This document shows positions 1 through 64,000 of a stretch of DNA of 64,000 nucleotides, in pieces. The notes under the pieces were generated by a model that made no database searches, was not told where the DNA came from, and was given only the letters and a program-made list of their open reading frames with translations. The stretch lies in IMG/VR virus record IMGVR_UViG_3300049472_000168, positions 1-64,000 of that record; one strand, written 5' to 3'. This stretch comes from a virus (Duplodnaviria; Caudoviricetes). Position numbers and translations under genes: made by a program. Within the stretch, counting starts at the first letter, position 1; each line of letters starts with the position of its first letter.

Positions 1-257
1 GTGTCTCTCCTAGCGGTGGCGGTGGTGGTGGTGGTGGAGGCGTCATCTTTTTGATCTATCACAAGCTCATCGATAATACAGCAGGTGGCCTTACCGGCGG
101 TACTTGGGTAGACGGCGGCAACGGCGGCAACGGCGACCACAATGGTTCTACGGGTGGTGTGGGTGGCAATGCTGGAAATATTTTCTTAGTCGATCTAACA
201 ACAGGTTTGATTGGATCTATTGGTGGTTCAAACGGCACCAACGGAGTAGACGGCTAA
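1..257 (+). CDS. Gly-rich virion protein (tail fibre-like), C-terminal fragment
   Basis: Open frame from window edge with GGGGG/GGNGGNG repeats; stop overlaps next start (TAATG). Confidence 0.55.
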   Translation, partial: VSPSGGGGGGGGGVIFLIYHKLIDNTAGGLTGGTWVDGGNGGNGDHNGSTGGVGGNAGNIFLVDLTTGLIGSIGGSNGTNGVDG

Positions 258-811
258 TGTCCTTGATTAAGTATATCAACCAGAACCGAGACATCATGGC
301 TGCGGCTGGCCCTCTAGCCGCAGAGCAGCTGTCTCGGATCCAACCTCTAGCCCTGTACCCAGCGGTGCTCAGGATGACCATTAGAGCCCTCGAAATCTGT
401 AGGTCTAAGGGGAAGGTCTTCTGGATTACTCAAGGCGAGAGGACCTGGGACGAGCAGCATCAGCTATATCTCAAGGGTCGCAGAGGGATTCCAGGTGAAG
501 GCAAGGTGACAACGGTCGATGCCGGAGACAGTGCCCATAATTATGCAATCGCAGTAGATGGCGTTTTTGACAAGGACCCGTCAAAAGGGTTGCAGCCGTC
601 CTGGGATAAGACCGATATCAAGATTTGGGCCGATGCCTGTATTGAAGTCGGCCTAGATGCTGGATATTATTGGAAAAACTTCTTCGACGGCCCCCATGCC
701 CAGCTAGATGTGGGATCTGTAGGAATCAGTCCGAGGAAGCAGTTGAAGTCTGTATATGCCAAAGGCGGCAAAGAAGCCGTTTTTGCGGTTCTTGACAAAT
801 ATAATTGGTAA
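257..811 (+). CDS. Endolysin, M15 family (L-Ala-D-Glu peptidase-like)
   Basis: GERTWDEQ..LY.KGR, SAHNYAIAVD and DGPH motifs; ATG at 257 coupled to upstream stop. Confidence 0.85.
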   Translation: MSLIKYINQNRDIMAAAGPLAAEQLSRIQPLALYPAVLRMTIRALEICRSKGKVFWITQGERTWDEQHQLYLKGRRGIPGEGKVTTVDAGDSAHNYAIAVDGVFDKDPSKGLQPSWDKTDIKIWADACIEVGLDAGYYWKNFFDGPHAQLDVGSVGISPRKQLKSVYAKGGKEAVFAVLDKYNW

Positions 812-824
812 CAATCTTAAAGAC

Positions 825-1196
825 ATGTCTACACTCATCGCAGCAGTATCGAAGGCCGTAACCACAGCAACAGCTAGCGGTGTACTCACCGTAGACTCGA
901 CGACTCCGATTTGGCCGGGTCAAATCGGCTGGTTGTCGAAGACTGGACAGACCTCGTTAAGGATTCAGGTAGTCGAAATCATCTCGGCCACCACCTTCAG
1001 GGCCAGAGCGATTCCTGTGATTTCTGGCGACAACTTTGCAAAATTAGGTCCACAGGCTGCTGGAACCGCGAGTCCGGCGGGATATCCGACCAATTCGTTC
1101 TCAGACCTCTCGGCCTTTACGACTTCGGGTCAGTTCGACGCTGAACCTCAGGTTGTTGGTGACAACTCTGACGGCGGCAAGCTAGTCAGAGCCTAA
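825..1196 (+). CDS. Hypothetical, probable virion structural protein
   Basis: Thr/Ala/Gly-rich beta-type sequence; ATG preceded by AATCTT motif. Confidence 0.55.
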   Translation: MSTLIAAVSKAVTTATASGVLTVDSTTPIWPGQIGWLSKTGQTSLRIQVVEIISATTFRARAIPVISGDNFAKLGPQAAGTASPAGYPTNSFSDLSAFTTSGQFDAEPQVVGDNSDGGKLVRA

Positions 1197-1454
1197 TTTT
1201 AGTAGGCTCTCAGACCTAGTCCCGACGCTTCTGCAATCAAAATAGCCGTCTTGAGGAGGGGGCGAGGTCATCCTGTCTTTGTGCCTAAAGATGGGACTAA
1301 AGACTCTATCTTGCCAACCCCAGACCGATACGGTTCCATCGGGCTGTTCAACCTCAGCGGTCTTCTCGTCGAAATTATAGGATACCACACGGCAGTTTAG
1401 AGGGAGGATTCCTAATAGATCTTCTGGAGTTCCGGGTGGATGTTTAATTGGCAT
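1182..1454 (-). CDS. Hypothetical protein
   Basis: ORF ending the minus-strand gene run. Confidence 0.5.
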   Translation of the reverse strand: MPIKHPPGTPEDLLGILPLNCRVVSYNFDEKTAEVEQPDGTVSVWGWQDRVFSPIFRHKDRMTSPPPQDGYFDCRSVGTRSESLLKLGSD

Positions 1455-1462
1455 TTGTTTTC

Positions 1463-1696
1463 CTACGTATGCACTGTAAAGGGCGCTATTAGCTTACCGC
1501 AAATGGCGCAGAAGTTACGACGACAGTACTGTGTAGGGATTACGTCGGGATCTTTGGAAGCGTGTTGGTTCCATAGGATTTCTGAGATGTGTTCGTTTCC
1601 CCAACAACTGAACACACGGCCACAGTCTAGGCATGACAACCCTATTGTCTGGTCTAAAGCGACTGCTTCGGTGTTGTTATGTGAGCAATGTGTCAT
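1463..1696 (-). CDS. Hypothetical Cys-rich (Zn-finger-like) protein
   Basis: CxxC pairs (CLDC, CAIC); GAGG upstream. Confidence 0.5.
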   Translation of the reverse strand: MTHCSHNNTEAVALDQTIGLSCLDCGRVFSCWGNEHISEILWNQHASKDPDVIPTQYCRRNFCAICGKLIAPFTVHT

Positions 1697-1864
1697 GGAT
1701 AGAGTCCGATCTACCTCATTTGATGACTTCCTCCCCTTCAAGGAGCCACATCATGGAAATAGCACCAAACAATATGACCATCAAGTAGTCTTGGTTTATC
1801 GCACATAGAATAGTTAAAAGTGTATATATTCCTGCAATAAAACCTTCTGTTTTCTGACTGAGAT

Positions 1865-2083
1865 TCATCTGTTTTCCTTTGGTCTTTCGCCCATCGCGTC
1901 AAGTTTCCTTTCACATCTTTCGAGACTTTCCTTGAGGTCGTTTTGGATATCCGGAGGAATCTGTTCCCAGGCCTGGTCTATTGTGGCAACTAAATGACAG
2001 CTGATTTCGATCCAGCATTTGGCACAGATCCAAGATGTTCTCGATCTGTTCAGGACTAGGACTTCGTGGTTCTGTAGGATCAT
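1865..2083 (-). CDS. Hypothetical protein
   Basis: ORF in minus-strand run. Confidence 0.45.
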   Translation of the reverse strand: MILQNHEVLVLNRSRTSWICAKCWIEISCHLVATIDQAWEQIPPDIQNDLKESLERCERKLDAMGERPKENR

Positions 2084-2201
2084 CGATCAATAAACCACGG
2101 CATCGCCAATAGGATGTCGATTAGGCCCCATTTGTAGTTCCCGGTAAAGACCTGGACCAAGCCGACACCAAGAATAAGACCTCCAACCGTAAGTCTTAAT
2201 T

Positions 2202-2615
2202 TCATTGTCGTTCAACAAAAAGTATTAAAAGACGATCCCCTTTAAGAGCAAGTCTCATCGTTGTATCTGAAATCCGATAGACACAACGAGGTTTATTTTT
2301 CCGAATTAAGTATTTTTTTGGATAGTCCAGAACATAGATGCACTCGCCGTCATACGGTCTTTCTGGAGGCAAGATCCTGGTGATTCTAAAGGGCAATTTT
2401 GTGTGAGTCTGAGGACCTCCCCAGGTCTTAGACACAGAAACCGGTAGTCTTACTACATCTCCAATTTTCTTTTTCATCCCGATATAACCCTCGTTTTCTT
2501 CATTCCCTTGACACAGGTGTAAGTCATATCTGTCCAGATAAAGCAAGTATCTATTTGATTTGGATTGAACCCAACATTCCTCATGTCTAGCAATGGTCCA
2601 CCACAATTCGGACAT
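2202..2615 (-). CDS. Hypothetical; C-terminal part paralogous to 2628..2915
   Basis: IGDVVRLPVSV..FRI..P.DG..Y.L..P vs IGDIVELKVSV..FRI..PPDG..YRL..P. Confidence 0.55.
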   Translation of the reverse strand: MSELWWTIARHEECWVQSKSNRYLLYLDRYDLHLCQGNEENEGYIGMKKKIGDVVRLPVSVSKTWGGPQTHTKLPFRITRILPPERPYDGECIYVLDYPKKYLIRKNKPRCVYRISDTTMRLALKGDRLLILFVERQ

Positions 2616-2627
2616 TTATTCATCTAA

Positions 2628-2915
2628 TTACCGACAATAAATGGTTACTGGGATACGATTTCCCGCAATTCCTGATTTCATCAACTTCTCAGTGATATTT
2701 AAGGCACAAGGTTTTGTCGGATGGAAATGATACGGAGAAGGAGCCTTAAGACGATACATCCAGTCCCCATCTGGTGGATAACAGGAGTTGGGTTCTTTGC
2801 CAATAATCCTGAACGAGATCTTTCTCTCTTTCCCAGGTCCTCGTAGGTTGTTAGCCGTACAAACAGAGACTTTGAGTTCTACAATATCTCCGATTTCAAA
2901 TCTATTCATCTGCAA
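2628..2915 (-). CDS. Hypothetical, paralog of 2202..2615
   Basis: Shared motifs as above. Confidence 0.55.
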   Translation of the reverse strand: MQMNRFEIGDIVELKVSVCTANNLRGPGKERKISFRIIGKEPNSCYPPDGDWMYRLKAPSPYHFHPTKPCALNITEKLMKSGIAGNRIPVTIYCR

Positions 2916-3834
2916 ACCAAGTCTTTCCCAGAAGCATATCCGATTTATCGATAATAGAGAAACACTCCCAGGATGTCAACACCTGGAGTAGGGCCTCGGC
3001 ATCTATTTTTTGGATTCGGGTATGTTCTCGTTTGATCCCGGGTCGAGGTTTGATGAGTTCTAGATTCCTCAGGATGATATCTCTGGACTCCTGGACCTTT
3101 AGTTTTGTTTTGGCCGTGGCTCCTGACTCCAGGACTGCTGCAATAAATTCATCTACGGAATCCGTAGAATTCAGAGCGGACGTAACCTGAGCCTTCATCA
3201 GGCGGTGGACTCCCTTGATGTCGTCTGAGGCGTCTCCAAATAGGGCCTTGGACATCGGAATTTTCTTGGGGTCCTGAACACAGAAGGCCTTCAGGATATC
3301 TGCCGTATTGACGTACCTGTCGAAATGGGGGCTCCAAACATCGGTGGTATCTGAGATCAGAGACCAGAAGTCCTTGTCCGAACTCAGGATAGAAACCGGC
3401 TTCTTCAGTCCACGACAGACCCAAGCAATGGCGTCATCGGCTTCGAGATCTGGATGGTCGATATGGAGACCCGGAATGCTCTGGAACGCGATATAAACAT
3501 CTGGTTTGGGGTCAAATCGAGTTGGGTCCCGGTTGGCCTTGTAGTTGGGATCTATCTGTTGTCTAACTGCCTTCGAGTTGATACCGTCGTAGCAGAAAAC
3601 GGGATACCACTTCATGGCTGGGATCCGCTCCATGACATACATCAAGATCTTAAAGGCCCCGAAGACGTGGCCGCTGAAGACCCCTTTTGATGTATTCAGG
3701 TTGTAGGCGAAACCTCCGCGATAGGCCATGTTGCTGACATCGACGACAAGAAGCCTGTCGGCCTCTTGGATTGATGCCACACATCTAGATGGCTTCCCGG
3801 TTGGAACCGCTACGAATTCTTCGAGAGATTCCAT
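2902..3834 (-). CDS. 5'-3' exonuclease / flap endonuclease (T4 RNase H, PolI N-terminal like)
   Basis: VVDVSN, YKANR, EADDAI, SSDKDF, GDASDDIKGV motifs. Confidence 0.9.
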   Translation of the reverse strand: MESLEEFVAVPTGKPSRCVASIQEADRLLVVDVSNMAYRGGFAYNLNTSKGVFSGHVFGAFKILMYVMERIPAMKWYPVFCYDGINSKAVRQQIDPNYKANRDPTRFDPKPDVYIAFQSIPGLHIDHPDLEADDAIAWVCRGLKKPVSILSSDKDFWSLISDTTDVWSPHFDRYVNTADILKAFCVQDPKKIPMSKALFGDASDDIKGVHRLMKAQVTSALNSTDSVDEFIAAVLESGATAKTKLKVQESRDIILRNLELIKPRPGIKREHTRIQKIDAEALLQVLTSWECFSIIDKSDMLLGKTWFADE

Positions 3835-4121
3835 CAGGGATCTCTCTTTTTCTTAATTTTGGTTGATTGGGGATCGATCAGCTTACCATCAGCAAACCGG
3901 AAGTGTCTCGTAACGCTCTGGAACCGCCCCCAATTCAGAGAGTCATCGGTTGGCGAGGCGCGTTCAAGCAAATCGCTGTAATTAGCCTGGTTTTGATCGA
4001 TCATAGGACCTGCGCTGACAAACCTAAACACCGCGAGGCAGTGCATAAATCCGTTTTTTTCTGCTTGCTCGATGTCCTTCAGGGCTGATCGAAGCTGTTC
4101 TGCTGTGATACAAAATTCCAT
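3834..4121 (-). CDS. Hypothetical protein
   Basis: Tightly packed ORF. Confidence 0.55.
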   Translation of the reverse strand: MEFCITAEQLRSALKDIEQAEKNGFMHCLAVFRFVSAGPMIDQNQANYSDLLERASPTDDSLNWGRFQSVTRHFRFADGKLIDPQSTKIKKKRDP

Positions 4122-4568
4122 TTAGACCAAGACCTCTTTAGTACTGAGATCGTAGGTCGCGAAACTTCCGTATTTAGCTTCGATAGCCTCTCTATAGCTG
4201 GGCAAGACTCCAGGGAAGTTCTTCGCATCTATCCAAAGTTGCTCGTCCTTGGGTAGCTTCGTGAAAATGGAGATATCTCCGTTACGCCAGTCGATTACAA
4301 CTGTCTCGTTGGCTTCATCTTTAATGAAGGATTTCGCTTTGTTGATATATTCCCAGTCCGCCTTTGATTCCAAGTGGGCAATATATCCAGACAGCCTCAC
4401 TGGTAACTGATATAAATCAATGGACAAGATAGGGTCGTGCTGAGCAATATCGGGACCTGTGAGGTCCCGGATGTGAGGAAAACTATCTAAGAGTTTTCTC
4501 AGTTTTTTGATCCTTTCCTGTCGTTCAGCTCTCAGAGCCCAGGCGGCGTGGTCAAATACTTTTATCAT
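4122..4568 (-). CDS. Hypothetical protein
   Basis: Tightly packed ORF, GGAG RBS. Confidence 0.6.
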   Translation of the reverse strand: MIKVFDHAAWALRAERQERIKKLRKLLDSFPHIRDLTGPDIAQHDPILSIDLYQLPVRLSGYIAHLESKADWEYINKAKSFIKDEANETVVIDWRNGDISIFTKLPKDEQLWIDAKNFPGVLPSYREAIEAKYGSFATYDLSTKEVLV

Positions 4569-4855
4569 TTGTCTCCCTTTACATCATACATCCAGCTCAA
4601 CGTAGTTACAAGGACATCGGCTAGGTCTTGGTTACTGATCTTGTCGTCAGGATTCTTTGTATTGAAGTCTTCAGCCTGTGCCTTCAGCGTATCCAGAACA
4701 GCAAGAGCCGAGGCCTTCAACCATTCAGCTCGGGGCCCTTCAGGACTCAGCCCTTGGCTTATTGCCTCCGCCATGGCTTGACGCCTCTTCTGGCCTCTAC
4801 TCAGCCTTGAGGAATCGTTTTGGATCGCCTTCGCTATGACTTCAATAGGGGTCAA
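4565..4855 (-). CDS. Hypothetical protein
   Basis: 4-nt overlaps with neighbours. Confidence 0.55.
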   Translation of the reverse strand: MTPIEVIAKAIQNDSSRLSRGQKRRQAMAEAISQGLSPEGPRAEWLKASALAVLDTLKAQAEDFNTKNPDDKISNQDLADVLVTTLSWMYDVKGDK

Positions 4856-5166
4856 GGGGACTCCTCGTAGATCTGATCGTTGAACTTGAATATCACTGAA
4901 TTCCCGGAGTATTTTGCAATCAAACTAGCAACAGAGCGACAGTCGTAGAGATTTGCTCCTGGCTGGACTCTTGCTTCTCCTGAAACAGGATCAAAAACAA
5001 ACGGGAATCTCCTGGGATCCAGTGGATCTGACTTGCTGAGTGACTTGAATTCTTCTTCTATTTTAGAAAGAGCAAAAGTTAAGACTCTTTGCTTTTCCAA
5101 CACATCCTCGTATGCCTTGATCCTGAAGTGTTGAATACAATCCGGCGTGATATCTGATTTATTCAT
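4852..5166 (-). CDS. Hypothetical protein
   Basis: ATGA overlap with dUTPase. Confidence 0.55.
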   Translation of the reverse strand: MNKSDITPDCIQHFRIKAYEDVLEKQRVLTFALSKIEEEFKSLSKSDPLDPRRFPFVFDPVSGEARVQPGANLYDCRSVASLIAKYSGNSVIFKFNDQIYEESP

Positions 5167-5612
5167 TTTATCCCCGTAGACCCAAATCCATTGGAGCCCC
5201 TGGCAGTCTCCGACAGCTCTTGGACCTCCTCGATTTCTACATCTAGAACCCTAGAAACCACGAGCTGGGCAATTCTGTCACCAGGTAGGATTTCGTAAGG
5301 GGTCATTCCGGTGTTGACGAGAAGCACGATGAGTTCTCCTCTGTAGTCGGAATCGATGGTTCCCGGAGAATTGGCGACTACGATACCTTTCTTGGCAAGA
5401 CCAGATCTAGACCTTACCTGAATCTCGTAGCCATCAGGAATCTCAACTGCCCATCCGGTTTTAACGGCTACAGCAGCACCGCCCCCAGACATTTCTCTCG
5501 GCATCAACCAGGCGTGCTCTACGGCCCGGATATCGATTCCGGCAGCATAGGGATTGGCCTTGCTAGGAAGGGGGCGTTGATCTGGTCTCAGATTTTTAAA
5601 TTTTATTTTCAT
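5163..5612 (-). CDS. dut: Trimeric dUTPase
   Basis: AAGIDI, RSRSGLA, GTIDSDYRGEL, GDRIAQL, RGSNGFGSTG motifs. Confidence 0.97.
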   Translation of the reverse strand: MKIKFKNLRPDQRPLPSKANPYAAGIDIRAVEHAWLMPREMSGGGAAVAVKTGWAVEIPDGYEIQVRSRSGLAKKGIVVANSPGTIDSDYRGELIVLLVNTGMTPYEILPGDRIAQLVVSRVLDVEIEEVQELSETARGSNGFGSTGIK

Positions 5613-5901
5613 AGATCTCGATCTCTGGGAAAAAATTAAAACACGCCAACATCCCAGAGGTACCCTCCCAGGTTATCACCAATAACGCCCCTAGCCCTCT
5701 ATGAGGGAGAACTGGCACCTGACCAGCAGGTGTACCGATGCTCATTCTGGTGTGGTCCCATTCCGTTGTTAGTAGCGGGCGCTCACGAACCAGCGCGGAA
5801 TAAGCAGCAGGTCCCACATAGAATTCCAGCCCTTTCAGTAACTGGTGCTCAGTCCGACAGATTTCTAATACCTTGTCGCAAAGACGTTCAACGATAGTCA
5901 T
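5596..5901 (-). CDS. Hypothetical protein
   Basis: Packed ORF. Confidence 0.5.
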   Translation of the reverse strand: MTIVERLCDKVLEICRTEHQLLKGLEFYVGPAAYSALVRERPLLTTEWDHTRMSIGTPAGQVPVLPHRGLGALLVITWEGTSGMLACFNFFPEIEIYENKI

Positions 5902-6692
5902 ATAGCTCGATGCCTTAAAGTCTCACATCTTGAGCAAATAGTCAAGAGCCAGCCGCCTCTGTTTTCTAGGGACCCAGGATCCCCACAGTAATAGCAGGTT
6001 TTCGCAGACTCCCGTTCAGCAGCAGCGATCACTTCATCTACCTCTCTAGTGGCGTAATCAGAATAGAACCTAAGGGTTCCTAGTTTTTCTTTGACCTGGA
6101 TCGCCTTGATTCTGTTCAGGGCCGGATACTGCCGATTGATGGCCTCTAGCTTAAGACAGCAGTCATAGATCAAAGGGAACCACCCCAGAAGGGTAACTTC
6201 AAAACAGAAATCTTCTGAGATAACGGTAGGTGCCACAGATTTCAGGATTTGGGTGAACTTCTCCTGTCCCGGAGAATCAGGCTTCCACAGCCTTCTCTCG
6301 GCGTCTGTTCTATTGTCTAGGTCCGGTACGATGGCCTTAACCAGGGCTTCACTGAGTTCTACGGCTCCGCTGTATTCGTCAACTGGGGTCGCACAGTCTT
6401 GGCAGACCCAGCCAAACTCGTTTTCCTGCCATCCCGCAGCGATGGCGTCGGCTTCGTTGCCATCAAACTTCTTGTCGAGGTCAACTGTGGTTTTGGTCTT
6501 CTGGATCTCGAATCTGATCCCTTTGTAGGTTCCAGAGCTGACCCCGAGTTTCTTAATGGCGGCAAGTGCGTTTTGTAAACCTCTATGGATATTGACTAGC
6601 TTTTCCGGAATCTCATGGTGATCTGGAAAGATAACAACTTCGTAGTCCTCTTCAGAAGGAATCACACAACTGGTACATACGATATCACTCAT
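5898..6692 (-). CDS. Phage hypothetical with QVKEKxGxLRFY motif and CxxC pairs
   Basis: QVKEKLGTLRFY..TCYYCG..GW..TIC.RC, a pattern common in phage proteins. Confidence 0.6.
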   Translation of the reverse strand: MSDIVCTSCVIPSEEDYEVVIFPDHHEIPEKLVNIHRGLQNALAAIKKLGVSSGTYKGIRFEIQKTKTTVDLDKKFDGNEADAIAAGWQENEFGWVCQDCATPVDEYSGAVELSEALVKAIVPDLDNRTDAERRLWKPDSPGQEKFTQILKSVAPTVISEDFCFEVTLLGWFPLIYDCCLKLEAINRQYPALNRIKAIQVKEKLGTLRFYSDYATREVDEVIAAAERESAKTCYYCGDPGSLENRGGWLLTICSRCETLRHRAI

Positions 6693-6930
6693 TGGTTTCT
6701 TCGGCCTCCATATTGATTACCCATCTCTGTCCGTCGTGGTGCATCTCGAATTTCTGGAACCCGACGGGGCCGCAGTTCAGCAAGCCACTATACATCCCAT
6801 CTGTCATGACCTCCTGCAAGAACAGGAGCCGCCTCGAATTCATTTCGAGATAAGTACTAGGTATATCGTAAATCGTAGAAATATACCTAGTCACGGTCTC
6901 GAATTTGATGGTTTTAAGATTTCGAGTCAT
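6685..6930 (-). CDS. Hypothetical protein
   Basis: Packed ORF. Confidence 0.5.
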   Translation of the reverse strand: MTRNLKTIKFETVTRYISTIYDIPSTYLEMNSRRLLFLQEVMTDGMYSGLLNCGPVGFQKFEMHHDGQRWVINMEAEETNE

Positions 6931-7963
6931 TTAGAGCTTCTCCCAAGGCCTGCATCGCAGCAGAAGTAAGCTCCTGGGATTCTGCCATGTTGACCCTGTA
7001 GTAGCCGTCAACACCAGCGGAGGAGCCATCAACAAACAGGATTTTTGTCTTTTCTAAGGCGGTCCTGAACTTTTTGGAATGCTTCGGCTTGAACCAAGCA
7101 AACATGCCGCCGTCTCCACTAGGGACACCTGCCATATTAGTGACGTGGTCTCCGATAGTATTAATTAATGTCTTCCCGTTATTTGCGATCTGCTCATTGA
7201 TACAGTCAGTAGCTAGCTCGAATCTAACGGGTCCCCTCATGATGGTGTCGAGAAACTCTGAAAAATAGGTCTGGGAAAGAGTCGAGACCCCGGAGGTCGT
7301 GGTTTCGACGTATTCGGTGATGGCATCTGCGATATCGCTGTGGTCTGTGGAGATCCAGCCCAGTCGAATTCCGCTGAGACCGTAACGCTTCGATGCTGAA
7401 TCTACAACAACTTCGGGGTCATCGGCTTCATCTGGGGCCATATCTGCTCCCAGCCCTGCGTCAAAGATAGGAGAGTCGTAGACCGAGTCTCTAATAATAA
7501 AAGAGCCCTCGAAGTGATTTTGGGCGTCCTTGTTGTATCCTGTAGGATTATTAGGCCAGGTATCGATGATGACCTGGTAGTCATTGAGATCTGAGGTCCA
7601 GTTGAGTCCAGCATGGGCAGCTAGGGTAGGGAGACTGGGCCAGTACGGAACCATCGAAGTATAGACATCGGAATAGCTCAGCTTCAGGGCTGCCGCCATC
7701 GCGGCGATGAGGCCTTGTTTGGCCCCTGAAACCAAGACGACATGTTTCTGTGGTATATTGTGGAATTCCTTGATCCTAGAGATCAGATCTAAGTCGCCTC
7801 CAGATCTGGGATATCCTTGATCTGAATCCGGAATCATAAATTTGGGGTAGAACTGCTTCAGCCCGGCCTGTACCAGCTTTGGTTCACCTATGGCTAGATT
7901 GGTGAAGCCGTATGGAGTTGACCTAGCGATCAGGGCCATATCTACTGTTTTTGGCTTTTTCAT
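6914..7963 (-). CDS. PLP-dependent aminotransferase class I/II fold
   Basis: NLAIGEP, SGAKQGL, PNNPTG, DSVY, SASKRYGLSGIRLGW (PLP lysine). Confidence 0.9.
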   Translation of the reverse strand: MKKPKTVDMALIARSTPYGFTNLAIGEPKLVQAGLKQFYPKFMIPDSDQGYPRSGGDLDLISRIKEFHNIPQKHVVLVSGAKQGLIAAMAAALKLSYSDVYTSMVPYWPSLPTLAAHAGLNWTSDLNDYQVIIDTWPNNPTGYNKDAQNHFEGSFIIRDSVYDSPIFDAGLGADMAPDEADDPEVVVDSASKRYGLSGIRLGWISTDHSDIADAITEYVETTTSGVSTLSQTYFSEFLDTIMRGPVRFELATDCINEQIANNGKTLINTIGDHVTNMAGVPSGDGGMFAWFKPKHSKKFRTALEKTKILFVDGSSAGVDGYYRVNMAESQELTSAAMQALGEALNDSKS

Positions 7964-8586
7964 TAGAACTCCAGTTTTAGCTGAATCCCTGCATCGGCCC
8001 TACTATTTGCCCAGACTCCTAGACTCAATGGACCAAGGATACGTCGATCCAGAGCTGCCCCTACCACAAAATTATCTGGAACCAAATATCCAGGAATTCC
8101 TTGGATCGGGTTCAGAACATTGATACCACCTTGAACCGAAGCTGTCCATTGTTTTTGGAGGGATTCCACGATTTTGATCTTTTCCTCGACCCTTATGGTC
8201 TCCTTCCAGATCTTGGTGGACTCCTCAGTCTTGGTAGCAATGGCTTCCTTGGTGGCCGTTGTGGAGTCAGAGGTTGTTTTGTCTGTAGCCTCTTCTGTGG
8301 TTGTTTTAGTACCATCCGCGGCTTCGACGACCACTCTACGGGTTGCGACGTTACGCTTGATAGCAACGGCTGAGATGGCCTCCCTCAGCTCTGCGATATC
8401 TACCTTTTTCTCGATAACAGTCGATTCGTGGTGGATCTCTTTGATCTTCTCGATTTCGACCGTTCTGATTTCTGGAGACTTCGAGAACCTCCCGCCAAGG
8501 AAGGCCATCACGATGATACCGACTCCAATGGCGATTTTGATGGGTAATTTATTCATGGACATATTGTGATCTTTCCGGTCTTCCAA
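7963..8586 (-). CDS. Membrane-anchored protein (N-terminal TM, coiled region; possibly spanin-like)
   Basis: Hydrophobic IAIGVGIIVMAFLGG followed by charged helical region; start may be a few codons downstream. Confidence 0.45.
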   Translation of the reverse strand: MEDRKDHNMSMNKLPIKIAIGVGIIVMAFLGGRFSKSPEIRTVEIEKIKEIHHESTVIEKKVDIAELREAISAVAIKRNVATRRVVVEAADGTKTTTEEATDKTTSDSTTATKEAIATKTEESTKIWKETIRVEEKIKIVESLQKQWTASVQGGINVLNPIQGIPGYLVPDNFVVGAALDRRILGPLSLGVWANSRADAGIQLKLEF

Positions 8587-8798
8587 TCAATCATTACACT
8601 AGATCCATACTTCTTTCGCACAGCATTGATATAGATGTCTACGGATTTATCTGACGCCTTGACCCCTTTTTGATGTAGCTTATTGGCTAAGGCATAGAGC
8701 TTTTCCGCTTCGGCCCAAAATCTATCCGCTTTATCGTTCTCACTTTGGGATTGTTTCCAGGCCGCTTCGATTTTTGGATATTTCTTGATTTTCTTCAT
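8553..8798 (-). CDS. Hypothetical, paralog of the N-terminal half of 23391..23825
   Basis: PKIEAAW..YINAV..YG..V.IDW.TG.I vs PKLEAAW..YVNAV..YG..VVINWGTGEI. Confidence 0.6.
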   Translation of the reverse strand: MKKIKKYPKIEAAWKQSQSENDKADRFWAEAEKLYALANKLHQKGVKASDKSVDIYINAVRKKYGSSVMIDWKTGKITICP

Positions 8799-9394
8799 TT
8801 TTTCTTCCTTGTCGAGGTCCTTTTTGTCTTAGGTACTACCTTCATGATGCCATCGGCAAATCCGTATTCAACTGTCTCTTTGGCACTAAAAAATGTCTCC
8901 ATCTCACATAGGGCCTTGACCTGTTCGGAGGTAACCGCTCCTCCAGATCTACCGGCTAGGACCCCGTAATACAGCAGAGATAGAGCTTTGACTTCGTCGG
9001 CCAAGGACAGGAGTTGGTCCGTTGTCATGTCCATAGCAATGGAGCCGTTGTGAATCATGAAGCGGCAATTCGGGGCCAGTAGCCTTTGGTCGCAGCCCTG
9101 AAGGATAAGGGTGGCAATGCTTTGGCATTCGCCGTAACACAGAGCGACTGTTTTGTTTTTGCAGAGCCTGAGGGCATCATAAATGGTCCAACCGGCCCCC
9201 TCGTAGCCGCCTGTTGAGGAAATGATCATAGTGATTGGTCCCCGGGACCTATCAAACTCACGGAGAGCAGCTACAATGGCCCCTGCTTTTTCTCCGTTGA
9301 CTTCACCGAAGAGAAAAACCTCTCGACGCTTCTCGTTGATAATTACCGAATTTGACTCCACCGAATTACTGTCTTTCTTGATTCTAGGCTTCAT
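8795..9394 (-). CDS. clpP: ClpP-like serine protease
   Basis: REVFLFGEV, ISSTGG, IYDAL, CQSIA (Ser), FMIH (His), FFSAKETVEYGFAD. Confidence 0.88.
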   Translation of the reverse strand: MKPRIKKDSNSVESNSVIINEKRREVFLFGEVNGEKAGAIVAALREFDRSRGPITMIISSTGGYEGAGWTIYDALRLCKNKTVALCYGECQSIATLILQGCDQRLLAPNCRFMIHNGSIAMDMTTDQLLSLADEVKALSLLYYGVLAGRSGGAVTSEQVKALCEMETFFSAKETVEYGFADGIMKVVPKTKRTSTRKKK

Positions 9395-9618
9395 ATTTCC
9401 TCGTAGTAGTGCATTTCCCAGCCCGGACCCTGTAGGGAGTATCTCCGAAACGAGACCCAGATCTGAGGTACAGGGCTGAATTCCACAACATCGTACGTTC
9501 CTAGAACGTTGACGGCAGGTAAACGGACCGTGAGTCTATAATAATAGGGAGGAAGGTCTTCCAGATGAATGGTATCGGAAGTCCCATCATTCCATAGAAA
9601 CGGAACCTTCATCGGCAC
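9391..9618 (-). CDS. Hypothetical protein
   Basis: Packed ORF. Confidence 0.45.
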   Translation of the reverse strand: MPMKVPFLWNDGTSDTIHLEDLPPYYYRLTVRLPAVNVLGTYDVVEFSPVPQIWVSFRRYSLQGPGWEMHYYEEI

Positions 9619-10295
9619 CCCAATTGCCTTTGGAGTTCAAGACATTCATATCTATCCTGAAGTCTATCCGAGGCCAGATCTATTGATCTGTCCGATATAT
9701 CGCATCCGGCATATTCCCTACCGAGGTCCAGGGCTGCGACTCCAACGGAGGCAGACCCCATGAATGGATTCACTACGAGTTCACCGGGTCTAGAACTTTG
9801 GTCAATTAGAACCTTGGTGAGCCCAACAGGCTTCTCCGTGGGGTATCCTCCTCTGACTCTCTTGAAGGTCAGGATATCTGGGATCCCTAAGTTGTTCAGC
9901 TTGCGCTTGCCCTTCTCGAAGAAGAGGATACATTCGTAACGGGCCCTGTAATGATATCCCATTCCTAGGGAAACTTTGTCCCATATAATTGGTTTCCAGA
10001 ATTTGAAGCCACAGGCCTCTGCGATGGGCTTGACGACAAACATGGTTTCCTGGTCACAGAACATATAGAAGTGGGTATTCTTCTTCAGGACTCTGTAGAT
10101 TTCTGGGAGGAGTTCCTGGAACCTAGAATTCGGAAAGATCTCAAACCAGTTATCGAGTCTGGTCGTGGTTCCTATAGCACGATGTTTTTCGAGACTTTCA
10201 TATGCGGGGTCGGTTATAACTAAATCAACAGACTCCGAAGACATCGATTTGAGGAACTCGACGCAGTCCTCTTTATGGATTGACCACGGCTTCAT
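9609..10295 (-). CDS. DNA N6-adenine/N4-cytosine methyltransferase (beta class)
   Basis: DLVITDPAY, YPTEKP, NPFMGSAS; start chosen at ATGA overlap (10295). Confidence 0.88.
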   Translation of the reverse strand: MKPWSIHKEDCVEFLKSMSSESVDLVITDPAYESLEKHRAIGTTTRLDNWFEIFPNSRFQELLPEIYRVLKKNTHFYMFCDQETMFVVKPIAEACGFKFWKPIIWDKVSLGMGYHYRARYECILFFEKGKRKLNNLGIPDILTFKRVRGGYPTEKPVGLTKVLIDQSSRPGELVVNPFMGSASVGVAALDLGREYAGCDISDRSIDLASDRLQDRYECLELQRQLGCR

Positions 10296-10474
10296 CGATT
10301 GGGATTTTCCAGATGGTCGATTCTGTAGCAAAGAGTTTTTATTTCGGTACGGAGGCTTTCTATCATGGCCAACTGCCATCTCAGTACTCTCAATGTTTTG
10401 GCGTGTTCGTCATGAATCGTGCAGGCATCAAGCTGGTCGATCCCTAGCCACTTACGAAGAAAAGGTTTTAGCAT
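10292..10474 (-). CDS. Hypothetical small protein
   Basis: Fills gap between dnaB and methylase with coupled ends. Confidence 0.5.
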   Translation of the reverse strand: MLKPFLRKWLGIDQLDACTIHDEHAKTLRVLRWQLAMIESLRTEIKTLCYRIDHLENPNR

Positions 10475-11941
10475 TTATTCGACTTCCGAGATATCCGAAA
10501 TCAGGTGGCTCTGCTTCGCCCAGTACGGAGGTCTGTCCGTATTGGGTGTCCACTTGGTCTCAGAAAAGTTTAACCTGCCGACGGCATACTTGTCAAGGTA
10601 ACTGCCGAGGTTGCGGTCGTAAAATGCCATCCCAACGGTCCCGGTTCTGGACCCGTCTAGACGGAATTTGGCGATCCTCATAAATGTAGGGAGCCCTCCC
10701 TCGTATCCTAGGTCGGTGGCTGTAAAATTCCGACACGGTGCCAGCATCAGGCAGGTAGTCGCGATTTTGGTGATCTCAGAGCTGCCATGGAAATCGTCGA
10801 GTTCTGGGACCAGGGTCTTTGCAGATCCCTTCTTGAGATGGGCGATACAGATAATTGGAACCCCCAGGACTAGGGTAAGATGTCTCAGCTTCTTGACTAG
10901 CCTAGACATCTCGGAATTCTCGTTTGATTTTGAATCCAGATCCACGTAGTGGAGATGGTCCAGGATGATTAGGTCGGAATCCTTGTGGGCCTTGATGATT
11001 TCGCGATCCAAAGTGTCGAGGTCAAAGTCTCCGTTTTTTCGGTAATAGGTCTTCAGTGTCTTGTATTTTTCTTTGATCTCGACATCTGCCTCTGCGTTGA
11101 ATCTACCCAAACTGGCTTCATACATGTTATGACGCCATTCGGCATATCCAAAACTAGCCGAGGCCCCGGGATTCTCTTCGAGGTAGCGATTGACTAAGAT
11201 GCTGTACTTGATGCGTCTTTCGATTTCGAGATTCTCGGCCTCCAGGAAGAAGGCAGATACCCTGACTCCAAGGCTGGCATTATGCTTGGCAATGATTTTG
11301 GCGATTTCGGTCTTACCTACCCCCGTCTTTGCTCCGATTACGATTAGATCCTTCTTTGCGATCTTAATCAGGGCATCATCTAGAAAGCTGACACCATATC
11401 CTAGGGAGGTTTTTGCTTCTTCGGCTCGTTCCTCTGACTCCGAATCAATCCGAGTTGCCATCGATTCCATGCGGTCGATGCCGTCAGAACCAAAGTCAAA
11501 CTTCTGGAGCTGGACAGCCCCTGATTCCCAGAGGTCATATGCTTTGTCGTGGAGCCCTTTGTTGTAGGCCTCACCGATTTGGGTCGCCTGTTGGACAACA
11601 AATCTAGACTTCGCCCAGTCCTGAAGTTTGGCCTGGAGGATATCTAGACCGATCTGAGTCGCAGATGTCGCAAATTTCTGGAAGGCCTTGGCTTGAGCAG
11701 GACCGTCGATTGAATCCGCAGCAATTACGAAGGCCTCAATTTCCTTGAGCCTAGGAGGTCTTTTATATGCTTTCCGGAATTTTTGGATCTGGTCGAAGGC
11801 CTCGGACAAAACAGCAGACTTGAACCAGGCCTTGTCTACGCCGATATCGTCGAGGCGACCCCAGAGGTCCGGAACTTCTAAGGTATGTCCTAGGAGTGCT
11901 TCCTGGTGGAAGACGCTGAATTCTTTTTTTTCAGGAGTCAC
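10475..11941 (-). CDS. dnaB: DnaB-like replicative helicase
   Basis: Walker A GAKTGVGKT, FFLE, LIILDHLH, GSSEITKIA. Confidence 0.88.
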   Translation of the reverse strand: MTPEKKEFSVFHQEALLGHTLEVPDLWGRLDDIGVDKAWFKSAVLSEAFDQIQKFRKAYKRPPRLKEIEAFVIAADSIDGPAQAKAFQKFATSATQIGLDILQAKLQDWAKSRFVVQQATQIGEAYNKGLHDKAYDLWESGAVQLQKFDFGSDGIDRMESMATRIDSESEERAEEAKTSLGYGVSFLDDALIKIAKKDLIVIGAKTGVGKTEIAKIIAKHNASLGVRVSAFFLEAENLEIERRIKYSILVNRYLEENPGASASFGYAEWRHNMYEASLGRFNAEADVEIKEKYKTLKTYYRKNGDFDLDTLDREIIKAHKDSDLIILDHLHYVDLDSKSNENSEMSRLVKKLRHLTLVLGVPIICIAHLKKGSAKTLVPELDDFHGSSEITKIATTCLMLAPCRNFTATDLGYEGGLPTFMRIAKFRLDGSRTGTVGMAFYDRNLGSYLDKYAVGRLNFSETKWTPNTDRPPYWAKQSHLISDISEVE

Positions 11942-12402
11942 TGATTCCCTTCGAGACCATCGTTGTCTCCTACGATAGAAAACATTGTGGCCTTGTCAAT
12001 AGGTCTACAGGTTATTGCGAGTTCTTCAAAACAAGATGCCTTCAGAACATTACCTTCTCTACGGGTCGTGAAACCTCCTATACCAAAACCAAGACGGATA
12101 ACGTTGTCTCGAATAAAGGAAGTGAGTCTTTCGTCACCGTCATTCAGTCTACAGGTAACATAAATAAACGGATTACATTCAGTCTTGTTCCAATACATCC
12201 GTTGGCGGTCATTTTCGCAGTCTGAGAGAGTCAGGATCTTTTTGAGGTATGTGAGCCGACCAACAACAGCATCGTCCCTGTACTCCCATTTAAGAGGGAT
12301 CCCATCATTCCTGTTTATTTTGTGGCAGTCTACTCCTTCGATATCTAGGATTTCTCCAGAACGATCAATACACTGCGACGCAGCGATACCATCAACTGTC
12401 AT
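11938..12402 (-). CDS. Stand-alone paralog of the prohead protease domain, putative catalytic residues substituted
   Basis: Near-identical stretches to 52327 ORF N-terminus (AASQCID.SGEILDIEGVDC; SDCENDRQRMYW; NPFIYVTCRL). Confidence 0.8.
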   Translation of the reverse strand: MTVDGIAASQCIDRSGEILDIEGVDCHKINRNDGIPLKWEYRDDAVVGRLTYLKKILTLSDCENDRQRMYWNKTECNPFIYVTCRLNDGDERLTSFIRDNVIRLGFGIGGFTTRREGNVLKASCFEELAITCRPIDKATMFSIVGDNDGLEGNQ

Positions 12403-12416
12403 CTGTCTCCTTATTA

Positions 12417-12701
12417 CTACAGGGTTTTGTGATTGATGTCAATTGTGGCTTCGCAGAATCGGCCACCGGCAAAACAACGGGATCTGGTTTCTTGTTCCCG
12501 GAATAGCCCTGCCTTCCTCGCATACTCTACAGGCACTACTCGGAAGTTTCCTGGGGCACCTCCTATTTTGCTGAAGAAGTCCATTGCTCCAGAAACAGTG
12601 TCTTCAAATACTAGAGGACCGCAGCCGCTGTCCCAGACTCGACGATTAGTTGGAGATACAGGCTCCAGATACTCGATGACAACCCAGGTACTTGTATTCA
12701 T
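12417..12701 (-). CDS. Hypothetical protein
   Basis: Packed ORF. Confidence 0.5.
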   Translation of the reverse strand: MNTSTWVVIEYLEPVSPTNRRVWDSGCGPLVFEDTVSGAMDFFSKIGGAPGNFRVVPVEYARKAGLFREQETRSRCFAGGRFCEATIDINHKTL

Positions 12702-12982
12702 GGATTTTTAATTGACTTGGTCTGCTGGCAGGCTGGATATCTAGCCATTGCGGCCTCTGCATCTTCATATTTATCGAATTTCCCCAAGGTAACATCAGGT
12801 TTCCATGGAATATAAGCAGTTACCTCAGTCTTGGTACCAGAGTAGTCTAGTGTCAAATAGCAGTTTTTAATTTGATAGTCTGCCAACACTACTTGCCATG
12901 ACCCATATAGGAGTAAAGTCACCAATCCAAAGACCAGCAGGGCTATGGAAGAAAGAAAGATTTTGTCTACTATTTTCTGCAT
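12698..12982 (-). CDS. Hypothetical membrane protein
   Basis: One TM segment IFLSSIALLVFGLVTLLLYG. Confidence 0.55.
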   Translation of the reverse strand: MQKIVDKIFLSSIALLVFGLVTLLLYGSWQVVLADYQIKNCYLTLDYSGTKTEVTAYIPWKPDVTLGKFDKYEDAEAAMARYPACQQTKSIKNP

Positions 12983-12992
12983 TGTAACTTTT

Positions 12993-13949
12993 TCAGTGGA
13001 ACGGGTTAACAAAATATCCAGGATGAACCCTGGGAGACTCCATAATTGAGGCAGTTGCCTCATCAAGAGGCATAGCTCCTAAATCCTTGTAGATCCTCGT
13101 GTTGACCAGATAGGTTTCGTAGTCATGGAAGGTGTCAATTAGCTTTGTGATCTCAGTATGGGCGTCGGGGTCCAGGGCGATGTAGACTGACTTGACTCCA
13201 GAATTCTTGATGACCTCGATCTGTCCTTTGTTTATGGTTTTACCCATAGTTGCGACGTTGCCGCCAATAAAATGGGCTTTCAGCGCATCTATGGGTCCCT
13301 CACCGATAACTGCGGATTCTGCTGATACCAATCTGTTCTGGAACATTACGACCCGTGACCTTGGCATCCCTGGAGTTGACAGTTTCTCCAGGAACCTCGG
13401 AACTACTCCTGTTGCCCTCTCCTGCCAGCCGACGAGGAGTTCTCCCACATATACAGGAAAAACAACGGCGGTGGTATCCAGATTATATCTGATACCGTAT
13501 TCCATGGCAATTCCTAAAGGGATGCCTCGATTCTGTTCCAGATATTTTCTGCCCCGAACCGCAGATTTTTGATCCAGAGGAACGATATGAAGTGGCCAGA
13601 CCAGATCTGGAAGCGGACCTTCCTCTTCGGAATCTTCTTCTTCCTCAGTTCTGAATCCGAAGAGGACCTCTGAGGTCCCCTTAGGAGCCAGGTCGGTATA
13701 TATCAGGGATCTGACTTCATCAATTGGGATCCCTGCGATTTCCGCCAGTGCTTTTTCTGGCCTCCCTCCGAAACCATCGGATTCAGCACACACCCAGCAT
13801 TTAAACTGGGTACCGTCTCGATACATCCAGAGCTTGTCAGATTTCAGACATCGTGGACAGTCAAATACGTAACTCGACGTAGTCGTCTTGTAACTGAGTC
13901 CACGCTCCTGAATGAATGTCTTCAGGAGCGTGGGGTCTGCCGCTCTCAT
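12993..13949 (-). CDS. DNA primase (Zn-binding + TOPRIM)
   Basis: CPRC..CWVC Zn site, YL..RGI, EGPIDAL, IALDPDA, KDLG. Confidence 0.88.
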   Translation of the reverse strand: MRAADPTLLKTFIQERGLSYKTTTSSYVFDCPRCLKSDKLWMYRDGTQFKCWVCAESDGFGGRPEKALAEIAGIPIDEVRSLIYTDLAPKGTSEVLFGFRTEEEEDSEEEGPLPDLVWPLHIVPLDQKSAVRGRKYLEQNRGIPLGIAMEYGIRYNLDTTAVVFPVYVGELLVGWQERATGVVPRFLEKLSTPGMPRSRVVMFQNRLVSAESAVIGEGPIDALKAHFIGGNVATMGKTINKGQIEVIKNSGVKSVYIALDPDAHTEITKLIDTFHDYETYLVNTRIYKDLGAMPLDEATASIMESPRVHPGYFVNPFH

Positions 13950-15569
13950 CTAGCTCCTGGAGAAGTCTGAGATGATCTGAGGTGTAGAGGTATCGAATCC
14001 ACAGATATCCATCATACCGGCATCGTCAGGATTCGCAATAGAGAATTTCGTTGCCGAAGTCGCGATTACTACCAATTTGGCTGGGATCCCAGTCTTTTGG
14101 CGATAATTCTCGATTTCCTTAGAGGCGTGGCGACCAGTATTGGTCTCGTTGTCGGTGTAGACGCAGAAGGTGTCTACGGCCACTTTATTTTTTGCTGCCC
14201 ACTGCATCGGTAGCGAGCAGTCTGTAGCACCGAAAGCGTTATTATGGCATTTTTCCATGGCATCGGACAGACTCATCCCAGGACGAATCTTAAGATCCCG
14301 GAAGGTGTCGGCAAAACCCATGATGTGGTGATTCTGTTCTACGGCTGCCGTAACCATAGACATTGCAGCGGTGGCTTCGTAAGGCCTAATCGGCATCCCT
14401 GCGATACTGTCGGAAGTCATAGACCCCGAAACATCCAGGGCCAGAAGAGTATTCTTCCCCGTCGGCTCCACAGCACCGAAGCTGAGGTAAAAAGCGTCAT
14501 CCAGTGCCTGGACCACACCTTGATCCGGAGTCCAGACCAGGCTTCCTTTAACCCCATGACCGCTGCTGTAGGTCTTCAAGGCAACCAAGACCTGAAGAGG
14601 ATGGACCCTGCCCTTCTTCAAGACCTCCAGGTCGGTGAGCTTGGCTTTGGCCATCTTCTGAGCCGCTGACATCGGCTTGATCAGTCCGATTTCAGTCATC
14701 TTGCCGAGATTTCGGATTAAAGCCGTAGGTCCCATAGCAGGAAGCATGGCAGCCCAGACCTCGGGGTAATTCCGCATCTCTGATGGGATACATTCATGAG
14801 GAAGCTGGTAGGTATCGATGAGCTTGACCAGTTCTTTGACATCCGACTTGGTCTTCATCTGCTTGGCTCGCTCGAAGGCCCAGATCATTTGTAGATCTGA
14901 ATTAGGATGAGGGACCTCGCCTACACTATCCCAACCCTTCATGACCCAGTGCATTACCTCTTTTTGGGAAGCATCCAACTCGTGGTGGACTCCGGGGTGG
15001 GCCAGACGCAGGGCAGTCTTGTGGTTTTCTCCGTTTCGGTTCTGGTACTTTGCCACCTGATAGGCGAATTGTTTCGCCGGGCGATCCATATACCAGCGTG
15101 TGATGGCTCGCATAAATCCGGAACCGAAGCCTCCGAGTTCACGGACTGCTGAGATGTACTGAAGGATATGGGTTCCAGTACGGCAAACCTTGGGGAGGAC
15201 AGAATACGCCATTGCTCGGGTCTCCGGAGACTTCGCCAGCTTAGACGCCATAGCCAATGCAAAAATTGCGGGATCGTTCTTTGGAGCCCGACCACCATCG
15301 CTGATTTCGACGATTGTTTTGATCGTACGCGCCGGGTCTGATTCCAGACACCGCAGGACACAGGCCGCATTCTCTTTGGTCAGCTTCTTTTCGCCAACGT
15401 AATAGGTGCCACCCTCAGAGCCTAGGACTAAGAATCGATTCAGTCGAGCCCAGTCATCAACTTGGAAGACGAAGCCTCCTGTATTGTTGAGGACCTGCTC
15501 TGTGGCAGCCTTGATCTTGACTGAGGTGTTCTTATTGGTTTTTGTCGTCACATGTTTGGCGTATTGCAT
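13950..15569 (-). CDS. rsr: Ro60 / TROVE-domain RNA-binding protein (TROVE + vWA)
   Basis: NNTGGFVF..RLNRFLVLGSEGGTYY, KYQNRNG..H..LRLAHP, ALIRNLGKMT, RVHPL, LLALDVSGSM, GATDCSLPM, YTDNET, GFD. Confidence 0.96.
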   Translation of the reverse strand: MQYAKHVTTKTNKNTSVKIKAATEQVLNNTGGFVFQVDDWARLNRFLVLGSEGGTYYVGEKKLTKENAACVLRCLESDPARTIKTIVEISDGGRAPKNDPAIFALAMASKLAKSPETRAMAYSVLPKVCRTGTHILQYISAVRELGGFGSGFMRAITRWYMDRPAKQFAYQVAKYQNRNGENHKTALRLAHPGVHHELDASQKEVMHWVMKGWDSVGEVPHPNSDLQMIWAFERAKQMKTKSDVKELVKLIDTYQLPHECIPSEMRNYPEVWAAMLPAMGPTALIRNLGKMTEIGLIKPMSAAQKMAKAKLTDLEVLKKGRVHPLQVLVALKTYSSGHGVKGSLVWTPDQGVVQALDDAFYLSFGAVEPTGKNTLLALDVSGSMTSDSIAGMPIRPYEATAAMSMVTAAVEQNHHIMGFADTFRDLKIRPGMSLSDAMEKCHNNAFGATDCSLPMQWAAKNKVAVDTFCVYTDNETNTGRHASKEIENYRQKTGIPAKLVVIATSATKFSIANPDDAGMMDICGFDTSTPQIISDFSRS

Positions 15570-15609
15570 TGTTTTCCTCTTCGTTTTGGGTTCCAGATCT
15601 GGAACGATG

Positions 15610-15737
15610 TGGAGAAGGATGGAATTGCACCACCGCTATCAGCTTGGATAAGATAATTATCTTCGCGGGGTCCGTGAAGGACAAAGATTTGAAGACAACG
15701 ATTTTGTGCCGACGTGCTACTACTACACAACTTCTCC
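15610..15737 (-). ncRNA. tRNA-shaped Y-RNA-like element A
   Basis: Acceptor GGAGAAG/CUUCUCC-A; D arm GUGU-AGUAGUA-GCAC; stem UCGGC/GCUGA enclosing a ~65-nt Y module; T arm GGUGG-UGCAAUU-CCAUC. Confidence 0.8.
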
Positions 15738-15746
15738 TAAAGTACC

Positions 15747-15813
15747 GCACCCCGCCCCGTATCGGAACCGATATTGGGAAACTACACACCCTTTAAAAGA
15801 TGTGCGGAGGTGC
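15747..15813 (-). ncRNA. Three-way-junction structured element within the ncRNA array
   Basis: GCACC../..GGUGC closing stem with hairpins GCACAUCUUU/AAAGGGUGUGU and UAUCGG/CCGAUA. Confidence 0.45.
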
Positions 15814-15815
15814 TA

Positions 15816-15875
15816 ACGAAATGCAAAGCCCGCCAGGGTTTGTAACCTGCTAAGGAGTCGAACCTTAGATTTCGC
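15816..15875 (-). ncRNA. Permuted (YrlA-like order) tRNA-mimic fragment
   Basis: GCGAAAU/AUUUCGU stem enclosing T arm CUAAGG-UUCGACU-CCUUAG, then a loop-closed acceptor-like hairpin CAGGUU-ACA-AACCCUG. Confidence 0.55.
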
Positions 15876-15877
15876 TG

Positions 15878-15996
15878 TCGCGACCGCTGGAATCGAACCA
15901 GCTCTACTATCTCCAAAAGATAACCGCCTTCAGTTGGGTCCTTGCGGACAAAAATCGAAGCCGGGTTTAAGTGTGCTACCGTTACACTACGTCGCG
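15878..15996 (-). ncRNA. tRNA-shaped Y-RNA-like element B
   Basis: Acceptor CGCGAC/GUCGCG-A; D arm GUGU-AACGGUA-GCAC; T arm GCUGG-UUCGAUU-CCAGC; Y module with GUCC-GCAA-GGAC at the anticodon position. Confidence 0.8.
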
Positions 15997-16000
15997 TAAA

Positions 16001-16057
16001 GAGGACAAAATCGATGCCGGTGTTTTCTAAGCATGATAAACCGACATCAGGGTCCTC
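16001..16057 (-). ncRNA. Minimal free-standing Y-RNA-like element D
   Basis: GAGGAC-CC-UGAUGUCGGU-UUAUC-loop-ACCGGCAUCG-AUUUU-GUCCUC; same module as A/B/C in non-permuted order. Confidence 0.75.
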
Positions 16058-16058
16058 C

Positions 16059-16191
16059 GGTGGAGATGGTTGGACTTGCACCAACGTCCTCGTCTTTACA
16101 ATGAGATAACTATCTTCGATTGGGTCCAAAAAGTTAAATGGACAAAAATTTGAAGACAGATTTTCGCGCTCTGCTACTGAGCTACATCCCC
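16059..16191 (-). ncRNA. tRNA-shaped Y-RNA-like element C (Ala-like acceptor)
   Basis: Acceptor GGGGAUG/CAUCUCC-A-CC; D arm GCUC-AGUAGCA-GAGC; T arm GUUGG-UGCAAGU-CCAAC; Y module insert. Confidence 0.8.
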
Positions 16192-16220
16192 GGATGGCAA
16201 GTATTTCCTGCCATTTGTCT

Positions 16221-16249
16221 AACCTAAACTATTTGATGGATTTTGTCAA
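16221..16249 (-). promoter_or_regulatory. sigma70-type promoter for the Y-RNA array and rsr
   Basis: TTGACA-17 nt-TAGGTT, ~30 nt upstream of element C. Confidence 0.7.
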
Positions 16250-16519
16250 GTCTTTTATTGTTTGGATGATATAACAGATGTCTTTTTCTTCTCCGACTTC
16301 TTTTTCTGAAGACCAAGAGAAATCGATACAATAATTGTCAGACCCCATGCAATCTCCTGCTGGAGAAAAGAATACCGGGATCTTGTCCCATTGTTCCTTT
16401 TCGACACATTTTTTCACATGGTCTAGAACAGAGATAAGATGCTCTTTGAGAGCTTTCTTTTGTTGAGCAGCTAAATTAGCTGGAGTAGTCTCCAATAATG
16501 TCTCAAGAGGATTTTTCAT
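16229..16519 (-). CDS. Hypothetical protein
   Basis: ORF downstream of recA. Confidence 0.55.
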   Translation of the reverse strand: MKNPLETLLETTPANLAAQQKKALKEHLISVLDHVKKCVEKEQWDKIPVFFSPAGDCMGSDNYCIDFSWSSEKEVGEEKDICYIIQTIKDLTKSIK

Positions 16520-16531
16520 TTTTACACAATA

Positions 16532-17659
16532 TCAGGAATTCATCATGGCGTCAACATCTTCCGAAACCTCGGAAGCAGCGACCTCGGTAATAATACGCTT
16601 TTCTTTCTCGGCCTGGAGCAGGCCTTTGACGATGTAGGCCTGGAGTTCAGCGGACTCCTCCAGTGCCTTGAGACAGGCAGGTTTACCATTAAACTTCAAA
16701 CCATTTACGATGTAGGTTGCCTGGTTCGGCCTCTCGATGAGGCCCCATCGCACACCGAGGTCGAAGACCTCTTCGTGCTGGTTGATGACGCCCCGCTTGT
16801 AGTCAAGAGTAAATTCTCCGGTCCTACCAGCAACACCTACAGAAGACTTCTGCATCCAGACCGTGACTTTGTGGCCCGTGATATCGGCGGAATCACTGAT
16901 ATCCTTCTTCGATTCGTCCTCGAAGCTGCGTCCCAGCGCATCGACGCGGCCTTTCTTGTTCTTGTTACGTTCGACGTGGATGAAATATTCGCAGTGATGC
17001 TGGACACCGAAGCTAACAGCAGCTTTGGTTTTGTTGCCTCGCTTCTGTTCCAACATGTCCATCTCGGCTCGTTGCTGAGCGGTGACGATCAAAGCGATAT
17101 TATGGCGTCTTTGGATCGGTAGGATTCGTTTCATTCCGATCTGAACCGTCTGGGCGTGGTCTCCAATGGTGTAGTTCTCCACGGAATCGGACTCTGCCTC
17201 GCGTCTGCCCTGGATACCGTTGATGCTATCAATGATAGCGAGCTTAATCGGAGCCCCATCGGCTACCAGGGCACCGATTTTGTCGCTAAATGTATCGAAG
17301 ACCTCTCCCGGCCTATTGGCCTCGAAGACAATCAGGCGATCCAAATCGACACCGAAGGATTCGGCAATCTCTGGAGTCAACTGGCCATCGCTACGGAACT
17401 CGGTGTCAAATTTGACGACAATGGCCTCAGGATCTGATCTATGAAGCTGGCCAATGGTGGCATTGGTGAGTAGCGACTTACCGCCTCCTGGAGGGCCCCA
17501 GAGCAAGACGGAGTAGCCCAGGGGAAGACCATGGGTGTTGCCGAAGATGAAATTGACGCTAGGACTAGGAGTCCTAATGACATTTGTGAAGCGGTCGTAG
17601 TCATTCTTGACGACGCCTTCGAGATTTCGGAGCTTAGTTAACCATTTATTTGTTGCCAT
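16532..17659 (-). CDS. recA: RecA/UvsX-like recombinase
   Basis: GLPLG, Walker A GPPGGGKS, FDTE, FGVDLDRL, IIDSI. Confidence 0.9.
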   Translation of the reverse strand: MATNKWLTKLRNLEGVVKNDYDRFTNVIRTPSPSVNFIFGNTHGLPLGYSVLLWGPPGGGKSLLTNATIGQLHRSDPEAIVVKFDTEFRSDGQLTPEIAESFGVDLDRLIVFEANRPGEVFDTFSDKIGALVADGAPIKLAIIDSINGIQGRREAESDSVENYTIGDHAQTVQIGMKRILPIQRRHNIALIVTAQQRAEMDMLEQKRGNKTKAAVSFGVQHHCEYFIHVERNKNKKGRVDALGRSFEDESKKDISDSADITGHKVTVWMQKSSVGVAGRTGEFTLDYKRGVINQHEEVFDLGVRWGLIERPNQATYIVNGLKFNGKPACLKALEESAELQAYIVKGLLQAEKEKRIITEVAASEVSEDVDAMMNS

Positions 17660-18171
17660 TACCAGAGATCCTCGGAGAAGAGTTCTTTCAAGATAGGGTT
17701 ATTCGTTTTGAGTTGTCCACTTTCGATTGCAGTTTGTTTGGCCTCTGTTCTGGTGAGGAAGACCCCGTTAGATGTCAAGAATCCCTGCGCCTCCAGATCT
17801 GCTGTGAGTTCGACTCCGCAATTATTCATGTGTTGAATCACATCACAGTGTCTGCCTGGAGCCGGAACCGACCATACCTTGCCGTTTTGAACAATCGCAG
17901 CAGCCACAATACAGATCCCGCTTTTAACAGGAACTTCTTCCTCTACAAGAACTTCTCCGGTATTCCAATCAATACTGCGTTCGTGTTCGTAGCCATATTC
18001 AACAGCAACGGCATGGACATATATTTCTTTTGCCGACTTAATTGTAAGGAACCTAAAAATAGATGCCATAGAGGTCCTCTTGTCTCTACAAGCGGCGTAG
18101 CCAGAATCTCTCAACTGGCAACAAATGGACCAAACCGGTTCTACTGGAGCCTTTTTTACTACTCGTTTCAT
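17659..18171 (-). CDS. Hypothetical phage protein
   Basis: RH..QGFLTS.G.FL.R.EA..A..GQ..LFSEDLW, a pattern seen in phage hypotheticals. Confidence 0.6.
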   Translation of the reverse strand: MKRVVKKAPVEPVWSICCQLRDSGYAACRDKRTSMASIFRFLTIKSAKEIYVHAVAVEYGYEHERSIDWNTGEVLVEEEVPVKSGICIVAAAIVQNGKVWSVPAPGRHCDVIQHMNNCGVELTADLEAQGFLTSNGVFLTRTEAKQTAIESGQLKTNNPILKELFSEDLW

Positions 18172-18774
18172 CTAGTATTTCCTTGGGCTGTAGTCATCAA
18201 AACCTTCAGGTAGTTTGTACCCTTTTGATGATGTATTGGTGACATCAGTAGATCTAGGCCTGGTCTCAAACGTGGGCTCTGATTTCTGACCATGCAAACG
18301 CTCAGGAGGAGGCTGCATCGACGAAATCAGTTTCTTCACCGATGTATAGGCATTTTCAAAGGCCTGTTTCTTACCATTGAGATATTCAAGGATTGCCTTG
18401 ATCTCGTTGAGTCTTTCCTTGGCAAGTCGCACCTTGGGATCAATCGTAACCATAGCTTCCCTGAGGTCTTGGGACGATTTGTTGTGCCCCTTTTTCTTCA
18501 GGAATTCATCGTTACAGTCCAAGGTAGCTTCTGCAATTGTAACTTTGAGGGCTTCGTCGGCCTTATTTCTCTCATGAGTCACGACGCTAACACACTTATG
18601 CAGGGTTAGCCAGTGTTCGTTGTAGGTTGACAACAGTTCTGGGGCGTTATGAGTGTTGGTTTGCGCCACCTCATGAAGCCTAGACTCCGCCTTAACTACG
18701 GCTGCGATGTCCAGGACAATGGGGGTGCCGTCAACGCTTGGAATGATGTATTTGGATTCTCCGGATTCGATCAT
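18172..18774 (-). CDS. Coiled-coil protein, possible UvsY-like recombination mediator
   Basis: Long helical hairpin; lies between SSB and recA. Confidence 0.4.
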   Translation of the reverse strand: MIESGESKYIIPSVDGTPIVLDIAAVVKAESRLHEVAQTNTHNAPELLSTYNEHWLTLHKCVSVVTHERNKADEALKVTIAEATLDCNDEFLKKKGHNKSSQDLREAMVTIDPKVRLAKERLNEIKAILEYLNGKKQAFENAYTSVKKLISSMQPPPERLHGQKSEPTFETRPRSTDVTNTSSKGYKLPEGFDDYSPRKY

Positions 18775-18793
18775 ATCAGCTCCTCAAAAAAGG

Positions 18794-18873
18794 TTTCCTG
18801 TAGTGTTTAAAGGGGCCGTGAAACGATCAAAAAGCCCGTCCGGAGTTCTCCTCCGGCACTATTCTACAGAAAA
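18794..18873 (-). ncRNA. Duplicated structured element, copy 1
   Basis: UUUUCUGUAG/CUACAGGAAA outer stem; core GUGCCGGAGGAGAACUCCGGACGGG..CCCC..AAACAC. Confidence 0.55.
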
Positions 18874-18876
18874 TTG

Positions 18877-18954
18877 AGAGAGACCTAGGAATCGAACCTA
18901 GCTGTGACGGTCGTCTTAACGGTGCCGTTTGCCTACCCGCTCGGCCAGTCTCTC
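18877..18954 (-). ncRNA. tRNA-like RNA lacking a canonical anticodon loop
   Basis: Acceptor GAGAGAC/GUCUCUC; D arm GCC-GAGCGGGUA-GGC; T arm CUAGG-UUCGAUU-CCUAG; central AACG-GCAC-CGUU. Confidence 0.65.
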
Positions 18955-18960
18955 GAAAAC

Positions 18961-19041
18961 GACCTCAGGTGTGTTTCATGGGGATGAAAGCAACCTTAAA
19001 ACCCGTCCGGAGTTCTCCTCCGGCACCATGCACCTGTGGTC
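18961..19041 (-). ncRNA. Duplicated structured element, copy 2
   Basis: GACC.CAGGU/ACCUG.GGUC outer stem; same 25-nt core as copy 1. Confidence 0.55.
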
Positions 19042-19051
19042 TGATTAAATA

Positions 19052-20137
19052 CTAGTTGTCGTCAAAGGCTGCATCAAGATCTTCTTCTGATGCGGCCTCG
19101 ACACTAAATGTCGCTGGTTTCGGCTGAGCCGGTTTCTGAGGTGGAGTGAACCCCGTCTTCGCCGCTGCCAGTTTCGCGGCTCGACTAGCTGCCAGTCGGG
19201 CTTCAAGCGCTGCCTTTTCGGCTTCAAGTGCTGCCGTTTCAGCATCCTCATCGCTCACCCCAGTGGGATGAAGCTCAACGTCATCTTTGGGATGATCTAC
19301 TGGCTCTTGGTCAACTTCCAAATCGGACACATCTCGGATACCCAGGATTCGATTGACCTCATCAGGATCGTCGGTCTCCATCGAGGCCAGAGCCTGGAGC
19401 TGTTCCTCGGAATATCGAATTCTGGCCTGTTCCTCATCGAAGTCAGGAAGTACCTCAAGTGCGGTTTTGGCAAGCGAGGCATCCAGCATGTGGGCTGGTC
19501 GATCTGTGAGGAACCTTACAGTATCATCGACATCGAATCCAGTACCCCTGCGGCTGAACTGACACCACAACCCGGCGCGTCCGCTCAAAGGCTCGTAGCC
19601 CTCCTTGGTTGCTCTCCGGATTTCTTCCCGCAGCTTCTTGACGCAAGTCGAGTTGAGTCGGAGAACTCCTAGCTTACCGCCTTCGTCGAGGACGTAGATG
19701 CGGTATTTCCCGTCGTGGCCATGGTCTTTAAGCCAGATGTTGTAGGGCTGAACCGCCTTCTGGACCTGGGCCTTGGTACCCTTCTTCTCCAGAATCTTGG
19801 CTTCGACAATCTTGATCTGGTTCTTGACCTCTTCTCGCTTTTCGCAGAGAGGACATTGCTTCGTAATCATACCTCCGTTGCGGAAGTCTTTCTCCTGGAT
19901 ACAGAGAATCGGAACAGACTTCGTCTTGGTCGGGTCCTTGGGATTTCGACCCTTCCAGAAGTGGGTATACCAGAACTGGGTAAAATCTCGACGAGCCCGC
20001 AGCGACTTCATCGCTGGCAAGATGCGGTAGACCACATCGGTATCGGGCTTCAGACTGAGGTTTTCGTAGTTGTTACCTCCAGTGCTGGGGTCATCGAATC
20101 CCTCGGGGAGGCTATAGTTTTCGGCTTGTGATTGCAT
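19052..20137 (-). CDS. Single-stranded DNA-binding protein (gp32-like)
   Basis: YRILP, H..C..CPLCE Zn-type motif, acidic C-terminal tail. Confidence 0.7.
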   Translation of the reverse strand: MQSQAENYSLPEGFDDPSTGGNNYENLSLKPDTDVVYRILPAMKSLRARRDFTQFWYTHFWKGRNPKDPTKTKSVPILCIQEKDFRNGGMITKQCPLCEKREEVKNQIKIVEAKILEKKGTKAQVQKAVQPYNIWLKDHGHDGKYRIYVLDEGGKLGVLRLNSTCVKKLREEIRRATKEGYEPLSGRAGLWCQFSRRGTGFDVDDTVRFLTDRPAHMLDASLAKTALEVLPDFDEEQARIRYSEEQLQALASMETDDPDEVNRILGIRDVSDLEVDQEPVDHPKDDVELHPTGVSDEDAETAALEAEKAALEARLAASRAAKLAAAKTGFTPPQKPAQPKPATFSVEAASEEDLDAAFDDN

Positions 20138-20138
20138 G

Positions 20139-20927
20139 TTATCCTTTTGAGTTTTTGAAGAGGTTAATAAGTGATTCTAGTGTAGGGGTTTCTTTAAGAA
20201 CGGCCTCTGAGTGTTTCGCAAAAAGCGTCTGGAACTCCTCGATATCGAGTTCTCCTGGATTGAGAAGAAGAACAGGCACCTTGTGGTTGCAGAGGTCGGA
20301 TTTGACTGTTTCCTTCAGAATAGTTGATTTCAGGGCCGATGTCAACATCTTTGAGTCCTGAGGATATGTCCGGTCGGCCTCTGCTACCATGGTTCGGATA
20401 TGGTTGACCAGGTCGGAATGAGTCGGACAGCAGATCTCGGAAAACTGAGGCAGGAATGCTGAGGCATATCGGAAGTCCTCGTTATACTCCTGTTTTGCGG
20501 CAGTAAAGATATTCACCAAGATATGGTGTTGCGTCATCCTGTAGATTCTGTCGAGACCCATAGAAGGTTCGATTTCAGATGCCACCCTATCCCAGAAGGC
20601 ACCGACACCAAATACAATTCCGGACCCCTCAATCAACTTGGCTGCTTCGTCGAGGAACTCTTGGTCTCCACCAACCGAAACCGCAACAAGACGACGAGGC
20701 GTCTGGGCCCACAACGAATTCATCAGAACAGGAAGGGCTTTTGAGGCCTGTTCCTTTCGCATCTCAATTGCGGGTCTAATCGAAACAGGGACATCTTCCA
20801 TCTGAGTCGAAGCTGTATTCTGGGCTCCGATGATGTCCTCAATCAACCCTTCTACGACAGAATCGATTTTTTCGACCTTGGCCTCTGTTTTGGTTTCCGT
20901 CTTGTCTTCTTTATTCTTCGGTGGCAT
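20139..20927 (-). CDS. Hypothetical protein
   Basis: Long ORF in replication operon. Confidence 0.65.
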   Translation of the reverse strand: MPPKNKEDKTETKTEAKVEKIDSVVEGLIEDIIGAQNTASTQMEDVPVSIRPAIEMRKEQASKALPVLMNSLWAQTPRRLVAVSVGGDQEFLDEAAKLIEGSGIVFGVGAFWDRVASEIEPSMGLDRIYRMTQHHILVNIFTAAKQEYNEDFRYASAFLPQFSEICCPTHSDLVNHIRTMVAEADRTYPQDSKMLTSALKSTILKETVKSDLCNHKVPVLLLNPGELDIEEFQTLFAKHSEAVLKETPTLESLINLFKNSKG

Positions 20928-23394
20928 TGGATTCTTTCTTTCTGATTATTTCAAAATCTTGGACAATAAAGGATTTATCTATTCTGGTTCTGACCAGAAC
21001 CGCTGCTAGTATTACTCCGGATTCGATATCCTCTGCTTTGCCCGATATCGATCCAGATTTGCCGAAATATGCAAATCTATACTTATCACCGCCGACCTCA
21101 AGTGTCAACTCCAAAGCCTCTTTTGATTTTCCTTCGCCGTAGCGAAATTTCTTGGTTTCCTCGACGTAACCGACAACAGCACATCGGTAGCCTCCGGGAG
21201 GAAAGTTCTTTCTGTTCTCATTCAGGACAGTAAGTTTAGTGGTATCTACCACAAAATCGGCTACCGACACTTCCTTGTATTGGTCGCGGTCCCATCGTTT
21301 CCACAAATACTTCATCCTGTCACTCTGCATCATCAGGAATGGTGGCAGCTCGGTAGACTTCAGGAGTTCTCTGAGATCCTCGCCATAGGCTGGGAGAACT
21401 CCCTTGATGGTCTGATACCTGCCGAGGGCATCCAGCGTCTTGTAGTTGGTTTTGGAGGCCTTGTTGTAGGCAGCTAAGGCAGCCTTCCATCTCTTCTTCT
21501 CTTCCCCTACGGAGTTCTGGTATTTTTCCGTACAGGCTTCGATCATAGCCGTGTCATAGGCATCAAGACAGCCCGAAACCGAAGTTCCGGGTTCAAATAA
21601 TGAGGCCAGGGTTCCGGCTACAATTAGATCGTAAATCGTCTTTCTCCGAATCGCAGATCTACCTAGAGACAGAACTTCGACTTCAGTAACGGCTCCTGAT
21701 TTATCTTTGACTTCCTTGGTTTTGGTCTCCAGATTTTTCTGACGATGCTCCATCTGCTTCGAGCAGAAGTCCTTCAGGTCCAAATAGGGACTATAGCTGA
21801 CAAGTTGTTCGTGGGCCTTGTCTCCGACACCGTGTAAGAGACCGATAGGAGCCCTAATTTTGTCGCCTTCAATCTGCCAGACGTATCCTGATTTCTGGAT
21901 ATCTGGTAGCAAGACGAGATGGCCGCAATGCCTCCAGAATTTGTCGTTGACCTCATTCTTGGTCGCATTGCTCAAGACAGCACACCACCATTCCAGGGGA
22001 TAGTGGTGTTTCAACCAAGCCGAGGCGTATCCGATAACGGAATATGACACGGCGTGAGATTTATTGAAACCATATTTTGCCCAGGTCTTCAACGAATCCC
22101 AGACTTTCTGGGCGTTTTCTTCGCCTATCTTCAGAGAGGCGCGCTCCATAAACTTTGGATATGCCGCATCGACCTTGGCCTTTTTCTTCTTCGCGATATC
22201 GCTTCTGAATTCCTCGGCCTCAGACCCAGAACAGCCGGTAAGGTTCTGGTAGACCCGTTGTAGCGACTCCTGATAACACATGATGCCGTATGTCTCCGGA
22301 ACCAACTCTTCCAGAAGAGGCAAGATATCCGGACTCGGTTTAGCCCCTCTGGCTCTGCGGGCATATTCAACCAACATGTTATGAGTAGATCCCGGAGCCC
22401 CCGGGGGACCGACGTATTCCGGATTCTGGACTTCGTAGTCCAATGGACCCGGGCGGTCCAGAGCTGTAAAAGCTGCCATATCTAATACGGATTGAATCGA
22501 TTTCTTGCCGTCTTCACCTACATAATTGAAGTGAGACAACCACTGGATCGCAGAATTTGTGTTAAATTGAAAAACAGTTTCAGTCCTGCCTCCACAGATA
22601 TCGTCGAAGACATCCTGGTCCTCAGGTAGGTCCCAGATAGAGAACGGTTCCAGAGTCTTGGGGTCCTGTACGATGAGATGAGACGGAGTCAGTCCCCCTC
22701 TTAGGGTCTGGGCCTTGTATTTTGTCGTCCTGTTCTGGATCAAAACGATGGCATCTTGGATGTCTCGTAACGAATTGACGACAAGAAAATCCATCTTGAT
22801 GCCGCCAACTGATTCGACTCCAGAAGCCGTAAAGGCTGTAACCTGAGAGTCAGTCACAGTGACCAGTGGGATGAAGTCAGATATCGGTTTGTTCGCGATG
22901 ACAAAGCCACAGGCGTGCTTGGACTTCTGTCGAGTCAGCCCTAAGCATTTTTTAACCACGGCCCAGTCTTCGGGATACTTCTCGATATAGGCCAGGAGAT
23001 TTTGATCCGTGCCGACGTGATCGGGCTCAGAACTACCCAGGACCCAGCCTTCGTCAGAGGCGTAGCCAGAGATAAAATCGATGTCCTCGACACCCTGCGG
23101 TGGCATCAAGAAGGTCTTGCAGAGTCCCTCGATATCATCAGGGACATATCCGACGACTCTTTCTCCTCCGCAATCGCATCGAGGTACGTAGTCCGGTGTC
23201 TCGTATTGGGCCCCACACTTCTCGCAGCGTTTCCGCATGGACCTGGAAACATCCTTGACCGCAGATTTCAGTTTGAGCTTGGTATCAACGCTGATCTGGG
23301 CATAGTGGTTACCATACCTGGCATCAAGAAAGCCCTTGAAATATGCCGGGATTTCCCCAGCACTGGACCTGGCTGTGATTTTGGCGATCTTCAT
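20911..23394 (-). CDS. dnaE: DNA polymerase III alpha, C-terminal part (split gene)
   Basis: SAVKDVSR, KHACGFVI, KMDFLVVNSL, VFQF, ETYGIMCYQE, YGFNKSHAVSY, LKHHYPLEW. Confidence 0.92.
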   Translation of the reverse strand: MKIAKITARSSAGEIPAYFKGFLDARYGNHYAQISVDTKLKLKSAVKDVSRSMRKRCEKCGAQYETPDYVPRCDCGGERVVGYVPDDIEGLCKTFLMPPQGVEDIDFISGYASDEGWVLGSSEPDHVGTDQNLLAYIEKYPEDWAVVKKCLGLTRQKSKHACGFVIANKPISDFIPLVTVTDSQVTAFTASGVESVGGIKMDFLVVNSLRDIQDAIVLIQNRTTKYKAQTLRGGLTPSHLIVQDPKTLEPFSIWDLPEDQDVFDDICGGRTETVFQFNTNSAIQWLSHFNYVGEDGKKSIQSVLDMAAFTALDRPGPLDYEVQNPEYVGPPGAPGSTHNMLVEYARRARGAKPSPDILPLLEELVPETYGIMCYQESLQRVYQNLTGCSGSEAEEFRSDIAKKKKAKVDAAYPKFMERASLKIGEENAQKVWDSLKTWAKYGFNKSHAVSYSVIGYASAWLKHHYPLEWWCAVLSNATKNEVNDKFWRHCGHLVLLPDIQKSGYVWQIEGDKIRAPIGLLHGVGDKAHEQLVSYSPYLDLKDFCSKQMEHRQKNLETKTKEVKDKSGAVTEVEVLSLGRSAIRRKTIYDLIVAGTLASLFEPGTSVSGCLDAYDTAMIEACTEKYQNSVGEEKKRWKAALAAYNKASKTNYKTLDALGRYQTIKGVLPAYGEDLRELLKSTELPPFLMMQSDRMKYLWKRWDRDQYKEVSVADFVVDTTKLTVLNENRKNFPPGGYRCAVVGYVEETKKFRYGEGKSKEALELTLEVGGDKYRFAYFGKSGSISGKAEDIESGVILAAVLVRTRIDKSFIVQDFEIIRKKESNATEE

Positions 23395-23825
23395 TCTTTG
23401 GCCAGCCAGATATATTCCACGCCTCGAACCTTACCATTGCAACCTTCTGAAAACTCCCATTCGGGATCAGATATCCTGCCTTCTTCAAAATCCCACTTTG
23501 GGGCGACACGAAAAAGAGCCGCAGCAAGACCCAGACGGGTCGGATGTTTTGTCGCTTCACTTTTTGAAGCAACTATTTTGTATCCAGTTGGAGGAATCTC
23601 TGGATTATTCGTATGTTTTTTGATCTCACCGGTCCCCCAGTTGATCACTACTTCTTCGCCATAGGTCTCAATTACAGCATTGACATAAGCCAAGATGCTT
23701 TCGGCATATCGCTTGTCTCTTTCGGCTCGGAACTTACTGCCTTTGGCCCGGAGCTTGTCGCATTCGGCACGGAGCTGTTCGTATTGGTTCCAGGCTGCTT
23801 CTAGTTTTGGATGTTTCGTCTTCAT
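23391..23825 (-). CDS. Hypothetical gene between the dnaE halves; paralog of 8553..8798
   Basis: ATGA overlaps at both ends; shared PK.EAAW..Y.NAV..YG..W.TG.I. Confidence 0.7.
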   Translation of the reverse strand: MKTKHPKLEAAWNQYEQLRAECDKLRAKGSKFRAERDKRYAESILAYVNAVIETYGEEVVINWGTGEIKKHTNNPEIPPTGYKIVASKSEATKHPTRLGLAAALFRVAPKWDFEEGRISDPEWEFSEGCNGKVRGVEYIWLAKE

Positions 23826-25627
23826 TTGTTTAATATATCGGAAGTCTGACGAGATGTCAATTCCGATTTCTGCTGCCACCACGGTTCAAATTCGGCTCCG
23901 GCTTCCAGGGCTTCCTCTGCGGTCATTAATCCTGTTGAAGTCTCGATCTTAAAATCCTTGGGAACAACCTGTCTGGTACCGTCTGATGCCTCGAACTCTA
24001 TGGTTTCCGTCTGCCATCCGACAAGAGGTTCTCTGAAACTCAAGTCTTGGTCGATATCGGGGAGCTTCCCTGATTTGATACGGTCCAAAGTGATGAAACG
24101 GTCCTGGCTCAGCTCGTATTTGATGGGATCGATATGGGTGATTCCCAAGAGATAACACAAAAGAAGCCCCGCTGCGGACCCACGACCTGGACCTGTTAGC
24201 CAGCCTTGGTTCTCGTAGATCCTGCAAATTTCTTCGTCGATGTGAAAATAAGGCAACAAGTCGATTGACCCATTACGGTGTAGGATGTCGAGTTCTGATT
24301 TTAGCCTGGCGAAGTAGACGGGGTCATTAGGCATCCTGCCGTGCTTCTTGACTAGTTCCTTGGTATACTTCAGGGAATCCTGAGGAAAGAATTTAGTCGG
24401 CAGGCTCGGGGTCTGGTCCATCTTGAACCCACTGAATCTCGAAGCCCAGTCATGGGTATTGTCTATCCAGGATTCAAAGGTGCTCTGAGAGATTCCGGCA
24501 TAGTCCCTAAAATGACCCCAGGCCTCTTCAGATGATTGTCTATGGTAGGAATTAGCAAATCTCCAGCCTCCGCCACCCTGAGCCAGTCTGACATCTTGGA
24601 TGACCTTCTCGTCTGGGGTCGCAAAATGGCTGTCGTCTGCGATCAAGATTTTGACATCGTGTTTCTTGGCAAGACCTATGACATAGGCATTGGTGCCCCA
24701 CTGGACATCGCCTCCTGGAGCCGAAGCCGAGCACTCGTTCTGGAAGAACCCTTCCTTCTTCTCTACACCCAAAATGGTGTAGTCTTTGTCAAAAGGCTTC
24801 CAGGCTCTGAAGTTTCGGATCTCAACTAATTTCTTGTGGGTCCCTGGATTGAAACTATTTGCTAGGGTCTCTGCGGTGATGCCATCGGGTTCACCTGCTG
24901 AGGTCCTCAATTTTTTCTCATAATAGAACCTCAGAGTCTCTTTGTCGCCTTCGGGAGTCTGGACCTCGACAAAGACGGCTTTGACCCAGTTATGAGAACA
25001 GACGTGAGGAAATACCTCAACATAGAATCGGTCTCCGAAGAGATATTTCATTCTGTCAAAATAGGCCTTGGCGGCATCTGTATTCTTGTGGACAAATAAG
25101 TGTCTCTGGATAATGCCGACCAAACAGGAACTGGTTGTCAGTACCTTGTGGGACGCCAGCTCTTCGATATCATCCCAGGAGAACAAGGGTTTCAGCTCAG
25201 ACCCATGTCGTTCCGCTCTGGAATCCGCCTTTGACAGCAATCTGACAGCACAGAGGTAGGCGTCATGATTCTCAAAATGCATGGTGAGATGCATGTACTT
25301 GAGATAGTCATAATAGGTGCCGTCTGGGTGGGTCTCTTTCCAAATCTTGGGGTCTAGACCTTTCGGAACAGTATGTCCTCGGGGAACACCCAGTTTTCCA
25401 AGAATAGGGCAGTGGTCGTCTCTGAAGTAGGCTTCGAGTCCGATGATGGGCTGGAGGCTATGCTTCTTCGCGATGCTATATACCTGAGGAGCAGCTGCTA
25501 GGGTACCGTGGTCTGTTACTGTGAAGTGCCCAGATCCTAGTTCTACCTCTCGTTTAGCCATGGCCTCTGGGGTTGAGGCCGAATCCAGAGATGCTGGATG
25601 GGTGTGGCAAGACACAAATTGTTTCAT
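23822..25627 (-). CDS. dnaE: DNA polymerase III alpha, N-terminal part (PHP + start of palm)
   Basis: HTH..SLD, TDHG, IIGLEAY, DDSHF, GPGRGSAAG, ITHIDPIKY, PDIDQD. Confidence 0.92.
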   Translation of the reverse strand: MKQFVSCHTHPASLDSASTPEAMAKREVELGSGHFTVTDHGTLAAAPQVYSIAKKHSLQPIIGLEAYFRDDHCPILGKLGVPRGHTVPKGLDPKIWKETHPDGTYYDYLKYMHLTMHFENHDAYLCAVRLLSKADSRAERHGSELKPLFSWDDIEELASHKVLTTSSCLVGIIQRHLFVHKNTDAAKAYFDRMKYLFGDRFYVEVFPHVCSHNWVKAVFVEVQTPEGDKETLRFYYEKKLRTSAGEPDGITAETLANSFNPGTHKKLVEIRNFRAWKPFDKDYTILGVEKKEGFFQNECSASAPGGDVQWGTNAYVIGLAKKHDVKILIADDSHFATPDEKVIQDVRLAQGGGGWRFANSYHRQSSEEAWGHFRDYAGISQSTFESWIDNTHDWASRFSGFKMDQTPSLPTKFFPQDSLKYTKELVKKHGRMPNDPVYFARLKSELDILHRNGSIDLLPYFHIDEEICRIYENQGWLTGPGRGSAAGLLLCYLLGITHIDPIKYELSQDRFITLDRIKSGKLPDIDQDLSFREPLVGWQTETIEFEASDGTRQVVPKDFKIETSTGLMTAEEALEAGAEFEPWWQQKSELTSRQTSDILNK

Positions 25628-25654
25628 TCTACCGACAATACCAGACCTCGACTA

Positions 25655-25876
25655 CTAGTCAAGGACATATCCGATTTTGTTTCGAATCCTGGTCAGGATG
25701 GACTCAAACCTCTGCTGTACTTCGTCCTCGGAGATTCCTAGGGCCTGACCAACGACGTGGTCTGGGCAGCCGTCGGGATATCTTTGCTCCAAGGTGGTAA
25801 TTGAATAGTCGAATCGCTTCATCACGATATATTCGGGATCTGTTTCAAGCATGTGGAGTTGTTCCGGATTAGGCAT
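25655..25876 (-). CDS. Small HTH-like hypothetical protein
   Basis: VVGQALGISEDEVQQR resembles an HTH. Confidence 0.5.
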   Translation of the reverse strand: MPNPEQLHMLETDPEYIVMKRFDYSITTLEQRYPDGCPDHVVGQALGISEDEVQQRFESILTRIRNKIGYVLD

Positions 25877-26363
25877 TTATTGCCTTGCAATTGATGTCGC
25901 CGTCTTCGGGTAAGGACTCAGGAATTGCTCCGTCTTCCCTCCTGAGATAAGATGTCCATGGAATGAATTCGGCAAAAGAATTCCAAAAACCCCAAACCCT
26001 ACGACCACGACCAGCAAAAACCAGGGTCCATGTGGGCTTCAACAAGCTATGGATCTGATGGATATGTTCGGCTCGACGCCAGACAAAACCAACCCTAAGT
26101 AGTCTAGAAATCATGGGAACCTTGCCTCTGAGCTGGTCTTCTGTTTTGAAGACAAGTTCCAGGTATCCACCCCATAGGATTAGGGTCAAGAAGCTCCAGG
26201 GATGATCGTGAGGGTCCCTGTCATTATCCGGTTTCCGGATGTAATGAAGCATGACCTTGTATGGCCACTTCCGAGGAGTGATGTAATACCTCCGGAGATA
26301 GAGTTCTCCGGATTTTACGATGTCCTTATGTCTAAATACCCACATCAGGATTCGGTGTAACAT
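25869..26363 (-). CDS. Cupin-like phage protein
   Basis: YLRRY..LH..D.DRDPHDHPW.F...IL.GGY.E..H.I..WTL..WGF. Confidence 0.65.
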   Translation of the reverse strand: MLHRILMWVFRHKDIVKSGELYLRRYYITPRKWPYKVMLHYIRKPDNDRDPHDHPWSFLTLILWGGYLELVFKTEDQLRGKVPMISRLLRVGFVWRRAEHIHQIHSLLKPTWTLVFAGRGRRVWGFWNSFAEFIPWTSYLRREDGAIPESLPEDGDINCKAINA

Positions 26364-26742
26364 CTGGATCCCTTCTGAATTCCAGGACTCTTGCCTTGAT
26401 GATACCAAGAGACTGTGAGACCTCTTCGTATTTTTCTTTGAGTCCTTGGATTTCTTTCAACTTCAATGACACTTCTCTGTTTGTCACGCTTCTTTTTTGA
26501 CTAAGAATCTTCTGCTTCTTCTTGCAAACCTCAAGGTCTTTGTAGGCTTCCTGGTACCTGGAGAAAGAGATGATATCTTCTGATTTTATTTTTAGGAGTT
26601 CTATTTTGATCTCTTCGATTTCGGAGTCGTTTTCCTGGATACTGGATTCTATTTCTCCGAGTTCCCTCTTCTTTGAATCGAGACCTACGGTTAGGTCCCT
26701 GATCCTAGAGAAGAGTTCTGCCATCTCTTGTCTGGAATCCAT
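26332..26742 (-). CDS. Coiled-coil hypothetical protein
   Basis: Heptad-rich K/E sequence. Confidence 0.55.
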   Translation of the reverse strand: MDSRQEMAELFSRIRDLTVGLDSKKRELGEIESSIQENDSEIEEIKIELLKIKSEDIISFSRYQEAYKDLEVCKKKQKILSQKRSVTNREVSLKLKEIQGLKEKYEEVSQSLGIIKARVLEFRRDPDVTPNPDVGI

Positions 26743-27857
26743 TACAGAGACTTAAACGGAGTAATCACCTTATTTAATTCCTTGGCTCCATCGGCGTCAT
26801 CGACATGAATGAATCTTTGATCTCCGCAGACGTGACCCCTTACGGATTCAAACATATATTGGCCACAGGTGACATCTGGGGCACCGATACTAAGAGCAAA
26901 TGGATCCGGAGGCACCAAACAACCGTTGGTTAACATAACAACTTCCCCAGGCATATTGGTGATCGAACCAAAATGGACGTGACCGACTCCAAAGATAGAA
27001 AAAGGTCCATTGATACGTCTAGCCGAGTTCCACCTACAGATCTGCTGGTAGAGACCTCCAACATCAATAGACTTCCCTGGATACCCCGGCTTCAGCACGG
27101 TGTCACCATGGGTCCAGAATGCCTTTTTATCAAAAATCTCTTCGATAATATAAGGTCTCATCCCGATATTGATCTTGACGTTAGTTGCCCCAGATGCCGC
27201 AACTGCTGTTTTTAGGGAATGATAAACCATAGTTTCGATAGCATCCCACTTCTGTTGGACCGCTCGATCTACGTGTCGAGTCTTCAATCTGCCATGGTTG
27301 CCAGGCACACAATCCACCTGGACTGATCTAAACTCATGGGCCCAGAACAGGATGCCCTGCAGTAGGTAATGTAGGGTAGCAGCAAACTGCATTGTAAGTG
27401 GGCTTCCCTCGCGCTGGTCATGGAGCTGACCTTGGAAGAGGTCCCCTAATAGCTTCACTCTCAACTGAGTTTGAGCCCGGTACTGCCGCTTGTAGTCCGC
27501 TACTTGCGTCACCACCTTTGCAAATCTCCTGGACTCTTGAATTGCACCATATTCTACGGGGCACTCCTCTGGATCCAGGAGACTTTGGAAGTGGGTATCG
27601 CTAATGATGATGTGTTCCAGGCGCTCGACATGGGAGGTTTTCTTCCCTCGATACGGCTGAGGCTTGGTCCATCCCTTATGGAAGACCCCTTTGAGGGTCT
27701 TTTTGAGTTCCTCAGCAAAAAGCGCGTCCTTACCAGCGATAGTAGCTGTTCTGCTATTTACGAATCCAGCATCTGCTTCTCTCTGCTCATTTGCCTTTTC
27801 GGCAAGGAGCTTCCTCAGCGTTTGGTTTCGACTGCGCTTTTCCTGAGATTTGCTCAT
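26742..27857 (-). CDS. Calcineurin-like metallophosphoesterase
   Basis: SDTH, LGDL, PGNHG, THGD, GHVH motifs. Confidence 0.85.
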   Translation of the reverse strand: MSKSQEKRSRNQTLRKLLAEKANEQREADAGFVNSRTATIAGKDALFAEELKKTLKGVFHKGWTKPQPYRGKKTSHVERLEHIIISDTHFQSLLDPEECPVEYGAIQESRRFAKVVTQVADYKRQYRAQTQLRVKLLGDLFQGQLHDQREGSPLTMQFAATLHYLLQGILFWAHEFRSVQVDCVPGNHGRLKTRHVDRAVQQKWDAIETMVYHSLKTAVAASGATNVKINIGMRPYIIEEIFDKKAFWTHGDTVLKPGYPGKSIDVGGLYQQICRWNSARRINGPFSIFGVGHVHFGSITNMPGEVVMLTNGCLVPPDPFALSIGAPDVTCGQYMFESVRGHVCGDQRFIHVDDADGAKELNKVITPFKSL

Positions 27858-28403
27858 TTAGATGGCCTCGTCCTGGGAGACCTTCTCGTAGATGGCCAGG
27901 ATTTCGACGACACTGGCATCGGGAAGGGTCACGGAATCACCAACCTTCTTGCCTTGAAGAAGGGTTTTGACTTCCGGCTGGTAATTGCTCAGCGGGATCT
28001 GAATTTTCTCAGGATGTAGAGTCTTTCCCGAGGCATCCTTCTGGGTAGAAACCACGATATGATTTTCGCTGTCGATAGTCTCTACTGACTTCAACCGTCC
28101 TGCTGAGACCTCGGCTTCGATGAAATCCGACACCGTCTTGGACTCTGCTTCGAGTTCCTCTATTTTCTGCTTCTCAACGGTCTGAGCAACCTGCTCTCGT
28201 CCTACCAGCTCTACCAGGGCATTAATCGCTCTCGTCGTGGCTTCATATCGGTTGTCGTAGTCGGCGAAGATCTTTTGGATCTGCTGGACCACAGAAATCA
28301 GCTTGCGCTCGACTTCATCGAGTCGTTCCAGCGAACCTTTGATTTTTCCTGCGTTTGTCAATCCTGACTGCTTTCTTACTAACTTTTTGTTCAAATTTGT
28401 CAT
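27858..28403 (-). CDS. Hypothetical protein
   Basis: AGGA RBS, packed ORF; C-terminal GKKVGDSV..VEILAIY. Confidence 0.6.
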   Translation of the reverse strand: MTNLNKKLVRKQSGLTNAGKIKGSLERLDEVERKLISVVQQIQKIFADYDNRYEATTRAINALVELVGREQVAQTVEKQKIEELEAESKTVSDFIEAEVSAGRLKSVETIDSENHIVVSTQKDASGKTLHPEKIQIPLSNYQPEVKTLLQGKKVGDSVTLPDASVVEILAIYEKVSQDEAI

Positions 28404-28410
28404 ATTTCCT

Positions 28411-29319
28411 CTAGAGTTTACTAACGATATTTGCGATTCCTGGAGATGCGTTACCGACGGCCTCTGCCGACTTCATGGCTGCAATGACTTCATACTGAGC
28501 GATGGATGGGAACGGAATCGATTCCGACGACACCGCCTGTTTTGTGAGGTCCTGAGAGACTATCTTGTATAGTTCGCCGCCCTCGGTTCTATGAATGATG
28601 ACCCCTGTAGGGAGTTTGTAGGCTCCTCCTGGTGGGATTCCGTCAATTTTCGATTCCATTCCAGGGAACTGTGATTCGGAGGTTTCCACCCATCTGATTT
28701 TATAGGTCTTGCCGCCTTTTTTGACGATCTCTTCGTCTTTAGGAATCTTTCCAGAAGCCTTCGGTTTGGGACCCGGCTTCGACGCAGCCCTAGGAGGAGC
28801 TACCTCAATTTTAGCTCTTTGTGGTCTCGGCTTTTCTGCTGCCTTAGGAGGTGCCACTTCGACTCTGCGAAGTTCGGTCTTTGGAGGCTCCTCTACATTT
28901 GGCTTCTTGATCAGTTCAGACTTTGCTTTGGCCTTCATCTTGGCATCTTGCAGCATTCGACCTGCAACTGCCTTCAGGGCCTTGACTTCGTCTTCATCGA
29001 ATGGAGACTGAATCGCAGTAGGTGTAACTGCCGGAGCCTTGAGTCCAAGCAGTTCGTTGAGCTTATCAATAGCAAACTGTCTGAATTCCCCTTCGACCTC
29101 TCTGGTATGGGCATCGGAAGTTCCAGAAAAAATGGAACCACTGAGGAACTGCTTGTAAAGCATGGCTCTTTGTAGCCTGGACTCTGCCTCAGAAAGCTCC
29201 TGAGGCAGGTCCTCGAAGACTGGGTGGTCTTGTCCTCTTAATCCATACTGTTCGGGTTCAGATTCTTGGGCTTCATCTTGGTCAAACCCGAATTCCTCTA
29301 AGTTAAAAAAATCAGTCAT
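28411..29319 (-). CDS. Hypothetical protein with Pro/Lys-rich linker
   Basis: Long ORF with its own promoter. Confidence 0.65.
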   Translation of the reverse strand: MTDFFNLEEFGFDQDEAQESEPEQYGLRGQDHPVFEDLPQELSEAESRLQRAMLYKQFLSGSIFSGTSDAHTREVEGEFRQFAIDKLNELLGLKAPAVTPTAIQSPFDEDEVKALKAVAGRMLQDAKMKAKAKSELIKKPNVEEPPKTELRRVEVAPPKAAEKPRPQRAKIEVAPPRAASKPGPKPKASGKIPKDEEIVKKGGKTYKIRWVETSESQFPGMESKIDGIPPGGAYKLPTGVIIHRTEGGELYKIVSQDLTKQAVSSESIPFPSIAQYEVIAAMKSAEAVGNASPGIANIVSKL

Positions 29320-29334
29320 ATCTACTACCTACCC

Positions 29335-29363
29335 AGGTTATCAGTAGAACTAAATCTAGTCAA
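29335..29363 (-). promoter_or_regulatory. sigma70-type promoter
   Basis: TTGACT-17-TAACCT upstream of 29319 start. Confidence 0.55.
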
Positions 29364-29366
29364 GAC

Positions 29367-31238
29367 TTATCTTACTGGGCAAAATCCGCCTTCGCACTCG
29401 ATTCCGGAAATATTATCACCATCTCCTACCCCTGCGGTGTCCAGAGGTTTAACTTTGCTTTGCAGTCTATCGTATTCCGAAGCTGAGATCGGTTCCTTGG
29501 GGGCCTGTTTGAATCCATGGCCCTGGTGTCGAAGGAAAGATACTGACTTGATTTCGTCTAAATTAGATGTAATCCATTCCTTAATCTTCGGAAGGTTTTC
29601 GAGATCGTAATAGGCAGTGACCGATACTGCCTGATCTGCCCAGTGTTTCTGGGCCATTTTCAAGGCTTCGAGCTGCTTCCAGGTATCAAATCCTTCATCT
29701 GCTACTGGACAGCTATCTGGGGCTTTGAGGTAGAAATCAACAACCTGGGTGTCTGGATCTAGGGTACCGTCAAATCTCTCAACAGGCTCCATGTAGTGAC
29801 CTGCTGCTTGGAGTCGTGGAATCAGTGGATCGTTTGACGCAACTCTGATTCGCTGGATAAAGTATCTGGAGTAGGCCGGATGGATGCCCTCAGAAAAGGC
29901 CCCCATCATCTTGGACATCGAGCCGCTAGGCTTAACAACAGTTGTTCTGATACTAGGATTGATTCCTAGTTCCTTGGCATATGAAATATTCTCTTCCTGA
30001 ATAGCGGCATAGGCCCTGTTGAGGTGCTCCGGAACGAATAATGGAGATTCAAGGCATCCTGTAATTCCGGTTCCTACTCTGCGGTTCCTGGTAATTACCT
30101 CCTGGCACTTGTCCCAGTGGTATTTTTCCATAGTGACCCGCTTCGACCAACGATGCATCAGTCTTGCGGCTTCCTCGAACTCTTCTGGAGATTCAAGAGC
30201 TGCTAGATTCAGCTCACTCAAGTTGCAAGGTTCGCCGTCCTCAAGCGTGGCTTCGCCACAGGGATTGACACCAAGAGCCGTATCTTTTTTCTTTTCCCCC
30301 ATCCTACCGAAATGCTGCATTGCATGGCGATTGACAATACCGAAGGCCTCGCCATGGCTATAGGTCTCCCAGAACAGGGGTCTGAGATCGTTCTCAGCAT
30401 CTTCAGCTACGATGCTAAAATTAGCCATCGCTCGTTGAGTCGGTACTGGGCCCAGATCCCATCTCTTGGCCTTGAGATATTCTCTGTCGTGAGCGTCTCC
30501 TAAGATCAGCAAAGCTGAGCGTCTTACGTTGCCCGCTACAACCATTTCTCCGATGCAGCACAAGACATCTGAAGCGTCGATGGGCCGCAACTTGTGCCCT
30601 TCTCGGGACAGAAAGATTCCGCAGATCTTTTCAATCATACGAACCAAGGGTTTCGGACCAGAACTGGTACCACCGAAACCTTTAATCGGTTCTCCTCCGG
30701 GTCTAATAACAACAGTGCTGTAGCTAAAACCTTTTCCGGTAACAAAAAAGGATTCCAGGACTCTACGAGTCAGTTCACACCAACCCTCTCGACTATCGGG
30801 AACGATAAAATCGGCATCCTTCGTAAATTTATGTTGGATAACGACAGACTTCTTGACCTTCGGTAGTTTGTCAGAGAACTGTCGCTCCACACTGAGACCT
30901 ACACCGCCTCCAAGCATGAGAAGGTCTTGGGCGATCACAAAATTCATCCAATCATCTGCTGTCAGAAACCAACAGTTAGTCATTGAGGCTCCGCCAAACC
31001 TCTTCTGTGCAGGACTTCCGCTACACCACCAGCCACGACCAGCGGGCCCAGCCTTACGGTTCTGGAGGAAATATCGGAGTCGATCGATTTCCTCCGGTTT
31101 CACTCCATGGCCTTCGACGTTTCCTGCTATCACACGCTCAACGGTATCTAAGAAGTTTTCGGGATACCCAGTATCCGACCTCGAATAGGTACGCTTGTAG
31201 ACGACTTCACTAAGATTTGAAAATGGTCGGAGAGACAT
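29367..31238 (-). CDS. nrdJ: Class II (B12-dependent) ribonucleotide reductase
   Basis: KRTYSR, TNC, VPDSREGW, VAGNVRRSA, VNPCGE, PCNLSE, TVVKPSG, C-terminal CEGGFCPVR. Confidence 0.93.
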   Translation of the reverse strand: MSLRPFSNLSEVVYKRTYSRSDTGYPENFLDTVERVIAGNVEGHGVKPEEIDRLRYFLQNRKAGPAGRGWWCSGSPAQKRFGGASMTNCWFLTADDWMNFVIAQDLLMLGGGVGLSVERQFSDKLPKVKKSVVIQHKFTKDADFIVPDSREGWCELTRRVLESFFVTGKGFSYSTVVIRPGGEPIKGFGGTSSGPKPLVRMIEKICGIFLSREGHKLRPIDASDVLCCIGEMVVAGNVRRSALLILGDAHDREYLKAKRWDLGPVPTQRAMANFSIVAEDAENDLRPLFWETYSHGEAFGIVNRHAMQHFGRMGEKKKDTALGVNPCGEATLEDGEPCNLSELNLAALESPEEFEEAARLMHRWSKRVTMEKYHWDKCQEVITRNRRVGTGITGCLESPLFVPEHLNRAYAAIQEENISYAKELGINPSIRTTVVKPSGSMSKMMGAFSEGIHPAYSRYFIQRIRVASNDPLIPRLQAAGHYMEPVERFDGTLDPDTQVVDFYLKAPDSCPVADEGFDTWKQLEALKMAQKHWADQAVSVTAYYDLENLPKIKEWITSNLDEIKSVSFLRHQGHGFKQAPKEPISASEYDRLQSKVKPLDTAGVGDGDNISGIECEGGFCPVR

Positions 31239-31240
31239 TC

Positions 31241-31552
31241 TTATTTTGGTTTCCTGGTTTCGTAGAGTTCAAGATATCGGACAACATTAGCAGCCTTCGG
31301 AATCGTAATTCCTCGGCCCAGATAGTAGTGATTGCAGACCCAGCAGAGAAGCCCCCGGACATAGAGTTTCCTCTGGTCCGGAGGCATCTTTTTCCACCCT
31401 TTGACGTGCTCGTGATCTATACAGAGTCTGCCTTTGGTGGGTACCTTCTCGCAAACAAAACAGGCCTTGTTCTGGGCCTCTGCTATTTTTGTCCAGTCCT
31501 CAAGACTGAGACCATACCTCTTCAGGGTAGGTAGAGAAGGTTGTTGCAGCAT
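31241..31552 (-). CDS. Endonuclease VII-like nuclease
   Basis: RYGLS..Q..CFVC..L.IDHEH..VRGLLCWVCN. Confidence 0.8.
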   Translation of the reverse strand: MLQQPSLPTLKRYGLSLEDWTKIAEAQNKACFVCEKVPTKGRLCIDHEHVKGWKKMPPDQRKLYVRGLLCWVCNHYYLGRGITIPKAANVVRYLELYETRKPK

Positions 31553-31869
31553 TACTCTGCTGTAGCCTGCTTAATAAATGTCTTAGCATCGGGTACATCC
31601 CGACCCCTGGAGCGAAGGACCTCGATCAAAAATTCAATTTTCAAGAGATTTTCCTTCTTGCCTTCTTTATATTGTTCCTGTGCTGTACTAAGCTGCTCTT
31701 GAAGGGAGATAAGGTCTTCATCAAATTGCTTCGCAAGCTCCAGAGTGACCAAAGAGATTGCCGCTGTCTTGATACCTTTGTCGATATCGAAGTCGTCGGC
31801 TCCAAGCATTGCTTCACACCATTCCGGTGGAAGTTTTCGGAATTTCTTCTGTTGTTTTTCATCAGACAT
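31552..31869 (-). CDS. Hypothetical protein
   Basis: Packed ORF. Confidence 0.55.
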   Translation of the reverse strand: MSDEKQQKKFRKLPPEWCEAMLGADDFDIDKGIKTAAISLVTLELAKQFDEDLISLQEQLSTAQEQYKEGKKENLLKIEFLIEVLRSRGRDVPDAKTFIKQATAE

Positions 31870-31871
31870 CT

Positions 31872-32069
31872 TTAATCCTTTTTCAAAAGCTGAGAAGATT
31901 GATGATGAGACCGAATTTCGACCTCAACTAAGGTTAGTTCAGTATTGGCATCGGCTCTGTCTGCAAGAGCTACAAAATACTCTTCAACGGCCTTGAGCAA
32001 ATATGTGAGTCTGTATGCTACCGCGCCTACGCCCAACCCTACCGCTGCTGCTACTAGTAAGTTGTCCAT
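31872..32069 (-). CDS. Small membrane-anchored hypothetical protein
   Basis: AAGGA RBS; hydrophobic N-terminus. Confidence 0.5.
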   Translation of the reverse strand: MDNLLVAAAVGLGVGAVAYRLTYLLKAVEEYFVALADRADANTELTLVEVEIRSHHQSSQLLKKD

Positions 32070-32100
32070 TTTATTTCCTTTGTTGTTTTTGAGAAGACCC

Positions 32101-32130
32101 AGATTAACAGTGAGATCATTTTGTTGTCAA
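32101..32130 (-). promoter_or_regulatory. sigma70-type promoter
   Basis: TTGACA-18-TAATCT. Confidence 0.5.
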
Positions 32131-34208
32131 CACATTAGGGAAGATACCGAAGATTTTCCATCAGATGAAACGATATCAATAGTCTGATTAAATAGACCCT
32201 GGAACTCCGTGGCGTGATCGATGACAAGGACCAATCTATCTCCAGCATAGGAGCCCAGCATTTCGAGACAACTTTCCTTGGAGACCCTACCGAGTCCATC
32301 AAACGATTCGTCCAATACAAGCCATCCCGGATAGGATCCGCGACGTTTCGCGATGACTTCACCTACGGCTAGGTCTACTGCTAGCTTCACAGCCGACTGC
32401 ATACCTCCGCTGAGACCAGACCTGAAATCTACTATTTTGCCTCCACAGACGACAACAGGAGAAATCCTCCTCTGCGAATTCCCTGAAGCCGATTCCTTCT
32501 CCGATACAAATCCAAAGGTCAGATGCCTGACATTTGCGACCTTAGCCAGGATGTCGTTTGTTGCCGCCGAGATTTCATCCAAGATTTCATCGAAGATGAC
32601 CCCGAGAAATCCAGTCCTGCCGACTAGGTCGGATAAATCTGATTCAGCCGACATCTCCGCCGAGACCTCGCTGTACTCCAGACTTAGAATATCTCTGATC
32701 CTTTTGACCTGTAGATTTCTGGCGAAGGTCTTCTCTGCTGAAGAAATCTGGAATCGAATTATTCCGATATCTGAGCTAATCTGAGATACTAGGTCCTCTC
32801 CTGATCTGATCTGCTTCTCGATTTGAGCTATTGATTCCGTACCGCCCGCAGCAGTCGTGATTAGTTCGTTGTTATATTCCTGATTGATTATCTTGGATTC
32901 TTCTCTTAGCTTAGCAATCTCGGAGTCCAAGATTTGTTTATGACTATCTCTGGTTTCTTTGATCTGATTCTCGATGTCTCTAATCTTGGATTCGACTGGA
33001 CCCGTATCGACTGTAGTCGTGGGACTGACCAATAATCCTTCAAGAATCGTAGAGGCCTCTCCCCCAAGGGCTGCCTTCTGGAGACACTCTTTGCCTTGTA
33101 ATTTAATCGATTCGATCTCGGAATTAATCTTCTCTAGTTCATTCTCCGTACCATGTAACCATGGGGCCTTACAGGTCGGACATTTAGCGGCAAGTATCTC
33201 TACCTTTTTAGCCTTCAAAAGAGTGAGAGTCGATTTGAGTTCTATCGCTTTTTTCTTGGCGGAGGTGCCATCCCAAATCTTGGATTGTAATTTAGCTTTG
33301 ATACCATGGAAGTCTTCTACGGCTTTCTTCTCTTCGGCCTGAAGTCGTTTTAATTCTGACCTGGCCTCAGCTAATCTGAACTCCAGATCTCCTAACGCAG
33401 GGGCCATTCTGAGAGTTGCTGAAATCTTCTCATTGACCTCGTTCAGCCTAGGAATAAACCGGGCTTTAACGTCCTCTTTCTCGGATTCGACTTGGACCTT
33501 TATTTTGTTCTTTTCTGTCGTAGCCGCTGCGATTGCAGCATTTGTATCTGACAGGCTCTTAGAAAGTCTAGCCATCTCAGAATTCAGAGCCGAGATATCT
33601 GGAGGCGTCTCCAGTGACTTGCAATTTTCCTCGGCTAGTTCTAGCTTTCCTTTGAGGACAGTCACCTGCTCTTTGAGAATTTTTGCCTTCTGTTGGGCGT
33701 CTGCGGAAATCTTCTCGTAGATCTCTAGCCCCAGGGTTTCGGTCAGAAACTCTTTTTTGTCGGCATCCGACATCGACAGGAACAAACCATCCTGACCCTG
33801 ACCTCGATAGGTCGTCAAGGCTCTTGTCTTGGCATCCATGCCGAATACTTTGTCTAGAACAGATTCTGCGGCCTTCCCTTTATGGACTTCTCCTCCTATT
33901 CTGACCTCAAGACCAGAACTACCCCTCTCTACTACGACCTCCCCAGAAGAGGTTTGAAGTATACCTCCGACTAGGATTGGCTCTTCTGAACCCCATGACT
34001 GTAGTTCTGTTCTAGGGAATGGGCAGCCTCCAAATAAATAGGAAAGAGCCAGGACTAGACTAGATTTTCCAGATGCCGAGGAATCTCCGGTATCCTTGTT
34101 GAGACCTCGGATCAGAGTCATTCCTGATTCAGGAAAAGAGACATCGAAAGGTTCCTGAAGGGAACGAAACGATCTGCCATATATTTTTGTGAGCTGGACC
34201 CAGTTCAT
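32127..34208 (-). CDS. SbcC/Rad50/gp46-like ATPase
   Basis: SASGKSS Walker A, coiled coil with CPTC hook, LSGG signature, LVLDESFDGL, VIDH. Confidence 0.92.
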   Translation of the reverse strand: MNWVQLTKIYGRSFRSLQEPFDVSFPESGMTLIRGLNKDTGDSSASGKSSLVLALSYLFGGCPFPRTELQSWGSEEPILVGGILQTSSGEVVVERGSSGLEVRIGGEVHKGKAAESVLDKVFGMDAKTRALTTYRGQGQDGLFLSMSDADKKEFLTETLGLEIYEKISADAQQKAKILKEQVTVLKGKLELAEENCKSLETPPDISALNSEMARLSKSLSDTNAAIAAATTEKNKIKVQVESEKEDVKARFIPRLNEVNEKISATLRMAPALGDLEFRLAEARSELKRLQAEEKKAVEDFHGIKAKLQSKIWDGTSAKKKAIELKSTLTLLKAKKVEILAAKCPTCKAPWLHGTENELEKINSEIESIKLQGKECLQKAALGGEASTILEGLLVSPTTTVDTGPVESKIRDIENQIKETRDSHKQILDSEIAKLREESKIINQEYNNELITTAAGGTESIAQIEKQIRSGEDLVSQISSDIGIIRFQISSAEKTFARNLQVKRIRDILSLEYSEVSAEMSAESDLSDLVGRTGFLGVIFDEILDEISAATNDILAKVANVRHLTFGFVSEKESASGNSQRRISPVVVCGGKIVDFRSGLSGGMQSAVKLAVDLAVGEVIAKRRGSYPGWLVLDESFDGLGRVSKESCLEMLGSYAGDRLVLVIDHATEFQGLFNQTIDIVSSDGKSSVSSLMC

Positions 34209-34480
34209 TTAGTCCCTAATCCAGCAACACCACCAGCCAATGGGTCTGAATTCTTGACTCTCTCCTGAAAGAGCCTTTCCGCATCTGCCAGTCTCTCCAC
34301 AGCTCTGGCCATGCCTCCATTATCTAGTCGTTCCATTTTGGTTGCTCCAGGACCCGTACCAGACCGTATCATTTCTAGACCGCAGCTACAAGTTTTCTTT
34401 TCTTGAATGATATCATTCCATGTCGGAGCTAAGACTTTTGATGTCTTCCCGCATCCACAGACCAAATGGAAGAGAGCCAT
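34205..34480 (-). CDS. Zn-ribbon protein (FmdB-like)
   Basis: CGCG..CSCG..M.R. Confidence 0.5.
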   Translation of the reverse strand: MALFHLVCGCGKTSKVLAPTWNDIIQEKKTCSCGLEMIRSGTGPGATKMERLDNGGMARAVERLADAERLFQERVKNSDPLAGGVAGLGTK

Positions 34481-36291
34481 TACGGCCTTTCGTCAGCAAA
34501 GTTGTGGCCAATAGTTTTATTGAACTCTGCTGATTCCTTGGCTTCAGTCTTGTCTACTTCATGATCTCTGGGTTGAGCCACGACACCCCCTAAAGTACCG
34601 AAGAGGGTAGCAATAGAAATTGCATTCTTCAGAGCTTCACGGACAGCAGGAAAGCTGTCGTAGACCTCAAGGGCTTTTCCAGGAGCAACATTCCCTGTCG
34701 ATAACTCGACGATGAAGGCTTCGTCATTCATCGTTGCCGACTTCGACAATAATTTGACTGTATTTTCGATGGTATCCTCAGCAAAACCACAATTTCTCAT
34801 CAACCTCCGAGTCGGCTCGATCAAAGCAGGAACCAAGATTTCAGACAAAATTGAGTCTTCTCCGGATTCCTCGATAAGAGTCGAGGCCTTCAGCAGAGCC
34901 CAACCTCCACCGACTAGGACACCGGACTTAATTGCACCCCGAACGGCACAGACAGCATCTTCGGCGCGATCTCGTCGTTCCTTGACTTCGCCATTGCTGG
35001 ACCCAATCACCTTGAGCTTAGCGATACCTCCGGTCAGCTTGGCAAGTCTCTCGTCAATAAGGGTTCGTTCCAGTTCGGATTCTGCCTGGTCCCTTTGGGC
35101 CCTGACGACATCGGCTCTATCAATCAGGATGCCATCATCATAGATCCCAACCACCGTAGTTCGATATCTGGAGACCTCAATAGCTCTGACTCCACCCGGA
35201 TGCCAGAAAGAATCATCGCCTTCTGAAATGTTTCCGATACCATTAAATGTGGCTTCGTCCAGCGGGTTTGTAATCGGGTCATAGACCTCGGCTCCTACGA
35301 TTCCTCCTAGATCGTCCAGGAAATTTCGCTGAGCATTATGGACTGGTGAATTGTTCGGTACTAGTAGAGGAAATACATTGATGGACCCCGGAGATACCCA
35401 GTTGTTCATCAAACCAGCCAATACGGATTCACTGAATCCAGTAGCGACTACGACGAGATTTGGAGTCTTCAAATACTGAGTATCATAGGCCTCCTGGAGG
35501 CGCTGGAGGACCGGGACTAGAGTCTCGATGTCATTAACTCTTCCGAAATACAGCAAAAATGCAGGTTTCTCGATATGGACCTGTTGGAGATCTTGTCGGT
35601 TAATAAATGCCGAATAGAACCTCTGACAACTTTCCTCATATCCCATAGCGATGGGGTAGCCTTCGATCTTTTCGACCTCGTAGGAAGATACTCCGGACCC
35701 TTCTACGATTGTGACGTTGCCATCATCGCCACAGATATCAAAACATTTCATCACAGCATCGGCTAGGTCAGAATCTCCGTTACCGGAAATCTTAGCCACA
35801 GAACGCAGCAGAGATCTTCCTTCGTCAGATTCCAAATCGGCAGGAATAGCAAAGGACTTCAGTGCAGGGTCTAAGACCTCCCTAAAGGCCTTGTCGATCT
35901 TTCTGACAACGGACTGAGGACTGATCCTGGAATTAGACTCAGAGAATTTATAGGTCAGTCGAATCAAGGCTTCCGCCAGAACCGTTGCGGTTGTGGTTCC
36001 GTCGCCAGCCTCCGTAGCTGTACGAACCGAAGCATCTCGGGTTCCCTCCAGGATGCATTGTGCGATTGCGTCCTGGAATCCAAGATTCCTAAAAACCGTG
36101 ACGCCGTCCTTCGTGATGATCGGAGGTAGGTCATACTCCTGACGTTCGATCAGAACCGGATGTCCTCCAGGACCCAGAGTACCACCCACGATATTTGAAA
36201 TCGTGGCCATGGTGTCCAGGATTTTTGATTTCAGAGCAGGACCGCGACCCAGGATAATTTTTGAGGCAGATTTTGCCTTTACGTATTGCAT
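34480..36291 (-). CDS. groEL: Phage chaperonin (GroEL-like)
   Basis: TLGPGG, ITKDGVTV, AGDGTTTATVLA, ERLAKLTGGIA, RAEDAVCAVRGA, GGG.AL. Confidence 0.95.
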   Translation of the reverse strand: MQYVKAKSASKIILGRGPALKSKILDTMATISNIVGGTLGPGGHPVLIERQEYDLPPIITKDGVTVFRNLGFQDAIAQCILEGTRDASVRTATEAGDGTTTATVLAEALIRLTYKFSESNSRISPQSVVRKIDKAFREVLDPALKSFAIPADLESDEGRSLLRSVAKISGNGDSDLADAVMKCFDICGDDGNVTIVEGSGVSSYEVEKIEGYPIAMGYEESCQRFYSAFINRQDLQQVHIEKPAFLLYFGRVNDIETLVPVLQRLQEAYDTQYLKTPNLVVVATGFSESVLAGLMNNWVSPGSINVFPLLVPNNSPVHNAQRNFLDDLGGIVGAEVYDPITNPLDEATFNGIGNISEGDDSFWHPGGVRAIEVSRYRTTVVGIYDDGILIDRADVVRAQRDQAESELERTLIDERLAKLTGGIAKLKVIGSSNGEVKERRDRAEDAVCAVRGAIKSGVLVGGGWALLKASTLIEESGEDSILSEILVPALIEPTRRLMRNCGFAEDTIENTVKLLSKSATMNDEAFIVELSTGNVAPGKALEVYDSFPAVREALKNAISIATLFGTLGGVVAQPRDHEVDKTEAKESAEFNKTIGHNFADERP

Positions 36292-36311
36292 CGTTTCAAA
36301 CGATACCTAGC

Positions 36312-36593
36312 TCAGGCCTTGGTGTCAAGACCTTTTTGGAGGAGTCTTTCTTTTTCTTCAAACTCGGCAAAGAACGATTTCTTTCGGATCACAGCCGTCT
36401 CCGCTTCCTCACCGAGGTCAGATACCGCTTTGACGAAAACCTGGTCTAGCTTGTCCAGGGGATCAATTATTAATTTGACCTTCTCAAATACCTCTTCCTT
36501 CGTCGAGGCCTGAACCTCGAAAGCAGGAAGCTGACGACTGGACATCCAGCCGTTTGTTGTCGAGTTAATCTGAGCCTGAATCGTCCAGTACAT
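36312..36593 (-). CDS. Hypothetical protein
   Basis: First gene of the minus-strand block; TTGACT-16-TAAGGT upstream. Confidence 0.55.
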   Translation of the reverse strand: MYWTIQAQINSTTNGWMSSRQLPAFEVQASTKEEVFEKVKLIIDPLDKLDQVFVKAVSDLGEEAETAVIRKKSFFAEFEEKERLLQKGLDTKA

Positions 36594-36699
36594 GACTTAA
36601 CCTTACCTGAATTAAAAATTAAGTCAAGAAGAACCTTGAGAGGAAAGGACTCCGGGTTCTCTTCTTTTCTTTCCGGATTCTTTTCTTCTATTAGAAGGT

Positions 36700-36883
36700 G
36701 GACATAATGTCCGCTTTTGAGGACATAATGTCCGCTTTTGAGGACATAATGTCCTACCCCATAGGACATCTTGTCCGCTTTTGAGGACATCTTGTCCGCT
36801 GTATATCTGTTCAGTAGAGGACAAGATGTCCGCTTTTGGAACATCGAGTCAAGGATTGAAGAGGACATAATGTCCGCTTTTGA
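36700..36883. repeat. Iteron-like array, putative replication origin or operator
   Basis: 7 copies of palindromic GGACA-NNN-TGTCC, most followed by GCTTTTGA, at 36700, 36721, 36742, 36764, 36785, 36819, 36863; located at the strand switch. Confidence 0.8.
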
Positions 36884-36884
36884 T

Positions 36885-36914
36885 TTGACATCAGACGGCA
36901 TCCGGATGTAATGT
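36885..36914 (+). promoter_or_regulatory. sigma70-type promoter abutting the last repeat
   Basis: TTGACA-18-TAATGT. Confidence 0.5.
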
Positions 36915-37111
36915 TTCTGTCATGGTTGTTATCGTGATAGAGGTCTGCTTCGGCTGCAACCGAAGACGGTTCCGAATCAATACAAAATCCAAATGTCCTT
37001 GGTGCGGATTCCAGTGGTAAAAATCACAGAAGTCTGGGCTATGTGTATTGCTTGTGGAAAAGTATTTAACTGTATCTGCGACCGCAGCATACCTAAGAAG
37101 GTCATATCGGA

Positions 37112-37450
37112 ATGACGGCTCAAAAATGGTCCCCTTGGGGGGCTCCTCCTACTGAGGAATTCTTACAGGTACCTCATTTTTTGCCTCAAACCTTGCACAT
37201 CATGGGTTTCGGTCCAGCCGAAATCCTGGTAGTCTTTGCTATGGCTTCTGAGATCAGACCCGGAAAAAGTGAGGTCAAATCCTCCCAGAAACAATTGGCA
37301 AAATATGCAAATTGCACCTCTAGAACAGTACGAAGGGCTTTGACTAAGATGCAGACCCATGGTATGGTTACTAAAATCGGGGAATGCAATACCTATGACC
37401 TCAGGGACTTTTTCGATACCGTGTTAAAATTCAAGGAGACTCTAGATTGA
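37112..37450 (+). CDS. Winged-HTH DNA-binding protein (initiator-like)
   Basis: SQKQLAKYANCTSRTVRRALTKMQTHGMV. Confidence 0.75.
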   Translation: MTAQKWSPWGAPPTEEFLQVPHFLPQTLHIMGFGPAEILVVFAMASEIRPGKSEVKSSQKQLAKYANCTSRTVRRALTKMQTHGMVTKIGECNTYDLRDFFDTVLKFKETLD

Positions 37451-38487
37451 GTTTTGATGCCAAAGAAGCGTTTCAGGAGCTGGCGGATATCTGGCCTCTG
37501 AAAAGACGTAACAAAACCGTAGATTTTCAGATCTTCGAGTCCAGGGTTATGTCCCAGGAGGCATTTGAGAAGCTGCTCGAACGAGCAAAAATCGTTATCG
37601 AGGACGGTACGTCTCAGACATTGGCGATGTTTATCAGCTCGGAGACCAAGAAAGTATCCAAGAGTCCCGTTGCCTTGACCTCTCTGTATCCTACTGAACA
37701 GGATAGTCCTGAACTTCTCGAAGCCTTCGAGACCGTTTGGGCCCAATGGCCTCGCCATTTTTCGTGGCCAGAATCCAGGGAATCGGCTTTTTCGGGATTC
37801 CGTAGTTTTGTCAAGAAAAATGGTCTCTCCGGGGTTGTCGAGACCTGTAGCTTTTATGCTACAACGTTCAATGACCCGACATCAGGAATGATTCATCCCT
37901 ACCATCTTTCCAATTTCCTTGGAGACTCCTCGAAGTTTGCCGAATGGTCGGCCCGTGCTGTATTTGCACCGAGTCAGACTGATATCGAAGACTTCAATGC
38001 TGTCTGGGCCTGGTATCCGAGGGCAGGTGGTTCCGAAAAACAGAAGAAAGACGCCCTTCTTTTCTGGCTACGTCATGTCAAGCCGGAACAGAGATTTGAT
38101 TTCTTGGCTTCAGTGAAGTCCTACCACAGGGTCCTGAACGAGATCAAATATGCCAAGAATCTGATAGGATTCATCGGAGACTGGAAGACGTTTTTATCTT
38201 ACTCCAGTATTGCTGCGGATATCAGCAAAGGAATCCTGGAAATAGTTCCTGCCGAGGCCTGGAAGGGGCAGACTTTAATGAATCTGTCTTCTGGACTTAC
38301 CAATCAGGTCCTAGGACGGCTTCAATCTGGAACTACAAAAGGAAAGATCCAGGATACAATATCTGATATCTGTGCAGTCGTGGTCGAACAAAACAAAAAG
38401 CTGGGGTCAGACATAGTCTTGGACCCAGTCGAGGTCTACAATGCTGCATATCGACAGGCAGCGAAACCGCCTAAGACGGTAGCATGA
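37447..38487 (+). CDS. Replication initiator / replisome organizer-like protein
   Basis: Three repeats of F...W..(W/Y)P(R/L) modules typical of phage initiator C-termini; next to the repeat array. Confidence 0.5.
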   Translation: MSFDAKEAFQELADIWPLKRRNKTVDFQIFESRVMSQEAFEKLLERAKIVIEDGTSQTLAMFISSETKKVSKSPVALTSLYPTEQDSPELLEAFETVWAQWPRHFSWPESRESAFSGFRSFVKKNGLSGVVETCSFYATTFNDPTSGMIHPYHLSNFLGDSSKFAEWSARAVFAPSQTDIEDFNAVWAWYPRAGGSEKQKKDALLFWLRHVKPEQRFDFLASVKSYHRVLNEIKYAKNLIGFIGDWKTFLSYSSIAADISKGILEIVPAEAWKGQTLMNLSSGLTNQVLGRLQSGTTKGKIQDTISDICAVVVEQNKKLGSDIVLDPVEVYNAAYRQAAKPPKTVA

Positions 38488-38735
38488 AGTTTTCACAGGA
38501 TTGGATAGATGACTGCGTACGTTACTACGGCAAGGTCCTTGACGGAGATAAGGGGCATTGGTGTATGGATTGGGATGACCTCCCTATTGATGAGACATGT
38601 TCTGAATTCGATTGCTGTAATTGTGTTCTGCTGTCTCCGGAGTCAAAGGCTATTGTCGAAACTATGATCAGTAATCCTCCGGCTCCAACTGAAGCCTTGA
38701 TCGAGGCAGCCAGCCGTTTTAAGGAAACAAAATGA
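38484..38735 (+). CDS. Hypothetical protein
   Basis: ATGA coupling; HWC.DWD.L.ID..C.EF..C.C. Confidence 0.55.
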   Translation: MKFSQDWIDDCVRYYGKVLDGDKGHWCMDWDDLPIDETCSEFDCCNCVLLSPESKAIVETMISNPPAPTEALIEAASRFKETK

Positions 38736-38904
38736 ACCAAACGACGAGTAAATCTGGAGGAATAATTCCAGTAGTAGTACAGAGTCCAGACGGGAAATAT
38801 AGGTTCAGTTGCTTCCACTGCGGAACCGGATATACAATCGAGGCTCCAGACGAAGAACCTCAGAAGCCTGAGCCGAAAAAGCGTAAACGCACCAAGAAAA
38901 AGAA

Positions 38905-39156
38905 ATGAGTTTAGAATCTCTAGACAGAAGACTCTTCCTACGAGGACTTACCCTGCTGAGTTCGGGGCTTGTCGTCCCTAGACCTTTCTTTAGTGTACCT
39001 CAGGTTCCGAAGACTGATGCAATGATATTTTTGGATTTGAAAGAAGCACTCATAGCAGGGGGTTGGATAAGTCGAGGTCAGATAGAGTATTTAGATCTCA
39101 GTAAAATGAGAAGAACAGTATTTGATTGCAGTGCCTTTGTTCTACTTTCTAAATGA
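38905..39156 (+). CDS. Hypothetical with Tat-like twin-arginine N-terminus
   Basis: LDRRLFLRGL followed by a short hydrophobic stretch. Confidence 0.45.
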   Translation: MSLESLDRRLFLRGLTLLSSGLVVPRPFFSVPQVPKTDAMIFLDLKEALIAGGWISRGQIEYLDLSKMRRTVFDCSAFVLLSK

Positions 39157-40655
39157 AACTAATTCTCAAGACTCCGGTCAAATTGCAACTCCCTCTGGAG
39201 TGGGTTGGGACCAAGGTAGAGCAAGACCTGAGAAAAGAACTCAGGTATGAAGACCTATCTGCCACCCACGAATGGAAACGCTGGAAAGAAATCCAGAAGG
39301 CCGACGACAAGAGACCAGGAACCCACTGGTTTGTGAGGAAAGAAGGACGTAAGGTCCTAGACGAGAAAGTAGAAGAACTCAATAGCCAAAGAATCAAAGA
39401 GGCTGTCTTTCTGGACAAATCCGGCAGACTCTATACCTATTCCGGACTGGCCAGGAGTCTATCCAAGAAATATGGCCTCCCGATAGCCAGAGAATATAAA
39501 TTGCCGGAACCCCAAATATTGGGGTGGGACAGGCCTCCACCTCCTCTTAGGCCTTACCAAAAGGAAGCAGTAGAACTTCTCTTAGCCGAAACTCATGCCG
39601 GAGTATCTCTGGCCACAGGCATGGGTAAGACCCTGTGTATCGCTGAGATCCTTAGAAGGATCGGAACCACTGGGGTAGTCGTAGTCCCTACCCTGTCGAT
39701 TGCCACCCAGATGTATGCCGACTTCTGCACCTGGTTCGGTAAAGGAAAGATCGGACGATTCTACGGAGGTAAAAAAGAATCGTCGAAGAGATTTGTTATC
39801 GCTGTATCCAAGTCTCTGACCGCCGTGGAGCCAGGTTCCAGAGAAGAGTCCGAACTGAAGTCAAAAGATGTCGTCTGTGGCGACGAATGTCATCTGCTTC
39901 CGGCTGAGACTCTGTCAAAAGTAATCCTTAGGCTCCTGTCAAAGGCTCCATATCGCTTCTTCTTTTCTGGGACCCATATCAGGTCTGACGGTCTCGATAC
40001 CGTATTGGAGGGAATCACAGGACCCGTAGTGATGTCCATGGATGTGGCCGACGGTGTCCGAGGAGGATTCCTGAGTGCTCCTCGATTTATCCAGTACAAG
40101 GTGTCCAGTCGTGAAAATTTTTATGCCACCGACAGCATAAAAATGAACCGGAGGCACCTCCACAGAAATCCTGTGGTCTATACCCATGTCGTAGCTCTGG
40201 TGAAGAAGGCAATAGAAAAGAAGAAGAGACCTCTAATCCTACTTGAGGAGATTTCTCAATTCCCTTATCTGGCTGAGCTGTCTGGGTTTAAACTAGGTTT
40301 TGCTCATGGCGGTCTTGATGCAAAGATGAAGACGAAGATCCCAGAAATCTACTGGAAGTCAGACCCCTTGGAAACCGTAAAGGCATTCGATGCCGGGGAG
40401 CTGGATATCCTTGTAGGCACCCAGTGTATCGGGACCGGAACAGATATTAAGACGGCTGACTTCATTGTTGACCTAGTTGGGCTTGCATCCGAGGTCAGAA
40501 TAAGGCAGAATGTAGGTAGGGGGACCCGTAGGTCACCTACAAAGGATTCATTTGTCTATATCGACTACGACATCCATAATATCAAGGTTTTGAGCCGTCA
40601 TGCCGAGAAGAGACGAAGCATTTTTGAATCAATTGGGCCAGTGAGAGTGATTTAA
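39153..40655 (+). CDS. SF2 DNA helicase (UvsW-like)
   Basis: LRPYQ, ATGMGKT, DECH, FSGT, GTGTDI, QNVGRGTR. Confidence 0.92.
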   Translation: MKLILKTPVKLQLPLEWVGTKVEQDLRKELRYEDLSATHEWKRWKEIQKADDKRPGTHWFVRKEGRKVLDEKVEELNSQRIKEAVFLDKSGRLYTYSGLARSLSKKYGLPIAREYKLPEPQILGWDRPPPPLRPYQKEAVELLLAETHAGVSLATGMGKTLCIAEILRRIGTTGVVVVPTLSIATQMYADFCTWFGKGKIGRFYGGKKESSKRFVIAVSKSLTAVEPGSREESELKSKDVVCGDECHLLPAETLSKVILRLLSKAPYRFFFSGTHIRSDGLDTVLEGITGPVVMSMDVADGVRGGFLSAPRFIQYKVSSRENFYATDSIKMNRRHLHRNPVVYTHVVALVKKAIEKKKRPLILLEEISQFPYLAELSGFKLGFAHGGLDAKMKTKIPEIYWKSDPLETVKAFDAGELDILVGTQCIGTGTDIKTADFIVDLVGLASEVRIRQNVGRGTRRSPTKDSFVYIDYDIHNIKVLSRHAEKRRSIFESIGPVRVI

Positions 40656-41437
40656 TGATAGTAATTTTGTGCGGACAGGCCGGTTCAGGAAAGGATACTG
40701 TAGCCTCTATTTTGGCTAATAAAATAAATGGTGTCGCAATAGGTCAAGCAGATCCTCTGAAGTGGATTGCGGGGGACCTGTTCCCGTTTAATGATCAACA
40801 GCTATTCGGTCCTTCTGAGTGTAGGAATTTTGTTGACCCCGATCTAAAGGGGTTTGACTGTCTCAGCAAAAGGAAAGACGAAGCTAGATCTTGGTGTAAG
40901 AAGTTCTTTCCTGATCGTCTTGAAGAGGCCTGGGGAGGTCTCCAGGTCTGGAATCGTCAGATAATTGCACTATCTGAGAAGAAGAACGGGATCAGCCCCA
41001 GAATGGTTCTTCAGACACTAGGTACCGAATGGGGAAGAGCCCTTGATCCAGACGTATGGATACGGTTTGCTTGCGAACAAGCAACTCGTCTTACCTCCCC
41101 GGGGTTTCTTTACAGCCGGGAAGATGGAATGTGTGTGGTTCCGGAATTTGAAGGATTCAATATAGCCATCATTACAGATGGTAGATTCCGAAATGAAATA
41201 CAGGAAGTCAAATCCAGGGGCGGGATCGCAATTAGGGTGACGAGACAAGACCGAACCTTATCTGTTGCTGCCGATCTAGGCGGGCTCAAAGGACACGATT
41301 CAGAAGAGGACTTGAATCAAGTTGAGGATAGTTACTTTGATTCTGTTGTGATCAATAATTCGACAAAGCAACATCTCTACGAGGCCTCGATTGAGGCCTA
41401 TAACAGTGCGATGGGAAATAAATATAAATTAACATGA
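40655..41437 (+). CDS. Deoxynucleoside monophosphate kinase
   Basis: GQAGSGKDT, ADPLK, PRMVLQTLGTEWGR, ITDGRFRNE, H.SE. Confidence 0.9.
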   Translation: MIVILCGQAGSGKDTVASILANKINGVAIGQADPLKWIAGDLFPFNDQQLFGPSECRNFVDPDLKGFDCLSKRKDEARSWCKKFFPDRLEEAWGGLQVWNRQIIALSEKKNGISPRMVLQTLGTEWGRALDPDVWIRFACEQATRLTSPGFLYSREDGMCVVPEFEGFNIAIITDGRFRNEIQEVKSRGGIAIRVTRQDRTLSVAADLGGLKGHDSEEDLNQVEDSYFDSVVINNSTKQHLYEASIEAYNSAMGNKYKLT

Positions 41438-42495
41438 ATCAGCAAGACCTAGACTCCAATAGACACTTCAGACTCTTTGCGACATCCGTTGAAAGAGCGA
41501 TTGCAAAATACGGATATCTCCAGGAAACAGACATCACTGAGATGCAGAAGGCCCAGGTCGAAAAGCTTGTTGGTCTCGAATCAGAATGGAGGGATGCCTT
41601 AGTCAAAAGTGACAGAGGACAAGATATCTATGAGGCCTTTGTTTCTCATATCCTGGACGAGAGGAGAAATATCTTAGCCGCTAGGCCATTTTTCAGAGAG
41701 CGTCAAAAGATTTTTACGGTCTCCATCAGCCCCGCACTGAAGGCCAGGAATTGGGAGGAGATCCAAAAATTTCACGTCAACTGGACTTTCATCAGATTTG
41801 CGTCAAAACGAAACCTCGACAAGAAATCTGAGGTCTACAGATTGACCAAGGAAATCGAGAAGGCCAGGATGGAGTTGGTAGAGATGAATCTACCCCTAGC
41901 AATTTCGAGGTCAAGGATCTTCTGGTCCAGAACACCAAAATCTCACCTCACCTTCATGGACTTTGTATCCATTGCCACAGAGGGTCTCCTGGCAGCCGTG
42001 GATAAATTTGTTTTACCCTATTCAGAAGTCTTCAGGTCGGTTGCTATTGGTAGAATGGTCGGGAACTTTATCGAATCCTACTCTGATACCATGCTCCATT
42101 TTTACCCCAACGACCGTAGGAAGATTTACAGGGCCAATAAGTATATGTCGAAGAGGCCTACTGGAGATTACCAGACCTCCGAACTGGTCGATGTCGTCAA
42201 CAAAGGGGCAAAACTCCGACAACAGACCTCAGATCTCGAAATCAAAGAACTCGTCGCCGCCATTTCTATTTTGCCGTTCGACCTCAAGCCAGACACCGGG
42301 ATGTCAGATAGTCATGGCAACGATATCCAGGAAATCGGAGGTAAGATAGAAGCCAGTCCAGATTCGAGGCCAGATGTCAGAGCAGAAAAGACAGAGGCCT
42401 CCAGAATCGTTTTTGAGGCAATCAAAGATCTTCCTTTAATTGACCAAAAACTTCTGAGGCTGAAGGGGGTTGACATCAATGCTATGGCGTGGTAA
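41434..42495 (+). CDS. Phage sigma70-family sigma factor
   Basis: Region 2-like ARMELVEMNLPLAIS..DFVSIATEGLLAAVDKF; truncated region 4 (LPLIDQKLLRLKG). Confidence 0.8.
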   Translation: MNQQDLDSNRHFRLFATSVERAIAKYGYLQETDITEMQKAQVEKLVGLESEWRDALVKSDRGQDIYEAFVSHILDERRNILAARPFFRERQKIFTVSISPALKARNWEEIQKFHVNWTFIRFASKRNLDKKSEVYRLTKEIEKARMELVEMNLPLAISRSRIFWSRTPKSHLTFMDFVSIATEGLLAAVDKFVLPYSEVFRSVAIGRMVGNFIESYSDTMLHFYPNDRRKIYRANKYMSKRPTGDYQTSELVDVVNKGAKLRQQTSDLEIKELVAAISILPFDLKPDTGMSDSHGNDIQEIGGKIEASPDSRPDVRAEKTEASRIVFEAIKDLPLIDQKLLRLKGVDINAMAW

Positions 42496-42498
42496 ATT
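42470..42498 (+). promoter_or_regulatory. sigma70-type promoter (extended -10)
   Basis: TTGACA-17-TAAATT with TG at the extended position. Confidence 0.6.
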
Positions 42499-42516
42499 CC
42501 TACATTGGAGGATTTT

Positions 42517-42855
42517 ATGTTTAGAACTAGTCAGAACACTGTGGCGTGTAGGCCGTTCCCGGAGAAAATTCAGAAAACTGAGAAGAAGACTGGGTTGGCG
42601 TTTGGCAATTTGACCACAGCACTAGTAGAACTCGAAGTGGTTGCGGAGTGTTACGGACCTACAGGTCTTTCCTCTAACTTAAGAGTGAATGATCACGTAT
42701 TTGTCCGCCCCGACCGTTCGATTCAGCCCTGGGCCAAAGAAATCTGTAAAGCTCCGGGGATAGAGGGGGATTTTATCTTGGTCCCCATCAATGAGGTTCT
42801 GCTACATAGAAGCAGAGAGGAATTGCCGGAATTGCGAAAGGCGGAGGAAAAATAA
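42517..42855 (+). CDS. GroES-like co-chaperonin
   Basis: Pattern FRT..NTV...P..KKTGL..EVVA..LRVNDHV..I.G.FILV...EVL parallels GroES; GGAGG RBS. Confidence 0.55.
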   Translation: MFRTSQNTVACRPFPEKIQKTEKKTGLAFGNLTTALVELEVVAECYGPTGLSSNLRVNDHVFVRPDRSIQPWAKEICKAPGIEGDFILVPINEVLLHRSREELPELRKAEEK

Positions 42856-42856
42856 A

Positions 42857-43597
42857 ATGGGATACACGACGGAATTTGAGGGAGCCTTCAGGGTCTCTCC
42901 AGCGTTTAGAGAGGTAGATGCGATATATCTACAAAGATTTTGTGAAACACGTCGAATGACGTGGAATGTGGACAAAATCTTTAATCGACTCGATTCAATT
43001 CGCGAGGCCGTATTGCTCCCAATTGGGGGGGATGGGGAATATTTTACCGGTGCTGTAGGATTCGCTGGTCAAGAAGACGGACCATGTGTACTAGACTTCA
43101 ATAGACCTCCAGGTTCTCAGCCTGGCCTTTGGTGTCATTGGGTACCGACGAAAGATAGGAAAGGTCTCGAATGGGACGGAGGAGAAAAATTCTATCATTA
43201 CGTCGAATGGCTTGAATATTTGATCGAACATTTTCTTACTCCGTGGGGTTATGTCGTTTCGGGTACCGTGAAGTGGAGTGGAGAGGAAGAAGAGGACAAC
43301 GGAACAATTTTCGTAGAAAATAATGTAGTGAAAACGACAACGGAAGAAGATGTCCCTGTTGTTGTCAAACCATATGAGCGTACGATTCGTCCTGAGTTCA
43401 ATTATCATCAACTCAACCAAGAAGGGGTAAGAAAGGCGAAGACGGTTTCGATTCTTTTTTCTAATCTTCTCGATGAACTCGAAGGCATTTGTGGTTCTGG
43501 CAGAGAAATTGCAATCGTCCGGACAAAACTGGAGGAGGCCTCGTTCTTTGCGAAAAAAGCTGTAGCTGTCAATCCAGATAACCAGCAACTCAAATGA
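42857..43597 (+). CDS. Two-domain protein: unknown N-domain + Acb2/Tad1-like hairpin domain
   Basis: C-terminal FNYH..LCGSGREIAIVRTKLEEASFFAKKAVA-type pattern (ICGSGRE in this protein); GGAGG RBS. Confidence 0.65.
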   Translation: MGYTTEFEGAFRVSPAFREVDAIYLQRFCETRRMTWNVDKIFNRLDSIREAVLLPIGGDGEYFTGAVGFAGQEDGPCVLDFNRPPGSQPGLWCHWVPTKDRKGLEWDGGEKFYHYVEWLEYLIEHFLTPWGYVVSGTVKWSGEEEEDNGTIFVENNVVKTTTEEDVPVVVKPYERTIRPEFNYHQLNQEGVRKAKTVSILFSNLLDELEGICGSGREIAIVRTKLEEASFFAKKAVAVNPDNQQLK

Positions 43598-44583
43598 AGA
43601 TTCTTCTAGTCGGCGATGTCCATAGTAATCCTGACGAACTCCAGGACTGCGAGACTTTACTCGACCTAGTCGAAGTGACAGCATTTATGGAGCAAGTAGA
43701 TGCTGTTGTCTTCATGGGGGACCTCTACAATACTCACGACATCGTCAATGTGAGATGTATCGAGTTCTGGAATCGCAGATTTAGGTCTCTGAAGTCAAAG
43801 GTCAAGGAAGTATTTGCATTGGTCGGAAATCACGACCAGGTGACACCTACAAAAGCATTTCCTCATTCATTGGTGGCTCACCAGGATTTAATCAAGGTCG
43901 TAGATAAGCCTGGTATTTTTCTAGGAACTAAGCTAGACGGAGTCGCGATGATTCCGTATACCCATAGTCCTCAGGAATTTGTCGCTGCCGCAAACGATGT
44001 GGGCGGCAAGATCTTGTTATGTCATCAGACCTTTCAGGGGGCCACCTACGAAAATGGGTTCTACGCCAAGGATGCTGTTGAAACCAAAGATATTCCCCAC
44101 CCCGTAGTATTTAGCGGACACATCCACAGCCCTCAGAAGATTTCCCAGGTCCAGTATATTGGGGCTCCCAGATGGAGGACCCGTTCGGACGCCAATCTCG
44201 ATAGGCATCTATGGATTGTCAATACATCTACAGGGAAAGTAGAGTCAAAGGTCCCTACTGATGGATGTCGTAGAATCCACGTCTTTACCGATACTCCGGA
44301 GGCTCCTCTCATGGTGGTTGGATATAAGTCAGGAGACCGATTGTTGGTCGATGTCTATGGCAAGGATGCTAAAACAGTAAGAGACCGGGAATCCTACATC
44401 AAAACAGCATATCCGGGAGCAATTACCAGAGGATTCCCGGATAAAGCAAAGGTCTCGGCAGTTTCTGAATCCGAAGGAATCTCGGTAGCATTCAAGAAGT
44501 TTTCTGAGTCCTACAACCCTCCCCTCGGCACCTCTAGGCAGACACTATACCAAATGTTGGAGTCCAGACTTGGACAATCTTAG
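43594..44583 (+). CDS. SbcD/Mre11/gp47-like nuclease
   Basis: GDVH, MGDLY, VGNHD, CHQT, SGHIH, YIG.P. Confidence 0.88.
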   Translation: MKILLVGDVHSNPDELQDCETLLDLVEVTAFMEQVDAVVFMGDLYNTHDIVNVRCIEFWNRRFRSLKSKVKEVFALVGNHDQVTPTKAFPHSLVAHQDLIKVVDKPGIFLGTKLDGVAMIPYTHSPQEFVAAANDVGGKILLCHQTFQGATYENGFYAKDAVETKDIPHPVVFSGHIHSPQKISQVQYIGAPRWRTRSDANLDRHLWIVNTSTGKVESKVPTDGCRRIHVFTDTPEAPLMVVGYKSGDRLLVDVYGKDAKTVRDRESYIKTAYPGAITRGFPDKAKVSAVSESEGISVAFKKFSESYNPPLGTSRQTLYQMLESRLGQS

Positions 44584-44959
44584 CAATGACGAACAAATCG
44601 CGGTTCTCCGAGGACTGACGAAGAGAACCGAGATCTTGCATGAGGCCCAGGTCCTCCAACTCAGGCTGTGGCCGTTTGCTGTAGATCCTAGCCTCTCCAA
44701 TTCGGAGGCTTCAATAGACTTCCCAACACACCAGGTATCTTTTGCCTGGAAGGATACCGATAAATCACAGACATGGAAGGCAACATCGAAATATCTATCA
44801 GGGATCGATAGACTCCAGGAATCGGTCAGGTTCCTGCTCGGTAACGGCTGGAAGATTTCAGTTTCCATGAATGGTAAGAAATTCTTTCCTCCGACAAAGA
44901 AATCGAAACCAAAGAAGACCAAGAAGAAGCCAGATGTCAGAAGAACTAGACGTAAGTAG
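44570..44959 (+). CDS. Hypothetical protein
   Basis: Packed ORF with GGAG RBS. Confidence 0.55.
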   Translation: MDNLSNDEQIAVLRGLTKRTEILHEAQVLQLRLWPFAVDPSLSNSEASIDFPTHQVSFAWKDTDKSQTWKATSKYLSGIDRLQESVRFLLGNGWKISVSMNGKKFFPPTKKSKPKKTKKKPDVRRTRRK

Positions 44960-45536
44960 AGATCTGTCCTGGCTCCAGGAGTCGGAGAGGTTTGCTTTAT
45001 CCTACTTCGAGTCGAAACAGGGCGTCGGAAGCTCTCAGTATTCGCCTATTTCTCCTCTGGCCGCCGAGGCCATGTATCCTTTATTCCTCCAGGGCAGGAC
45101 GTTTGACGAAATCCGAAAACTAAATCCGCACTTCAGCCTGGGTCAAATCGTATCTGCCGCAGTAAATGCTAATTGGTTTGATCGTAGACAGGCCCATTCC
45201 CATGCTGCTGTTTCGAGGGCAAGGGCTAGGGCCATTCTTGCTGCTGCCGATGGAGTCGAGCTGGCCTCGGATATCATCGCAGCTCTGAGGGCCCAGCATG
45301 GTGACGCTATTGCGAAGTATCTCCAGACCGGAGATGTCAATGTCCTGAATCAGGCGACTTCCATTGATACTATCAGGAAGATCAAGGAGGCCGGAGAAGT
45401 CCTGATGAAACTGACAGGACAGGACCAGATCAAGAGGGTTTCGGTATCCGGTACTGTGGATTTTAAACAACAAGAGGAGAATTCTTCTTCAAAAATTCGA
45501 GACTGGGCAAGATCTAAAAAAGAAGCCGAAAGATGA
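44934..45536 (+). CDS. Putative terminase small subunit
   Basis: HTH-like then helical domain, directly upstream of terL. Confidence 0.5.
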   Translation: MSEELDVSRDLSWLQESERFALSYFESKQGVGSSQYSPISPLAAEAMYPLFLQGRTFDEIRKLNPHFSLGQIVSAAVNANWFDRRQAHSHAAVSRARARAILAAADGVELASDIIAALRAQHGDAIAKYLQTGDVNVLNQATSIDTIRKIKEAGEVLMKLTGQDQIKRVSVSGTVDFKQQEENSSSKIRDWARSKKEAER

Positions 45537-47536
45537 TTGCTGGACTGGACCTGGATAGGAGGCGAGAACTATTTAGGATTTGTAGATCTAAGTCTGAATT
45601 GAAGGACTGGATCTATTTTTTCTTAGACCTCGAACTGCCTGATGTTATCGTAGACCCCCAATCCAACACAACTCCTATGGATATGGCATGGGACACCTAT
45701 GCTCATTTTACGGGTCAGATCACTGATGCAGAAGTTTCTCGAATTCTTTATTACGCAGCAAGAGATGCAGGAAAAACTTTAACTCAAAGTGTTATCGAAG
45801 TTCTAGCTCTTCTTCACCTCGATGTCAACGTTGTACATCTTGCTGCTATTATCCAGCAAAGCCAAAATGCTCAAAAATATTTAAAAGCGTTTTTAAATCG
45901 AAGCGACACCATAGGGTTTCTTGAGGGCAACAATATAAGGGTAACAGAGGTGTGCCTATACCGTCCAGAAGATCCGACCGATGACGGAATAGTGCTGACA
46001 GAAAAGGAGTGGTTAACATTAAATCAGAATCAACAGCGGGGGTATTATAGAGTTCAGAATAGAGCTGAAATCATAGTGGCGACGATGCAGTCTACCAATG
46101 GTCTCCACGCCGGAATAGTTTGCTTGGACGAAATCGATGTCTTGTCCAACCCAGCGGCTTATGCCGAATCCGTCAATATTCCTACAGCAGTGAAGCGTAG
46201 GGACGGTAAAACTCAGATGCCTTTAACTATTCTCACTTCGACTAGGAAGTCAGCATTCGGTTTGGTCCAGGATGAAATCAACAAGGCACCTCTGACTGGT
46301 CTGCGGGTTAAACATTTCAACATCCTCGACGTGACCGAGAGGTGCCCTCCTCAGAGACATCGTCCAGACCTACCGGAAGCACAGATGTGGGTATCAACAG
46401 ACGAACTGAGACATGTTGATGACGCCACATATCGGCAGATGTCCTTCAAGGAAAAAGAGTCGTTTTCTTTAGCTACCGGTTTTAGCGGTTGCCAGAATTG
46501 CAGACTCTTCGTCGCTTGTCGAGGTCGTCTTGCTACGGCCCAGACTTCGACCTCGAAGTTCTTGAAACCGATCCAACACGTCATCAATCAATTCAAGAAT
46601 AATTCAATTGATATGGCGAAGGCCCAATTACTTTGTCTCAAGCCTAGCTCTACAGGTTTGGTCTACTCCAGACTGGACCGGATGAAACACGTCATCACTC
46701 CTGCTGAGGCCTACTACAAGGTTTTTGGTGAAGAGGTCCAGGATCCCCAGAATTTTTCAAAAGCCCAACTGATGGATGCCTTGGCTGCCAGAGATGTGGG
46801 TTGGTTCGGTGGGCTCGACTGGGGTAGTACTCATAATTTTGCCTACGTCCATGGCTTCAAAGACCATAACAGAGGTTTTGTAACTCATTGTGTCAGTATC
46901 GCAGAACTAGACCCAGACCAGATGTTGGATGTCTGCGCCCCGTTTAAGAGATTTGATCCCCAGATCTATCCGGATACTGCGGATCCCAAGATGAATAAGC
47001 TGTTCAAGAAAAACGGCTACAGGATGATGAAGTGGAAGAAGGGTCCAGGCTCCGTGATCGGAGGCATCAATATCGTGAGATGGATGCTGAACCCTCCTAT
47101 GGGGGACCCAAACCTATTTATTGTCAGAGACCTCGGAGATGACCCCCAGATCGATTTGCTCTGGGATAACCTGTCTCAGTACCACTGGAAGCTAGATGCA
47201 GCGAGGAAGCCTACAGCGGTGCCGTCAGAAGACAAAGACGACGAGCCCGATGCCTTCAGATACGCCATTATGAATGTATTCGACCCCAGTGCTGGACAGA
47301 TCGTCACCTCCACGATGAGGACAGAGGATACCGAGGCCCAGGAGTTCTCGGCTCCAGGGAACGGCGGACTCTACGACCCCAAACACTGGATGACCCAAGT
47401 CATTTCGGAGAGGACCGGACAGGCTCCGAATTTTGTCCAGACCCGACCCCCGATGGAAACCTCTAAACCACAGTCATATTATGGGGAAGAGGTTCCGACC
47501 AAAGGGAAGAAGGGTCGCCTGATATTCGATATCTAG
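45533..47536 (+). CDS. terL: Terminase large subunit
   Basis: ARDAGKT Walker A, VCLDEID Walker B, GGLDWG nuclease motif, DDEPDAFRY. Confidence 0.9.
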   Translation: MIAGLDLDRRRELFRICRSKSELKDWIYFFLDLELPDVIVDPQSNTTPMDMAWDTYAHFTGQITDAEVSRILYYAARDAGKTLTQSVIEVLALLHLDVNVVHLAAIIQQSQNAQKYLKAFLNRSDTIGFLEGNNIRVTEVCLYRPEDPTDDGIVLTEKEWLTLNQNQQRGYYRVQNRAEIIVATMQSTNGLHAGIVCLDEIDVLSNPAAYAESVNIPTAVKRRDGKTQMPLTILTSTRKSAFGLVQDEINKAPLTGLRVKHFNILDVTERCPPQRHRPDLPEAQMWVSTDELRHVDDATYRQMSFKEKESFSLATGFSGCQNCRLFVACRGRLATAQTSTSKFLKPIQHVINQFKNNSIDMAKAQLLCLKPSSTGLVYSRLDRMKHVITPAEAYYKVFGEEVQDPQNFSKAQLMDALAARDVGWFGGLDWGSTHNFAYVHGFKDHNRGFVTHCVSIAELDPDQMLDVCAPFKRFDPQIYPDTADPKMNKLFKKNGYRMMKWKKGPGSVIGGINIVRWMLNPPMGDPNLFIVRDLGDDPQIDLLWDNLSQYHWKLDAARKPTAVPSEDKDDEPDAFRYAIMNVFDPSAGQIVTSTMRTEDTEAQEFSAPGNGGLYDPKHWMTQVISERTGQAPNFVQTRPPMETSKPQSYYGEEVPTKGKKGRLIFDI

Positions 47537-47555
47537 CCCCAATCTTGTTCAACAG

Positions 47556-48521
47556 ATGTCTACACTAAATCGAAGCTCTCAGGTCATCATTTTTGATGAC
47601 TACCAGGTGTCCAACAATCCTCAGCTAAGAGTTGTCGATTGGAGACGAAAAATCGAATCAATTCCGGTATCTAACCCGAAAACGACGGTTCTTCAGATCG
47701 ATCCATCAGCAGAGGTCCAGGTATTTAATGGGACCAGGTCCATTACCTTAGACAATACGACTCAAATCGCGTTATCTCTGACGACTGTTGACCCTACTCG
47801 ATATCGATTGGCCTGGACCGGAACCGGAACGACCCCTGGATTCCGAACCTCTAGATCGGTATCATCCAGCGGTGGCAGCATCACAATTGTATTAAATGCA
47901 AATCAGACCGTGACTATTACCCACAGCGCCGGGGCGATTTTCGGCGCCGTCCAGGTCGGAGATACCTGCTATATCCCGGGTCCTTCAACGGGAGATGCTT
48001 CAGTTTTTAATCCCCTCAACGAGGGATACTGGAACGTATTGAGTGCTAGTTCTACGACTGTAGTCCTAAGTCGGGCATCGGGAGGTGTCTTTTCCGGTGC
48101 TTCTCAGGTTGTGGCAATTTCTAATAATTCACAATTCCAGGTCTTCTCCACTACTGGGGTCCAGGTCGGGGATGTCTTGGATATCTCTGCTGGCTTCAGC
48201 GTCTCCACCAGGGCTTCATATCGAGTCCTGGCGGTTACTGCGTCTCAGGTTGATATCATGTCAACCATCCCTCTAGGGGCCGAAACTGTACTTCCTGGGG
48301 CCACTGGAATCTCTATCTACAGCAGCGCGAAACGTTTCGTCTATGTCGAATCGGACCAAGCCGTTGCGGTTAAATTCAATGGCACCTCGGATGAATCGAA
48401 CCGGCTCGAACCCGTGGGCTCTACTCCTGGTGTTTTCGAGAAATGGGGAACAGCGTTTTCTCTATCGATTAAGAACAAGACTACATCGAGAGCCAGCGTG
48501 ATGGTCATCACGGCGGAATAA
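47556..48521 (+). CDS. Probable virion structural protein
   Basis: Ser/Thr/Gly-rich beta protein between terL and portal. Confidence 0.6.
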   Translation: MSTLNRSSQVIIFDDYQVSNNPQLRVVDWRRKIESIPVSNPKTTVLQIDPSAEVQVFNGTRSITLDNTTQIALSLTTVDPTRYRLAWTGTGTTPGFRTSRSVSSSGGSITIVLNANQTVTITHSAGAIFGAVQVGDTCYIPGPSTGDASVFNPLNEGYWNVLSASSTTVVLSRASGGVFSGASQVVAISNNSQFQVFSTTGVQVGDVLDISAGFSVSTRASYRVLAVTASQVDIMSTIPLGAETVLPGATGISIYSSAKRFVYVESDQAVAVKFNGTSDESNRLEPVGSTPGVFEKWGTAFSLSIKNKTTSRASVMVITAE

Positions 48522-48522
48522 C

Positions 48523-50595
48523 ATGGCACCCAGAAAAAAAGTTTCCAATATCACGTTTGGTCTTTCTGAGACCGAACAGCAATCCGCAGATCTAGCAAAA
48601 TCGGAAGCCGACCGAAGGTCTGGTTCCGAGGGGCCGACTCTGGTCAAGTCTATCGTTAACATCCTGAATGGGTCCCCGGATTCAATCGAGAGACTGGCCT
48701 TTGAGTCTAATCCGACTCTGAATAATAGGTACTCCGGTATCTACAGAACCAAGACCAGACTTGTTCCAGATGATGTCTGTAAACGAATTGCAATCCAGGA
48801 TTCCTTGGTTTCCAATATCGTTAGAGCCCGTCAGAACCACGTCTCTATGTTCGGGAGACCTCGTCCAAATCGATTTTCGACTGGATACGTAATTGAGCCA
48901 GAAGTAGGTATTCTTGACGACCTCGACGAGGCAGGGAAAAAGGAACTCAACGAGCAAATCGAAAGGGCTGTCAGGCTTCTGAATTTCTGCGGCCATACTG
49001 AAGGTCTGCCCGAACCTGACAGAGTTACTTTTGCTGAATACCTCAGCTTAAGTGCGAGGTCGGGTGTAGTCGTAGGTAGGTTAGCTACAGAAATTATTTA
49101 TGTCCAGGACCCAGCGGGAAATAAGAAATTCCACCACTTCGCCGCGACTGATGCTGGTACTATTTATAAGGCAACTACCGATACTCAGTCACAGGAGTCA
49201 GTACGACAGGAGGCCTTCAATCTGCTTGTCGAGGTCACTGGCAAAAAGAACCTGAAACGGGAGAGATTTGAAAAGAATGAGTACGCCTGGATCCAAGTAA
49301 TAGAAGGCACCCCTCGTCAGGTCTTTACCTCTGATGAGATGAAGGTCTACAACTTCTATGCGGTTCCTGATGTCGAGCTAGATGGATATCCGGTTACTCC
49401 TATTGATACCGTGATCACTGCGATCACAACCCATATCAATATTGTAACCCATAACAAGTTGTACTTTCAGAGCGGCAGAGCTGCCAAAGGTATGGTTGTC
49501 ATCAAGTCGGATGATGCCACACCTACGATGATCCACAACGTCAAGCAGCAGTTCAATAACTCGATTAATAGCGTCAACAATTCCCATAGGCTCCCAGTAT
49601 TTGGTTGCGGTGTTGATGAATCGGTGACGTGGCAACCTATTGATGGTGGCGGCTCCAAAGATATGGAGTTTCAGTACCTCACCGACATGAATGCTAGAGA
49701 AATTCTCACAGCATTCATGATGTCTCCGGATGAATTGCCTGGCTGGAGCTATCTCAGCAGAGGTACTAATTCTCAATCGCTGTCTGAATCGAACAACGAG
49801 TACAAGCTGACAGCCGCACGAGATGTCGGGCTCAAGCCACTAATCCTTGGGTTTGAAGACTTCATCAATACCCACCTGTTGCCTCTGATTGACCCCGACC
49901 TAGCCAAGAAGGCAAAGGTTCGTCTGGCAGGCCTCGATGCTGACAATGCAGAAAAAGAAGCCGTCAGAATCCAGCAAGACATGAATATCTGGGAGACCTA
50001 TGATGGTATCCTGGAACGAGTCGAGAAGAAGCCAATAGGCATCGAGTTTGGTGGCTCCATTCCTCTGAACCAGGCGATTAAATCGTACTGGGATCAGTAT
50101 TTCACTGTTGGCGAAATCCTGGAAAAATGGTGTGGTCGTCAGGGCGCATCAAAAGACCCCCAATTGGCCTATCGCAGAGATCCGTTTTGGTTCCAGTGGG
50201 TCCAGCTCCAGCAACAGGCCCAGCAGCTCCAGCAACAGGCCCAGATGCAGCAACAGCAAGCTGCCCAGGGTGGTCAGCCAGGCGGTGGACAAGGTCAATC
50301 GGACCAACCCAAAGAACAGACCGAAAATCAAAAATCCGCAGCAGTAGACGAGGCCTCAGCCAAAGGATCTACTCAGGGCCAAGGAGCATCCGAAGCCACA
50401 GACTTGGCTAGGTCCATCGATGTCGCCATGGAATATCTGACGAAATCAGAAGGCCAGTTGCCTCCGGAGAAACGCAGAATCCTAGCAAGACAAAGAAAGA
50501 CTGTAGACCACTTCATGAGGGGCTTCGTCGAAGACAGTAAAGAGACCATCGACGAAATCCTTTCCATTGCGCGTCACCACGCACCGAAGAAATAA
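48523..50595 (+). CDS. Portal protein
   Basis: GYPVTPID, N..YFQSG..KG, KDMEFQ..I..AF.MSP.ELP, GL.PL; position after terL. Confidence 0.88.
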   Translation: MAPRKKVSNITFGLSETEQQSADLAKSEADRRSGSEGPTLVKSIVNILNGSPDSIERLAFESNPTLNNRYSGIYRTKTRLVPDDVCKRIAIQDSLVSNIVRARQNHVSMFGRPRPNRFSTGYVIEPEVGILDDLDEAGKKELNEQIERAVRLLNFCGHTEGLPEPDRVTFAEYLSLSARSGVVVGRLATEIIYVQDPAGNKKFHHFAATDAGTIYKATTDTQSQESVRQEAFNLLVEVTGKKNLKRERFEKNEYAWIQVIEGTPRQVFTSDEMKVYNFYAVPDVELDGYPVTPIDTVITAITTHINIVTHNKLYFQSGRAAKGMVVIKSDDATPTMIHNVKQQFNNSINSVNNSHRLPVFGCGVDESVTWQPIDGGGSKDMEFQYLTDMNAREILTAFMMSPDELPGWSYLSRGTNSQSLSESNNEYKLTAARDVGLKPLILGFEDFINTHLLPLIDPDLAKKAKVRLAGLDADNAEKEAVRIQQDMNIWETYDGILERVEKKPIGIEFGGSIPLNQAIKSYWDQYFTVGEILEKWCGRQGASKDPQLAYRRDPFWFQWVQLQQQAQQLQQQAQMQQQQAAQGGQPGGGQGQSDQPKEQTENQKSAAVDEASAKGSTQGQGASEATDLARSIDVAMEYLTKSEGQLPPEKRRILARQRKTVDHFMRGFVEDSKETIDEILSIARHHAPKK

Positions 50596-51387
50596 ATGCC
50601 AGCCCATGCCTTAGGAGCCAGAGCTGTCTCCAAAATTCATGCCGCAGTTGAAGCCCTCTTCGACAGGGCCAAGGCCAGATTCCTAGGGAGAAGGCCTCCG
50701 AAGGAAATCAGGATAGGCATCAGGACTCCTCCAGTAGGTGTCAGAGATGACTTGACCCTAGGCGGAGTCTTTGACCACAGCGCCCAATCCGAAGGCTTCA
50801 AGCCATCGGAGAATCTCAGGGAATCCCTGAACCGAGTCGCTTCCGGATATCTCGATGCCCATAAAGAACTAGCCAAAGTCAAGGCAGTCAATGCCGTGCA
50901 TAACTGGTTACAGGAAGCCGCCGCGAAGAAGACCAAAACAGATGTCGATACCGTCCTAGGTGGCGAACTCACAGACCTGATGAGAGAGGTTACGGCTAAT
51001 GTCAAGAAAATCGCAGAAGCCGAAACGAATCGAGCCAAGAATTCCGGGACCATCGACGGCATCGCTAAGATCGCAGCGGTTACGGGGCAGGACGATCCGC
51101 TGGTCTACTTCGTAATCGTCAGAGACGGCCACGTCTGTGATGAATGCCTAAGACTCCATCAAGTAACTGGGACTATTTCGGGACCACCGAAGGTCTACAA
51201 ACTATCCGAAGTCGGCCACGGCTATCACAAAAAAGGCCAAGAAAATCCGAAGGTTACCGGACTTCATCCTCATTGTAGGTGTAGTCTTGTCTACATCGGC
51301 AAAGGCTTCGGATTTAATGACGAAGGAAAGCTGACCTATATCTCAAATGACCACGACGAGTGGTCGGCTCAGAGAGATCAAGGATAA
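50596..51387 (+). CDS. Head morphogenesis (MuF/SPP1 gp7-like) protein
   Basis: IA.AE.NRA.N.G, C..C..LH, LHPHCRC. Confidence 0.8.
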   Translation: MPAHALGARAVSKIHAAVEALFDRAKARFLGRRPPKEIRIGIRTPPVGVRDDLTLGGVFDHSAQSEGFKPSENLRESLNRVASGYLDAHKELAKVKAVNAVHNWLQEAAAKKTKTDVDTVLGGELTDLMREVTANVKKIAEAETNRAKNSGTIDGIAKIAAVTGQDDPLVYFVIVRDGHVCDECLRLHQVTGTISGPPKVYKLSEVGHGYHKKGQENPKVTGLHPHCRCSLVYIGKGFGFNDEGKLTYISNDHDEWSAQRDQG

Positions 51388-51707
51388 AGAGTTGGGCGGG
51401 TCAGGATCGCTAGTCCTTGTCTGGTCCTAGCCAGACCTACGTCCAGGCCAAACAACTCCTCCTGTTCGTGTAGCTTCCGCATTTCTTGCTCTAGAAAAAA
51501 ACCTTCTAACTTCCTCGTAATTCCATATCTCGGATACCATCCAAGCATGTCCTTTACCTCATCAAATTGAGGTAACTGATTGAATAATTCATCGTCTAGG
51601 AGAAAATCTTTGACTTCGTCAAGGCTCCACGGAACGTAGGGGCGATTCCTCTCCACAGCCGCCGCCATCGCCATTTTGTTATTAAAACTATGTCTCCAGT
51701 TCGTCAT
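51378..51707 (-). CDS. Hypothetical, opposite-strand insertion with own promoter
   Basis: TTGACT-17-TATCAT at 51742-51714 just upstream. Confidence 0.6.
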   Translation of the reverse strand: MTNWRHSFNNKMAMAAAVERNRPYVPWSLDEVKDFLLDDELFNQLPQFDEVKDMLGWYPRYGITRKLEGFFLEQEMRKLHEQEELFGLDVGLARTRQGLAILTRPTLYP

Positions 51708-51760
51708 TTCGATATGATATCTGGGTTCCTTCTACGAGTCAAGGCCCAATCTTTGGGGTA

Positions 51761-52327
51761 ATGGGTATTATTTATGGGTTATTGGACCCCCGGACCAAGG
51801 AACTCCGATATGTAGGGAAGACAGAAGGAACTCTCAAAAAGAGACTCCGGGAACATCTTTCTAGGGCCCGACATGGGTCTAGGAGGGGTCACGTTTATGC
51901 GTGGCTTCGGGCTATCGATCTGAATCCACTTACAGAGATTTTAGAAGAAAATCTGAGCGGAGGAGATCTTGATGACGCCGAAAAATTTTGGATTTCATCC
52001 GCCCTTTCTTCTGGAGCCAAGCTGGTCAACCACACCTTTGGAGGAGAGGGTTGCAAGGGATATAAACACACTGAAGAGACAAGAAAAAAGATGTCCGGAA
52101 GCAAGGCAGGTAAGTTGAGAGGACCTAGATATGATATTCGTAAATTGACTGACAGTGAGGTCCAAAAAGTGGTCTCTTTGTATTCCGAAGGAAAAAGCAG
52201 CAGGGCAATAGCGGAGATTTTAGGCAATTTTAGCCAAACTGGAATCAGAAAAGTTCTCGCCAGAGAAGGAGTTCAGCTCCGTAAGGCAGTTGTCGGACGG
52301 TGGTTAACTGAGAAGGGGTCGAAATAA
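51761..52327 (+). CDS. GIY-YIG homing endonuclease with NUMOD3 and HTH
   Basis: IIYGL.DP..RYVGKT, R..EH, E..WI, N.T.GGEG..G.KHTEETRKKMS. Confidence 0.85.
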   Translation: MGIIYGLLDPRTKELRYVGKTEGTLKKRLREHLSRARHGSRRGHVYAWLRAIDLNPLTEILEENLSGGDLDDAEKFWISSALSSGAKLVNHTFGGEGCKGYKHTEETRKKMSGSKAGKLRGPRYDIRKLTDSEVQKVVSLYSEGKSSRAIAEILGNFSQTGIRKVLAREGVQLRKAVVGRWLTEKGSK

Positions 52328-55300
52328 TGGATATTAAAAGCATTAAATCCAGGACCGGAATGATAATCGACGGTGTTGCTGCGTCGCAGTGTATTGATAG
52401 TTCTGGAGAAATCCTAGATATCGAAGGAGTAGACTGCGCTCAAATGGAGGAGGCGGGCGGAATTCTCTTGAACTGGGAACACAAGGACGGGAGCGAAGGT
52501 GCCGATACCATTGTAGGTAAGGTGACTTATCTCAAGAAGATTCTGTCGGCTTCGGACTGTGAAAACGACCGTCAGCGGATGTACTGGGATAAGATAAAGC
52601 AAAATCCGTTTATTTACGTTACCTGTAGGCTGTTTGATGGTAGCGGTCATAAGAAGGCTGAAGCTATTGCAGCTATCATCAGAGACAATGTAGCCCACGA
52701 TGAGCCTCTGGCTTGTAGATTTTCCATTGAAGGTTCTACCACCTCTAAGGAGGGAAACACCTTAAAGGCCTCTATTTTCAAGAGACTCGCCATAACACTT
52801 GCTCCTTGTAATAAGACCGCAATATCTGGCCTTCTGAAGGACAATGCTATTGATACTCAAAAAAGTGAAGACCAGTTTGTCAACCCCGAATTCCGTCGTC
52901 TTGGCGGCTCAGTAGAACTGAATTACAATCCCGTTGTTGATTCTCAGACGGAGGCCTCGCTGCGTCTGATTTCGGCGGCAACTGCGATCAGGACTCTGAG
53001 GAAAGCAATATCCCCGATTAAAGATAAAGTCAAGTGTCCAAGTTGTGAGGATGGGGAGTCTTTCCACTATGTGTCTAGAATTGGGTTTGATGCCAAGAAA
53101 GGATACACACCTCCTAAGAAGCCTCTGTATATGTGTGATTCTTGTGGAGACATCCACGAAGATCCCGACATCAAAAAGGCTATCGAAGCCGGTAGTCTTG
53201 ACGGTGCCCCAAGCTCTAGGACCCAGGGAGCCGCGCTCCAACGTGAGGATGCGAGAAATACAGCTAAAGCCGTTCTCAGGGACTATGGTTGGGGACGGAA
53301 TTTTAAGAGGTCTGAATTCAGGGCGTTCTCCAAAGCCAAGCTACCAGAGATGTCTGATGACTTCCTGGACCACTTCACAGATATCGCAGAATCCTATGCG
53401 GTGAAGAAGGCTCTGCAAAAGGCTTCTTCTTTGATCAAAAAGGATACCTCTGAGGTAGAATCTGTCCAGGCTCCAGAGGCTGTCCCTGTAGAAGCCAAAC
53501 CGAAGTCTCCTAAACCTGCTGGTACCTTCAGAGGTAAAAAACTGAAGCCTAATGAAGGCCTGATATCTTCTAGCTTCGACGAAAAGAAGGGTGTCCTGAG
53601 AACCCCTATAGGGAATTTTAAGGCCTATCTCCCGAGTCATGACGGTCCCGAGGCTGCTGAGAACTACCAGAAGATCTTGAGCCATCCCGATATCGAGGAT
53701 GCCATGGATCACGCCATGACGAACTGGAGCAAGGTCCACAAGCTGACCAAGGCCGGAAAGCTGCCTCCGGAAGTCTTGATGCACGCCGTTCTTTTTGCTC
53801 AGCTTAGTCCAAACAAGCCGGTTCCAACTCAAGAGATCCAATACGCCAGACTCGTCGATGCCATGAACCAGTCTGGATTGGACCCGAGAAAGCCCGGATT
53901 CGAGGCAATCCTCCCCCACATCAAAGCCCTGGATTCCGCAACGGTTCCTCCTGTTACTGGAGGCCAAACCATTGCAACCCATCCGGCGTATAGACAGAGA
54001 AATGACTCAGATGTTACAGGTCGTAAGGCCGGAGATCTTCTGTCTACCAGTCCTTTGCTATCCGATGGCGTCAAAAATATGTCGCAATACTACAAGCTCC
54101 ATGACGGCCTACTAGATGTGATGTCGAGGCATCGTCACAACATGATGGGCGCCGTTTCCGAACTGATGGATGCCAAAACGGCCAAAACCAATTTTGACAA
54201 CGTCAATAGAGCAAGAGCCAAAGCAGGACTTCCTCCGAAGGAAGGCAACCCTGTATCGATTCCCGGAATCAAAGTCGAAACAGGCCTCTACACCTGGGGT
54301 ATGTTGGGCGGCGGAAATTCAGTAGTCCCAGACACACATTTTATCAGGAATGCCTTCGGTCTCGATATGCATAAGGATTCCGATACCTTATCTAGATTGA
54401 AAGATATCATGTGGTCCCCGACCAACATGCAGAGCATTATGGGTCCGTATAATCGCTGGTACCAGAAGAATCATCCCGCGATGAAATATACCCTGGAGCA
54501 TCCGAAGTGGGGCTCCATCTTCGAGAAACCCGAGGATGCCACGTTCCCGGCATTCTGGCGTCATTGGTTGACAATCAGGCCTCATGAAAAGTTCTTGGGG
54601 ATGCCAAATCTTGCCATGCAGGAAGGTACCAACCATGCTCCGTTCTGGGAGTCGATTGCACCTATGTTAAATAAGGCAGACATCCATGATTCCACAGTCC
54701 CCTACAGGACAGCCATGGTCCATCAGCAATATGTCAAGGATTTTGGTGAGATCCCTGCAATGTTTCTCTACTACCACCACTTGGTTCCTCATCTTCTCGA
54801 TGCCGCCAGACATCGGGAATCGACAGGGCGAGACCTCCAGTTCCTGGCTAAGTCTAGACAGATTGAAGCCGAATTAATTGAACTAAGAAAGACTGTAGAT
54901 TCAGTCATTTCAGGTTATGCCTTCGAGCCTCCAGAGGTCCACGAAGTCAATCTCAGTATCGGTGGACGCCGTCACCCTGCGGGTCGTTTCATGATTCATA
55001 ACGGCAGACTCCATCACCTGGAGGACTACCACGGCGTCCTGGATGCAATGATTCCTGAGGGCGATGTCGATACCACTACGATCAGCAGATTGCATGGTAT
55101 TAAATGGAGTCCTAACTTCAGGGTCCAGAGACACTACCACGAGGATCCAGCAGAACCCGAACAGATTCCAGTTGAGGTCAAACCGCAACCACTGCCTCAG
55201 AGGCCCCCTGTATTTGAATACCACAGACCAGGGATGGCTAGACCTCATACCGTTGAGTTCAGCAACGGCAAGGCAGCTTTGGATGGCAGAGAACTGTCCG

Positions 55301-56049
55301 ATGCCGAGACCAAACTGCTCCTCAGCAATGCTGATAAAGGTCTCGCTACTCTTCGATATAAGTCGCAGCCTACACCTCTCAATAAGACAGAAGAAGACCT
55401 AGATCCAGAAGGTGCTCTACAACATATCCGAAATGCTGTAGCTGCCGGTCATATCCATCCCGATGTCGAAAGGGCTCTGACCCGTCACATCTACGAAGAC
55501 AAAATGACTCCCGGATTAGGCAATAAATATGCTTATCAGCAATTCAGAGCCAAGAATAAGCCAGGAGTCTACATCAGTGCAGATAGCAACGACTTCAAGG
55601 CAATTAATGATACCTATGGTCACGATGCCGGAGACCAAGCCATCATGGGTGTCGGTAACGCTCTTAGATCTGCTGCCGAAAAGGTAGGTACCGTGAAACT
55701 CTTCAGGCCGGGAGGCGACGAATTCGTAATTCATGCCCCTAGTTATGAAGAGGCCTCAAAATTCATGAGACATGCCACGAAGCATCTGGACCAGGTTCCC
55801 GCTGTTGGTGGTGTCCATAAACACTCGATGAGTTTCGGTCTAGGCAACGACTTCGCCACTGCTGATAAGGCCCTGTATCATGCCAAGGAACAGAAGAAAG
55901 ATCCTACCACTGGTGGTAGAATGTTTCCCGTAGGAAAGACCCCACACATGGCCCATTCCTTGGTTCCTGATAACGCAGGAGCTATCAAGCTCCACGACGA
56001 GTCGCCTCCGGTTCAGACCCTACCTAAGCAGGCAGCGGCTCCGGTTTAG
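52327..56049 (+). CDS. Prohead protease polyprotein with Zn-ribbon, HhH-GPD-like and GGDEF domains
   Basis: N-terminal G.A..D..GE..NWEH..FSIEG; CPSC/CDSC; PGI..T..PDTHF.R; C-terminal DSNDFKAINDTYGHDAGD..RPGGDEF..ADKALYHAK. Confidence 0.85.
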   Translation: MDIKSIKSRTGMIIDGVAASQCIDSSGEILDIEGVDCAQMEEAGGILLNWEHKDGSEGADTIVGKVTYLKKILSASDCENDRQRMYWDKIKQNPFIYVTCRLFDGSGHKKAEAIAAIIRDNVAHDEPLACRFSIEGSTTSKEGNTLKASIFKRLAITLAPCNKTAISGLLKDNAIDTQKSEDQFVNPEFRRLGGSVELNYNPVVDSQTEASLRLISAATAIRTLRKAISPIKDKVKCPSCEDGESFHYVSRIGFDAKKGYTPPKKPLYMCDSCGDIHEDPDIKKAIEAGSLDGAPSSRTQGAALQREDARNTAKAVLRDYGWGRNFKRSEFRAFSKAKLPEMSDDFLDHFTDIAESYAVKKALQKASSLIKKDTSEVESVQAPEAVPVEAKPKSPKPAGTFRGKKLKPNEGLISSSFDEKKGVLRTPIGNFKAYLPSHDGPEAAENYQKILSHPDIEDAMDHAMTNWSKVHKLTKAGKLPPEVLMHAVLFAQLSPNKPVPTQEIQYARLVDAMNQSGLDPRKPGFEAILPHIKALDSATVPPVTGGQTIATHPAYRQRNDSDVTGRKAGDLLSTSPLLSDGVKNMSQYYKLHDGLLDVMSRHRHNMMGAVSELMDAKTAKTNFDNVNRARAKAGLPPKEGNPVSIPGIKVETGLYTWGMLGGGNSVVPDTHFIRNAFGLDMHKDSDTLSRLKDIMWSPTNMQSIMGPYNRWYQKNHPAMKYTLEHPKWGSIFEKPEDATFPAFWRHWLTIRPHEKFLGMPNLAMQEGTNHAPFWESIAPMLNKADIHDSTVPYRTAMVHQQYVKDFGEIPAMFLYYHHLVPHLLDAARHRESTGRDLQFLAKSRQIEAELIELRKTVDSVISGYAFEPPEVHEVNLSIGGRRHPAGRFMIHNGRLHHLEDYHGVLDAMIPEGDVDTTTISRLHGIKWSPNFRVQRHYHEDPAEPEQIPVEVKPQPLPQRPPVFEYHRPGMARPHTVEFSNGKAALDGRELSDAETKLLLSNADKGLATLRYKSQPTPLNKTEEDLDPEGALQHIRNAVAAGHIHPDVERALTRHIYEDKMTPGLGNKYAYQQFRAKNKPGVYISADSNDFKAINDTYGHDAGDQAIMGVGNALRSAAEKVGTVKLFRPGGDEFVIHAPSYEEASKFMRHATKHLDQVPAVGGVHKHSMSFGLGNDFATADKALYHAKEQKKDPTTGGRMFPVGKTPHMAHSLVPDNAGAIKLHDESPPVQTLPKQAAAPV

Positions 56050-56321
56050 ATATCATAGATCTGATCATCCATCAAAATCTGGGAGAATTTATCTTCCAGA
56101 AATCCAATTAGTTTCTCTCCATCTCCTCCAAGTTTTTCGAGGAGGTCTGAAATCTGTCGGTCTGTGTATCCATGCTTTCGAGCAGGTCTGAAGAGTTCCT
56201 GTCTAACATTATTCAATGCAGACACATAGCTAGCTGCATTGCAACAGGCTTTGAATTCTTCGTTTTCTTCAGGCAGGTTGAATTCTAGTGTAACTTTAGG
56301 CATTTGGTCCCCTTTTGGCAA
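56046..56321 (-). CDS. Hypothetical protein
   Basis: LEFNLPEE motif; opposite-strand insertion. Confidence 0.55.
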   Translation of the reverse strand: MPKGDQMPKVTLEFNLPEENEEFKACCNAASYVSALNNVRQELFRPARKHGYTDRQISDLLEKLGGDGEKLIGFLEDKFSQILMDDQIYDI

Positions 56322-56641
56322 TTTTTACAGGTCCTAGACCTGCCATAAAATTTGAGGTAGAGAGGCAGGACCTCTCCGCATTTCAAGCATTGTCGCAGTC
56401 CGCTGGCCTCATTACAGGCCTTGCAGCTCAGGTTAACATCTAGCTCCCTAGATTTCAAGCAGCAGGCGCATTTAGTCAAATATTTTGATTCGTAGTAGGC
56501 CTCAGATCTACAGGCTTTACATCTAGAGGTTACAGGTCTGGTCCTGTCCTGTCCTCTGAACTCGTGAAATCTAGATCTAGGCAGTACTGATCCACATCCT
56601 GCACATTTGTAGTCATCCATATCTACAAGATTGTTGGTCAT
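56285..56641 (-). CDS. Cys-rich multi-Zn-finger protein
   Basis: Repeated CxxC..F..CKxC. Confidence 0.55.
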   Translation of the reverse strand: MTNNLVDMDDYKCAGCGSVLPRSRFHEFRGQDRTRPVTSRCKACRSEAYYESKYLTKCACCLKSRELDVNLSCKACNEASGLRQCLKCGEVLPLYLKFYGRSRTCKNCQKGTKCLKLH

Positions 56642-56733
56642 TTTTTGTCTCGAATTAATAACAATCTCTTGTATTAACCAAAAAAGCTCTAAACGTTGGG
56701 GCTTTTTGAATTTAACTCAAGGAGATTTTAGAT

Positions 56734-57210
56734 ATGGCTACTACTTACAAAGCTATCGCCGCAATGCGTGAGCTGGTCGATTCGATCAAACTTCAGGTTG
56801 CTGCTACGTTGCCTGTTGTCGTTGAATCCAATGATGCAAACGGCCACCCCGTTGTGACGCTGAGCGCAGATGCGACGCCTATTGCTGGTGAAAAGGTCAT
56901 TGTTATCCGTATGAAGCCGATTGGCGCCATCGGTGCTCAGAACATCATCGGTCAGACTGCGGAACAGTTCAGCCATCATGTTATCCAGGTCTGCACGGAA
57001 AAGAACTTTGAAGGTGCCACGGATAACGTCAATGATATCCTTAGCCCAGCGGAATTGCTCCCGGTCCTGATTGAGTGTGGCCGTCGTGGTTCGTTCGTTG
57101 AGTGGTACCGTACGGCTAACACCACGGTTCCTTCGACCTCGGCCATGGTTGAAGCAAATCTGGCCTCGACATGGCGTAACCTCTACTGGAACGTTTTGGC
57201 TGCTGGCTAA
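56734..57210 (+). CDS. Head structural protein (decoration-like)
   Basis: AAGGAG RBS; upstream of scaffold and capsid; codon bias like the capsid gene. Confidence 0.6.
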   Translation: MATTYKAIAAMRELVDSIKLQVAATLPVVVESNDANGHPVVTLSADATPIAGEKVIVIRMKPIGAIGAQNIIGQTAEQFSHHVIQVCTEKNFEGATDNVNDILSPAELLPVLIECGRRGSFVEWYRTANTTVPSTSAMVEANLASTWRNLYWNVLAAG

Positions 57211-57240
57211 TTTTTGACCCAATTGACTTAGGAGGTCAAA

Positions 57241-58125
57241 ATGAAGTTGAACAAAACTCAAATGGATCAGTTGCTGGCTCAGGTAACTGATGATATTGCC
57301 GAACTGCTGAAGTCGGAAGACCTCAGCAAGGCGGACCCCGGTGAGCAGGCTCCTGCGGAGGAAACTCCGGAAGGCAGCTCTGCTGAGCCTCAGGCTCCGG
57401 GTCCCGAGGCGTCGGCCTCGCCCGAAGACGACGGTCAGATTCCTCCTGGTTCTCCTGAAGGACCCGAGGCTTCTCCCGAAGGCCAAGATGCACCCCAAGA
57501 CCCGAGTACGGAACAACAGGTAACTCCTGAAGTTCTCCAGGCCGAATACGCCAAGCTCGATGTTGAGGAACTCAAGATGCACTTCCTGGCTGCTAAGGCA
57601 GCTTTGGCTCAGGCTCTTGGTGGTCAAGATCCTGAGCAAGGCCAAGCTCCTGCTCCTGGTCCCGAGGCATCGGCCCCGGCTCCCGGTCCGGAAGCTTCTG
57701 CTGGCCCCCCGCAAGGGGACCCAATGATGGGCAAGAAGGAGTTCGGTGGTGAAGGTAACGGAGGCAAAATCTCCAAAGCCGAATCCATCGAGCGAGATCT
57801 AAAGGAGCTGAAGAAATCACTTACTGACAAGGACCTCACCATCGCAACGATGGAGGAACAGCTCGGTAAATTGGTGGAAGGGTTCCAGAAGATCTTGACC
57901 CAGCCCATGCGTAAGGCGGTGACATCGGTACAATCGATGCAGTTCGTCGGTAAGCCTGGTTCTGAGACCAATCCTATCCAAGGATTGTCGAAGGCCGAAA
58001 TCATTCAGAAACTCAACGAGGCTACACGCTCGGACACTTTGACGAAGTCTGATAGGGATCTCATCAATAAGTTCGTGGTCTCGGGTAACGTGCCGGTAGA
58101 AGCCGTCGCGAAATTTTGCAAGTAA
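57241..58125 (+). CDS. Capsid scaffolding protein
   Basis: AGGAGG RBS; acidic/Pro-rich plus coiled coil; many LxKS/LxKA motifs; precedes capsid gene. Confidence 0.7.
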   Translation: MKLNKTQMDQLLAQVTDDIAELLKSEDLSKADPGEQAPAEETPEGSSAEPQAPGPEASASPEDDGQIPPGSPEGPEASPEGQDAPQDPSTEQQVTPEVLQAEYAKLDVEELKMHFLAAKAALAQALGGQDPEQGQAPAPGPEASAPAPGPEASAGPPQGDPMMGKKEFGGEGNGGKISKAESIERDLKELKKSLTDKDLTIATMEEQLGKLVEGFQKILTQPMRKAVTSVQSMQFVGKPGSETNPIQGLSKAEIIQKLNEATRSDTLTKSDRDLINKFVVSGNVPVEAVAKFCK

Positions 58126-58146
58126 TTTTAGGAGAAAGTAATTAAA

Positions 58147-59544
58147 ATGTCAACACTAGATTCGGTTCAGGCTCTTATTAAAGCATTGGAGGCAGGCAGC
58201 TATGATGCCGCTCCCGGTACGCTGACTCAAGGCTCAGCTCTTCAGATCGAGGATCTCAGCTCGGTGATGAATAACGTCACCTTCGAGAATTCTCACATCA
58301 AGCTCCAAAAGCTGGTGTCTGTGGAGTCCTGCAAGTCTACGACTGCCCAATTCACTCGTCAGTTGTCGTACGGCATCACTGGTGGTTCCGCACAGCTTGA
58401 GGGCAACATCGGTCAGGAAGAGACTTCGGATTACGTCCGTTGTACTGTTCCGATGTCGTTCTACAGCCACGCTCGTAGAGTCACGGTGGCATCGACGATG
58501 GTCGCAACGGTGGACGGCAAGAAGTCGGATGAGCGGGCTGCTGCTGACGCTGCCCTGAAGCTGGCTGCTGATATCGAGAATGATATCTTCCGTGGCCTCG
58601 ACGACTACTCTAATGCTGGCGTCTTCGATGGCAATCCGATGATTGTTCCTTCGATGCCGAATATCCATGGCCTCGGCCTCCAGGTCCGTCAGTCGGACTT
58701 CCAGGTCAACGCACGGGATCGCATGTTCGCTGAATACGGCTCTGATGAGTCCGTGGTTCTCAGCGGCGGTGGTGTTGCTCTGACGCAGGACAAGATCGAG
58801 GACGGCGCTCTGCGCTCGGCCCTGAACTTTGGTAATGCCGAAAAGCTCATCGTGGATCCGGTCGTGTTGGCTGCGTACAACAAGATCACGTTCGGCAAAG
58901 AGCGTATCGTGTTGGCTGGTTCGGCACAGGATGCAACTGGTGGCACCCTGCGTAAGCAGTGGGTCAGCGGTGGCACCGTGACGCTTGAGGCCTCGCAGTT
59001 CTTGCGAGGCAAGTACAAGCCCGCCCCAGCTCGCCCCAATGGTCCTGGCGCCCCGACAATCGCTGCTGCCAACGCTGTTGGTGGTGCGCTTCCTGCTGGT
59101 GTATATACCTACTACGTCTCAGCCTTCAACGAGGTTGGTGAGTCGGTGGGTTCGCCCAGCGGTTCGGCAACGGCATCGCTGAACGACAAGATCACGCTGA
59201 CGATTACGCACAGCGGTTCTGGCACCACGGCTCGTGGCTTCAATGTCTATCGCTCGGCAGCGGGTGGTACGGCGGCATCGGCCAAGTTCATTGGTCGCTG
59301 CGCCATTACGCCGAACTCGGCTACCACGTTGTTCGTCGATCTTGGCAACAAGACCCCGGCATTCAGCACTGGCTACTTCGTCCAGCCCGATACGATGGAG
59401 TTCCGAGAACTCGCACCGTACAGCCGGATCAAGTTGGCAACGACTGACCTCAGCACCCCTGAAGGTCACTTCCGGTTCACCTGCTTGGCTGTGACCCAGC
59501 CCCGCAAGAACGTCTTGATCGATAACCTCAAAGGTACGATCTAA
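58147..59544 (+). CDS. Major capsid protein with inserted FN3/Ig-like segment
   Basis: KALEAG..GSALQIEDL N-terminus (SPO1/Herelle-like), IE..IF.G, L.ELAP; YTYYVSAFNEVGES..FNVYRS insert. Confidence 0.88.
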   Translation: MSTLDSVQALIKALEAGSYDAAPGTLTQGSALQIEDLSSVMNNVTFENSHIKLQKLVSVESCKSTTAQFTRQLSYGITGGSAQLEGNIGQEETSDYVRCTVPMSFYSHARRVTVASTMVATVDGKKSDERAAADAALKLAADIENDIFRGLDDYSNAGVFDGNPMIVPSMPNIHGLGLQVRQSDFQVNARDRMFAEYGSDESVVLSGGGVALTQDKIEDGALRSALNFGNAEKLIVDPVVLAAYNKITFGKERIVLAGSAQDATGGTLRKQWVSGGTVTLEASQFLRGKYKPAPARPNGPGAPTIAAANAVGGALPAGVYTYYVSAFNEVGESVGSPSGSATASLNDKITLTITHSGSGTTARGFNVYRSAAGGTAASAKFIGRCAITPNSATTLFVDLGNKTPAFSTGYFVQPDTMEFRELAPYSRIKLATTDLSTPEGHFRFTCLAVTQPRKNVLIDNLKGTI

Positions 59545-59574
59545 TTAGCCTAGACTGAGAGGCTTCGGTCTCGG

Positions 59575-59610
59575 AACCCCGTAGTGGCTCCTCTCCACTG
59601 CGGGGTTTTT
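59575..59610. terminator. Rho-independent terminator after the capsid gene
   Basis: AACCCCGTAGTGG-loop-CCACTGCGGGGTT followed by T-run, between convergent genes. Confidence 0.8.
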
Positions 59611-59929
59611 ATTTTTGCTCTACACCGGAAACCTTACTCAATCGCTCCTGCAATTCGCGGCGTTCAGCGAGCAGGGCAGGTAGGGCGTTGATTGCTAGTT
59701 TTATAAATTCCCGGTCTACTTCACATGGGTGAATGCCTTTGCCGATGGTGCTTACGCATAATATTTCAACGCCGCCGTCATACTGTAAATAAGTCTCCCC
59801 GTTGAGAATAGCCCAATCAACAGGGAGCCTTGGGACGCATTGCAGCATGTTTTCTAGCTCAGCCACAATTTCATCGATGTCATTCACGACCCCTCCGCGT
59901 CCGAAGGCTGGGTAGGGCACGAGTTGCAT
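59609..59929 (-). CDS. Hypothetical protein (start uncertain)
   Basis: D.EFI.LA.NALPALLAE pattern common in phage proteins. Confidence 0.55.
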   Translation of the reverse strand: MQLVPYPAFGRGGVVNDIDEIVAELENMLQCVPRLPVDWAILNGETYLQYDGGVEILCVSTIGKGIHPCEVDREFIKLAINALPALLAERRELQERLSKVSGVEQK

Positions 59930-60381
59930 CGATCCTGCTCTTTGGATCTGAACTCCTCAGCCAATTGTTGCAATCTGCTAGGTGGCAGTATTTCGGGGAA
60001 CTCTCTGAATCCCGGAAGGTCCTCCATCGCCCTGAGGCCGTCATAAATTTCTCTTGAATCGATTAGATCAAATCCGGTTCGGCTCCGGAAGCTACGGATG
60101 AAGTCTAGAGATCTGCCGTTGCGAACGGCTTCCATCTCATCTGGTGTCATTTCTCCTGCGAGCCCGATGCCGATCTTTTTTCGGCGTCTTGTCTCTGCGA
60201 TAGACTCCAGGATACTGTGATCATAACATACATGATATGCTTGCTTCTGGACTTCCTCCAAAGGAGCCCAGCCTTCACCTAGAGTCTTTTCACCGATCCC
60301 ACTCTTGGTGAGCTGTGACGCAACCCAATAGACTCGCTCTGGGTCGCGATCTTCAAAATGAATTTCAATTTTGTAAGGCAT
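59884..60381 (-). CDS. Hypothetical; N-terminus paralogous to 60384..60602
   Basis: MPYKIEI.F..R..WVAS.LTK..TLG.G..C.DHS shared. Confidence 0.6.
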   Translation of the reverse strand: MPYKIEIHFEDRDPERVYWVASQLTKSGIGEKTLGEGWAPLEEVQKQAYHVCYDHSILESIAETRRRKKIGIGLAGEMTPDEMEAVRNGRSLDFIRSFRSRTGFDLIDSREIYDGLRAMEDLPGFREFPEILPPSRLQQLAEEFRSKEQDRCNSCPTQPSDAEGS

Positions 60382-60383
60382 CG

Positions 60384-60602
60384 TTACTTCCCTTCTTCTT
60401 TCATTTTTGGTCTCATTGAGAGACTGTGGTCCCAACACAGAAAAGTAGCCTCCGTATGTGCTTTTTCAGCAGAGTCTGCGAAGCCTTGCCCCAGAGTCTG
60501 CGAAGCCTTGCCCCAGAGTCTTTTGGTGAGATGTGACGCAACCCAGGAGATTCGGTCTGAACCAAAAGAGTCAAAACAGATTTCAATTTTGTAAGGCATC
60601 AT
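60384..60602 (-). CDS. Hypothetical, tandem paralog
   Basis: As above; AAGGA RBS. Confidence 0.6.
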   Translation of the reverse strand: MMPYKIEICFDSFGSDRISWVASHLTKRLWGKASQTLGQGFADSAEKAHTEATFLCWDHSLSMRPKMKEEGK

Positions 60603-60640
60603 TTCCTTCTTTCCTTTTATGTGTGATTTGCCATAAATAA

Positions 60641-60669
60641 ACAATATCGGATTTAATCGTAGTTGTCAA
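60641..60669 (-). promoter_or_regulatory. sigma70-type early promoter
   Basis: TTGACA-17-TATTGT. Confidence 0.65.
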
Positions 60670-60699
60670 ACACTAAATCTCGGAGTAATCTTAGGCTAT

Positions 60700-60918
60700 A
60701 TGGGTATCCTCCAAGAAGATTCCAAGTTCCGAGACCTAGTCCAAGCCAATAGCCTGAAGTTAATCCAGAAGGCGATGGACGATGCCGAGGGGCTTTCTGC
60801 AGTGGCTGTAGTTTCGCTCGTTGTAGCAGCAGGCAGGGCCGTAGGAATGGCGAATCATCCCGTTGCAGCAGCGATTGAATTGTTTTGCTCCCAATACCTA
60901 AGGGGTGGTAGAATCTGA
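60700..60918 (+). CDS. Hypothetical protein
   Basis: AATCTT motif 7 nt upstream. Confidence 0.5.
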   Translation: MGILQEDSKFRDLVQANSLKLIQKAMDDAEGLSAVAVVSLVVAAGRAVGMANHPVAAAIELFCSQYLRGGRI

Positions 60919-60966
60919 AGATATTGAAGTGGACCCAAATCCAGACCCACCAGACAAAGGGAATTA

Positions 60967-61527
60967 GTGAATCGTATCTTCGTTTGTAGCCAGCTCAGAG
61001 GAAGTCCTGCTAACCCAGGATATGCCGAAAAATATTGCAGGTATGTTGTCGAGAAAGGCGGAGCCGCTTTTGCCCCTCACCTGTTGTATCCTAGGTTCCT
61101 GGATGATTCCGATGCAGACCACAGAGCCAAGGGGATAGCGGCCGGAATCAGCTTTCTCTCGGTTTGCGACGAGGTCTGGGTATTTGTCAGGAATCGGACG
61201 ATTTCTGATGGAATGCAGCAGGAGATTGATATCGCAATTATGCAGGGGATTCCGATCAGATGGTTTGCTGTTGAGGGCGATGTAATCGCAGAACTCAAAC
61301 ATCTGCCTCCAGACGAGGTCCCCGAGGCCCAGATGTTGGCATTTCCTCAACAGTTCTCTGACCTGACCCAGAAGACCTTTGCGTCTATGGTGGCAAAGCT
61401 GAAGGCTGGTGATATCTTTTACGAGGACCTCGAAGACGAACTGGACCAAGTCTTAGGTACGATGAAAACAAGAGACAAAGACCTAGAAGAGGAATGGACA
61501 AATGGAAGAACTCCTGATATTGACTGA
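60967..61527 (+). CDS. Nucleoside deoxyribosyltransferase-like (DUF4406-like) protein
   Basis: IFVCS..G, APHL.YP.FLDD, CDEVWVF..IS.GM..EI..A..GIPI. Confidence 0.65.
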   Translation: MNRIFVCSQLRGSPANPGYAEKYCRYVVEKGGAAFAPHLLYPRFLDDSDADHRAKGIAAGISFLSVCDEVWVFVRNRTISDGMQQEIDIAIMQGIPIRWFAVEGDVIAELKHLPPDEVPEAQMLAFPQQFSDLTQKTFASMVAKLKAGDIFYEDLEDELDQVLGTMKTRDKDLEEEWTNGRTPDID

Positions 61528-61780
61528 AACCTGTAAATCGGCTGGAATCTCAGGAACCAGTCTTACCGATGCCAGACTGAACCTTGTTCTCGATAAAATA
61601 GAACAGAACCTGGCCTCAGAGGCTGTAGAGATTCTGTCAGCTATCGGACTCGAAGAGATCAAGGGAGCCTCCTACCGTATGCTGTATCTGGTGTCTGAGG
61701 CTCTCCTGGACTCTGGGATCGTGTCGGATTCCGGGGTTGATCTGACTCAGATCTATGGGGTGAACGGTGTCAATAATTGA
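61502..61780 (+). CDS. Hypothetical protein
   Basis: Packed ORF. Confidence 0.5.
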   Translation: MEELLILTETCKSAGISGTSLTDARLNLVLDKIEQNLASEAVEILSAIGLEEIKGASYRMLYLVSEALLDSGIVSDSGVDLTQIYGVNGVNN

Positions 61781-62030
61781 AGAGGAACAGATGAAGTACA
61801 AAATCAAAGACTGGCTCAGTATCTACACCTTGATGTCATTTTGCTGTGTGGTCGGAGGTACCTTTAATCTGGCCTTTCTACTAGAACTCTGGCGAATGAT
61901 TGATGGTCCCTCCGCATTTGTTATTGCAGGGGCTGCTGTCGTATTTTTTCTAGCCGGATTCCTCAATTTTAAATCAGCAGAACTCCTAGCACAGGCTAAC
62001 AGATGTGCTAGGTCCTGGCCTGGATATTAG
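61767..62030 (+). CDS. Two-TM membrane protein
   Basis: Two hydrophobic segments; start may be the internal ATG. Confidence 0.5.
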   Translation: MSIIEEEQMKYKIKDWLSIYTLMSFCCVVGGTFNLAFLLELWRMIDGPSAFVIAGAAVVFFLAGFLNFKSAELLAQANRCARSWPGY

Positions 62031-62064
62031 GATTCGTCCTAATCTTTAGGTCCGGAGGCCTCCA

Positions 62065-62472
62065 TTGATTACTGCTAGGATTCTGGATTCTGTTCTTTCT
62101 GTAAATAGCTACGACCCTGTCGTTGCCAAATCGGCAACTTCTGGGGATGCCTTCGATGTCTACTTCCAGCTCGTTGACAATTCCAAACACAAGGCCACTC
62201 ACGGCTACTATCCAGAAGGTCTCAGGTATATCCCAGCCACTGGGGCCAGTGTCGAGGTCACGGTTCTGAATCTTGACTCGTCTCGTCAATTTGTAAGGGC
62301 GGCGACGCAACCATTTTCCCAGGATGCTTCGATCTGGAAGATCAGTATTCTCTCCACAGACCCTGTGGCCGGTACCGTCAGCCTCAAAATCAAACTGACC
62401 GAATCTGGCCAGACCAAGACTTTTATCCTGAACGGTGCGTTAAGGCTGGATGGTATCCAGGAGACCTGCTAA
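62065..62472 (+). CDS. Virion structural protein (Ig-like)
   Basis: GGAGG RBS with TTG start; AATCTT upstream; beta-rich. Confidence 0.55.
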   Translation: MITARILDSVLSVNSYDPVVAKSATSGDAFDVYFQLVDNSKHKATHGYYPEGLRYIPATGASVEVTVLNLDSSRQFVRAATQPFSQDASIWKISILSTDPVAGTVSLKIKLTESGQTKTFILNGALRLDGIQETC

Positions 62473-63315
62473 ATGGGAGACTACTCCAAAACAAAATCAG
62501 GGCTAGGAGCCCAGATTCCTGATGGAGCCGTTGAGACCTCCTGGGATGACTGCGGCCCTCTGATTACCCCAGAGGAAGTCCGCAGGATTCATCTCTGGGG
62601 CATCCCCTTGGTTTCTGCTATCAAAAATCCGATGACGGGTAAGGCCGATGTCATGGATGACGGCCTGTTGAGTCGTTTTATTGAGGAAGCCGTGTCTCTG
62701 GCTGAGATGGAGGCCCATATCGAGATCTTTCCTAGGATCCACGACGAGCGTCATCCCTATGACCAGAAGGCGATGGATAGTTTCGGTTACATGGTTGTGA
62801 GACATCGCCCTGTCCAGTCTATCGAAAAGCTTAGCATCACGTCGTCCGACAACGTCCATATCTGGGATGTTCCTCTGGCCTGGGTCGATACCGGATATCT
62901 ACATCAGGGTCAAATCCAAATGATGCCTTTTGCTGTTGGTACCCAAAGTGGTGGTACGATCCCAATTATCTCTCCTACGGGCCAAGGCCTGTTGCCGTCT
63001 CTGTTCCGATTTAATTGGGTCCCTGGACTCTGGAATGTCAGCTATACCACGGGATTCAGGAATGGGTCGATTCCTAAGATCGTGAATCATTTGATCGGGG
63101 TCGTCGCCGCCATGGAAACGCTATCCATGCTGGCTACAACCTATGCCAGGTCTCAGTCCAGCTCTCTGGGTATTGATGGTCTCTCTCAGTCCATTTCGAC
63201 TCCTGGACCCCAGCTATTCGACACCCGCCTAGGTGTCCTGGCTGAGAAGCGTAAATGGTTGATCAGAAAAATCCAGAGGACCTGTGGTCTAGGATTCTGG
63301 TCGGATAACGTCTAA
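62473..63315 (+). CDS. Neck / head-tail adaptor protein
   Basis: I..A.S..E....[23 protein letters not shown]. Confidence 0.7.
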
Positions 63316-63316
63316 G

Positions 63317-64000
63317 ATGCGAGAAGTAGCTCTAATCCAGGTCCACGACTCCAAGGGTCGTTTGCTACTCGGCAAGAGGCGAGATGTAGGCAAGTGGACT
63401 TTGCCGGGTGGCCACATGGAGCCAGGAGAAACCCCGGAGCAAGGTGCTAGAAGGGAACTCAAAGAGGAAACTGGGCTAACCCCAGAGTCTTTGACCTTTC
63501 ATCGTACTGTTCAAGGTAACGACGTAATTCTGCACTGTTTCACTGCGCTATGCTTCGGAACTCCTAGTTCCCATCTAGATCCTGATCAAGAGGTATCGAA
63601 GTGGGAATGGATCGATATTGGTGATGGCATCCCGGTTAAGATCTGGGACAACCTCCACGGCCCCAAAGGTGACGAGAACGTCGTCAGACAGATGTTTGAG
63701 GCCGAAGATCTACATAAGGCTGAGCCCGGTGTCTGGTGGCACGGCACCCCTAGTGGAGAACTAGTGGGGTCCCACTACGGGCTACATGTAGGAACCCAAG
63801 AAGCAGCACGCCAAGCTCTAACTGCCAAAATAGGGCACCCTGTTGAAGGCAGTTGGGATGGCACCAGGACACATAAGGATACCCTTCTAGCCGGTCAAAA
63901 TACATTAAAAGCTAGAGGAATCTTCCCGACTGGATATAACTGTCGTGCTCCTGACTTCGATTTTTATTCACATCAGCATCCCGAAGGTGCTCCGACTTTT
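63317..64000 (+). CDS. Partial multidomain protein: Nudix hydrolase followed by ART-like domain
   Basis: Absent from ORF track (no stop before window end); own translation gives [26 protein letters not shown], then LHKAE..WWHGT..GLHVGT..AA. Confidence 0.8.

Follow-up and report, generated by a model that had tools for sequence, protein, structure and literature searches.

Dead enzymes can regulate their active relatives, and the anatomy common to them is a fold that is kept, catalytic residues that are lost and purifying selection that continues. For the locus described here, the only published parallels that we found are SPN3US gp117, 201phi2-1 gp206 and PhiPA3 gp143, which are diverged and truncated prohead-protease paralogs in the phiKZ-like giant phages (Ali et al. 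2017, PMC5694885). These proteins, called unprecedented by the authors in 2017 and left without an assigned function, are 136-145 aa long in some phages, are without the C-terminal part, and have a catalytic His that is not aligned (PMC5694885). On the side of the active enzymes, the described systems are T4 gp21 (MEROPS S77; PDB 5jbl) and the herpesvirus assemblins (S21), whose fold is, according to models, common to both protease-domain copies of the virus studied here. The head module of this virus resembles that of Myxococcus phage Mx1, in which the ortholog of our resident protein (WNM70322.1, from OR576727.2) carries the annotation 'putative prohead protease', is 48.6% identical in the protease domain, and stands in the same order of terminase, portal, protease and capsid genes. 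Mx1 has one copy of the domain and no dead paralog; its nucleotide cyclase is a separate gene, and no homing endonuclease is present at this place.

The window, that is the whole analysed stretch of 64,000 nucleotides (IMGVR_UViG_3300049472_000168:1-64000), comes from a 138-kb IMG/VR record, about 84% complete, of an uncultured virus related to Mx1, and the genome holds only two copies of the domain. One of them is an intact reading frame of 154 aa at 11938-12402 on the minus strand which, as judged from its sequence, the invariant columns of its family, an AlphaFold model and the pattern of selection, is a putative pseudoprotease, a paralog of the capsid-maturation protease domain without catalytic function. 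It shares 56% identity (BLASTP, E 7e-61) with residues 12-173 of a 1240-aa late protein encoded at 52327-56049 on the plus strand, the resident copy, and it matches, over its residues 1-152, a family profile built without it; its E value of 2e-87 to the family profile was obtained with a profile that itself contained the paralog. The earlier note on this DNA had described such a paralog of the head-protease domain, intact and coupled to dnaB in the replication gene cluster, and this description holds.

The position of the paralog, between the genes for primase and DnaB, is outside the head module, taken as the interval from the portal to the major capsid protein. On its 5' side are two small ORFs without assigned function and the primase gene, and on its 3' side are DnaB, a DNA methylase-like ORF and ClpP. 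The DnaB-like replicative helicase gene (10475-11941, minus strand; PF03796, E 7e-17) begins with a GTG start that overlaps the TGA stop of the paralog as GTGA. A Shine-Dalgarno sequence AAGGAG, read from the sequence, is located at 12407-12412 on the minus strand, 4 nt before the ATG; the resident copy is preceded by no such site. The paralog appears to be translated as part of the replication gene cluster, from a strong ribosome-binding site of its own and coupled to DnaB, and its gene position suggests an early expression. A consensus scan for promoters and terminators across 8.5-16.5 kb shows no more sites than shuffled sequence does, and therefore gives no word on timing. In the genome G001, which is a closer relative than Mx1 and has a DnaB 59% identical to that of this phage, the slot between primase and DnaB is taken by a MORN-repeat-like gene, also butted against the DnaB start. 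The paralog thus seems to occupy an accessory slot whose content can be swapped within the replication gene cluster.

The resident gene fills the slot for the protease, from the portal to the capsid genes. The order around it is the large terminase, a 321-aa ORF, the portal, a MuF-like ORF, a GIY-YIG homing endonuclease, the protease and the major head protein. A 294-aa protein of the phage is the probable scaffold. The protease domain, supported by fold and tree, is encoded at about 52360-52845, forms the N-terminus of the protein, and shows both catalytic residues in the order His then Ser; the C-terminal part is a GGDEF cyclase domain (PF00990, E 5.5e-17). Sequence libraries are silent about the protease domain: Pfam gives no match at E<=0.1 for the paralog or for the protease domain of the resident protein, PF04586 (S78) and PF03420 (S77) have 0 matches at E<=1 across the 138-kb genome, a PHROGs scan of the paralog and the resident N-domain finds no protease family, and PDB searches, by single sequence as well as by profile, return nothing relevant. 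The identity of the domain therefore comes from fold comparison only. The AlphaFold model of the resident domain has a pLDDT of 93, and Foldseek matches it to the herpesvirus assemblins (HCMV protease, E 6e-4) and T4 gp21. In VIA-align, T4 gp21 is the top hit with Z 11.2 (126 residues, rmsd 3.0), followed by the herpes proteases with Z 7-10, and the next is an unrelated fold with Z 5. These models indicate that the resident domain is a head protease of the gp21/assemblin fold class. The membership in Peptidase S78/HK97 that the earlier note had supposed is not borne out, as neither Pfam S78 nor S77 is matched and the nearest folds are those of T4 gp21 and herpesvirus assemblin; with T4 gp21, too, there is no sequence-level match by PF03420 or PF04586.

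This Mx1-type N-terminal protease domain belongs to a large family that has no name, is of the structural class of gp21 and comprises 783 clusters at 50% identity in an exhaustive profile search (E<=1e-3). Nearly all members carry the domain at the N-terminus of a long protein, most being 500-1900 aa, and the cargo enzymes behind it vary, with GGDEF, PI3/PI4-kinase-like and ADP-ribosyltransferase domains among them. Unlike these long multidomain late proteins, the paralog is free-standing at 154 aa. In close relatives a K|[SA]E motif is found 8-10 residues past the domain, probably as a Lys release site, and the paralog ends there, so that it would resemble a released, mature protease domain.

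Both presumed catalytic positions, as had been proposed from the sequence, are changed in the paralog, where NWEH of the resident copy reads KWEY and FSIEG reads FGIGG. No polar columns of the family are more invariant than His52 and Ser133, each found in 235 of 236 aligned domains; the single exception at both, with Tyr and Gly respectively, is the paralog. His108 (234/236) is deleted in it, and Glu135 (230/236) is replaced by Gly. With 64 short members added (300 in total), Ser is absent in the paralog alone, while His is absent at the aligned column in the paralog and two others, P0290 and P0249. P0290 is probably active, because it has a His two residues past the aligned column; P0249 has Pro at this column and comes from a 1-kb contig. 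Short family members are few, and all of them retain Ser wherever the column is covered; protein-database searches also found no Ser-less family member besides the paralog. His108 is variable in the most divergent members and may be non-essential.

The losses are not spread evenly over the domain. Among the columns conserved in at least 90% of the domains, the paralog keeps 28 of 38, and the ten lost are S25, N49, H52, H108, A111, A115, A116, S133, E135 and N162, the last being Asp in the paralog. They cluster at active-site columns, with the core columns retained (Fisher P 0.014). In addition, the paralog has three deletions of exactly 5 codons each, located after the His, in the G-H-x-x-A turn, and before the Ser-bearing strand. 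The predicted structure agrees with a retained core. The AlphaFold model of the paralog has a pLDDT of 92.3, though the alignment behind it consists of active homologs and favours a retained-fold outcome, and the order of strands and helices is as in the resident domain with one helix shorter. The model scores Z 9.6 against the VZV protease (111 aa, rmsd 2.8) and Z 9.2 against T4 gp21 (111 aa, rmsd 2.6), and 5.3 or less against unrelated folds. The assemblin-type beta-barrel fold is thus predicted to be retained. In contrast to T4 gp21 and the assemblins, the paralog has neither catalytic residue, is a free-standing protein of 154 aa, and is encoded in a replication cluster, away from the head module.

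As for its origin, trees place the paralog as sister to the domain of its own genome with a support of 96, and of 93 when the columns of the tract discussed below are removed. The terminal branch leading to it measures 0.85-1.4 and that of the resident copy 0.05, which indicates a duplication within the lineage, followed by protein evolution roughly 18-28 times faster; earlier conversions between the copies could also yield the sister grouping and mask a greater age. A match of about 60 nt with one mismatch between the two genes, in inverted orientation, had already been remarked in the earlier note, and is recovered between 12325-12384 (minus strand) and 52378-52437 (plus strand) with 59 of 60 nt identical, in runs of 21 and 38 bases, the two copies being about 40 kb apart. 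The same note had called the paralog a recent duplicate, and here only the tract can be called recent. Within the tract, codons for the same residue are identical in 19 of 19 cases, against 52% elsewhere in the gene (P about 1e-6), and there are 0 synonymous differences, whereas outside the tract the nucleotide identity is 62%, pN is 0.27 and pS is saturated at 0.77. Since the synonymous sites outside the tract are saturated, the duplication itself appears old, and the 60-nt tract is best read as a recent gene conversion. The sole mismatch, CGT/AGT, gives an Arg/Ser change; this change of Ser25 to Arg, at a conserved Ser, postdates the conversion.

The homology of the two copies ends at the edges of the ORFs, and no relation is seen between the sequences upstream of them, ribosome-binding sites included. 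A co-duplication of the homing endonuclease or other flanking DNA with the paralog was looked for and not found, nor is there any repeat between the two regions besides the tract. Breaks near homing-endonuclease genes get repaired by copying, and the GIY-YIG homing-endonuclease gene (51761-52327, plus strand; phrog_314, E 6e-13) is directly 5' of the resident protease gene, with the resident tract 51-110 nt downstream of it. It is possible that a break made by this endonuclease led to ectopic repair between the copies and left the tract.

Whether the paralog is maintained or is only a relic has to be weighed against its narrow distribution. It is a singleton: 17 related genomes (15 from IMG/VR, Mx1 and G001) have one copy each and no ortholog of it, the 15 IMG/VR genomes being 128-182 kb, with 12 of them at least 90% complete. 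The 80 IMG/VR family loci are on 80 different contigs, and a 44-aa match in G009 (E 0.004) is not significant. A word-based search with the paralog among proteins of 84-270 aa returned the paralog itself only, and a single-sequence scan of IMG/VR with it found nothing; the closest relatives appear to be P0003 and P0004. Owing to the singleton status, the value of the paralog is not readable from conservation across phages, and the evidence for its maintenance is taken from the comparison with the resident copy. Four estimators give a dN/dS of 0.14-0.26 for this pair, a value that averages the whole history and so leaves a little room for early constraint followed by recent decay. Of 2000 bootstrap replicates, dS was computable in 768, and none of those reached a dN/dS of 1. 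In simulations that scattered substitutions at random over the resident sequence, in the number and spectrum observed, 3.2% of the neutral copies had an open frame, and the expected amino-acid identity was 44% with a maximum of 54% in 20000 runs, against 61% observed. The dN/dS, the open frame and the predicted fold together argue that the paralog is a selected pseudoprotease, not debris; with catalytic residues lost, and the fold and purifying selection apparently kept, it would be a pseudoenzyme in the usual sense. Neutral evolution, which the earlier note had named as a refutation of its reading, is not what is seen.

The singleton status, together with the branch 18-28 times longer than that of the resident copy, the stop/start overlap with dnaB, and a GC3 below that of the neighbours, is what could be expected of a second protease copy that was inactivated fairly recently and is drifting, with its frame open only via the coupling to DnaB. 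The open frame could indeed come partly from translational coupling, yet coupling to dnaB alone would guard the frame and not the residues, and the pN of 0.27 against a pS of 0.77, the identity above all neutral simulations, the concentration of losses at the active site, the three clean in-frame deletions (3/3) and the strong Shine-Dalgarno site of its own make neutral decay unlikely. It can also be asked whether the 60-nt inverted repeat, not the protein, is the object of selection, either as a recombination site inverting a 40-kb segment or as an operator, of RNA or DNA, common to both genes. A crossover between the two tracts, which both lie near the 5' end of their genes, would exchange the early and late contexts of both genes. 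Such an inversion would put DnaB late and the capsid genes early, which is probably harmful; the tract shows no special RNA fold (z -1.2 to -2.0), the tract covers the most conserved segment of the protein, and one recent conversion suffices to explain it with no other repeat between the regions. We hold this explanation to be very improbable.

If the protein is what is selected, its activity comes into question. That it still cuts by other residues is suggested by little more than the retained fold and the Tyr and Asp that stand in place of His and Asn162. The nucleophile is changed from Ser to Gly and the adjacent Glu to Gly, the general-base His is now Tyr, the second near-invariant His is deleted, and, as there are no orthologs, no conserved alternative Ser/His pair is seen; we give this almost no credence, and the paralog probably binds rather than cuts. 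A further explanation takes the binding partner to be a host protein. The dead domain would then precede the real protease as an anti-defence decoy, binding an immune sensor, for example the cleavable activation loop of a CBASS CD-NTase, and shielding or titrating it. Mutations that escape CBASS map to prohead proteases (bioRxiv 10.1101/2023.05.21.541620), and CBASS CD-NTases are activated by prohead-protease cleavage, for which T4 gp21 alone is sufficient (bioRxiv 10.64898/2026.03.04.709575). The swappable slot, with its MORN-repeat-like gene in a relative, is in keeping with an accessory function of this kind, and the restriction to one lineage suits a host-specific arms race. A substrate trap, however, requires an intact groove, and the paralog has lost N49, H108, three loops of the cleft and the Glu next to the nucleophile; the loss of these cleft residues weakens a decoy of the substrate-trap type. 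The earlier note had inferred an early-expressed decoy or a dominant-negative inhibitor; the decoy is plausible in view of the CBASS findings, and we consider it unlikely on balance.

We favour instead that the paralog is a non-cutting binding mimic of the free protease domain, with a dominant-negative or timing effect on the real enzyme, and we give this reading a probability of roughly 0.3-0.45. It would have begun as an old duplicate, made within the lineage, of the protease domain, with the start codon at one end and the probable site of Lys release at the other. From this copy the His, the Ser, the adjacent Glu, the second near-invariant His and three 5-residue loops of the cleft have been lost, and the structural core has been kept. 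Since the protein would not cut and its cleft is trimmed, the protein-protein contacts of the domain are more likely to be kept than substrate binding. Herpes proteases need dimerisation. T4 gp21 functions as an oligomer within the prohead (PMC9958956). An inactive subunit that is produced ahead of the late genes may assemble with the real protease domain or cap it, or take the docking site of that domain in the procapsid, and proteolysis would be held back, tuned or limited until heads assemble. The paralog has the same anatomy as the dead enzymes that regulate their relatives, with the binding to a partner being here a proposal.

Set beside the described paralogs, the protein is, like gp117 and its kin, a short additional version of the head-protease fold of its phage, with a gene that is distant from the one for the real protease. 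The two differ in that gp117 keeps Ser and Asp and is conserved in several phages, whereas the paralog here has lost His and Ser and is present in one genome. As the trees place it sister to its own protease domain, it would be an independent duplication with regard to gp117, which was compared by description. The paralog would therefore be a variant of a barely described kind, arisen by an independent duplication in a protease family different from that of gp117. A broader view would be that phages repeatedly make early dead copies of their proteases, either against immunity that senses proteases, for example by cleavage of the CBASS activation loop, or as brakes until the procapsid is formed, with this ORF as an independent example in which gene conversion keeps the N-terminal segment matched to the active enzyme. 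This generalisation we regard as rather doubtful.

If the paralog has no effect, it would be a lineage-specific curiosity. Recent work shows that prohead proteases trigger CBASS, and how these proteases are silenced before assembly is poorly understood, so that an apparently selected, dead and free-standing protease domain encoded in the replication cluster is a candidate for a natural brake or shield. It may also serve as an example of how a phage pseudoenzyme is born, through the duplication of a domain, the trimming of its cleft, a fast yet constrained evolution and occasional gene conversion.

The protease domain at the N-terminus of the resident 1240-aa late protein is shared by hundreds of long proteins, which begin with the same domain and carry varied enzymes at their C-termini. 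These include GGDEF, PI3/PI4-kinase-like (PF00454) and ADP-ribosyltransferase (PF03496) domains, as well as PF18905, PF18760, NUDIX and a GNAT acetyltransferase. Members of the close clade have K|[SA]E 8-10 residues past the protease domain. Among the family members, P0290 (320 aa, on an 8.3-kb JGI contig) has KWTDNH in place of NWEH, the motif bearing the presumed catalytic His. Its His column is altered, but a His lies two residues further on and the Ser is retained, and this change may be a register shift rather than an inactivation.

Judging from the family alignment, the true start of the 1240-aa ORF may be Met12 (52360) rather than 52327. The residue equivalent to Met12 is the first one in about one third of the family matches listed, while most of the remaining matches listed have a leader of 5-6 residues, M-x-x-S-T-G, and nothing longer; the start of the catalytically degenerate paralog also corresponds to Met12. 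The first ATG of the ORF adjoins the stop of a free-standing GIY-YIG homing-endonuclease gene (51761-52327, plus strand; phrog_314, E 6e-13), which is flanked by a MuF-like gene and the protease gene, whereas Myxococcus phage Mx1 has four small minus-strand ORFs at this place. Elsewhere in the window, a pair of direct repeats of about 100 nt is 74% identical (60302-60407 and 60520-60618), and an exact 23-nt direct repeat (36719-36741 and 36861-36883) lies close to the point where leftward and rightward gene blocks diverge.

The slot between primase and DnaB differs in gene content between the window phage and the relative with a 59%-identical DnaB. In the former it is occupied by a 122-aa ORF, which encodes a hydrophobic helix, and a 94-aa ORF (12417-13066, minus strand), followed by the dead protease, whereas the latter has one 142-aa MORN-repeat-like gene (L005 4576-5004), which adjoins the DnaB start as the dead protease does. 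Shortly downstream of DnaB, both phages have a ClpP-family protease gene (8795-9394, minus strand, PF00574, E 4e-26, in the window phage; L005 6401-7057 in the relative), and the replication gene cluster of the window phage therefore includes a second, unrelated protease.

Follow-up and report, generated by a model that had tools for sequence, protein, structure and literature searches.

The window analysed here comprises the first 64,000 nt of the virus record IMGVR_UViG_3300049472_000168 (Caudoviricetes). On its minus strand it contains an intact rsr gene (13950-15569, 539 aa), the product of which matches the Pfam domains vWA_Ro60 (8.6e-58) and TROVE (9.9e-35). Ro60 is a ring-shaped, RNA-binding protein. 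The nearest relatives of this Ro60 share 67-68% identity with it, and a large cloud of phage and bacterial homologs lies at 50-55%. The gene is preceded on the same strand by a 640-nt non-coding leader holding three tRNA-like elements, which bears out an earlier note on this DNA that had described some 600 nt of structured non-coding sequence before rsr. In 5' to 3' order along the minus strand, the locus comprises the following features:

16221..16249, minus strand: candidate sigma-70 promoter (TTGACA 16249-16244, 17-nt spacer, TAGGTT 16226-16221), read from the sequence
16194..16214, minus strand: leader hairpin AUGGCA...UGCCAU directly 5' of E1, read from the sequence
16061..16191, minus strand: E1, tRNA/Y chimera (RF00005 40.7 bits with a 72-nt insert; fold; model R1 92.7 bits)
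15997..16060, minus strand: mini Y RNA of ordinary topology, 64 nt (fold; topology-specific pattern match)
15878..15996, minus strand: E2, tRNA/Y chimera (RF00005 32.7 bits with a 61-nt insert; fold; R1 74.8 bits)
15738..15877, minus strand: 140-nt structured spacer (fold -48 kcal/mol, z -2.74, 0/200 shuffles)
15610..15737, minus strand: E3, tRNA/Y chimera (RF00005 38 bits with a 64-nt insert; fold; R1 87.8 bits)
15570..15609, minus strand: rsr 5' UTR, with a hairpin (GUUCCAGAUCUGGAAC, 15590-15605) lacking a U tract, followed by the Shine-Dalgarno sequence GAGGA (15575-15579), read from the sequence
13950..15569, minus strand: rsr, Ro60 orthologue (Pfam vWA_Ro60 and TROVE)

The TTGACA-17-TAGGTT promoter claimed in the earlier note is present in the sequence, overlapping the end of an upstream ORF (16229-16519), and its -35 element is perfect. 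Its -10 element, however, matches TATAAT at three of six positions and the site is absent from the output of a consensus promoter scan; the promoter is therefore regarded as plausible. No terminator-like sites were found between the array and rsr on the minus strand (15570-16250), and the leader hairpin at 16194-16214 may represent the 5' leader that RNase P would remove.

The Rfam tRNA model (RF00005) returned three minus-strand matches in the leader, all above its gathering score of 29 bits, and each of them covers model positions 1-71 with an insert located exactly in the anticodon arm. These elements, which we designate E1-E3, lie 41-622 nt 5' of rsr on the same strand, within the few kb in which YrlA RNAs are expected. 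In E1 the acceptor spans 7 bp and features G3:U70 together with A73, and besides a D arm there is a T arm whose UGCAAGU loop is unusual; E2 has canonical D (GG) and T (UUCGAUU) loops and a G:G mismatch at acceptor pair 7-66; and E3 shows a 5-bp anticodon stem (UCGGC/GCUGA). The D and T loops of E1 and E3 are non-canonical (no GG; UGCAA), which might entail a weaker elbow and weaker recognition by tRNA enzymes, and ARAGORN calls none of the three elements and no tRNA in the 64-kb window. The acceptor strands pair within each element at 7/7, 6/7 and 7/7 positions, compared with 4/7 and 3/7 between neighbouring elements. Together with the RF00005 scores of 32.7-40.7 bits, this in-element pairing confirms the tRNA acceptor, D and T arms and normal tRNA ends that had been proposed from the sequence.

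All three elements thus fold as a tRNA cloverleaf that includes a discriminator base, D and T arms, a remnant anticodon stem and a 7-bp acceptor (in E2 with one mismatch), but the 7-nt anticodon loop with U33 and an anticodon is missing, and 61-72 nt stand in its place. Neither E1-E3 nor any of the eight ordinary tRNAs of the phage has an encoded CCA, the discriminator being directly followed by C, and no CCA enzyme gene was found in the phage record. Intron-containing tRNA genes were considered and rejected as an identity for E1-E3: the flanks yield no anticodon loop, the inserts measure 61-72 nt and no intron family was matched, with searches of 15500-16300 against the Rfam intron families returning no match at E<=10.

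The inserts share a common module, composed of a first helix (P1), an asymmetric internal loop, a second helix (P2, GUCC/GGAC) with conserved UUUG and CC flanks, a closing loop of 4 to ~12 nt and a subsequent UUAUC motif. The E1 module (16105-16159) has P1 CUGUCUUC/GAAGAUAG, P2 GUCC(A)/(U)GGAC and a closing loop of 10-12 nt, with UUAUC coming after the module; that of E2 (15919-15964) has P1 CCGGCUUC/GAAGGCGG and P2 GUCC/GGAC capped by a GCAA tetraloop, with UUAUC opening a 7-bp hairpin; and that of E3 (15652-15698) has P1 UUGUCUUC/GAAGAUAA and P2 GUCC/GGAC capped by a UUCAC loop, again followed by UUAUC. Folding recovered the CUUC/GAAG helix, the internal loop and the GUCC/GGAC helix in E1, E2 and E3. 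The core TTTGTCC-N(3-14)-GGACCC occurs three times in the window, always within E1-E3, whereas shuffled sequences are expected to contain 0.04 copies and none of 100 reached three. The core, the helices and UUAUC hence stand as formulated in the earlier note, but its spacings are slightly off: CUUC is separated from UUUGUCC by 4-5 nt (not 3) and GGACCC from GAAG by 3-4 nt.

Within the modules of E1-E3, GGACCC...GAAG lies opposite UUUGUCC and constitutes a variant of the canonical GNCGAA. The exact GNCGAAN0-1G motif, which has been tied to Rsr binding and likened to the metazoan GGUCCGA (Chen et al. 2014, PMC4201824), is present in the modules of many relatives, such as GCCGAACG, GCCGAAGG and GUCGAACG. 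The E1-E3 module is predicted to be a Ro60-type binding module. The data support a structure in which each chimera consists of a tRNA body with a loop-closed Ro-type module replacing the anticodon loop.

Between E1 and E2, a mini Y RNA takes up precisely the interval from the 3' end of the former to the 5' end of the latter; it has a 5' strand GGAGGACCC-UGAUGUCGG-UUUAUC, a 3' strand CCGGCAUCG-AUUUU-GUCCUC and a UUUA tail. Its predicted fold (-22.9 kcal/mol, z -4.16) is matched in stability by none of 200 shuffles. In sequence, the mini Y RNA corresponds to the E2 module circularly permuted, apart from a U-A/A-U flip in P1, and it represents a fourth copy of the module, in which the order of the strands is reversed. 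Vertebrate Y RNAs, nematode sbRNAs and YrlB-type mini Y RNAs are laid out as a lower stem, a bulged C, GG.C-C-G versus UUG, an upper stem and UUAUC, and the mini Y RNA has exactly this Y RNA/sbRNA layout, with UUAUC at the start of the loop. UUAUC directly past the upper stem is a conserved motif in vertebrate Y RNAs and nematode sbRNAs; relative to these ordinary forms, the module of E1-E3 is circularly permuted and grafted into a tRNA. Both the UUAUC motif and a coexisting module copy of ordinary topology, as anticipated from the sequence, are thus found at this locus.

The mini Y RNA at 15997-16060 matches no Rfam Y RNA or sbRNA family at E<=10, in contrast to its counterparts in relatives: the Rfam sbRNA family RF01656 exceeds its gathering threshold on copies of normal topology that adjoin Ro60 genes in phages and bacteria. 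Searches of Ro60 loci with a topology-specific pattern located 101 such modules without a tRNA body on the Ro60 strand and five on the other. The 140-nt spacer between E2 and E3 contains a T-arm-like hairpin (UAAGG-UUCGACU-CCUUA) enclosed by a GCGAAAU/AUUUCGU stem; a second domain with several helices comes next, and the spacer returned no Rfam match above noise.

Chimeras of this type are not restricted to this phage. The Rfam tRNA model alone identified 118-156-nt 'tRNAs' adjoining Ro60 in 14 further distinct viral loci, all of them presenting YUUGYCC-loop-GGRYCG...GUUAYC. R1, a covariance model built in this analysis, for which E-values are rough and low-scoring matches include ordinary tRNAs and some classical YrlAs, detected strict chimeras in 24 of 81 viral sources (33 distinct ones) and in 48 of 80 bacterial Ro60 loci (92), for a total of ~125 distinct tRNA-ended chimeras. 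The long R1 matches in viral Ro60 loci all map to the Ro60 strand, 18-2000 nt from the gene and often in arrays of two or three, and acceptor strands pair in cis at 7/7 positions in 119 of the 156 long R1 matches. The chimeras directly precede rsr in about half of the relatives and follow it, by up to 2 kb, in the other half. They abound beside Ro60 in Myxococcota, Chloroflexota, Armatimonadota and many phages, including the cultured Gordonia phage Cashline, and Ro60 loci often sit within tRNA arrays. The designation as phage Y RNAs is consequently too narrow, since Ro60 genes of bacterial chromosomes and MAGs are accompanied by the family no less often than those of phages.

The association with Ro60 was also put to the test through a pattern scan blind to TROVE, since modules unlinked to TROVE genes would speak against it. 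Nine of the 11 contigs with model-confirmed modules encode TROVE within ~2 kb on the same strand. The two exceptions are a contig with TROVE 41 kb away on the opposite strand, in which the chimera lies in a tRNA cluster, and a weak match in a 50%-complete fragment with no TROVE in it. Operon linkage is therefore not universal, as the former contig illustrates.

Within the chimera family, conservation is highest in the inserted module, and T loops are conserved as well. As counted in alignments fitted to the R1 structure, the first P2 pair of the viral set is GC in 41 cases, AU in 10 and unpaired in none, all eight P1 pairs present double changes, and 91% of cells are paired overall, versus 60% in shuffles and 38-45% with the partner strand slid. 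In the bacterial set, which lay outside R1 training, P1 is paired in 88.7% and P2 in 98.7% of cells counted in the same manner. The P1 pairs are also seen in an unfitted MAFFT alignment when register shifts are allowed, and RNAalifold predicted P2 de novo. The agreement among folds and the covariation of the helices in ~125 relatives substantiate the initial observation that the anticodon loop is swapped for a shared module with covarying stems.

In YrlA RNAs the acceptor is loop-closed, with no free CCA end, and the Ro stem contains the 5' and 3' ends of the chain (Wang et al. 2018, bioRxiv 10.1101/312249). The chimeras resemble them in being same-strand neighbours of rsr, in joining in the same way a bulged Ro60-binding helix to an anticodon-stem equivalent and a tRNA-like D/T/acceptor domain, and, in chimera relatives, in presenting GNCGAAN0-1G opposite UUG; in mycobacteriophage Alice, the upper stem of YrlA is also followed by GGUUAYC. 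E1-E3 possess the D arm, T arm and acceptor-like stem of the YrlA tRNA-like domain, but not its ends within the Ro stem or its loop-closed acceptor, with the T arm 5' of the D arm. Instead, the chimeras combine an open acceptor and discriminator base with a loop-closed Ro stem, and occur as arrays of differing copies. The acceptor-D-module-T-acceptor order, the cis pairing of acceptors and the loop-closed P2 all uphold the proposal that the chain is opened opposite to YrlA. The YrlA model (RF02553) attains at best 15.2 bits (E=4.4) in the leader, versus a gathering score of 69, but it also misses the classical YrlA of Alice, and its gathering score is therefore a weak criterion.

The YrlA of M. 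smegmatis, like the chimeras, has a 7-bp acceptor, and in M. smegmatis this is recognised by tRNA enzymes: RNase P cuts it and CCA is added (Chen et al. 2014, PMC4201824), which shows that a Y RNA can offer a tRNA-like open acceptor end. That RNA, however, has YrlA topology and becomes a nicked two-piece molecule, whereas each chimera is one continuous chain that has tRNA ends from the outset. For the Ro60 protein of Thermus phage phiLo, binding to host PNPase and to two Y-like RNAs from upstream of its gene was shown in vitro (NAR 2025, PMC12135203); the phage Ro60 gene with several Y-like RNAs directly 5' is shared with our locus, but the published description gives Yrl1 and Yrl2 a stem-bulge-stem form with a terminal 5'-3' stem and mentions no tRNA body. 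As far as b7a-tRNA is portrayed by a citing description (Burroughs and Aravind 2016, via Wang et al. 2018), the chimeras are set apart from it by lacking its Band-7 partner, and neither of its partners, Band_7 (PF01145) and RtcB (PF01139), was found in the 138-kb phage record. A literature search found no description of a Y RNA with an open acceptor and a closed Ro stem, the main caveat to novelty being b7a-tRNA, represented there by the citing description only. The chimeras are YrlA parts in the opposite chain topology, a design that is apparently undescribed. Their architecture is identical to that of the engineered tRNA scaffold reportedly devised by Ponchon and Dardel in 2007, in which an RNA of interest takes the place of the anticodon loop and is said to obtain exact ends and stability from the tRNA enzymes of the cell; the scaffold is a laboratory design, of which the chimeras would be a natural counterpart.

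With this anatomy, covariation and family-wide linkage to Ro60 observed, we consider it likely that the locus is a Ro60 operon that encodes its partner Y RNAs within tRNA bodies, to be released and then bound by Ro60. We infer transcription as one unit, processing, Ro60 binding and an effect on host RNA. A single transcript, probably starting near 16215, would contain the leader hairpin, E1, the mini Y RNA, E2, the 140-nt RNA, E3 and the rsr mRNA. It is reasonable to expect that host RNase P and RNase Z would cut the tRNA ends of the array and that the CCA enzyme would complete them, generating three different chimeras, while the same cuts ('tRNA punctuation') would free the mini Y RNA and the spacer RNA and leave the rsr mRNA with a short leader capped by a hairpin. 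Ro60 would then bind the module of each RNA, and the tRNA-shaped half could provide, as proposed for YrlA, a stable scaffold and an effector-binding face, so that Ro60 might be tethered to a host tRNA-binding enzyme or to a 3'-5' exonuclease such as PNPase.

The tRNA body, well kept and above the RF00005 gathering score, could alternatively point to chimeras acting mainly as tRNA decoys, with Ro60 as a stabiliser or irrelevant. Such decoys would soak up anticodon nucleases, tRNA-modifying or tRNA-sensing defence proteins and uncharged-tRNA sensors, remaining uncleavable because the anticodon loop is missing. A similar role was earlier floated for YrlA (Hughes et al. 2020), which we count in support, as we do the frequent embedding of Ro60 loci in tRNA arrays and the phage chimera located in a tRNA cluster 41 kb from Ro60. 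We nevertheless deem this unlikely: most anticodon nucleases read the anticodon loop, which is absent from the chimeras; the module, matching the Ro-binding site, is the most conserved part of the family; nine of the 11 TROVE-blind contigs place TROVE within ~2 kb on the same strand; and the module also appears at the same loci without a tRNA body, as mini Y RNAs, with the 101-to-5 strand bias noted above. Location in the rsr 5' UTR with no intervening terminator, a hairpin just 5' of the Shine-Dalgarno sequence and the direct upstream position of the chimeras in about half of the relatives would also be compatible with a chiefly cis-acting leader, in which Ro60 bound to the modules of the unprocessed 5' UTR would autoregulate translation of rsr or the stability of its mRNA, the tRNA shapes serving as processing or stability signals. 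This appears very unlikely to us, given that in the other half they are found up to 2 kb 3' of rsr, and in one case at a distance of 41 kb, that full 7-bp acceptors, discriminators and conserved T loops exceed the needs of a leader, and that three differing copies per locus suggest products rather than one operator.

A misreading of known objects, either tRNA genes bearing introns or insertions or classical YrlAs misframed across tandem units, is highly improbable. RF00005 does match E1-E3, some weak R1 matches with 3-5-nt gaps (L158, L174, L125 and L139) pair better between neighbours, in YrlA-like fashion, and mycobacteriophage Alice has a true classical YrlA made from the same parts. However, removing any segment restores neither a 7-nt anticodon loop nor U33, and the inserts, at 61-72 nt far below the size of group I or group II introns and with no intron family in them, are conserved and covarying. 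Misframing is likewise countered by acceptors that pair in cis at 7, 6 and 7 of 7 positions versus 4 and 3 of 7 in trans, by the 64 and 140 nt separating the elements, and by a P2 closed by loops of 4 to ~12 nt, including the GCAA tetraloop.

Beyond the favoured reading of a Ro60 operon with tRNA-encased Y RNAs, a more speculative and rather doubtful extension would see the tRNA-ended chimeras as the ancestral, still functional form of bacterial tRNA-like Y RNAs, with classical YrlA derived by reading a tandem array from mid-module to mid-module. Such a reading gives the YrlA order of Ro 5' strand, UUAUC, variable region, T arm, acceptor hairpin, D arm and Ro 3' strand, and a chimera-first origin would, if true, supply the missing intermediate for the 'dimeric tRNA' model. 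After CCA addition, some of them might also be aminoacylated: among the 125 chimeras, E1 and 11 more carry G3:U70 and A73, the alanine identity set, and a charged chimera could deliver Ro60 to the ribosome or to EF-Tu, in the way that tmRNA acts for SmpB. Under the same extension, prokaryotic, phage and animal Y RNAs would be homologous by virtue of their common GG.C-C-G / UUG / UUAUC signature, contrary to a published statement denying such homology (Kowalski and Krude 2015).

Ro60/Y RNA particles are conserved from bacteria to humans, in whom Ro60 is a major lupus and Sjogren autoantigen, and the partner RNAs of bacterial Ro60 were previously known in a single topology. YrlA RNAs have been reported as scarce in delta-proteobacteria and cyanobacteria, in a search designed to discard any candidate that overlapped tandem tRNA genes (Chen et al. 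2014, PMC4201824). With that search design, and given the abundance of chimeras, much of the Y RNA world may therefore be hidden as odd or unannotated 'tRNAs'. The chimeras suggest a route of biogenesis, tRNA punctuation of a polycistronic Y RNA array; they would be a natural version of the engineered tRNA scaffold, and they offer a concrete step toward the origin of YrlA, while UUAUC links phage and bacterial Y modules with animal Y RNAs. The presence of this design in the cultured Gordonia phage Cashline renders the system directly testable.

Upstream of rsr, the gene for the phage's intact Ro60 orthologue, three elements on the minus strand matched the Rfam tRNA model (RF00005) over its whole length and above its gathering score of 29 bits. 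In each of them, 61-72 nt take the place of the 7-nt anticodon loop, which bears out the three tRNA-like elements proposed in the earlier note. The elements, designated here as chimeras E1, E2 and E3, are arranged together with two other structured segments as follows.

13950-15569, minus strand: rsr, intact Ro60 orthologue (vWA_Ro60 8.6e-58, TROVE 9.9e-35)
15610-15737, minus strand: E3, tRNA/Y chimera (RF00005 38 bits; 64 nt at the anticodon-loop site)
15738-15877, minus strand: structured spacer, 140 nt between E2 and E3 (fold z -2.7)
15878-15996, minus strand: E2, tRNA/Y chimera (RF00005 32.7 bits; 61 nt at the anticodon-loop site)
15997-16060, minus strand: mini Y RNA of ordinary topology, 64 nt between E1 and E2 (terminal-stem hairpin fold, z = -4.2)
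16061-16191, minus strand: E1, tRNA/Y chimera (RF00005 40.7 bits; 72 nt at the anticodon-loop site)

ARAGORN called no tRNA at E1, E2 or E3, and the genome-wide RF00005 search with its first-look filter, which is unsuited to this class, listed 8 ordinary tRNAs and missed all three chimeras. Outside the array, the remainder of the phage genome contains 8 ordinary tRNAs only, and these share the 3' context of E1-E3, in which CCA is not encoded and a C follows the discriminator base. The elbow of E1 and E3 is unusual, with D loops (AGUAGCA and AGUAGUA) lacking GG and T loops reading UGCAAGU and UGCAAUU, and may be held by an alternative D/T loop pairing (C19-G55 in E1, U19-G55 in E3); the T loops of nearly all other chimeras identified in this work are the canonical UUCGA.

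The virus record holding the array spans 138 kb, with an estimated completeness of 84%, and rsr is flanked in it by phage replication genes encoding a DnaB-like helicase, a Toprim protein, a RecA-like ATPase and DnaE. The nearest Ro60 relatives of the phage protein (P0002 and P0003) present 67-68% identity to it. No RtcB or Band-7 gene was found in the 138-kb record. The ~640 nt upstream of rsr contain no convincing ORF on the same strand, and no terminator-like site was found between the array and rsr. The hexamers and spacing of the TTGACA-17-TAGGTT promoter proposed earlier are present in the sequence, but its -10 element is weak and the promoter was not listed by a consensus scan.

The inserts of the three chimeras have a common module, as had been claimed: its DNA core, TTTGTCC-N(3-14)-GGACCC, was counted three times in 64 kb, where 0.04 occurrences are expected. 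Read 5' to 3' in the RNA, the module comprises one strand of its first helix, P1 (..GUCUUC), an 8-nt A/U-rich strand ending in UUU and the 5' strand of its second helix, P2 (GUCC), followed by a closing loop of 4 to ~12 nt, the P2' strand (GGAC), CC with a further 2-4 nt, the P1' strand (GAAG..) and UUAUC. Single-sequence folds of E1-E3 recovered both P1 and P2, the latter capped by short loops, one of which is a GCAA tetraloop.

To place these elements in a wider context, 80 viral and 80 bacterial Ro60 loci were gathered by protein homology, using an alignment query after a search of viral contigs with a single Ro60 protein had returned no match to a related locus. Used as it stands, the Rfam tRNA model identified "tRNAs" of 118-156 nt adjoining Ro60 in a further 14 distinct viral loci, and all of them carry YUUGYCC-loop-GGRYCG...GUUAYC in the anticodon arm. 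A covariance model (R1) was built from 17 such sequences with a structure set by hand; its E-values are rough, and its weak matches are a mixture that includes ordinary tRNAs and YrlAs. Because some of these weak matches are classical YrlAs, the loose counts of all long matches (60 viral, 96 bacterial) were replaced by a strict rule, by which a chimera had to measure 105-145 nt and to form no fewer than 6 of the 7 acceptor pairs internally. Under this rule, R1 identified 33 distinct viral chimeras in 24 of 81 sources and, with the best 150 matches aligned, at least 92 bacterial chimeras in at least 48 of the 80 Ro60 loci. In viral Ro60 loci, every long match shares the strand of Ro60 and is located at a distance of 18-2000 nt, either upstream or downstream, often as one of an array of two or three. 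The most conserved non-tRNA letters in the family consensus are CUUGCCC(G)...(C)GGGCCG and GGUUAUC.

Two chimeras with tRNA ends (56 and 23 bits) were also found at locus L271, 2075-2362, in Gordonia phage Cashline (MW534378.1), where they occupy an unannotated 645-nt gap upstream of a Ro-like gene, at ~200-380 nt upstream of gene 37; Cashline is a cultured temperate phage (host G. terrae 3612) and hence provides a ready experimental system for the chimeras. In E1, G3:U70 occurs together with A73 as discriminator and an encoded CC, which form the alanine identity set of tRNA-Ala and tmRNA. G3:U70 with A73 was present in 12 of 125 chimeras and in 6 of 106 ordinary tRNAs of the same loci, a difference too small to claim an enrichment. 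The bacterial Ro60 genes closest to the phage's own (L186-L265) lie within dense same-strand arrays of ordinary tRNAs, with up to ~30 genes per 7.5 kb, in Myxococcota, Chloroflexota and Armatimonadota, multi-Mb contigs included. Beside one viral Ro60 gene (L146), a tRNA with a CUA (amber-reading) anticodon (1481-1556) is accompanied by a 98-nt tRNA (1676-1773) in which ARAGORN reads the four-base anticodon taaa. Two viral loci have group I introns (89 bits) on the downstream side of Ro60, and tmRNA genes less than 2 kb from Ro60 were detected in Gordonia phage BlueNGold and two viral loci; the sites of these introns or tmRNA genes are L108 3625-3842, L116 6586-6803, L152/L153 1042-1467 and L274 4438-4841.

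The two helices of the module are supported by covariation. The outermost P2 pair of the viral alignment reads GC in 41 sequences and AU in 10, with no sequence unpaired, and double changes occur at all 8 P1 pairs. Overall, 91% of cells in this alignment are paired, compared to 60% in shuffles and 38-45% with partners slid, and in the bacterial set, which lies outside the R1 training sequences, P1 is 88.7% and P2 98.7% paired; both alignments were fitted to R1, which biases these values towards the R1 structure. In unfitted checks, RNAalifold found P2 unaided, and P1 is visible in a raw MAFFT alignment if one-column register shifts are allowed.

In YrlA, the RNA ends lie within the Ro stem and the acceptor is closed by a loop (Wang et al. 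2018, bioRxiv 10.1101/312249). E1-E3 are the reverse: their acceptor strands pair inside each element (7/7, 6/7 and 7/7), with only 4/7 and 3/7 pairs possible against the next element across the 64- and 140-nt gaps. The chain is thus opened at the opposite place to YrlA, as had been proposed, with acceptor pairs in cis and a loop-capped P2, and the chimera is classed here as a topological isomer of YrlA. Among the long R1 matches, 119 of 156 present all seven cis acceptor pairs. A few weak matches elsewhere, with gaps of 3-5 nt and stronger pairing in trans than in cis, are probably classical YrlAs, and both topologies therefore occur around Ro60 genes. A sequence pattern devised for the permuted topology proved too strict, missing the window's own copies, and its counts were not used.

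The mini Y RNA between E1 and E2 reads GGAGGACCC-UGAUGUCGG-UUUAUC ... CCGGCAUCG-AUUUU-GUCCUC. It is the E2 module with its strand order reversed, a literal circular permutation that extends to a U-A/A-U flip in P1. A crude pattern for mini Y RNAs of this kind returned 101 matches on the Ro60 strand and 5 on the opposite strand across the 160 Ro60 loci. At L158 4676-4725, a permuted module stands free, with a P1 strand, AUCCG-GCAA-CGGGU, CGAU, the P1' strand and UUAUC, and no recognisable tRNA body surrounds it. The structured spacer had no Rfam match; within a GCGAAAU/AUUUCGU stem it holds a T-arm-like hairpin (UAAGG-UUCGACU-CCUUA) beside another hairpin whose loop contains GUUAC, and its 3' part forms a second multi-helix domain.

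The earlier note had named homologues of the module unlinked to TROVE genes as evidence against its reading. A looser pattern, blind to TROVE, gave 83 matches across all viral contigs, and R1 confirmed chimeras on 11 contigs; the ~65 unconfirmed matches are in keeping with chance, for which a rough estimate gives ~100. On nine of the 11 contigs, a same-strand TROVE gene is found no more than ~2 kb away. The chimera of a 211-kb phage of 98% completeness (G001:C1; 78085-78206) lies in a tRNA cluster, 41 kb from a TROVE gene on the opposite strand (35648-36721), and a single weak match falls in a provirus fragment that is 50% complete and lacks TROVE. The association with Ro60 hence holds at the genome level, and operon adjacency is not absolute. 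An exact scan of viral contigs with the window's own module (CTTC..TTTGTCC..GGACCC) yielded 105 loci, none of them a chimera; all were chance matches, mostly in coding DNA.

Motif likenesses suggest that the inserted module is a putative Ro60 site. In YrlA and YrlB, the sequence GNCGAAN0-1G near the 5' end overlaps Rsr-binding sequences and has been likened to the metazoan GGUCCGA (Chen et al. 2014, PMC4201824). Exact instances lie directly 3' of P2' in many chimeras (e.g. GGGCCGAACG, GGGCCGAAGG and GGUCGAACGG), and the window's own modules deviate from it with the variant GGACCC..GAAG. UUAUC directly 3' of the upper stem is a conserved motif in vertebrate Y RNAs and nematode stem-bulge RNAs, and the Rfam nematode sbRNA family scored above gathering on normal-topology hairpins (GGGUCG/GGGCCGAAG ... 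GUUAYC ... CCUUAUCCGGG) adjoining phage and bacterial Ro60 genes. In Mycobacterium phage Alice (NC_028986.1; L272 2040-2440), the Ro gene is immediately preceded by a classical YrlA built from the same pieces, GGUUACC included, and by a mini Y RNA resembling YrlB; the small ORFs gp218 and gp219 annotated over them may be mis-called. The Rfam YrlA model (RF02553) scored below gathering on this genuine YrlA, and the lack of an RF02553 match was therefore discarded as a sign that classical YrlA is absent.

Y RNAs that combine tRNA ends with a closed Ro stem are not described in Chen et al. 2014, Wang et al. 2018, a 2015 Y RNA review, the 2025 phiLo paper (PMC12135203), a 2026 tRNA-mimic preprint or further full texts searched. 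The b7a-tRNA (Burroughs and Aravind 2016, as cited in Wang et al. 2018), which is reported to adjoin Rsr occasionally, is a caveat to this novelty. In the survey of Chen et al. 2014, YrlAs were scarce in delta-proteobacteria and cyanobacteria, and any candidate that overlapped tandem tRNA genes was set aside, a step that would have hidden the chimera class.

From the observed anatomy, conservation and linkage of the chimeras, we infer a scheme for their working. Their ends would likely be processed by host RNase P, RNase Z and CCA-adding enzyme, given the tRNA-like 3' context of the chimeras and the absence of an encoded CCA enzyme gene from the phage record. In Mycobacterium smegmatis, YrlA is cleaved by RNase P and has CCA added (Chen et al. 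2014). If all six tRNA ends were cut, the mini Y RNA and a 140-nt spacer RNA would likewise be released, and the rsr mRNA would keep a 40-nt leader capped by a hairpin. Ro60 would then bind the module of each RNA, while the tRNA half would supply exact ends and nuclease resistance and, by analogy with the proposal for YrlA, could act as an effector-recruiting face. The Ro60 of phage phiLo and its Y-like RNAs assemble with host PNPase in vitro (2025 phiLo paper). A decoy role for the tRNA half was suggested earlier for YrlA, and is a conjecture for the chimeras. Since tandem chimeras read from mid-module to mid-module follow the order of YrlA, it is plausible that they also bear on the origin of YrlA.

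What the first reader, a model, noticed from the sequence alone, without database searches (positions are those of the whole stretch)
16001..16057. 57-nt minimal Y RNA in the non-permuted orientation, with the metazoan-type UUAUC motif
Seen: the same module occurs free-standing with the strands in reverse order (GAGGAC-CC-UGAUGUCGGU-UUAUC...ACCGGCAUCG-AUUUU-GUCCUC). Both permutations therefore coexist in one locus, which independently supports the fold. All four copies place UUAUC immediately 3' of the upper stem. Known: UUAUC at this position is a conserved feature of vertebrate Y RNAs and nematode stem-bulge RNAs; element C reads AGUUAUCUCAUUG, close to the human Y1 segment as I recall it. 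Inference: a phage Y RNA class linking bacterial and animal Y RNAs.
Basis: partly seen in the sequence, partly recalled or inferred. Interest (0 to 1): 0.85.

Follow-up and report, generated by a model that had tools for sequence, protein, structure and literature searches.

The report
Miniature Y RNA beside phage Ro60
A 57-base hairpin just upstream of a phage's Ro60 gene is a real but divergent member of a large family of miniature Y RNAs that sit beside Ro60 genes in bacteria and phages and share a bulged stem and a UUAYC motif with animal Y RNAs. I found no description of this family in the papers I could search.

Summary
On the minus strand, 16057-16001 folds as lower stem, CC bulge, 10-bp upper stem, UUAUC, 13-nt loop (-20.7 kcal/mol, z -4.2). 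It lies 3-4 nt from tRNA-like RNAs on either side, 430 nt upstream of a full-length Ro60 gene.

- **Family membership:** a covariance model built only from unrelated Ro60 loci finds this element as its single hit in the 64-kb window (24 bits, E 0.003). Over 240 other Ro60 loci the model gives 244 hits, all on the Ro60 strand, with strong covariation.
- **Motif:** UUAUC (53%) or UUACC (35%) follows the upper stem.
- **Rfam:** seven family members, five from bacterial genome assemblies (MAGs), pass Rfam's cut-off for nematode stem-bulge RNAs. Element D matches no Rfam Y, sbRNA or YrlA model.

The Y-RNA reading is supported. The claim of a phage class linking bacteria and animals is only partly supported:
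- The family is not phage-specific.
- The motif is the YUAY already published for YrlA.
- This clade's GGACCC variant is the less animal-like one.

Expression could not be tested. Earlier follow-ups in this scan report the same two RNA types on other DNA. Verdict: new member of a known kind, moderate interest.

The parts
16001..16057 (-). Element D, the free-standing mini-Y hairpin. Lower stem 16057-16052 / 16006-16001; CC bulge 16051-16050; upper stem 16049-16040 / 16021-16012; UUAUC 16039-16035; loop 16034-16022; AUUUU bulge 16011-16007.
   Evidence: Sequence; fold z -4.16; model R1 hit 16058-16000, 24 bits, E 0.003, the only hit in the window.
16061..16191 (-). tRNA-like RNA with the Y module (3' strand, loop, 5' strand, UUAUC) in place of the anticodon loop. 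Its 3' end lies 3 nt before element D.
   Evidence: Rfam tRNA 40.7 bits with a 72-nt insertion; motif at 16105-16127.
15878..15996 (-). Second tRNA-like RNA with a Y module. Its 5' end lies 4 nt (UUUA) after element D.
   Evidence: Rfam tRNA 32.7 bits with a 61-nt insertion; motif at 15919-15941.
15610..15737 (-). Third tRNA-like RNA with a Y module.
   Evidence: Rfam tRNA 38 bits; motif at 15652-15673.
13950..15569 (-). Ro60/Rsr gene (539 aa), the presumed protein partner.
   Evidence: Pfam TROVE 9.9e-35 and vWA_Ro60 8.6e-58. Best solved relative is Xenopus Ro60 1YVP at 1.5e-120, then human RO60 and D. radiodurans Rsr.
15738..15877 (-). Structured spacer of unknown role inside the array; contains a T-arm-like hairpin.
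   Evidence: Sequence only; no Rfam match above noise.

Best explanation
Element D is a minimal Y RNA: the Ro60-binding module alone, with no effector (tRNA-like) domain.

Proposed mechanism:
- It is co-transcribed with three tRNA-shaped Y RNAs and the phage rsr (Ro60) gene from the minus strand (inferred from arrangement).
- It is freed as a roughly 57-65-nt RNA when host tRNA-processing enzymes cut out its neighbours. RNase P would act at the 5' end of the downstream tRNA-like RNA. A 3' endonuclease plus trimming would act at the end of the upstream one (inferred).
- It then binds the phage Ro60 through its bulged helix (GGAC-CC... / ...UUUU-GUCC) and the adjoining UUAUC (inferred).
- With no tethering domain, it most likely acts as a plain gate or cap on Ro60, or as a competitor of the tRNA-shaped Y RNAs. 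It is unlikely to recruit a nuclease itself (inferred).

Shown here: the fold, family membership, conservation and covariation, linkage to Ro60 and its strand, and tight packing against tRNA-like genes.
For: 1. Ro60 gene 430 nt downstream on the same strand.
2. Model R1 was built from 39 hairpins of other Ro60 loci, none from this clade. Its only hit in 64 kb, both strands, is exactly this element.
3. R1 gives 73+90+81 = 244 hits in 240 other Ro60 loci, every one on the Ro60 strand.
4. Covariation on 85 distinct sequences: 17 of 18 pairs show changes on both sides. Score 0.566 against 0.214 in shuffles (0 of 500 reach it) and 0.07-0.14 in slid controls.
5. Orthologous free hairpins sit right after the first tRNA-like RNA in the loci whose Ro60 is 67% identical: L010 130-210 and L105 149-233. 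L009 (68%) has one at 45-131, but its contig starts inside the preceding element. Their upper-stem sequences differ but still pair, and UUAUC is kept.
6. Motif after the stem in 106 non-seed hits: UUAUC 56, UUACC 37, other 13.
7. Spacers to the tRNA-like neighbours are 3 and 4 nt here. In other loci at least 43 of 214 mini hairpins lie within 12 nt of a tRNA or tRNA-like gene.
8. Published precedent: Y RNAs are encoded next to rsr on the same strand; YrlA is an RNase P substrate in M. smegmatis; phage Yrl1/Yrl2 bind phage Ro60 (PMC4201824, PMC12135203).
Against: - A discrete RNA and its ends are therefore unproven.
- D lacks the CGAA/GNCGAA motif that Chen 2014 link to Rsr binding.
- D scores only 24 bits with R1, whose E-values are rough.
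- It matches no Rfam Y, sbRNA or YrlA model.
- The genome search with R1 on the phage record returned nothing, unlike cmsearch.
- No clear promoter was called directly upstream of the array.
- Binding to Ro60 is not testable with these tools.
Confidence: 0.7

Rival explanations
1. It is a cis-acting element of the rsr leader rather than a separate RNA. It would be a Ro60 operator through which the protein feeds back on processing, stability or translation of its own polycistronic transcript.
For: The whole array lies in the 659-nt gap between an upstream ORF and rsr on one strand. No strong promoter or terminator was called inside it.
Against: The same hairpins also occur downstream of Ro60 and up to 2.5 kb away (hits at locus positions above 4100). 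They are often flanked by true tRNAs at 1-12 nt, which favours excision as separate RNAs. Known Y RNAs are stable trans-acting RNAs (PMC4201824).
Confidence: 0.15
2. It is a decaying duplicate: a Y module left behind when a tRNA-shaped Y RNA lost its tRNA body, with no function of its own.
For: It is the most divergent of the four modules. It has no GAAG in the upper stem and a weak R1 score.
Against: A free hairpin follows the first tRNA-like RNA in L010 and L105 (Ro60 67% identical). L009 (68%) carries one too, though its contig starts inside the preceding element. Upper-stem sequences differ but pairing and UUAUC are kept. Free hairpins are the commonest form family-wide.
Confidence: 0.06
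3. It is a transcription terminator, attenuator or processing spacer between two tRNA-like genes.
For: It is a stable hairpin followed by UUUA.
Against: The stem is bulged, only three U follow it, and the terminator scan did not call it. Sequence-level conservation of GGNCC and UUAYC across 244 copies is not expected of a terminator.
Confidence: 0.03

Closest known systems
YrlB of Salmonella Typhimurium, and Yrl1/Yrl2 of Thermus phage phiLo (Chen 2013/2014, PMC4201824; PMC12135203)
   Same: Short Y-like RNAs encoded beside rsr/Ro60 whose 5' and 3' ends pair into a bulged stem. YrlB has no tRNA-like domain, and none is mentioned for Yrl1/Yrl2. The phiLo RNAs lie upstream of the phage Ro60 gene and bind it in vitro.
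   Different: Those RNAs carry the CGAA/GNCGAA motif and D does not (it reads GGACCCUGAUG). YrlB orthologues were found only in Salmonella serovars. I could not compare sequences directly because none is held.
YrlA (Rfam RF02553; Chen 2014; structure in Wang 2018)
   Same: The same Ro-binding stem followed by the conserved YUAY (here UUAUC). Encoded next to rsr on its strand. Model R1 also hits the YrlA of Gordonia phage Cashline and the small hairpins of mycobacteriophage Alice (sequences).
   Different: YrlA carries a tRNA-like domain between the two strands of the stem and D has a 13-nt loop. RF02553 does not match D. It gives only 15 bits on the neighbouring tRNA-like element.
Vertebrate Y RNAs and nematode stem-bulge RNAs (Rfam RF00019, RF01656; PMC4726728, PMC4450293)
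   Same: Ends paired into a lower stem, a pyrimidine bulge on the 5' strand, a larger U-rich bulge on the 3' strand and a 9-10-bp upper stem, with UUAUC starting the loop. The spacing from GGNCC to UUAUC is similar: 11-13 nt here, 12 nt in Y1 (primer sequence in PMC3928194). Relatives of D reach 38-50 bits on RF01656, whose cut-off is 38.
   Different: D matches neither model. It is not a pol III transcript with an oligo-U tail for La. It lacks GGUCCGA. The animal motif has been tied to DNA replication assays, not to Ro60 binding.
Deinococcus radiodurans Yrn1
   Same: A bacterial Y RNA whose paired ends bind Rsr.
   Different: Yrn1 is longer, with a PNPase-binding, partly tRNA-like loop domain (PMC4201824). 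It was not compared by sequence here.

Membership tests
Y RNA in the functional sense (Ro60 partner RNA) | Encoded close to, and on the strand of, a Ro60/Rsr gene (the criterion of Chen 2014 for bacteria and phages) | tested here: met
   Ro60 ORF 15569-13950 on the same strand, 430 nt downstream.
Y RNA in the functional sense (Ro60 partner RNA) | 5' and 3' ends pair into a helix with bulges on both strands | tested here: met
   6-bp lower stem, CC bulge, AUUUU bulge, 10-bp upper stem; z -4.16. Aligned to the R1 structure.
Y RNA in the functional sense (Ro60 partner RNA) | Conserved 5'-strand motif GGUCCGA (animals) or GNCGAAN0-1G (bacteria) | tested here: not met
   D reads GGACCCUGAUG. The clade variant GGACCC is confined to the window and to L009, L010 and L105.
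Y RNA in the functional sense (Ro60 partner RNA) | Bound by Ro60 in vivo or in vitro | not testable with these tools
   No RNA-protein tool is available, and no RNA runs could be reached.
Mini-Y hairpin family defined here (model R1) | Significant match to a covariance model built without this clade | tested here: met
   24 bits, E 0.003, full length 1-63, the sole hit in the window. The E-value is rough.
Mini-Y hairpin family defined here (model R1) | UUAYC directly 3' of the upper stem | tested here: met
   UUAUC at 16039-16035. In the family, 93 of 106 non-seed hits carry UUAUC or UUACC.
Rfam Y_RNA (RF00019) | Score at or above the gathering cut-off of 38 bits | tested here: not met
   No match at E<=10 on 65 nt. 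A relative, L134, reaches 25.7 bits.
Rfam nematode sbRNA (RF01656) | Score at or above the gathering cut-off of 38 bits | tested here: not met
   No match for D. Seven relatives do pass, at 38.2-50 bits: L134, L076, L220, L225, L204 (two) and L248.
YrlA (RF02553) | tRNA-like D, acceptor and T arms between the strands of the Ro-binding stem | tested here: not met
   The loop is 13 nt and RF02553 gives no match.

The most novel reading that the evidence does not exclude
The bulged helix plus UUAYC is one ancient Ro60-recognition unit, shared by descent between bacterial or phage mini-Y RNAs and animal Y RNAs and stem-bulge RNAs. Ro60 and its RNA would have moved together between domains, possibly carried by viruses. 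On this reading the animal UUAUC motif, so far tied only to DNA-replication assays, originally served the Ro60 particle. This phage clade would show the module in three wirings: free hairpin, the published YrlA order, and normal tRNA order.
Probability: 0.35. Interest if true: 0.8.

Novelty: new member of a known kind. Interest (0 to 1): 0.55.

Why it matters
Y RNAs are the obligate partners of Ro60, a major human autoantigen, and what their conserved parts do is still debated.

This element adds one more phage Y RNA, which is unremarkable on its own. Following it up showed three further things:
- Short Ro60-linked hairpins with the same stem and UUAYC motif are very common in bacteria and phages.
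- The public YrlA and Y_RNA models do not reach their cut-offs on them in the loci scanned.
- Some of them are similar enough to nematode stem-bulge RNAs to pass that family's curated threshold.

This gives a simple bacterial or phage system for testing what UUAUC does: one protein and a 57-nt RNA. It also bears on whether bacterial and animal Y RNAs are homologous. Finally, it warns that Rfam-based annotation may label bacterial Y RNAs as nematode sRNAs.

Tried and rejected
- **Rfam on the element itself:** the 1-kb region and the element alone gave no Y_RNA, sbRNA or YrlA match for D.
- **Rfam downstream of the mycobacteriophage Alice Ro gene:** only noise.
- **Phage database:** blastn of the array found nothing. 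All phage Ro60 proteins there are at most 44% identical.
- **Viral contigs:** a single-protein scan found nothing; the alignment-based scans worked.
- **The genome search on the phage's own record:** model R1 returned nothing although cmsearch finds D. I treat that as a miss of the tool's first-look filter. RF02553 gave only a 15-bit match there.
- **Papers not held:** the supplements of Chen 2014 and the reviews by Sim and Wolin. I therefore could not check whether tRNA-ordered or mini Y RNAs are mentioned there.
- **RtcB:** not found in the phage record, which is 84% complete, so an RtcB-linked repair role is not supported here.
- **Terminator reading:** considered and rejected.
- **A/GUG-CAC/U upper-stem motif:** D has AUG/CAU, but a 3-bp degenerate match in a 10-bp stem is expected by chance, so I give it no weight.

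Full report
**1. What is there.**
The window is the first 64 kb of a 138-kb IMG/VR phage record. Its genes in this region are replication genes: DnaB, Toprim, RecA-like, DnaE and a methylase.

The 659 nt between a 96-aa ORF and a 539-aa ORF on the minus strand hold no credible gene. The 539-aa protein is a complete Ro60: TROVE 9.9e-35 and vWA_Ro60 8.6e-58. Its best solved relative is Xenopus Ro60 at 1.5e-120, ahead of human RO60 and Deinococcus Rsr.

Rfam's tRNA model matches three stretches of the gap: 16191-16061, 15996-15878 and 15737-15610. Each has a 61-72-nt insertion where the anticodon loop should be. ARAGORN calls none of them a tRNA.

The finding, 16057-16001, lies between the first two. 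It is separated from them by 3 and 4 nt.

**2. The observation.**
The MFE is -20.7 kcal/mol with z -4.16.

GGACCC-N9-13-TTATC occurs four times in the window, all on the minus strand within 476 nt, against 0.18 expected. In the three tRNA-like RNAs the 3' strand of the module comes first, a short loop closes the GUCC/GGAC stem, and the 5' strand plus UUAUC follows. In the free element the order is reversed.

**3. Is it a member of something real?**
The closest Ro60 proteins (67-68% identical) lie on short metagenome contigs: L009, L010 and L105. These carry the same kind of array upstream of Ro60.

In L010 and L105 a free hairpin sits directly after the first tRNA-like RNA. L009 also has one, but its contig starts inside the preceding element. 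The upper-stem sequences differ but still pair, and UUAUC is kept.

A regex-and-pairing census over 168 Ro60 loci showed such modules overwhelmingly on the Ro60 strand. Free hairpins number 170 against 28 on the other strand, and permuted modules 97 against 3.

I then aligned 39 free hairpins, none from this clade, and built covariance model R1.
- R1 has one hit in the whole window on both strands: 16058-16000, 24 bits, E 0.003.
- Over 80 viral, 80 metagenomic and 80 bacterial-genome Ro60 loci it has 73, 90 and 81 hits. All 244 are on the Ro60 strand.
- On 85 distinct sequences, 17 of 18 base pairs show changes on both sides. The covariation score is 0.566, against 0.214 for shuffles and at most 0.135 for slid controls.
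- R1 also recovers the small hairpins and YrlA of known actinophages: Alice, and Cashline for the YrlA (sequences).

**4. The UUAUC question.**
Among 106 hits that were not seeds, the five bases after the upper stem are UUAUC in 56, UUACC in 37 and something else in 13.

It is not new for bacteria, though. Chen et al. 2014 describe a 'conserved YUAY' that begins the V loop of YrlA. Wang et al. 2018 show that its UA forms a kink and is conserved.

What the present data add is that the motif is kept in hairpins with no tRNA-like domain at all. It therefore belongs to the Ro-binding module rather than to the tRNA mimic.

In sbRNAs and vertebrate Y RNAs, UUAUC sits at the same place, the 5' end of the loop. 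Y1 begins GGCTGGTCCGAAGGTAGTGAGTTATCTCAA.

**5. How animal-like is the family?**
A typical member (L134:54-121) scores 50 bits on Rfam's nematode sbRNA family RF01656 (cut-off 38) and 25.7 bits on Y_RNA (cut-off 38). The alignment covers both stems, the bulges, GGGUUAUC and ACUUG.

Six more members pass the RF01656 cut-off. One is on a 102-kb viral contig. Five are in bacterial assemblies, including a 14-Mb Caldilineaceae contig and a 2-Mb Chloroflexia contig.

Element D is the less animal-like variant. It has GGACCC instead of GGGCCGA and matches no Rfam Y, sbRNA or YrlA model even at E<=10 on 65 nt. The GGACCC form is confined to this small clade.

The extra similarity of the neighbouring element to Y1 (AGUUAUCUCA) is not kept in the relatives' tRNA-like elements. 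I regard it as chance.

**6. Mechanism.**
- **Shown:** the fold, family membership, covariation, Ro60 linkage, and tight packing against tRNA-like genes.
- **Inferred:** the array is transcribed with rsr, and processing of the flanking tRNA-shaped RNAs releases the hairpin with a few extra bases. Spacers of 1-12 nt to tRNAs or tRNA-like genes recur in at least 43 of 214 small hairpins elsewhere. M. smegmatis YrlA is an RNase P substrate.
- **Inferred:** the RNA binds the phage Ro60 by its bulged helix and UUAUC. Having no effector domain, it acts as a gate or competitor rather than a tether.

The phage record has no RtcB, so a repair-operon role is not indicated. A role with a host exonuclease, as proposed for phage phiLo, is possible but untested.

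**7. Limits.**
- No expression data could be obtained.
- R1's E-values are rough.
- The genome search with R1 missed the element.
- No strong promoter was called just upstream of the array.
- The key reviews and the Chen 2014 supplements are not held, so 'not described' means not found in the searchable library.

**8. Context in this scan.**
Earlier follow-ups report the same two RNA types, free hairpins and tRNA-ordered chimeras beside Ro60, in other phages, giant viruses and bacteria. My census agrees. My tRNA-like detector found 151 distinct long tRNA-like RNAs, 121 of them carrying the module motif.

**9. Verdict.**
This is a real Y-type RNA and a new, divergent member of a known kind. The link to animal Y RNAs is real at the level of the wider family, but it is neither specific to phages nor best shown by this copy.

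Noticed in passing
L134:54-121, L076:4245-4317, L220:1641-1715, L225:1414-1483, L204:1070-1141, L204:1905-1974, L248:2264-2332: Hairpins beside bacterial and phage Ro60 genes pass the curated cut-off of Rfam RF01656, a nematode sRNA family, at 38-50 bits. Rfam-based annotation would mislabel them.
   Followed up: partly
window 15738-15877 (minus strand): A 140-nt structured stretch between the second and third tRNA-like RNAs. It contains a T-arm-like hairpin (AAGGUUCGACUCCUU) but no Y module, and no Rfam match above noise.
   Followed up: no
L069:461-522 and L069:542-967: A viral contig carries a mini-Y hairpin (51 bits with R1) 20 nt upstream of a tmRNA gene (Rfam 113 bits), inside a tRNA cluster.
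   Followed up: no
L253, L232, L259 (bacterial MAG loci): Ro60 genes labelled Myxococcota and Deltaproteobacteria sit inside dense tRNA arrays, with more than ten tRNAs in 6.6 kb. Mini-Y hairpins and tRNA-shaped Y RNAs are interleaved among them.
   Followed up: partly
L105:170-200, L009:65-95, L053:2348-2372 and others: In many mini-Y hairpins UUAUC can pair with a downstream GAUAR. That would form a short apical helix set off from the upper stem by a 2-3-nt bulge, yet the motif stays fixed in sequence rather than covarying. Seen by eye only.
   Followed up: partly
window, L009, L010, L105: The GGACCC form of the 5' strand, in place of GGGCCGA, is confined to the loci whose Ro60 is at least 67% identical to the window's. 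This hints at co-variation of protein and RNA.
   Followed up: partly
window 18877-18954 (minus strand): My tRNA-like detector flags a 78-nt element with acceptor, D and T arms that ARAGORN did not call as a tRNA.
   Followed up: no
window 13950-15569: By sequence the phage Ro60 is nearer to Xenopus and human Ro60 (407 and 377 bits) than to the Ro60 of Thermus phage phiLo (21 bits).
   Followed up: no

Follow-up and report, generated by a model that had tools for sequence, protein, structure and literature searches.

The gene of a Ro60 protein (rsr) on a phage contig is preceded by three elements, A, B and C, that resemble tRNAs. One of them, element C, had been noted for carrying alanine identity determinants but no anticodon, and the question raised by this locus is whether element C is a Y RNA that can be charged with alanine. 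The window (the whole stretch of DNA analysed) is the first 64 kb of a 138,265-bp IMG/VR viral contig, whose completeness was estimated with CheckV at 84%. Among public sequencing runs this DNA was found in one DNA run, a freshwater sediment metagenome that is probably the source; no RNA run was listed. The genes around rsr are those of phage replication (DnaB-like helicase, Toprim, RecA-like ATPase, DNA polymerase III alpha). On the minus strand the order is an ORF of 96 aa and unknown kind (16519..16229), some 620 nt with no convincing ORF, and rsr. The latter starts 40 nt downstream of element A on the same strand, so that the same-strand rsr neighbour typical of YrlA RNAs is present. The coordinates are collected in Table 1.

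Table 1. Features of the rsr region, numbered from the first letter of the window
Feature	Position	Strand	Evidence
rsr gene, Ro60 protein of 539 aa	13950..15569	-	Pfam TROVE 9.9e-35, vWA_Ro60 8.6e-58
Element A, tRNA-shaped Y RNA; GGAGAAG/CUUCUCC, A3-U70, A73, variant T loop	15610..15737	-	Rfam tRNA 38.0 bits; R1 107.7 bits
Element B, tRNA-shaped Y RNA; CGCGACG/GGUCGCG, C3-G70, A73	15878..15996	-	Rfam tRNA 32.7 bits; R1 113.5 bits
Free-standing linear mini Y RNA between C and B, starting 5 nt past A73 of C	16003..16055	-	sequence
Element C, tRNA-shaped Y RNA, from G1 (16191) to discriminator A73 (16061)	16061..16191	-	Rfam tRNA 40.7 bits; R1 113.9 bits; consensus fold
C, encoded C74 C75; next base G, terminal A not encoded	16059..16060	-	sequence
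C, acceptor 3' strand CAUCUCC, U70 = 16064	16062..16068	-	sequence
C, T arm GUUGG-UGCAAGU-CCAAC, position 55 G instead of U	16069..16085	-	sequence, tRNA model, consensus fold
C, putative Ro60-binding (Y) module replacing the anticodon arm	16110..16159	-	consensus fold; Ro60 binding inferred from likeness to Y RNA stems (PMC4201824)
C, D arm GCUC-AGUAGCA-GAGC, no GG in the D loop	16168..16182	-	sequence, tRNA model, consensus fold
C, acceptor 5' strand GGGGAUG, G3 = 16189	16185..16191	-	sequence

The preliminary description had given element C an acceptor stem GGGGAUG/CAUCUCC with a G3-U70 wobble, a discriminator A73, an encoded CC and no anticodon, and had stated that A and B lack the wobble. 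All these points were confirmed by the sequence, the tRNA model and ARAGORN. Read from 5' to 3', the 131-nt RNA consists of GGGGAUG, UA, the D arm, a G, a 2-bp remnant of the anticodon stem, the insert, the variable loop AGGAC, the T arm, CAUCUCC, A73, CC and a G. The acceptor pairs are G1-C72, G2-C71, G3.U70, G4-C69, A5-U68, U6-A67 and G7-C66, and G3.U70, A73, G1-C72, G2-C71 and G4-C69 of the alanine identity set are thus all present. With the Rfam tRNA model (RF00005, gathering score 29) all 71 of 71 model positions were aligned, and a 72-nt insert was placed where the anticodon arm should be; the matches of A, B and C each span 71 positions and have inserts of 61-72 nt at this place. The 7-bp acceptor stem, the D arm and the T arm stand in tRNA order and show compensatory changes in all three helices. 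In the consensus structure of seven elements, 17 of the 28 pairs were supported by compensatory change. The canonical elbow, with U54-U55-C56 in the T loop and G18-G19 in the D loop, is absent from element C, whose loops read UGCAAGU and AGUAGCA. ARAGORN found neither a tRNA nor a tmRNA in the window and left element C uncalled also when introns of up to 120 nt were allowed, indicating that element C has no anticodon stem-loop.

In element C the insert forms two helices separated by an internal loop: one of 8 bp (CUGUCUUC/GAAGAUAG) and one of 4 bp (GUCC/GGAC), the latter closed by a 12-nt loop. The strands of the insert run CUGUCUUC … UUUGUCC, loop, GGACCC AAUCGAAGAUAG and are followed by a conserved GUUAUC; the motif AUCGAAG lies inside. 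The inserts of A and B fold in the same manner, into two helices of 8 and 4 bp with an internal loop between them and a closing loop. The Ro-binding motif of YrlA is GNCGAAN0-1G, and where element C has AUCGAAG the bacterial homologues have GCCGAAG. By its likeness to the Ro60-binding stem of Y RNAs with a CGAA-type motif (PMC4201824; PMC12135203), the insert would be such a stem. The two strands of the module are joined by a loop at the very end where ordinary Y RNAs carry their 5' and 3' termini. In the mini Y RNA between C and B the module strands occur in the opposite, open-ended order (GGACCC … UUUUGUCC).

Two other structures were seen on the minus strand of this region. The segment between B and A (15747-15875) contains a lone T-arm-like hairpin, CUAAGG-UUCGACU-CCUUAG, and further structured sequence; it has no Ro module and no model matched it. 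Just 5' of the Ro60 start codon (15576-15605) there is a hairpin GUUCC-AGAUCU-GGAAC followed by CCAAAACGAAGAGG. It resembles half a Y module and takes in the ribosome-binding site, and a close relative of the locus (L097; loci are designated by L numbers) has a counterpart in the same place, GUCC-loop-GGACCCAAACAAAGGAG. The hairpin may be a site at which Ro60 represses its own translation.

Since element C is so close to a tRNA, the insert could be taken for an intron and the element for an ordinary tRNA-Ala gene whose transcript is spliced to a decoding tRNA. Like tRNA-Ala and alanine minihelices, element C has a GGGG/CUCC top with G3.U70 and A73, and its D stem (GCUC/GAGC) and variable loop (AGGAC) are similar too; moreover, ARAGORN found nine ordinary tRNAs on the 138-kb contig and no tRNA-Ala. 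However, element C differs from tRNA-Ala in having no anticodon arm, a T loop UGCAAGU with G55, no G18 G19 and only CC encoded. An intron-tolerant search gave no call, no alanine anticodon occurs in a 7-nt loop context, and the insert, far shorter than group I introns, is a conserved module common to A, B and at least 150 elements that have other acceptor stems and always lie by Ro60. We therefore give the intron reading practically no weight.

The arrangement of element C was compared with that of published Y RNAs. YrlA (Rfam RF02553) has been described as a circularly permuted tRNA; a loop closes its acceptor stem, and it "lacks a free CCA end" (bioRxiv 10.1101/312249; PMC4201824). It shares with element C the position beside rsr, tRNA-like D and T arms, an acceptor-like stem, the absence of an anticodon loop and a CGAA-type Ro helix. 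The two differ in that YrlA has its RNA ends in the Ro-binding stem and a closed acceptor, whereas element C has an open acceptor and a closed Ro-binding helix. The order acceptor 5' strand, D arm, closed Ro module, T arm, acceptor 3' strand is not the permuted order of YrlA. With the YrlA model element C scored only 15.2 bits (E=5.4), below the gathering score of 69, and no YrlA match was found in 20 related loci. A permuted reading of A, B and C, in which acceptor strands of neighbouring elements would pair with each other, was rejected: these strands are not complementary. The three elements have different acceptor stems, and the 5' strand of each finds a partner only in the 3' strand of the same element, some 120 nt downstream, which excludes this reading.

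An open acceptor end on a Ro60-bound RNA has a precedent. In Mycobacterium smegmatis, YrlA is cleaved by RNase P and CCA is added, so that a 7-bp acceptor stem, as in element C, and a free CCA end, as predicted for element C, are present, and the authors remarked that this RNA 'could potentially be aminoacylated' (PMC4201824). The cleaved YrlA, unlike element C, consists of two pieces that arise by cleavage of the closed loop, while element C is one piece in tRNA order; no alanine determinant is reported for M. smegmatis YrlA in the accessible part of that paper. Yrn1 of Deinococcus radiodurans resembles element C in having a D-like arm before a T-like arm and in being bound by Rsr, but its Ro-binding stem is located in the acceptor-stem place and not in the anticodon-arm place (PMC4201824). 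Element C thus represents a third arrangement, in which the parts follow each other as in a genuine tRNA, the acceptor stem is open and the Ro module occupies the place of the anticodon arm. That Y RNAs can have tRNA-like domains was already known, and possible aminoacylation had been mentioned for one cleaved YrlA. In the literature searched there was no description of a non-permuted, one-piece Y RNA in tRNA order or of its conserved alanine-type acceptor end in the 7-bp or 8-bp form, and on Y RNAs in connection with aminoacylation or AlaRS, or on tRNA arrays in connection with Ro60, nothing was found beyond Chen 2014 and Wang 2018. Chen et al. (PMC4201824) dropped hits that overlapped tRNA genes arranged in tandem, and YrlAs were scarce among the delta-proteobacteria and cyanobacteria in their survey; the tRNA-shaped form may have gone unreported for these reasons.

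To see how far this arrangement extends, the covariance model R1 was built from seven elements and run over 80 viral and 80 GTDB loci collected with the Ro60 alignment (about 7,900 Ro60 homologues were found). R1 gave 164 matches of at least 95 nt beside Ro60 genes. Nearly all are on the Ro60 strand, and an array has six elements at most. Besides phage contigs, the sources are four or more bacterial phyla, with matches in Chloroflexota, Armatimonadota, Myxococcota/Polyangia, Verrucomicrobiota and proteobacterial MAGs. In 148 distinct sequences of the genome set 96.3% of the cells were paired and 27 of 28 pairs covaried (score 0.549 vs 0.165 for shuffled alignments), figures that lean toward the structure because the alignment was fitted to R1; the helices of the Y module were kept with compensatory changes in these sequences. 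In 20 related loci all Rfam matches to the family elements were with the tRNA model (37-56 bits) and none with YrlA. Taken with the fold described above, element C is very probably a real tRNA-shaped Y RNA.

All further counts refer to 155 distinct elements from 79 loci in which at least six of the seven acceptor pairs are formed. In this set G-1 was present in 58 of the 63 elements with C73 (p=1e-27). The co-occurrence of the two bases means that the acceptor stem is 8 bp long in 58 of the 155 elements. In six of the 8-bp elements (L113:3671, L141:4618, L188:943, L196:2285, L206:2279, L230:2218) CCA follows directly. An eighth pair G-1:C73 with CCA directly after it is the tRNA-His identity set.

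A variant T loop UGCAAKU, with G55, was found in 12 elements, in the window (16069-16085 and 15618-15634, minus strand) and in L203, L207, L209, L227, L250, L260, L153 and L096. Ten of the 12 also have a D loop without GG, vs 5 of the 143 others (p=1e-10), and the two changes form a covarying tertiary pair at the elbow. This covariation argues that the L-shape is kept although U55 has been lost. Elements with G55 cannot receive pseudouridine 55.

The surroundings of the arrays were inspected as well. No conserved partner gene was found next to them. At one Armatimonadales and one Chloroflexia locus the neighbours of Ro60 were unrelated housekeeping genes (ThuA, PdxS, RecR, MFS, AlkZ-like), and no aminoacyl-transferase was among them. 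In some Polyangia, delta-proteobacterial and other MAGs (L253, L249, L214, L185, L184) the Ro60 gene is located inside a dense tRNA array; in L253 there are up to 30 tRNA genes in 6.6 kb, with tRNA-shaped Y RNAs interspersed among them. A search of viral contigs with Ro60 peptide words yielded no close relatives. The pattern TTTGTCC..GGACCC..GAAG matched 87 loci in viral contigs, of which only L042 contained a tRNA-shaped element, and the rest look like chance matches; a stricter pattern gave four chance matches in apparent coding regions of metagenome contigs and no R1 hit. The L042 element (773-908, plus strand; 40.8 bits), on a GC-rich viral contig, is tRNA-shaped, with acceptor strands CUGGGGA/UCCCCAG, A73, encoded CCA and a different 78-nt insert. 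Shortly downstream of it lies a 465-aa ORF that contains a TROVE-like motif, and there is a Y-module-like hairpin on the opposite strand (636-668, minus).

The G3.U70 pair is the major determinant recognized by alanyl-tRNA synthetase (AlaRS), and together with A73 it suffices without an anticodon, in minihelices and in tmRNA. A wobble with G on the 5' side was counted at acceptor pairs 1 to 7 in 4, 18, 24, 1, 3, 0 and 5 of the 155 elements, respectively, counts that ignore kinship. A73 was present in 19 of the 24 elements with G3.U70 vs 41 of the 131 others (p=1.7e-5, kinship ignored); 19 elements have the form GGGG…CUCC-A, and nearly all cases of G3.U70 plus A73 begin and end in this way. The second peak, at pair 2, has a related structure: 17 of the 18 elements with G2.U71 possess G-1, C73 and A74 (p=1e-13, kinship ignored). 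In the 8-bp stem of these 17 elements the G.U once more occupies the third position from the end, and the tails after the stem are ACCA (14), ACCC (2) and ACCG (1). In all, 36 of 155 elements (23%), from 24 of 79 loci, have G.U as the third pair counted from the acceptor end, with an unpaired A after the stem and, in most cases, CC or CCA next to this A.

The sequence around the wobble is also kept. An Ala-type alignment was made of 14 seven-bp elements from Armatimonadota, Chloroflexia, Polyangia, a proteobacterial MAG and two viral contigs. Their mean column identity was 63%, yet G1-G4, U70, C71 and A73 were invariant and C72 was present in 13 of 14 (U in one), while pairs 5-7 and the T stem varied with compensation. 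We know of no natural tRNA-Ala that has an 8-bp stem with G.U as the third pair from the end, and for this reason the 8-bp class is not a plain relic of tRNA-Ala. In Armatimonadota the array has a fixed order, the 8-bp Ala-type element, the 7-bp Ala-type element, an element of the gAAGAGCG type and rsr, and this order of Ala-type and non-Ala-type elements would fit a division of labour. The 19 seven-bp Ala-type elements all lack a fully encoded CCA, which 17 of 48 ordinary tRNAs of the same loci possess; CCA must therefore be added, as in M. smegmatis YrlA. The clustering of wobbles at the third pair and the fixed GGGG/CUCC-A point to selection for a feature that is read by AlaRS and measured from the 3' end, and on this comparative evidence the alanine determinant is probably under selection in the family.

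It has to be considered that the tRNA frame is only a scaffold, providing a stable fold and a signal for RNase P and 3'-processing, that G3.U70 in element C has either been left over neutrally or arisen by chance through a C-to-U change, and that charging of the RNA never takes place. Punctuation of the tRNA type is plausible where tRNA-shaped and linear Y RNAs alternate and ordinary tRNAs occur in the same arrays. The alternation is seen not only in the window but likewise in L097, with linear RNAs at about 133-207 and 349-404. In addition, CCA is incompletely encoded and 113 of the 155 family members lack the alanine mark. A mere scaffold would, however, leave unexplained why third-pair G.U wobbles pile up in both the 7-bp and the 8-bp register and are linked to an unpaired A. 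Nor would GGGG/CUCC-A be expected to stay nearly fixed while other parts of the helix change, for a neutral wobble should drift to G-C or A-U.

The scaffold reading draws further support from the elements closest to C, where the wobble is absent from the nearest relatives and the mark is rare among viral copies. Only 2 of the 41 elements in viral contigs are of the Ala type, vs 34 of the 114 in cellular genomes; all three G.U wobbles in the viral-contig elements are at pair 3, and none is at the other six pairs. The closest relatives of the Ro60 protein (67-68% identity) are encoded by two short contigs, L096 and L097, both with tRNA-shaped Y elements upstream of rsr. Among the four such elements visible, in contigs that end about 450-530 nt upstream of rsr, none has G3.U70, and the likely positional counterpart of element C (L097:4-126) has G3-C70, A73 and an encoded CCA. 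A single C-to-U transition turns G3-C70 into G3.U70. No other Ala-type element shares the variant elbow of element C (G55 together with a D loop lacking GG). G3.U70 in one of three elements could be chance, while its recurrence across 155 homologues, judged from the alignments, does not look like chance. Conservation of G3-U70 in homologues, which had been proposed as a check, was borne out in the wider family (36 of 155, with neighbouring pairs compensating) and not in the visible elements of the two nearest relatives or in most phage copies (2 of 41). The same division applies to the proposal of an aminoacylatable Y RNA: the determinant is conserved in the family, but the mark is a minority state in phage copies and was not seen in the nearest relatives. 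All things considered, the scaffold reading is possible though rather unlikely for element C, and the aminoacylatable Y RNA is a well-supported hypothesis.

Some other genes were seen in the two related contigs (L096:2347-4040; L097:2117-2441 and 2468-2998). An HNH endonuclease gene is located downstream of Ro60 in both, an AcrVA2-like gene is also present in both, and L096 has an IS605 OrfB/TnpB-like gene. In L097 rsr is immediately followed by four ordinary tRNA genes, and some 1.1 kb downstream there is a fifth.

We lean slightly towards the reading in which element C is a Ro60 partner Y RNA built on a full tRNA frame and alanylated by the AlaRS of the host. For alanylation of element C in vivo, taken by itself, the chances appear to be even; that some Y RNAs of the family are loaded with alanine is probable. 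According to this reading the three elements and the linear Y RNA, which lie just upstream of rsr on the same strand, would be co-transcribed with it. No convincing terminator was found between the elements. The promoter TTGACA-17-TAGGTT put forward earlier was missing from the output of a sigma-70 scan, and its -10 hexamer matches at only three of six positions. RNase P and the 3' trimming enzymes of the host would cut out the tRNA-shaped pieces and thereby free the linear Y RNA between them, and the encoded CC would be extended to CCA by the CCA-adding enzyme of the host. Neither a CCA-adding enzyme nor AlaRS nor RtcB was found on the 138-kb phage contig (84% complete), so maturation and charging would rest on host enzymes. 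The closed helix in the anticodon-arm place would bind Ro60, so that the elbow and, at the opposite tip of the L, the free acceptor end would remain accessible. Charging of element C with alanine by the host AlaRS would then be most likely, because the end is GGGG/CUCC with G3.U70 and A73 and because AlaRS ignores the anticodon.

The charged or chargeable end would be the effector end of the RNP. Our best guess is that charging would shield the 3' end of the RNA from the 3'-to-5' exonucleases that work with Ro60 particles, an idea already voiced in PMC4201824, and that the charged end might tie Ro60 to tRNA-handling proteins. Y RNAs are known as tethers between Ro60 and an effector such as PNPase, for D. 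radiodurans and for the Ro60 of phage phiLo (PMC4201824; PMC12135203). This precedent would suit a role for element C as an uncharged decoy or tether: AlaRS or some other protein that binds tRNA (a nuclease, a modification enzyme or a tRNA-targeting toxin) would attach to its alanine-type end and be either recruited to Ro60 or titrated during infection. Mimics without an anticodon would escape anticodon nucleases, and in some MAGs Ro60 genes do lie within large tRNA gene arrays. We nevertheless regard this role as improbable, since an RNA with G3.U70, A73 and a CCA end is expected to be charged and not merely bound, and no partner gene is conserved beside the arrays.

The preliminary description went further and proposed that alanylated element C binds EF-Tu and enters ribosomes in the manner of tmRNA, carrying Ro60 with it. 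The tRNA-like domain of tmRNA indeed shares with element C the missing anticodon, a G3.U70 acceptor, which in tmRNA is charged by AlaRS, and a T arm, and the acceptor and T stems of element C are intact. Element C, however, lacks the tag reading frame and the pseudoknots of tmRNA, which also depends on SmpB; it carries a Ro60 module instead, was not called as tmRNA by ARAGORN and has no stand-in for SmpB. A 60-kDa ring at the anticodon end is unlikely to fit the decoding site; Ro60 in this position is probably too large for the 70S A site. Furthermore, the acceptor stem is 8 bp long in 58 of the 155 family members, and in tRNA-Sec an 8-bp acceptor stem goes with exclusion from EF-Tu. The analysis gave no support to delivery of Ro60 to ribosomes through EF-Tu, and we consider this model highly improbable. 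A variant of it would be a subclass of Ro60 RNPs with alanylated Y RNA that acts on the translation machinery, via EF-Tu or directly on a split 50S subunit with a stuck nascent chain, by tagging the peptide with alanine. On a free 50S subunit an RNA with no anticodon and with the Ro60 ring in its place would not clash with the 30S decoding site. We think it very improbable that such a subclass exists. If it did, Ro60 surveillance would be coupled to alanine tagging of peptides, a protein-plus-RNA analogue of tmRNA or of RqcH with tRNA-Ala.

The role of the tRNA-like half of bacterial Y RNAs has been a question since 2014. In the published view YrlA RNAs mimic permuted tRNAs with a sealed end and are not chargeable; the elements described here connect the same two modules in the reverse manner, which leaves a normal tRNA end. 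About a quarter of these RNAs, from several phyla, keep the exact acceptor top of tRNA-Ala, including the shifted 8-bp form, and this makes aminoacylation of Y RNAs directly testable. If element C and its relatives are indeed charged, they would be the first amino-acid-bearing Ro60 cofactors and would connect RNA quality control with the charging machinery in a new way, and phages would carry this Y RNA system into their hosts.
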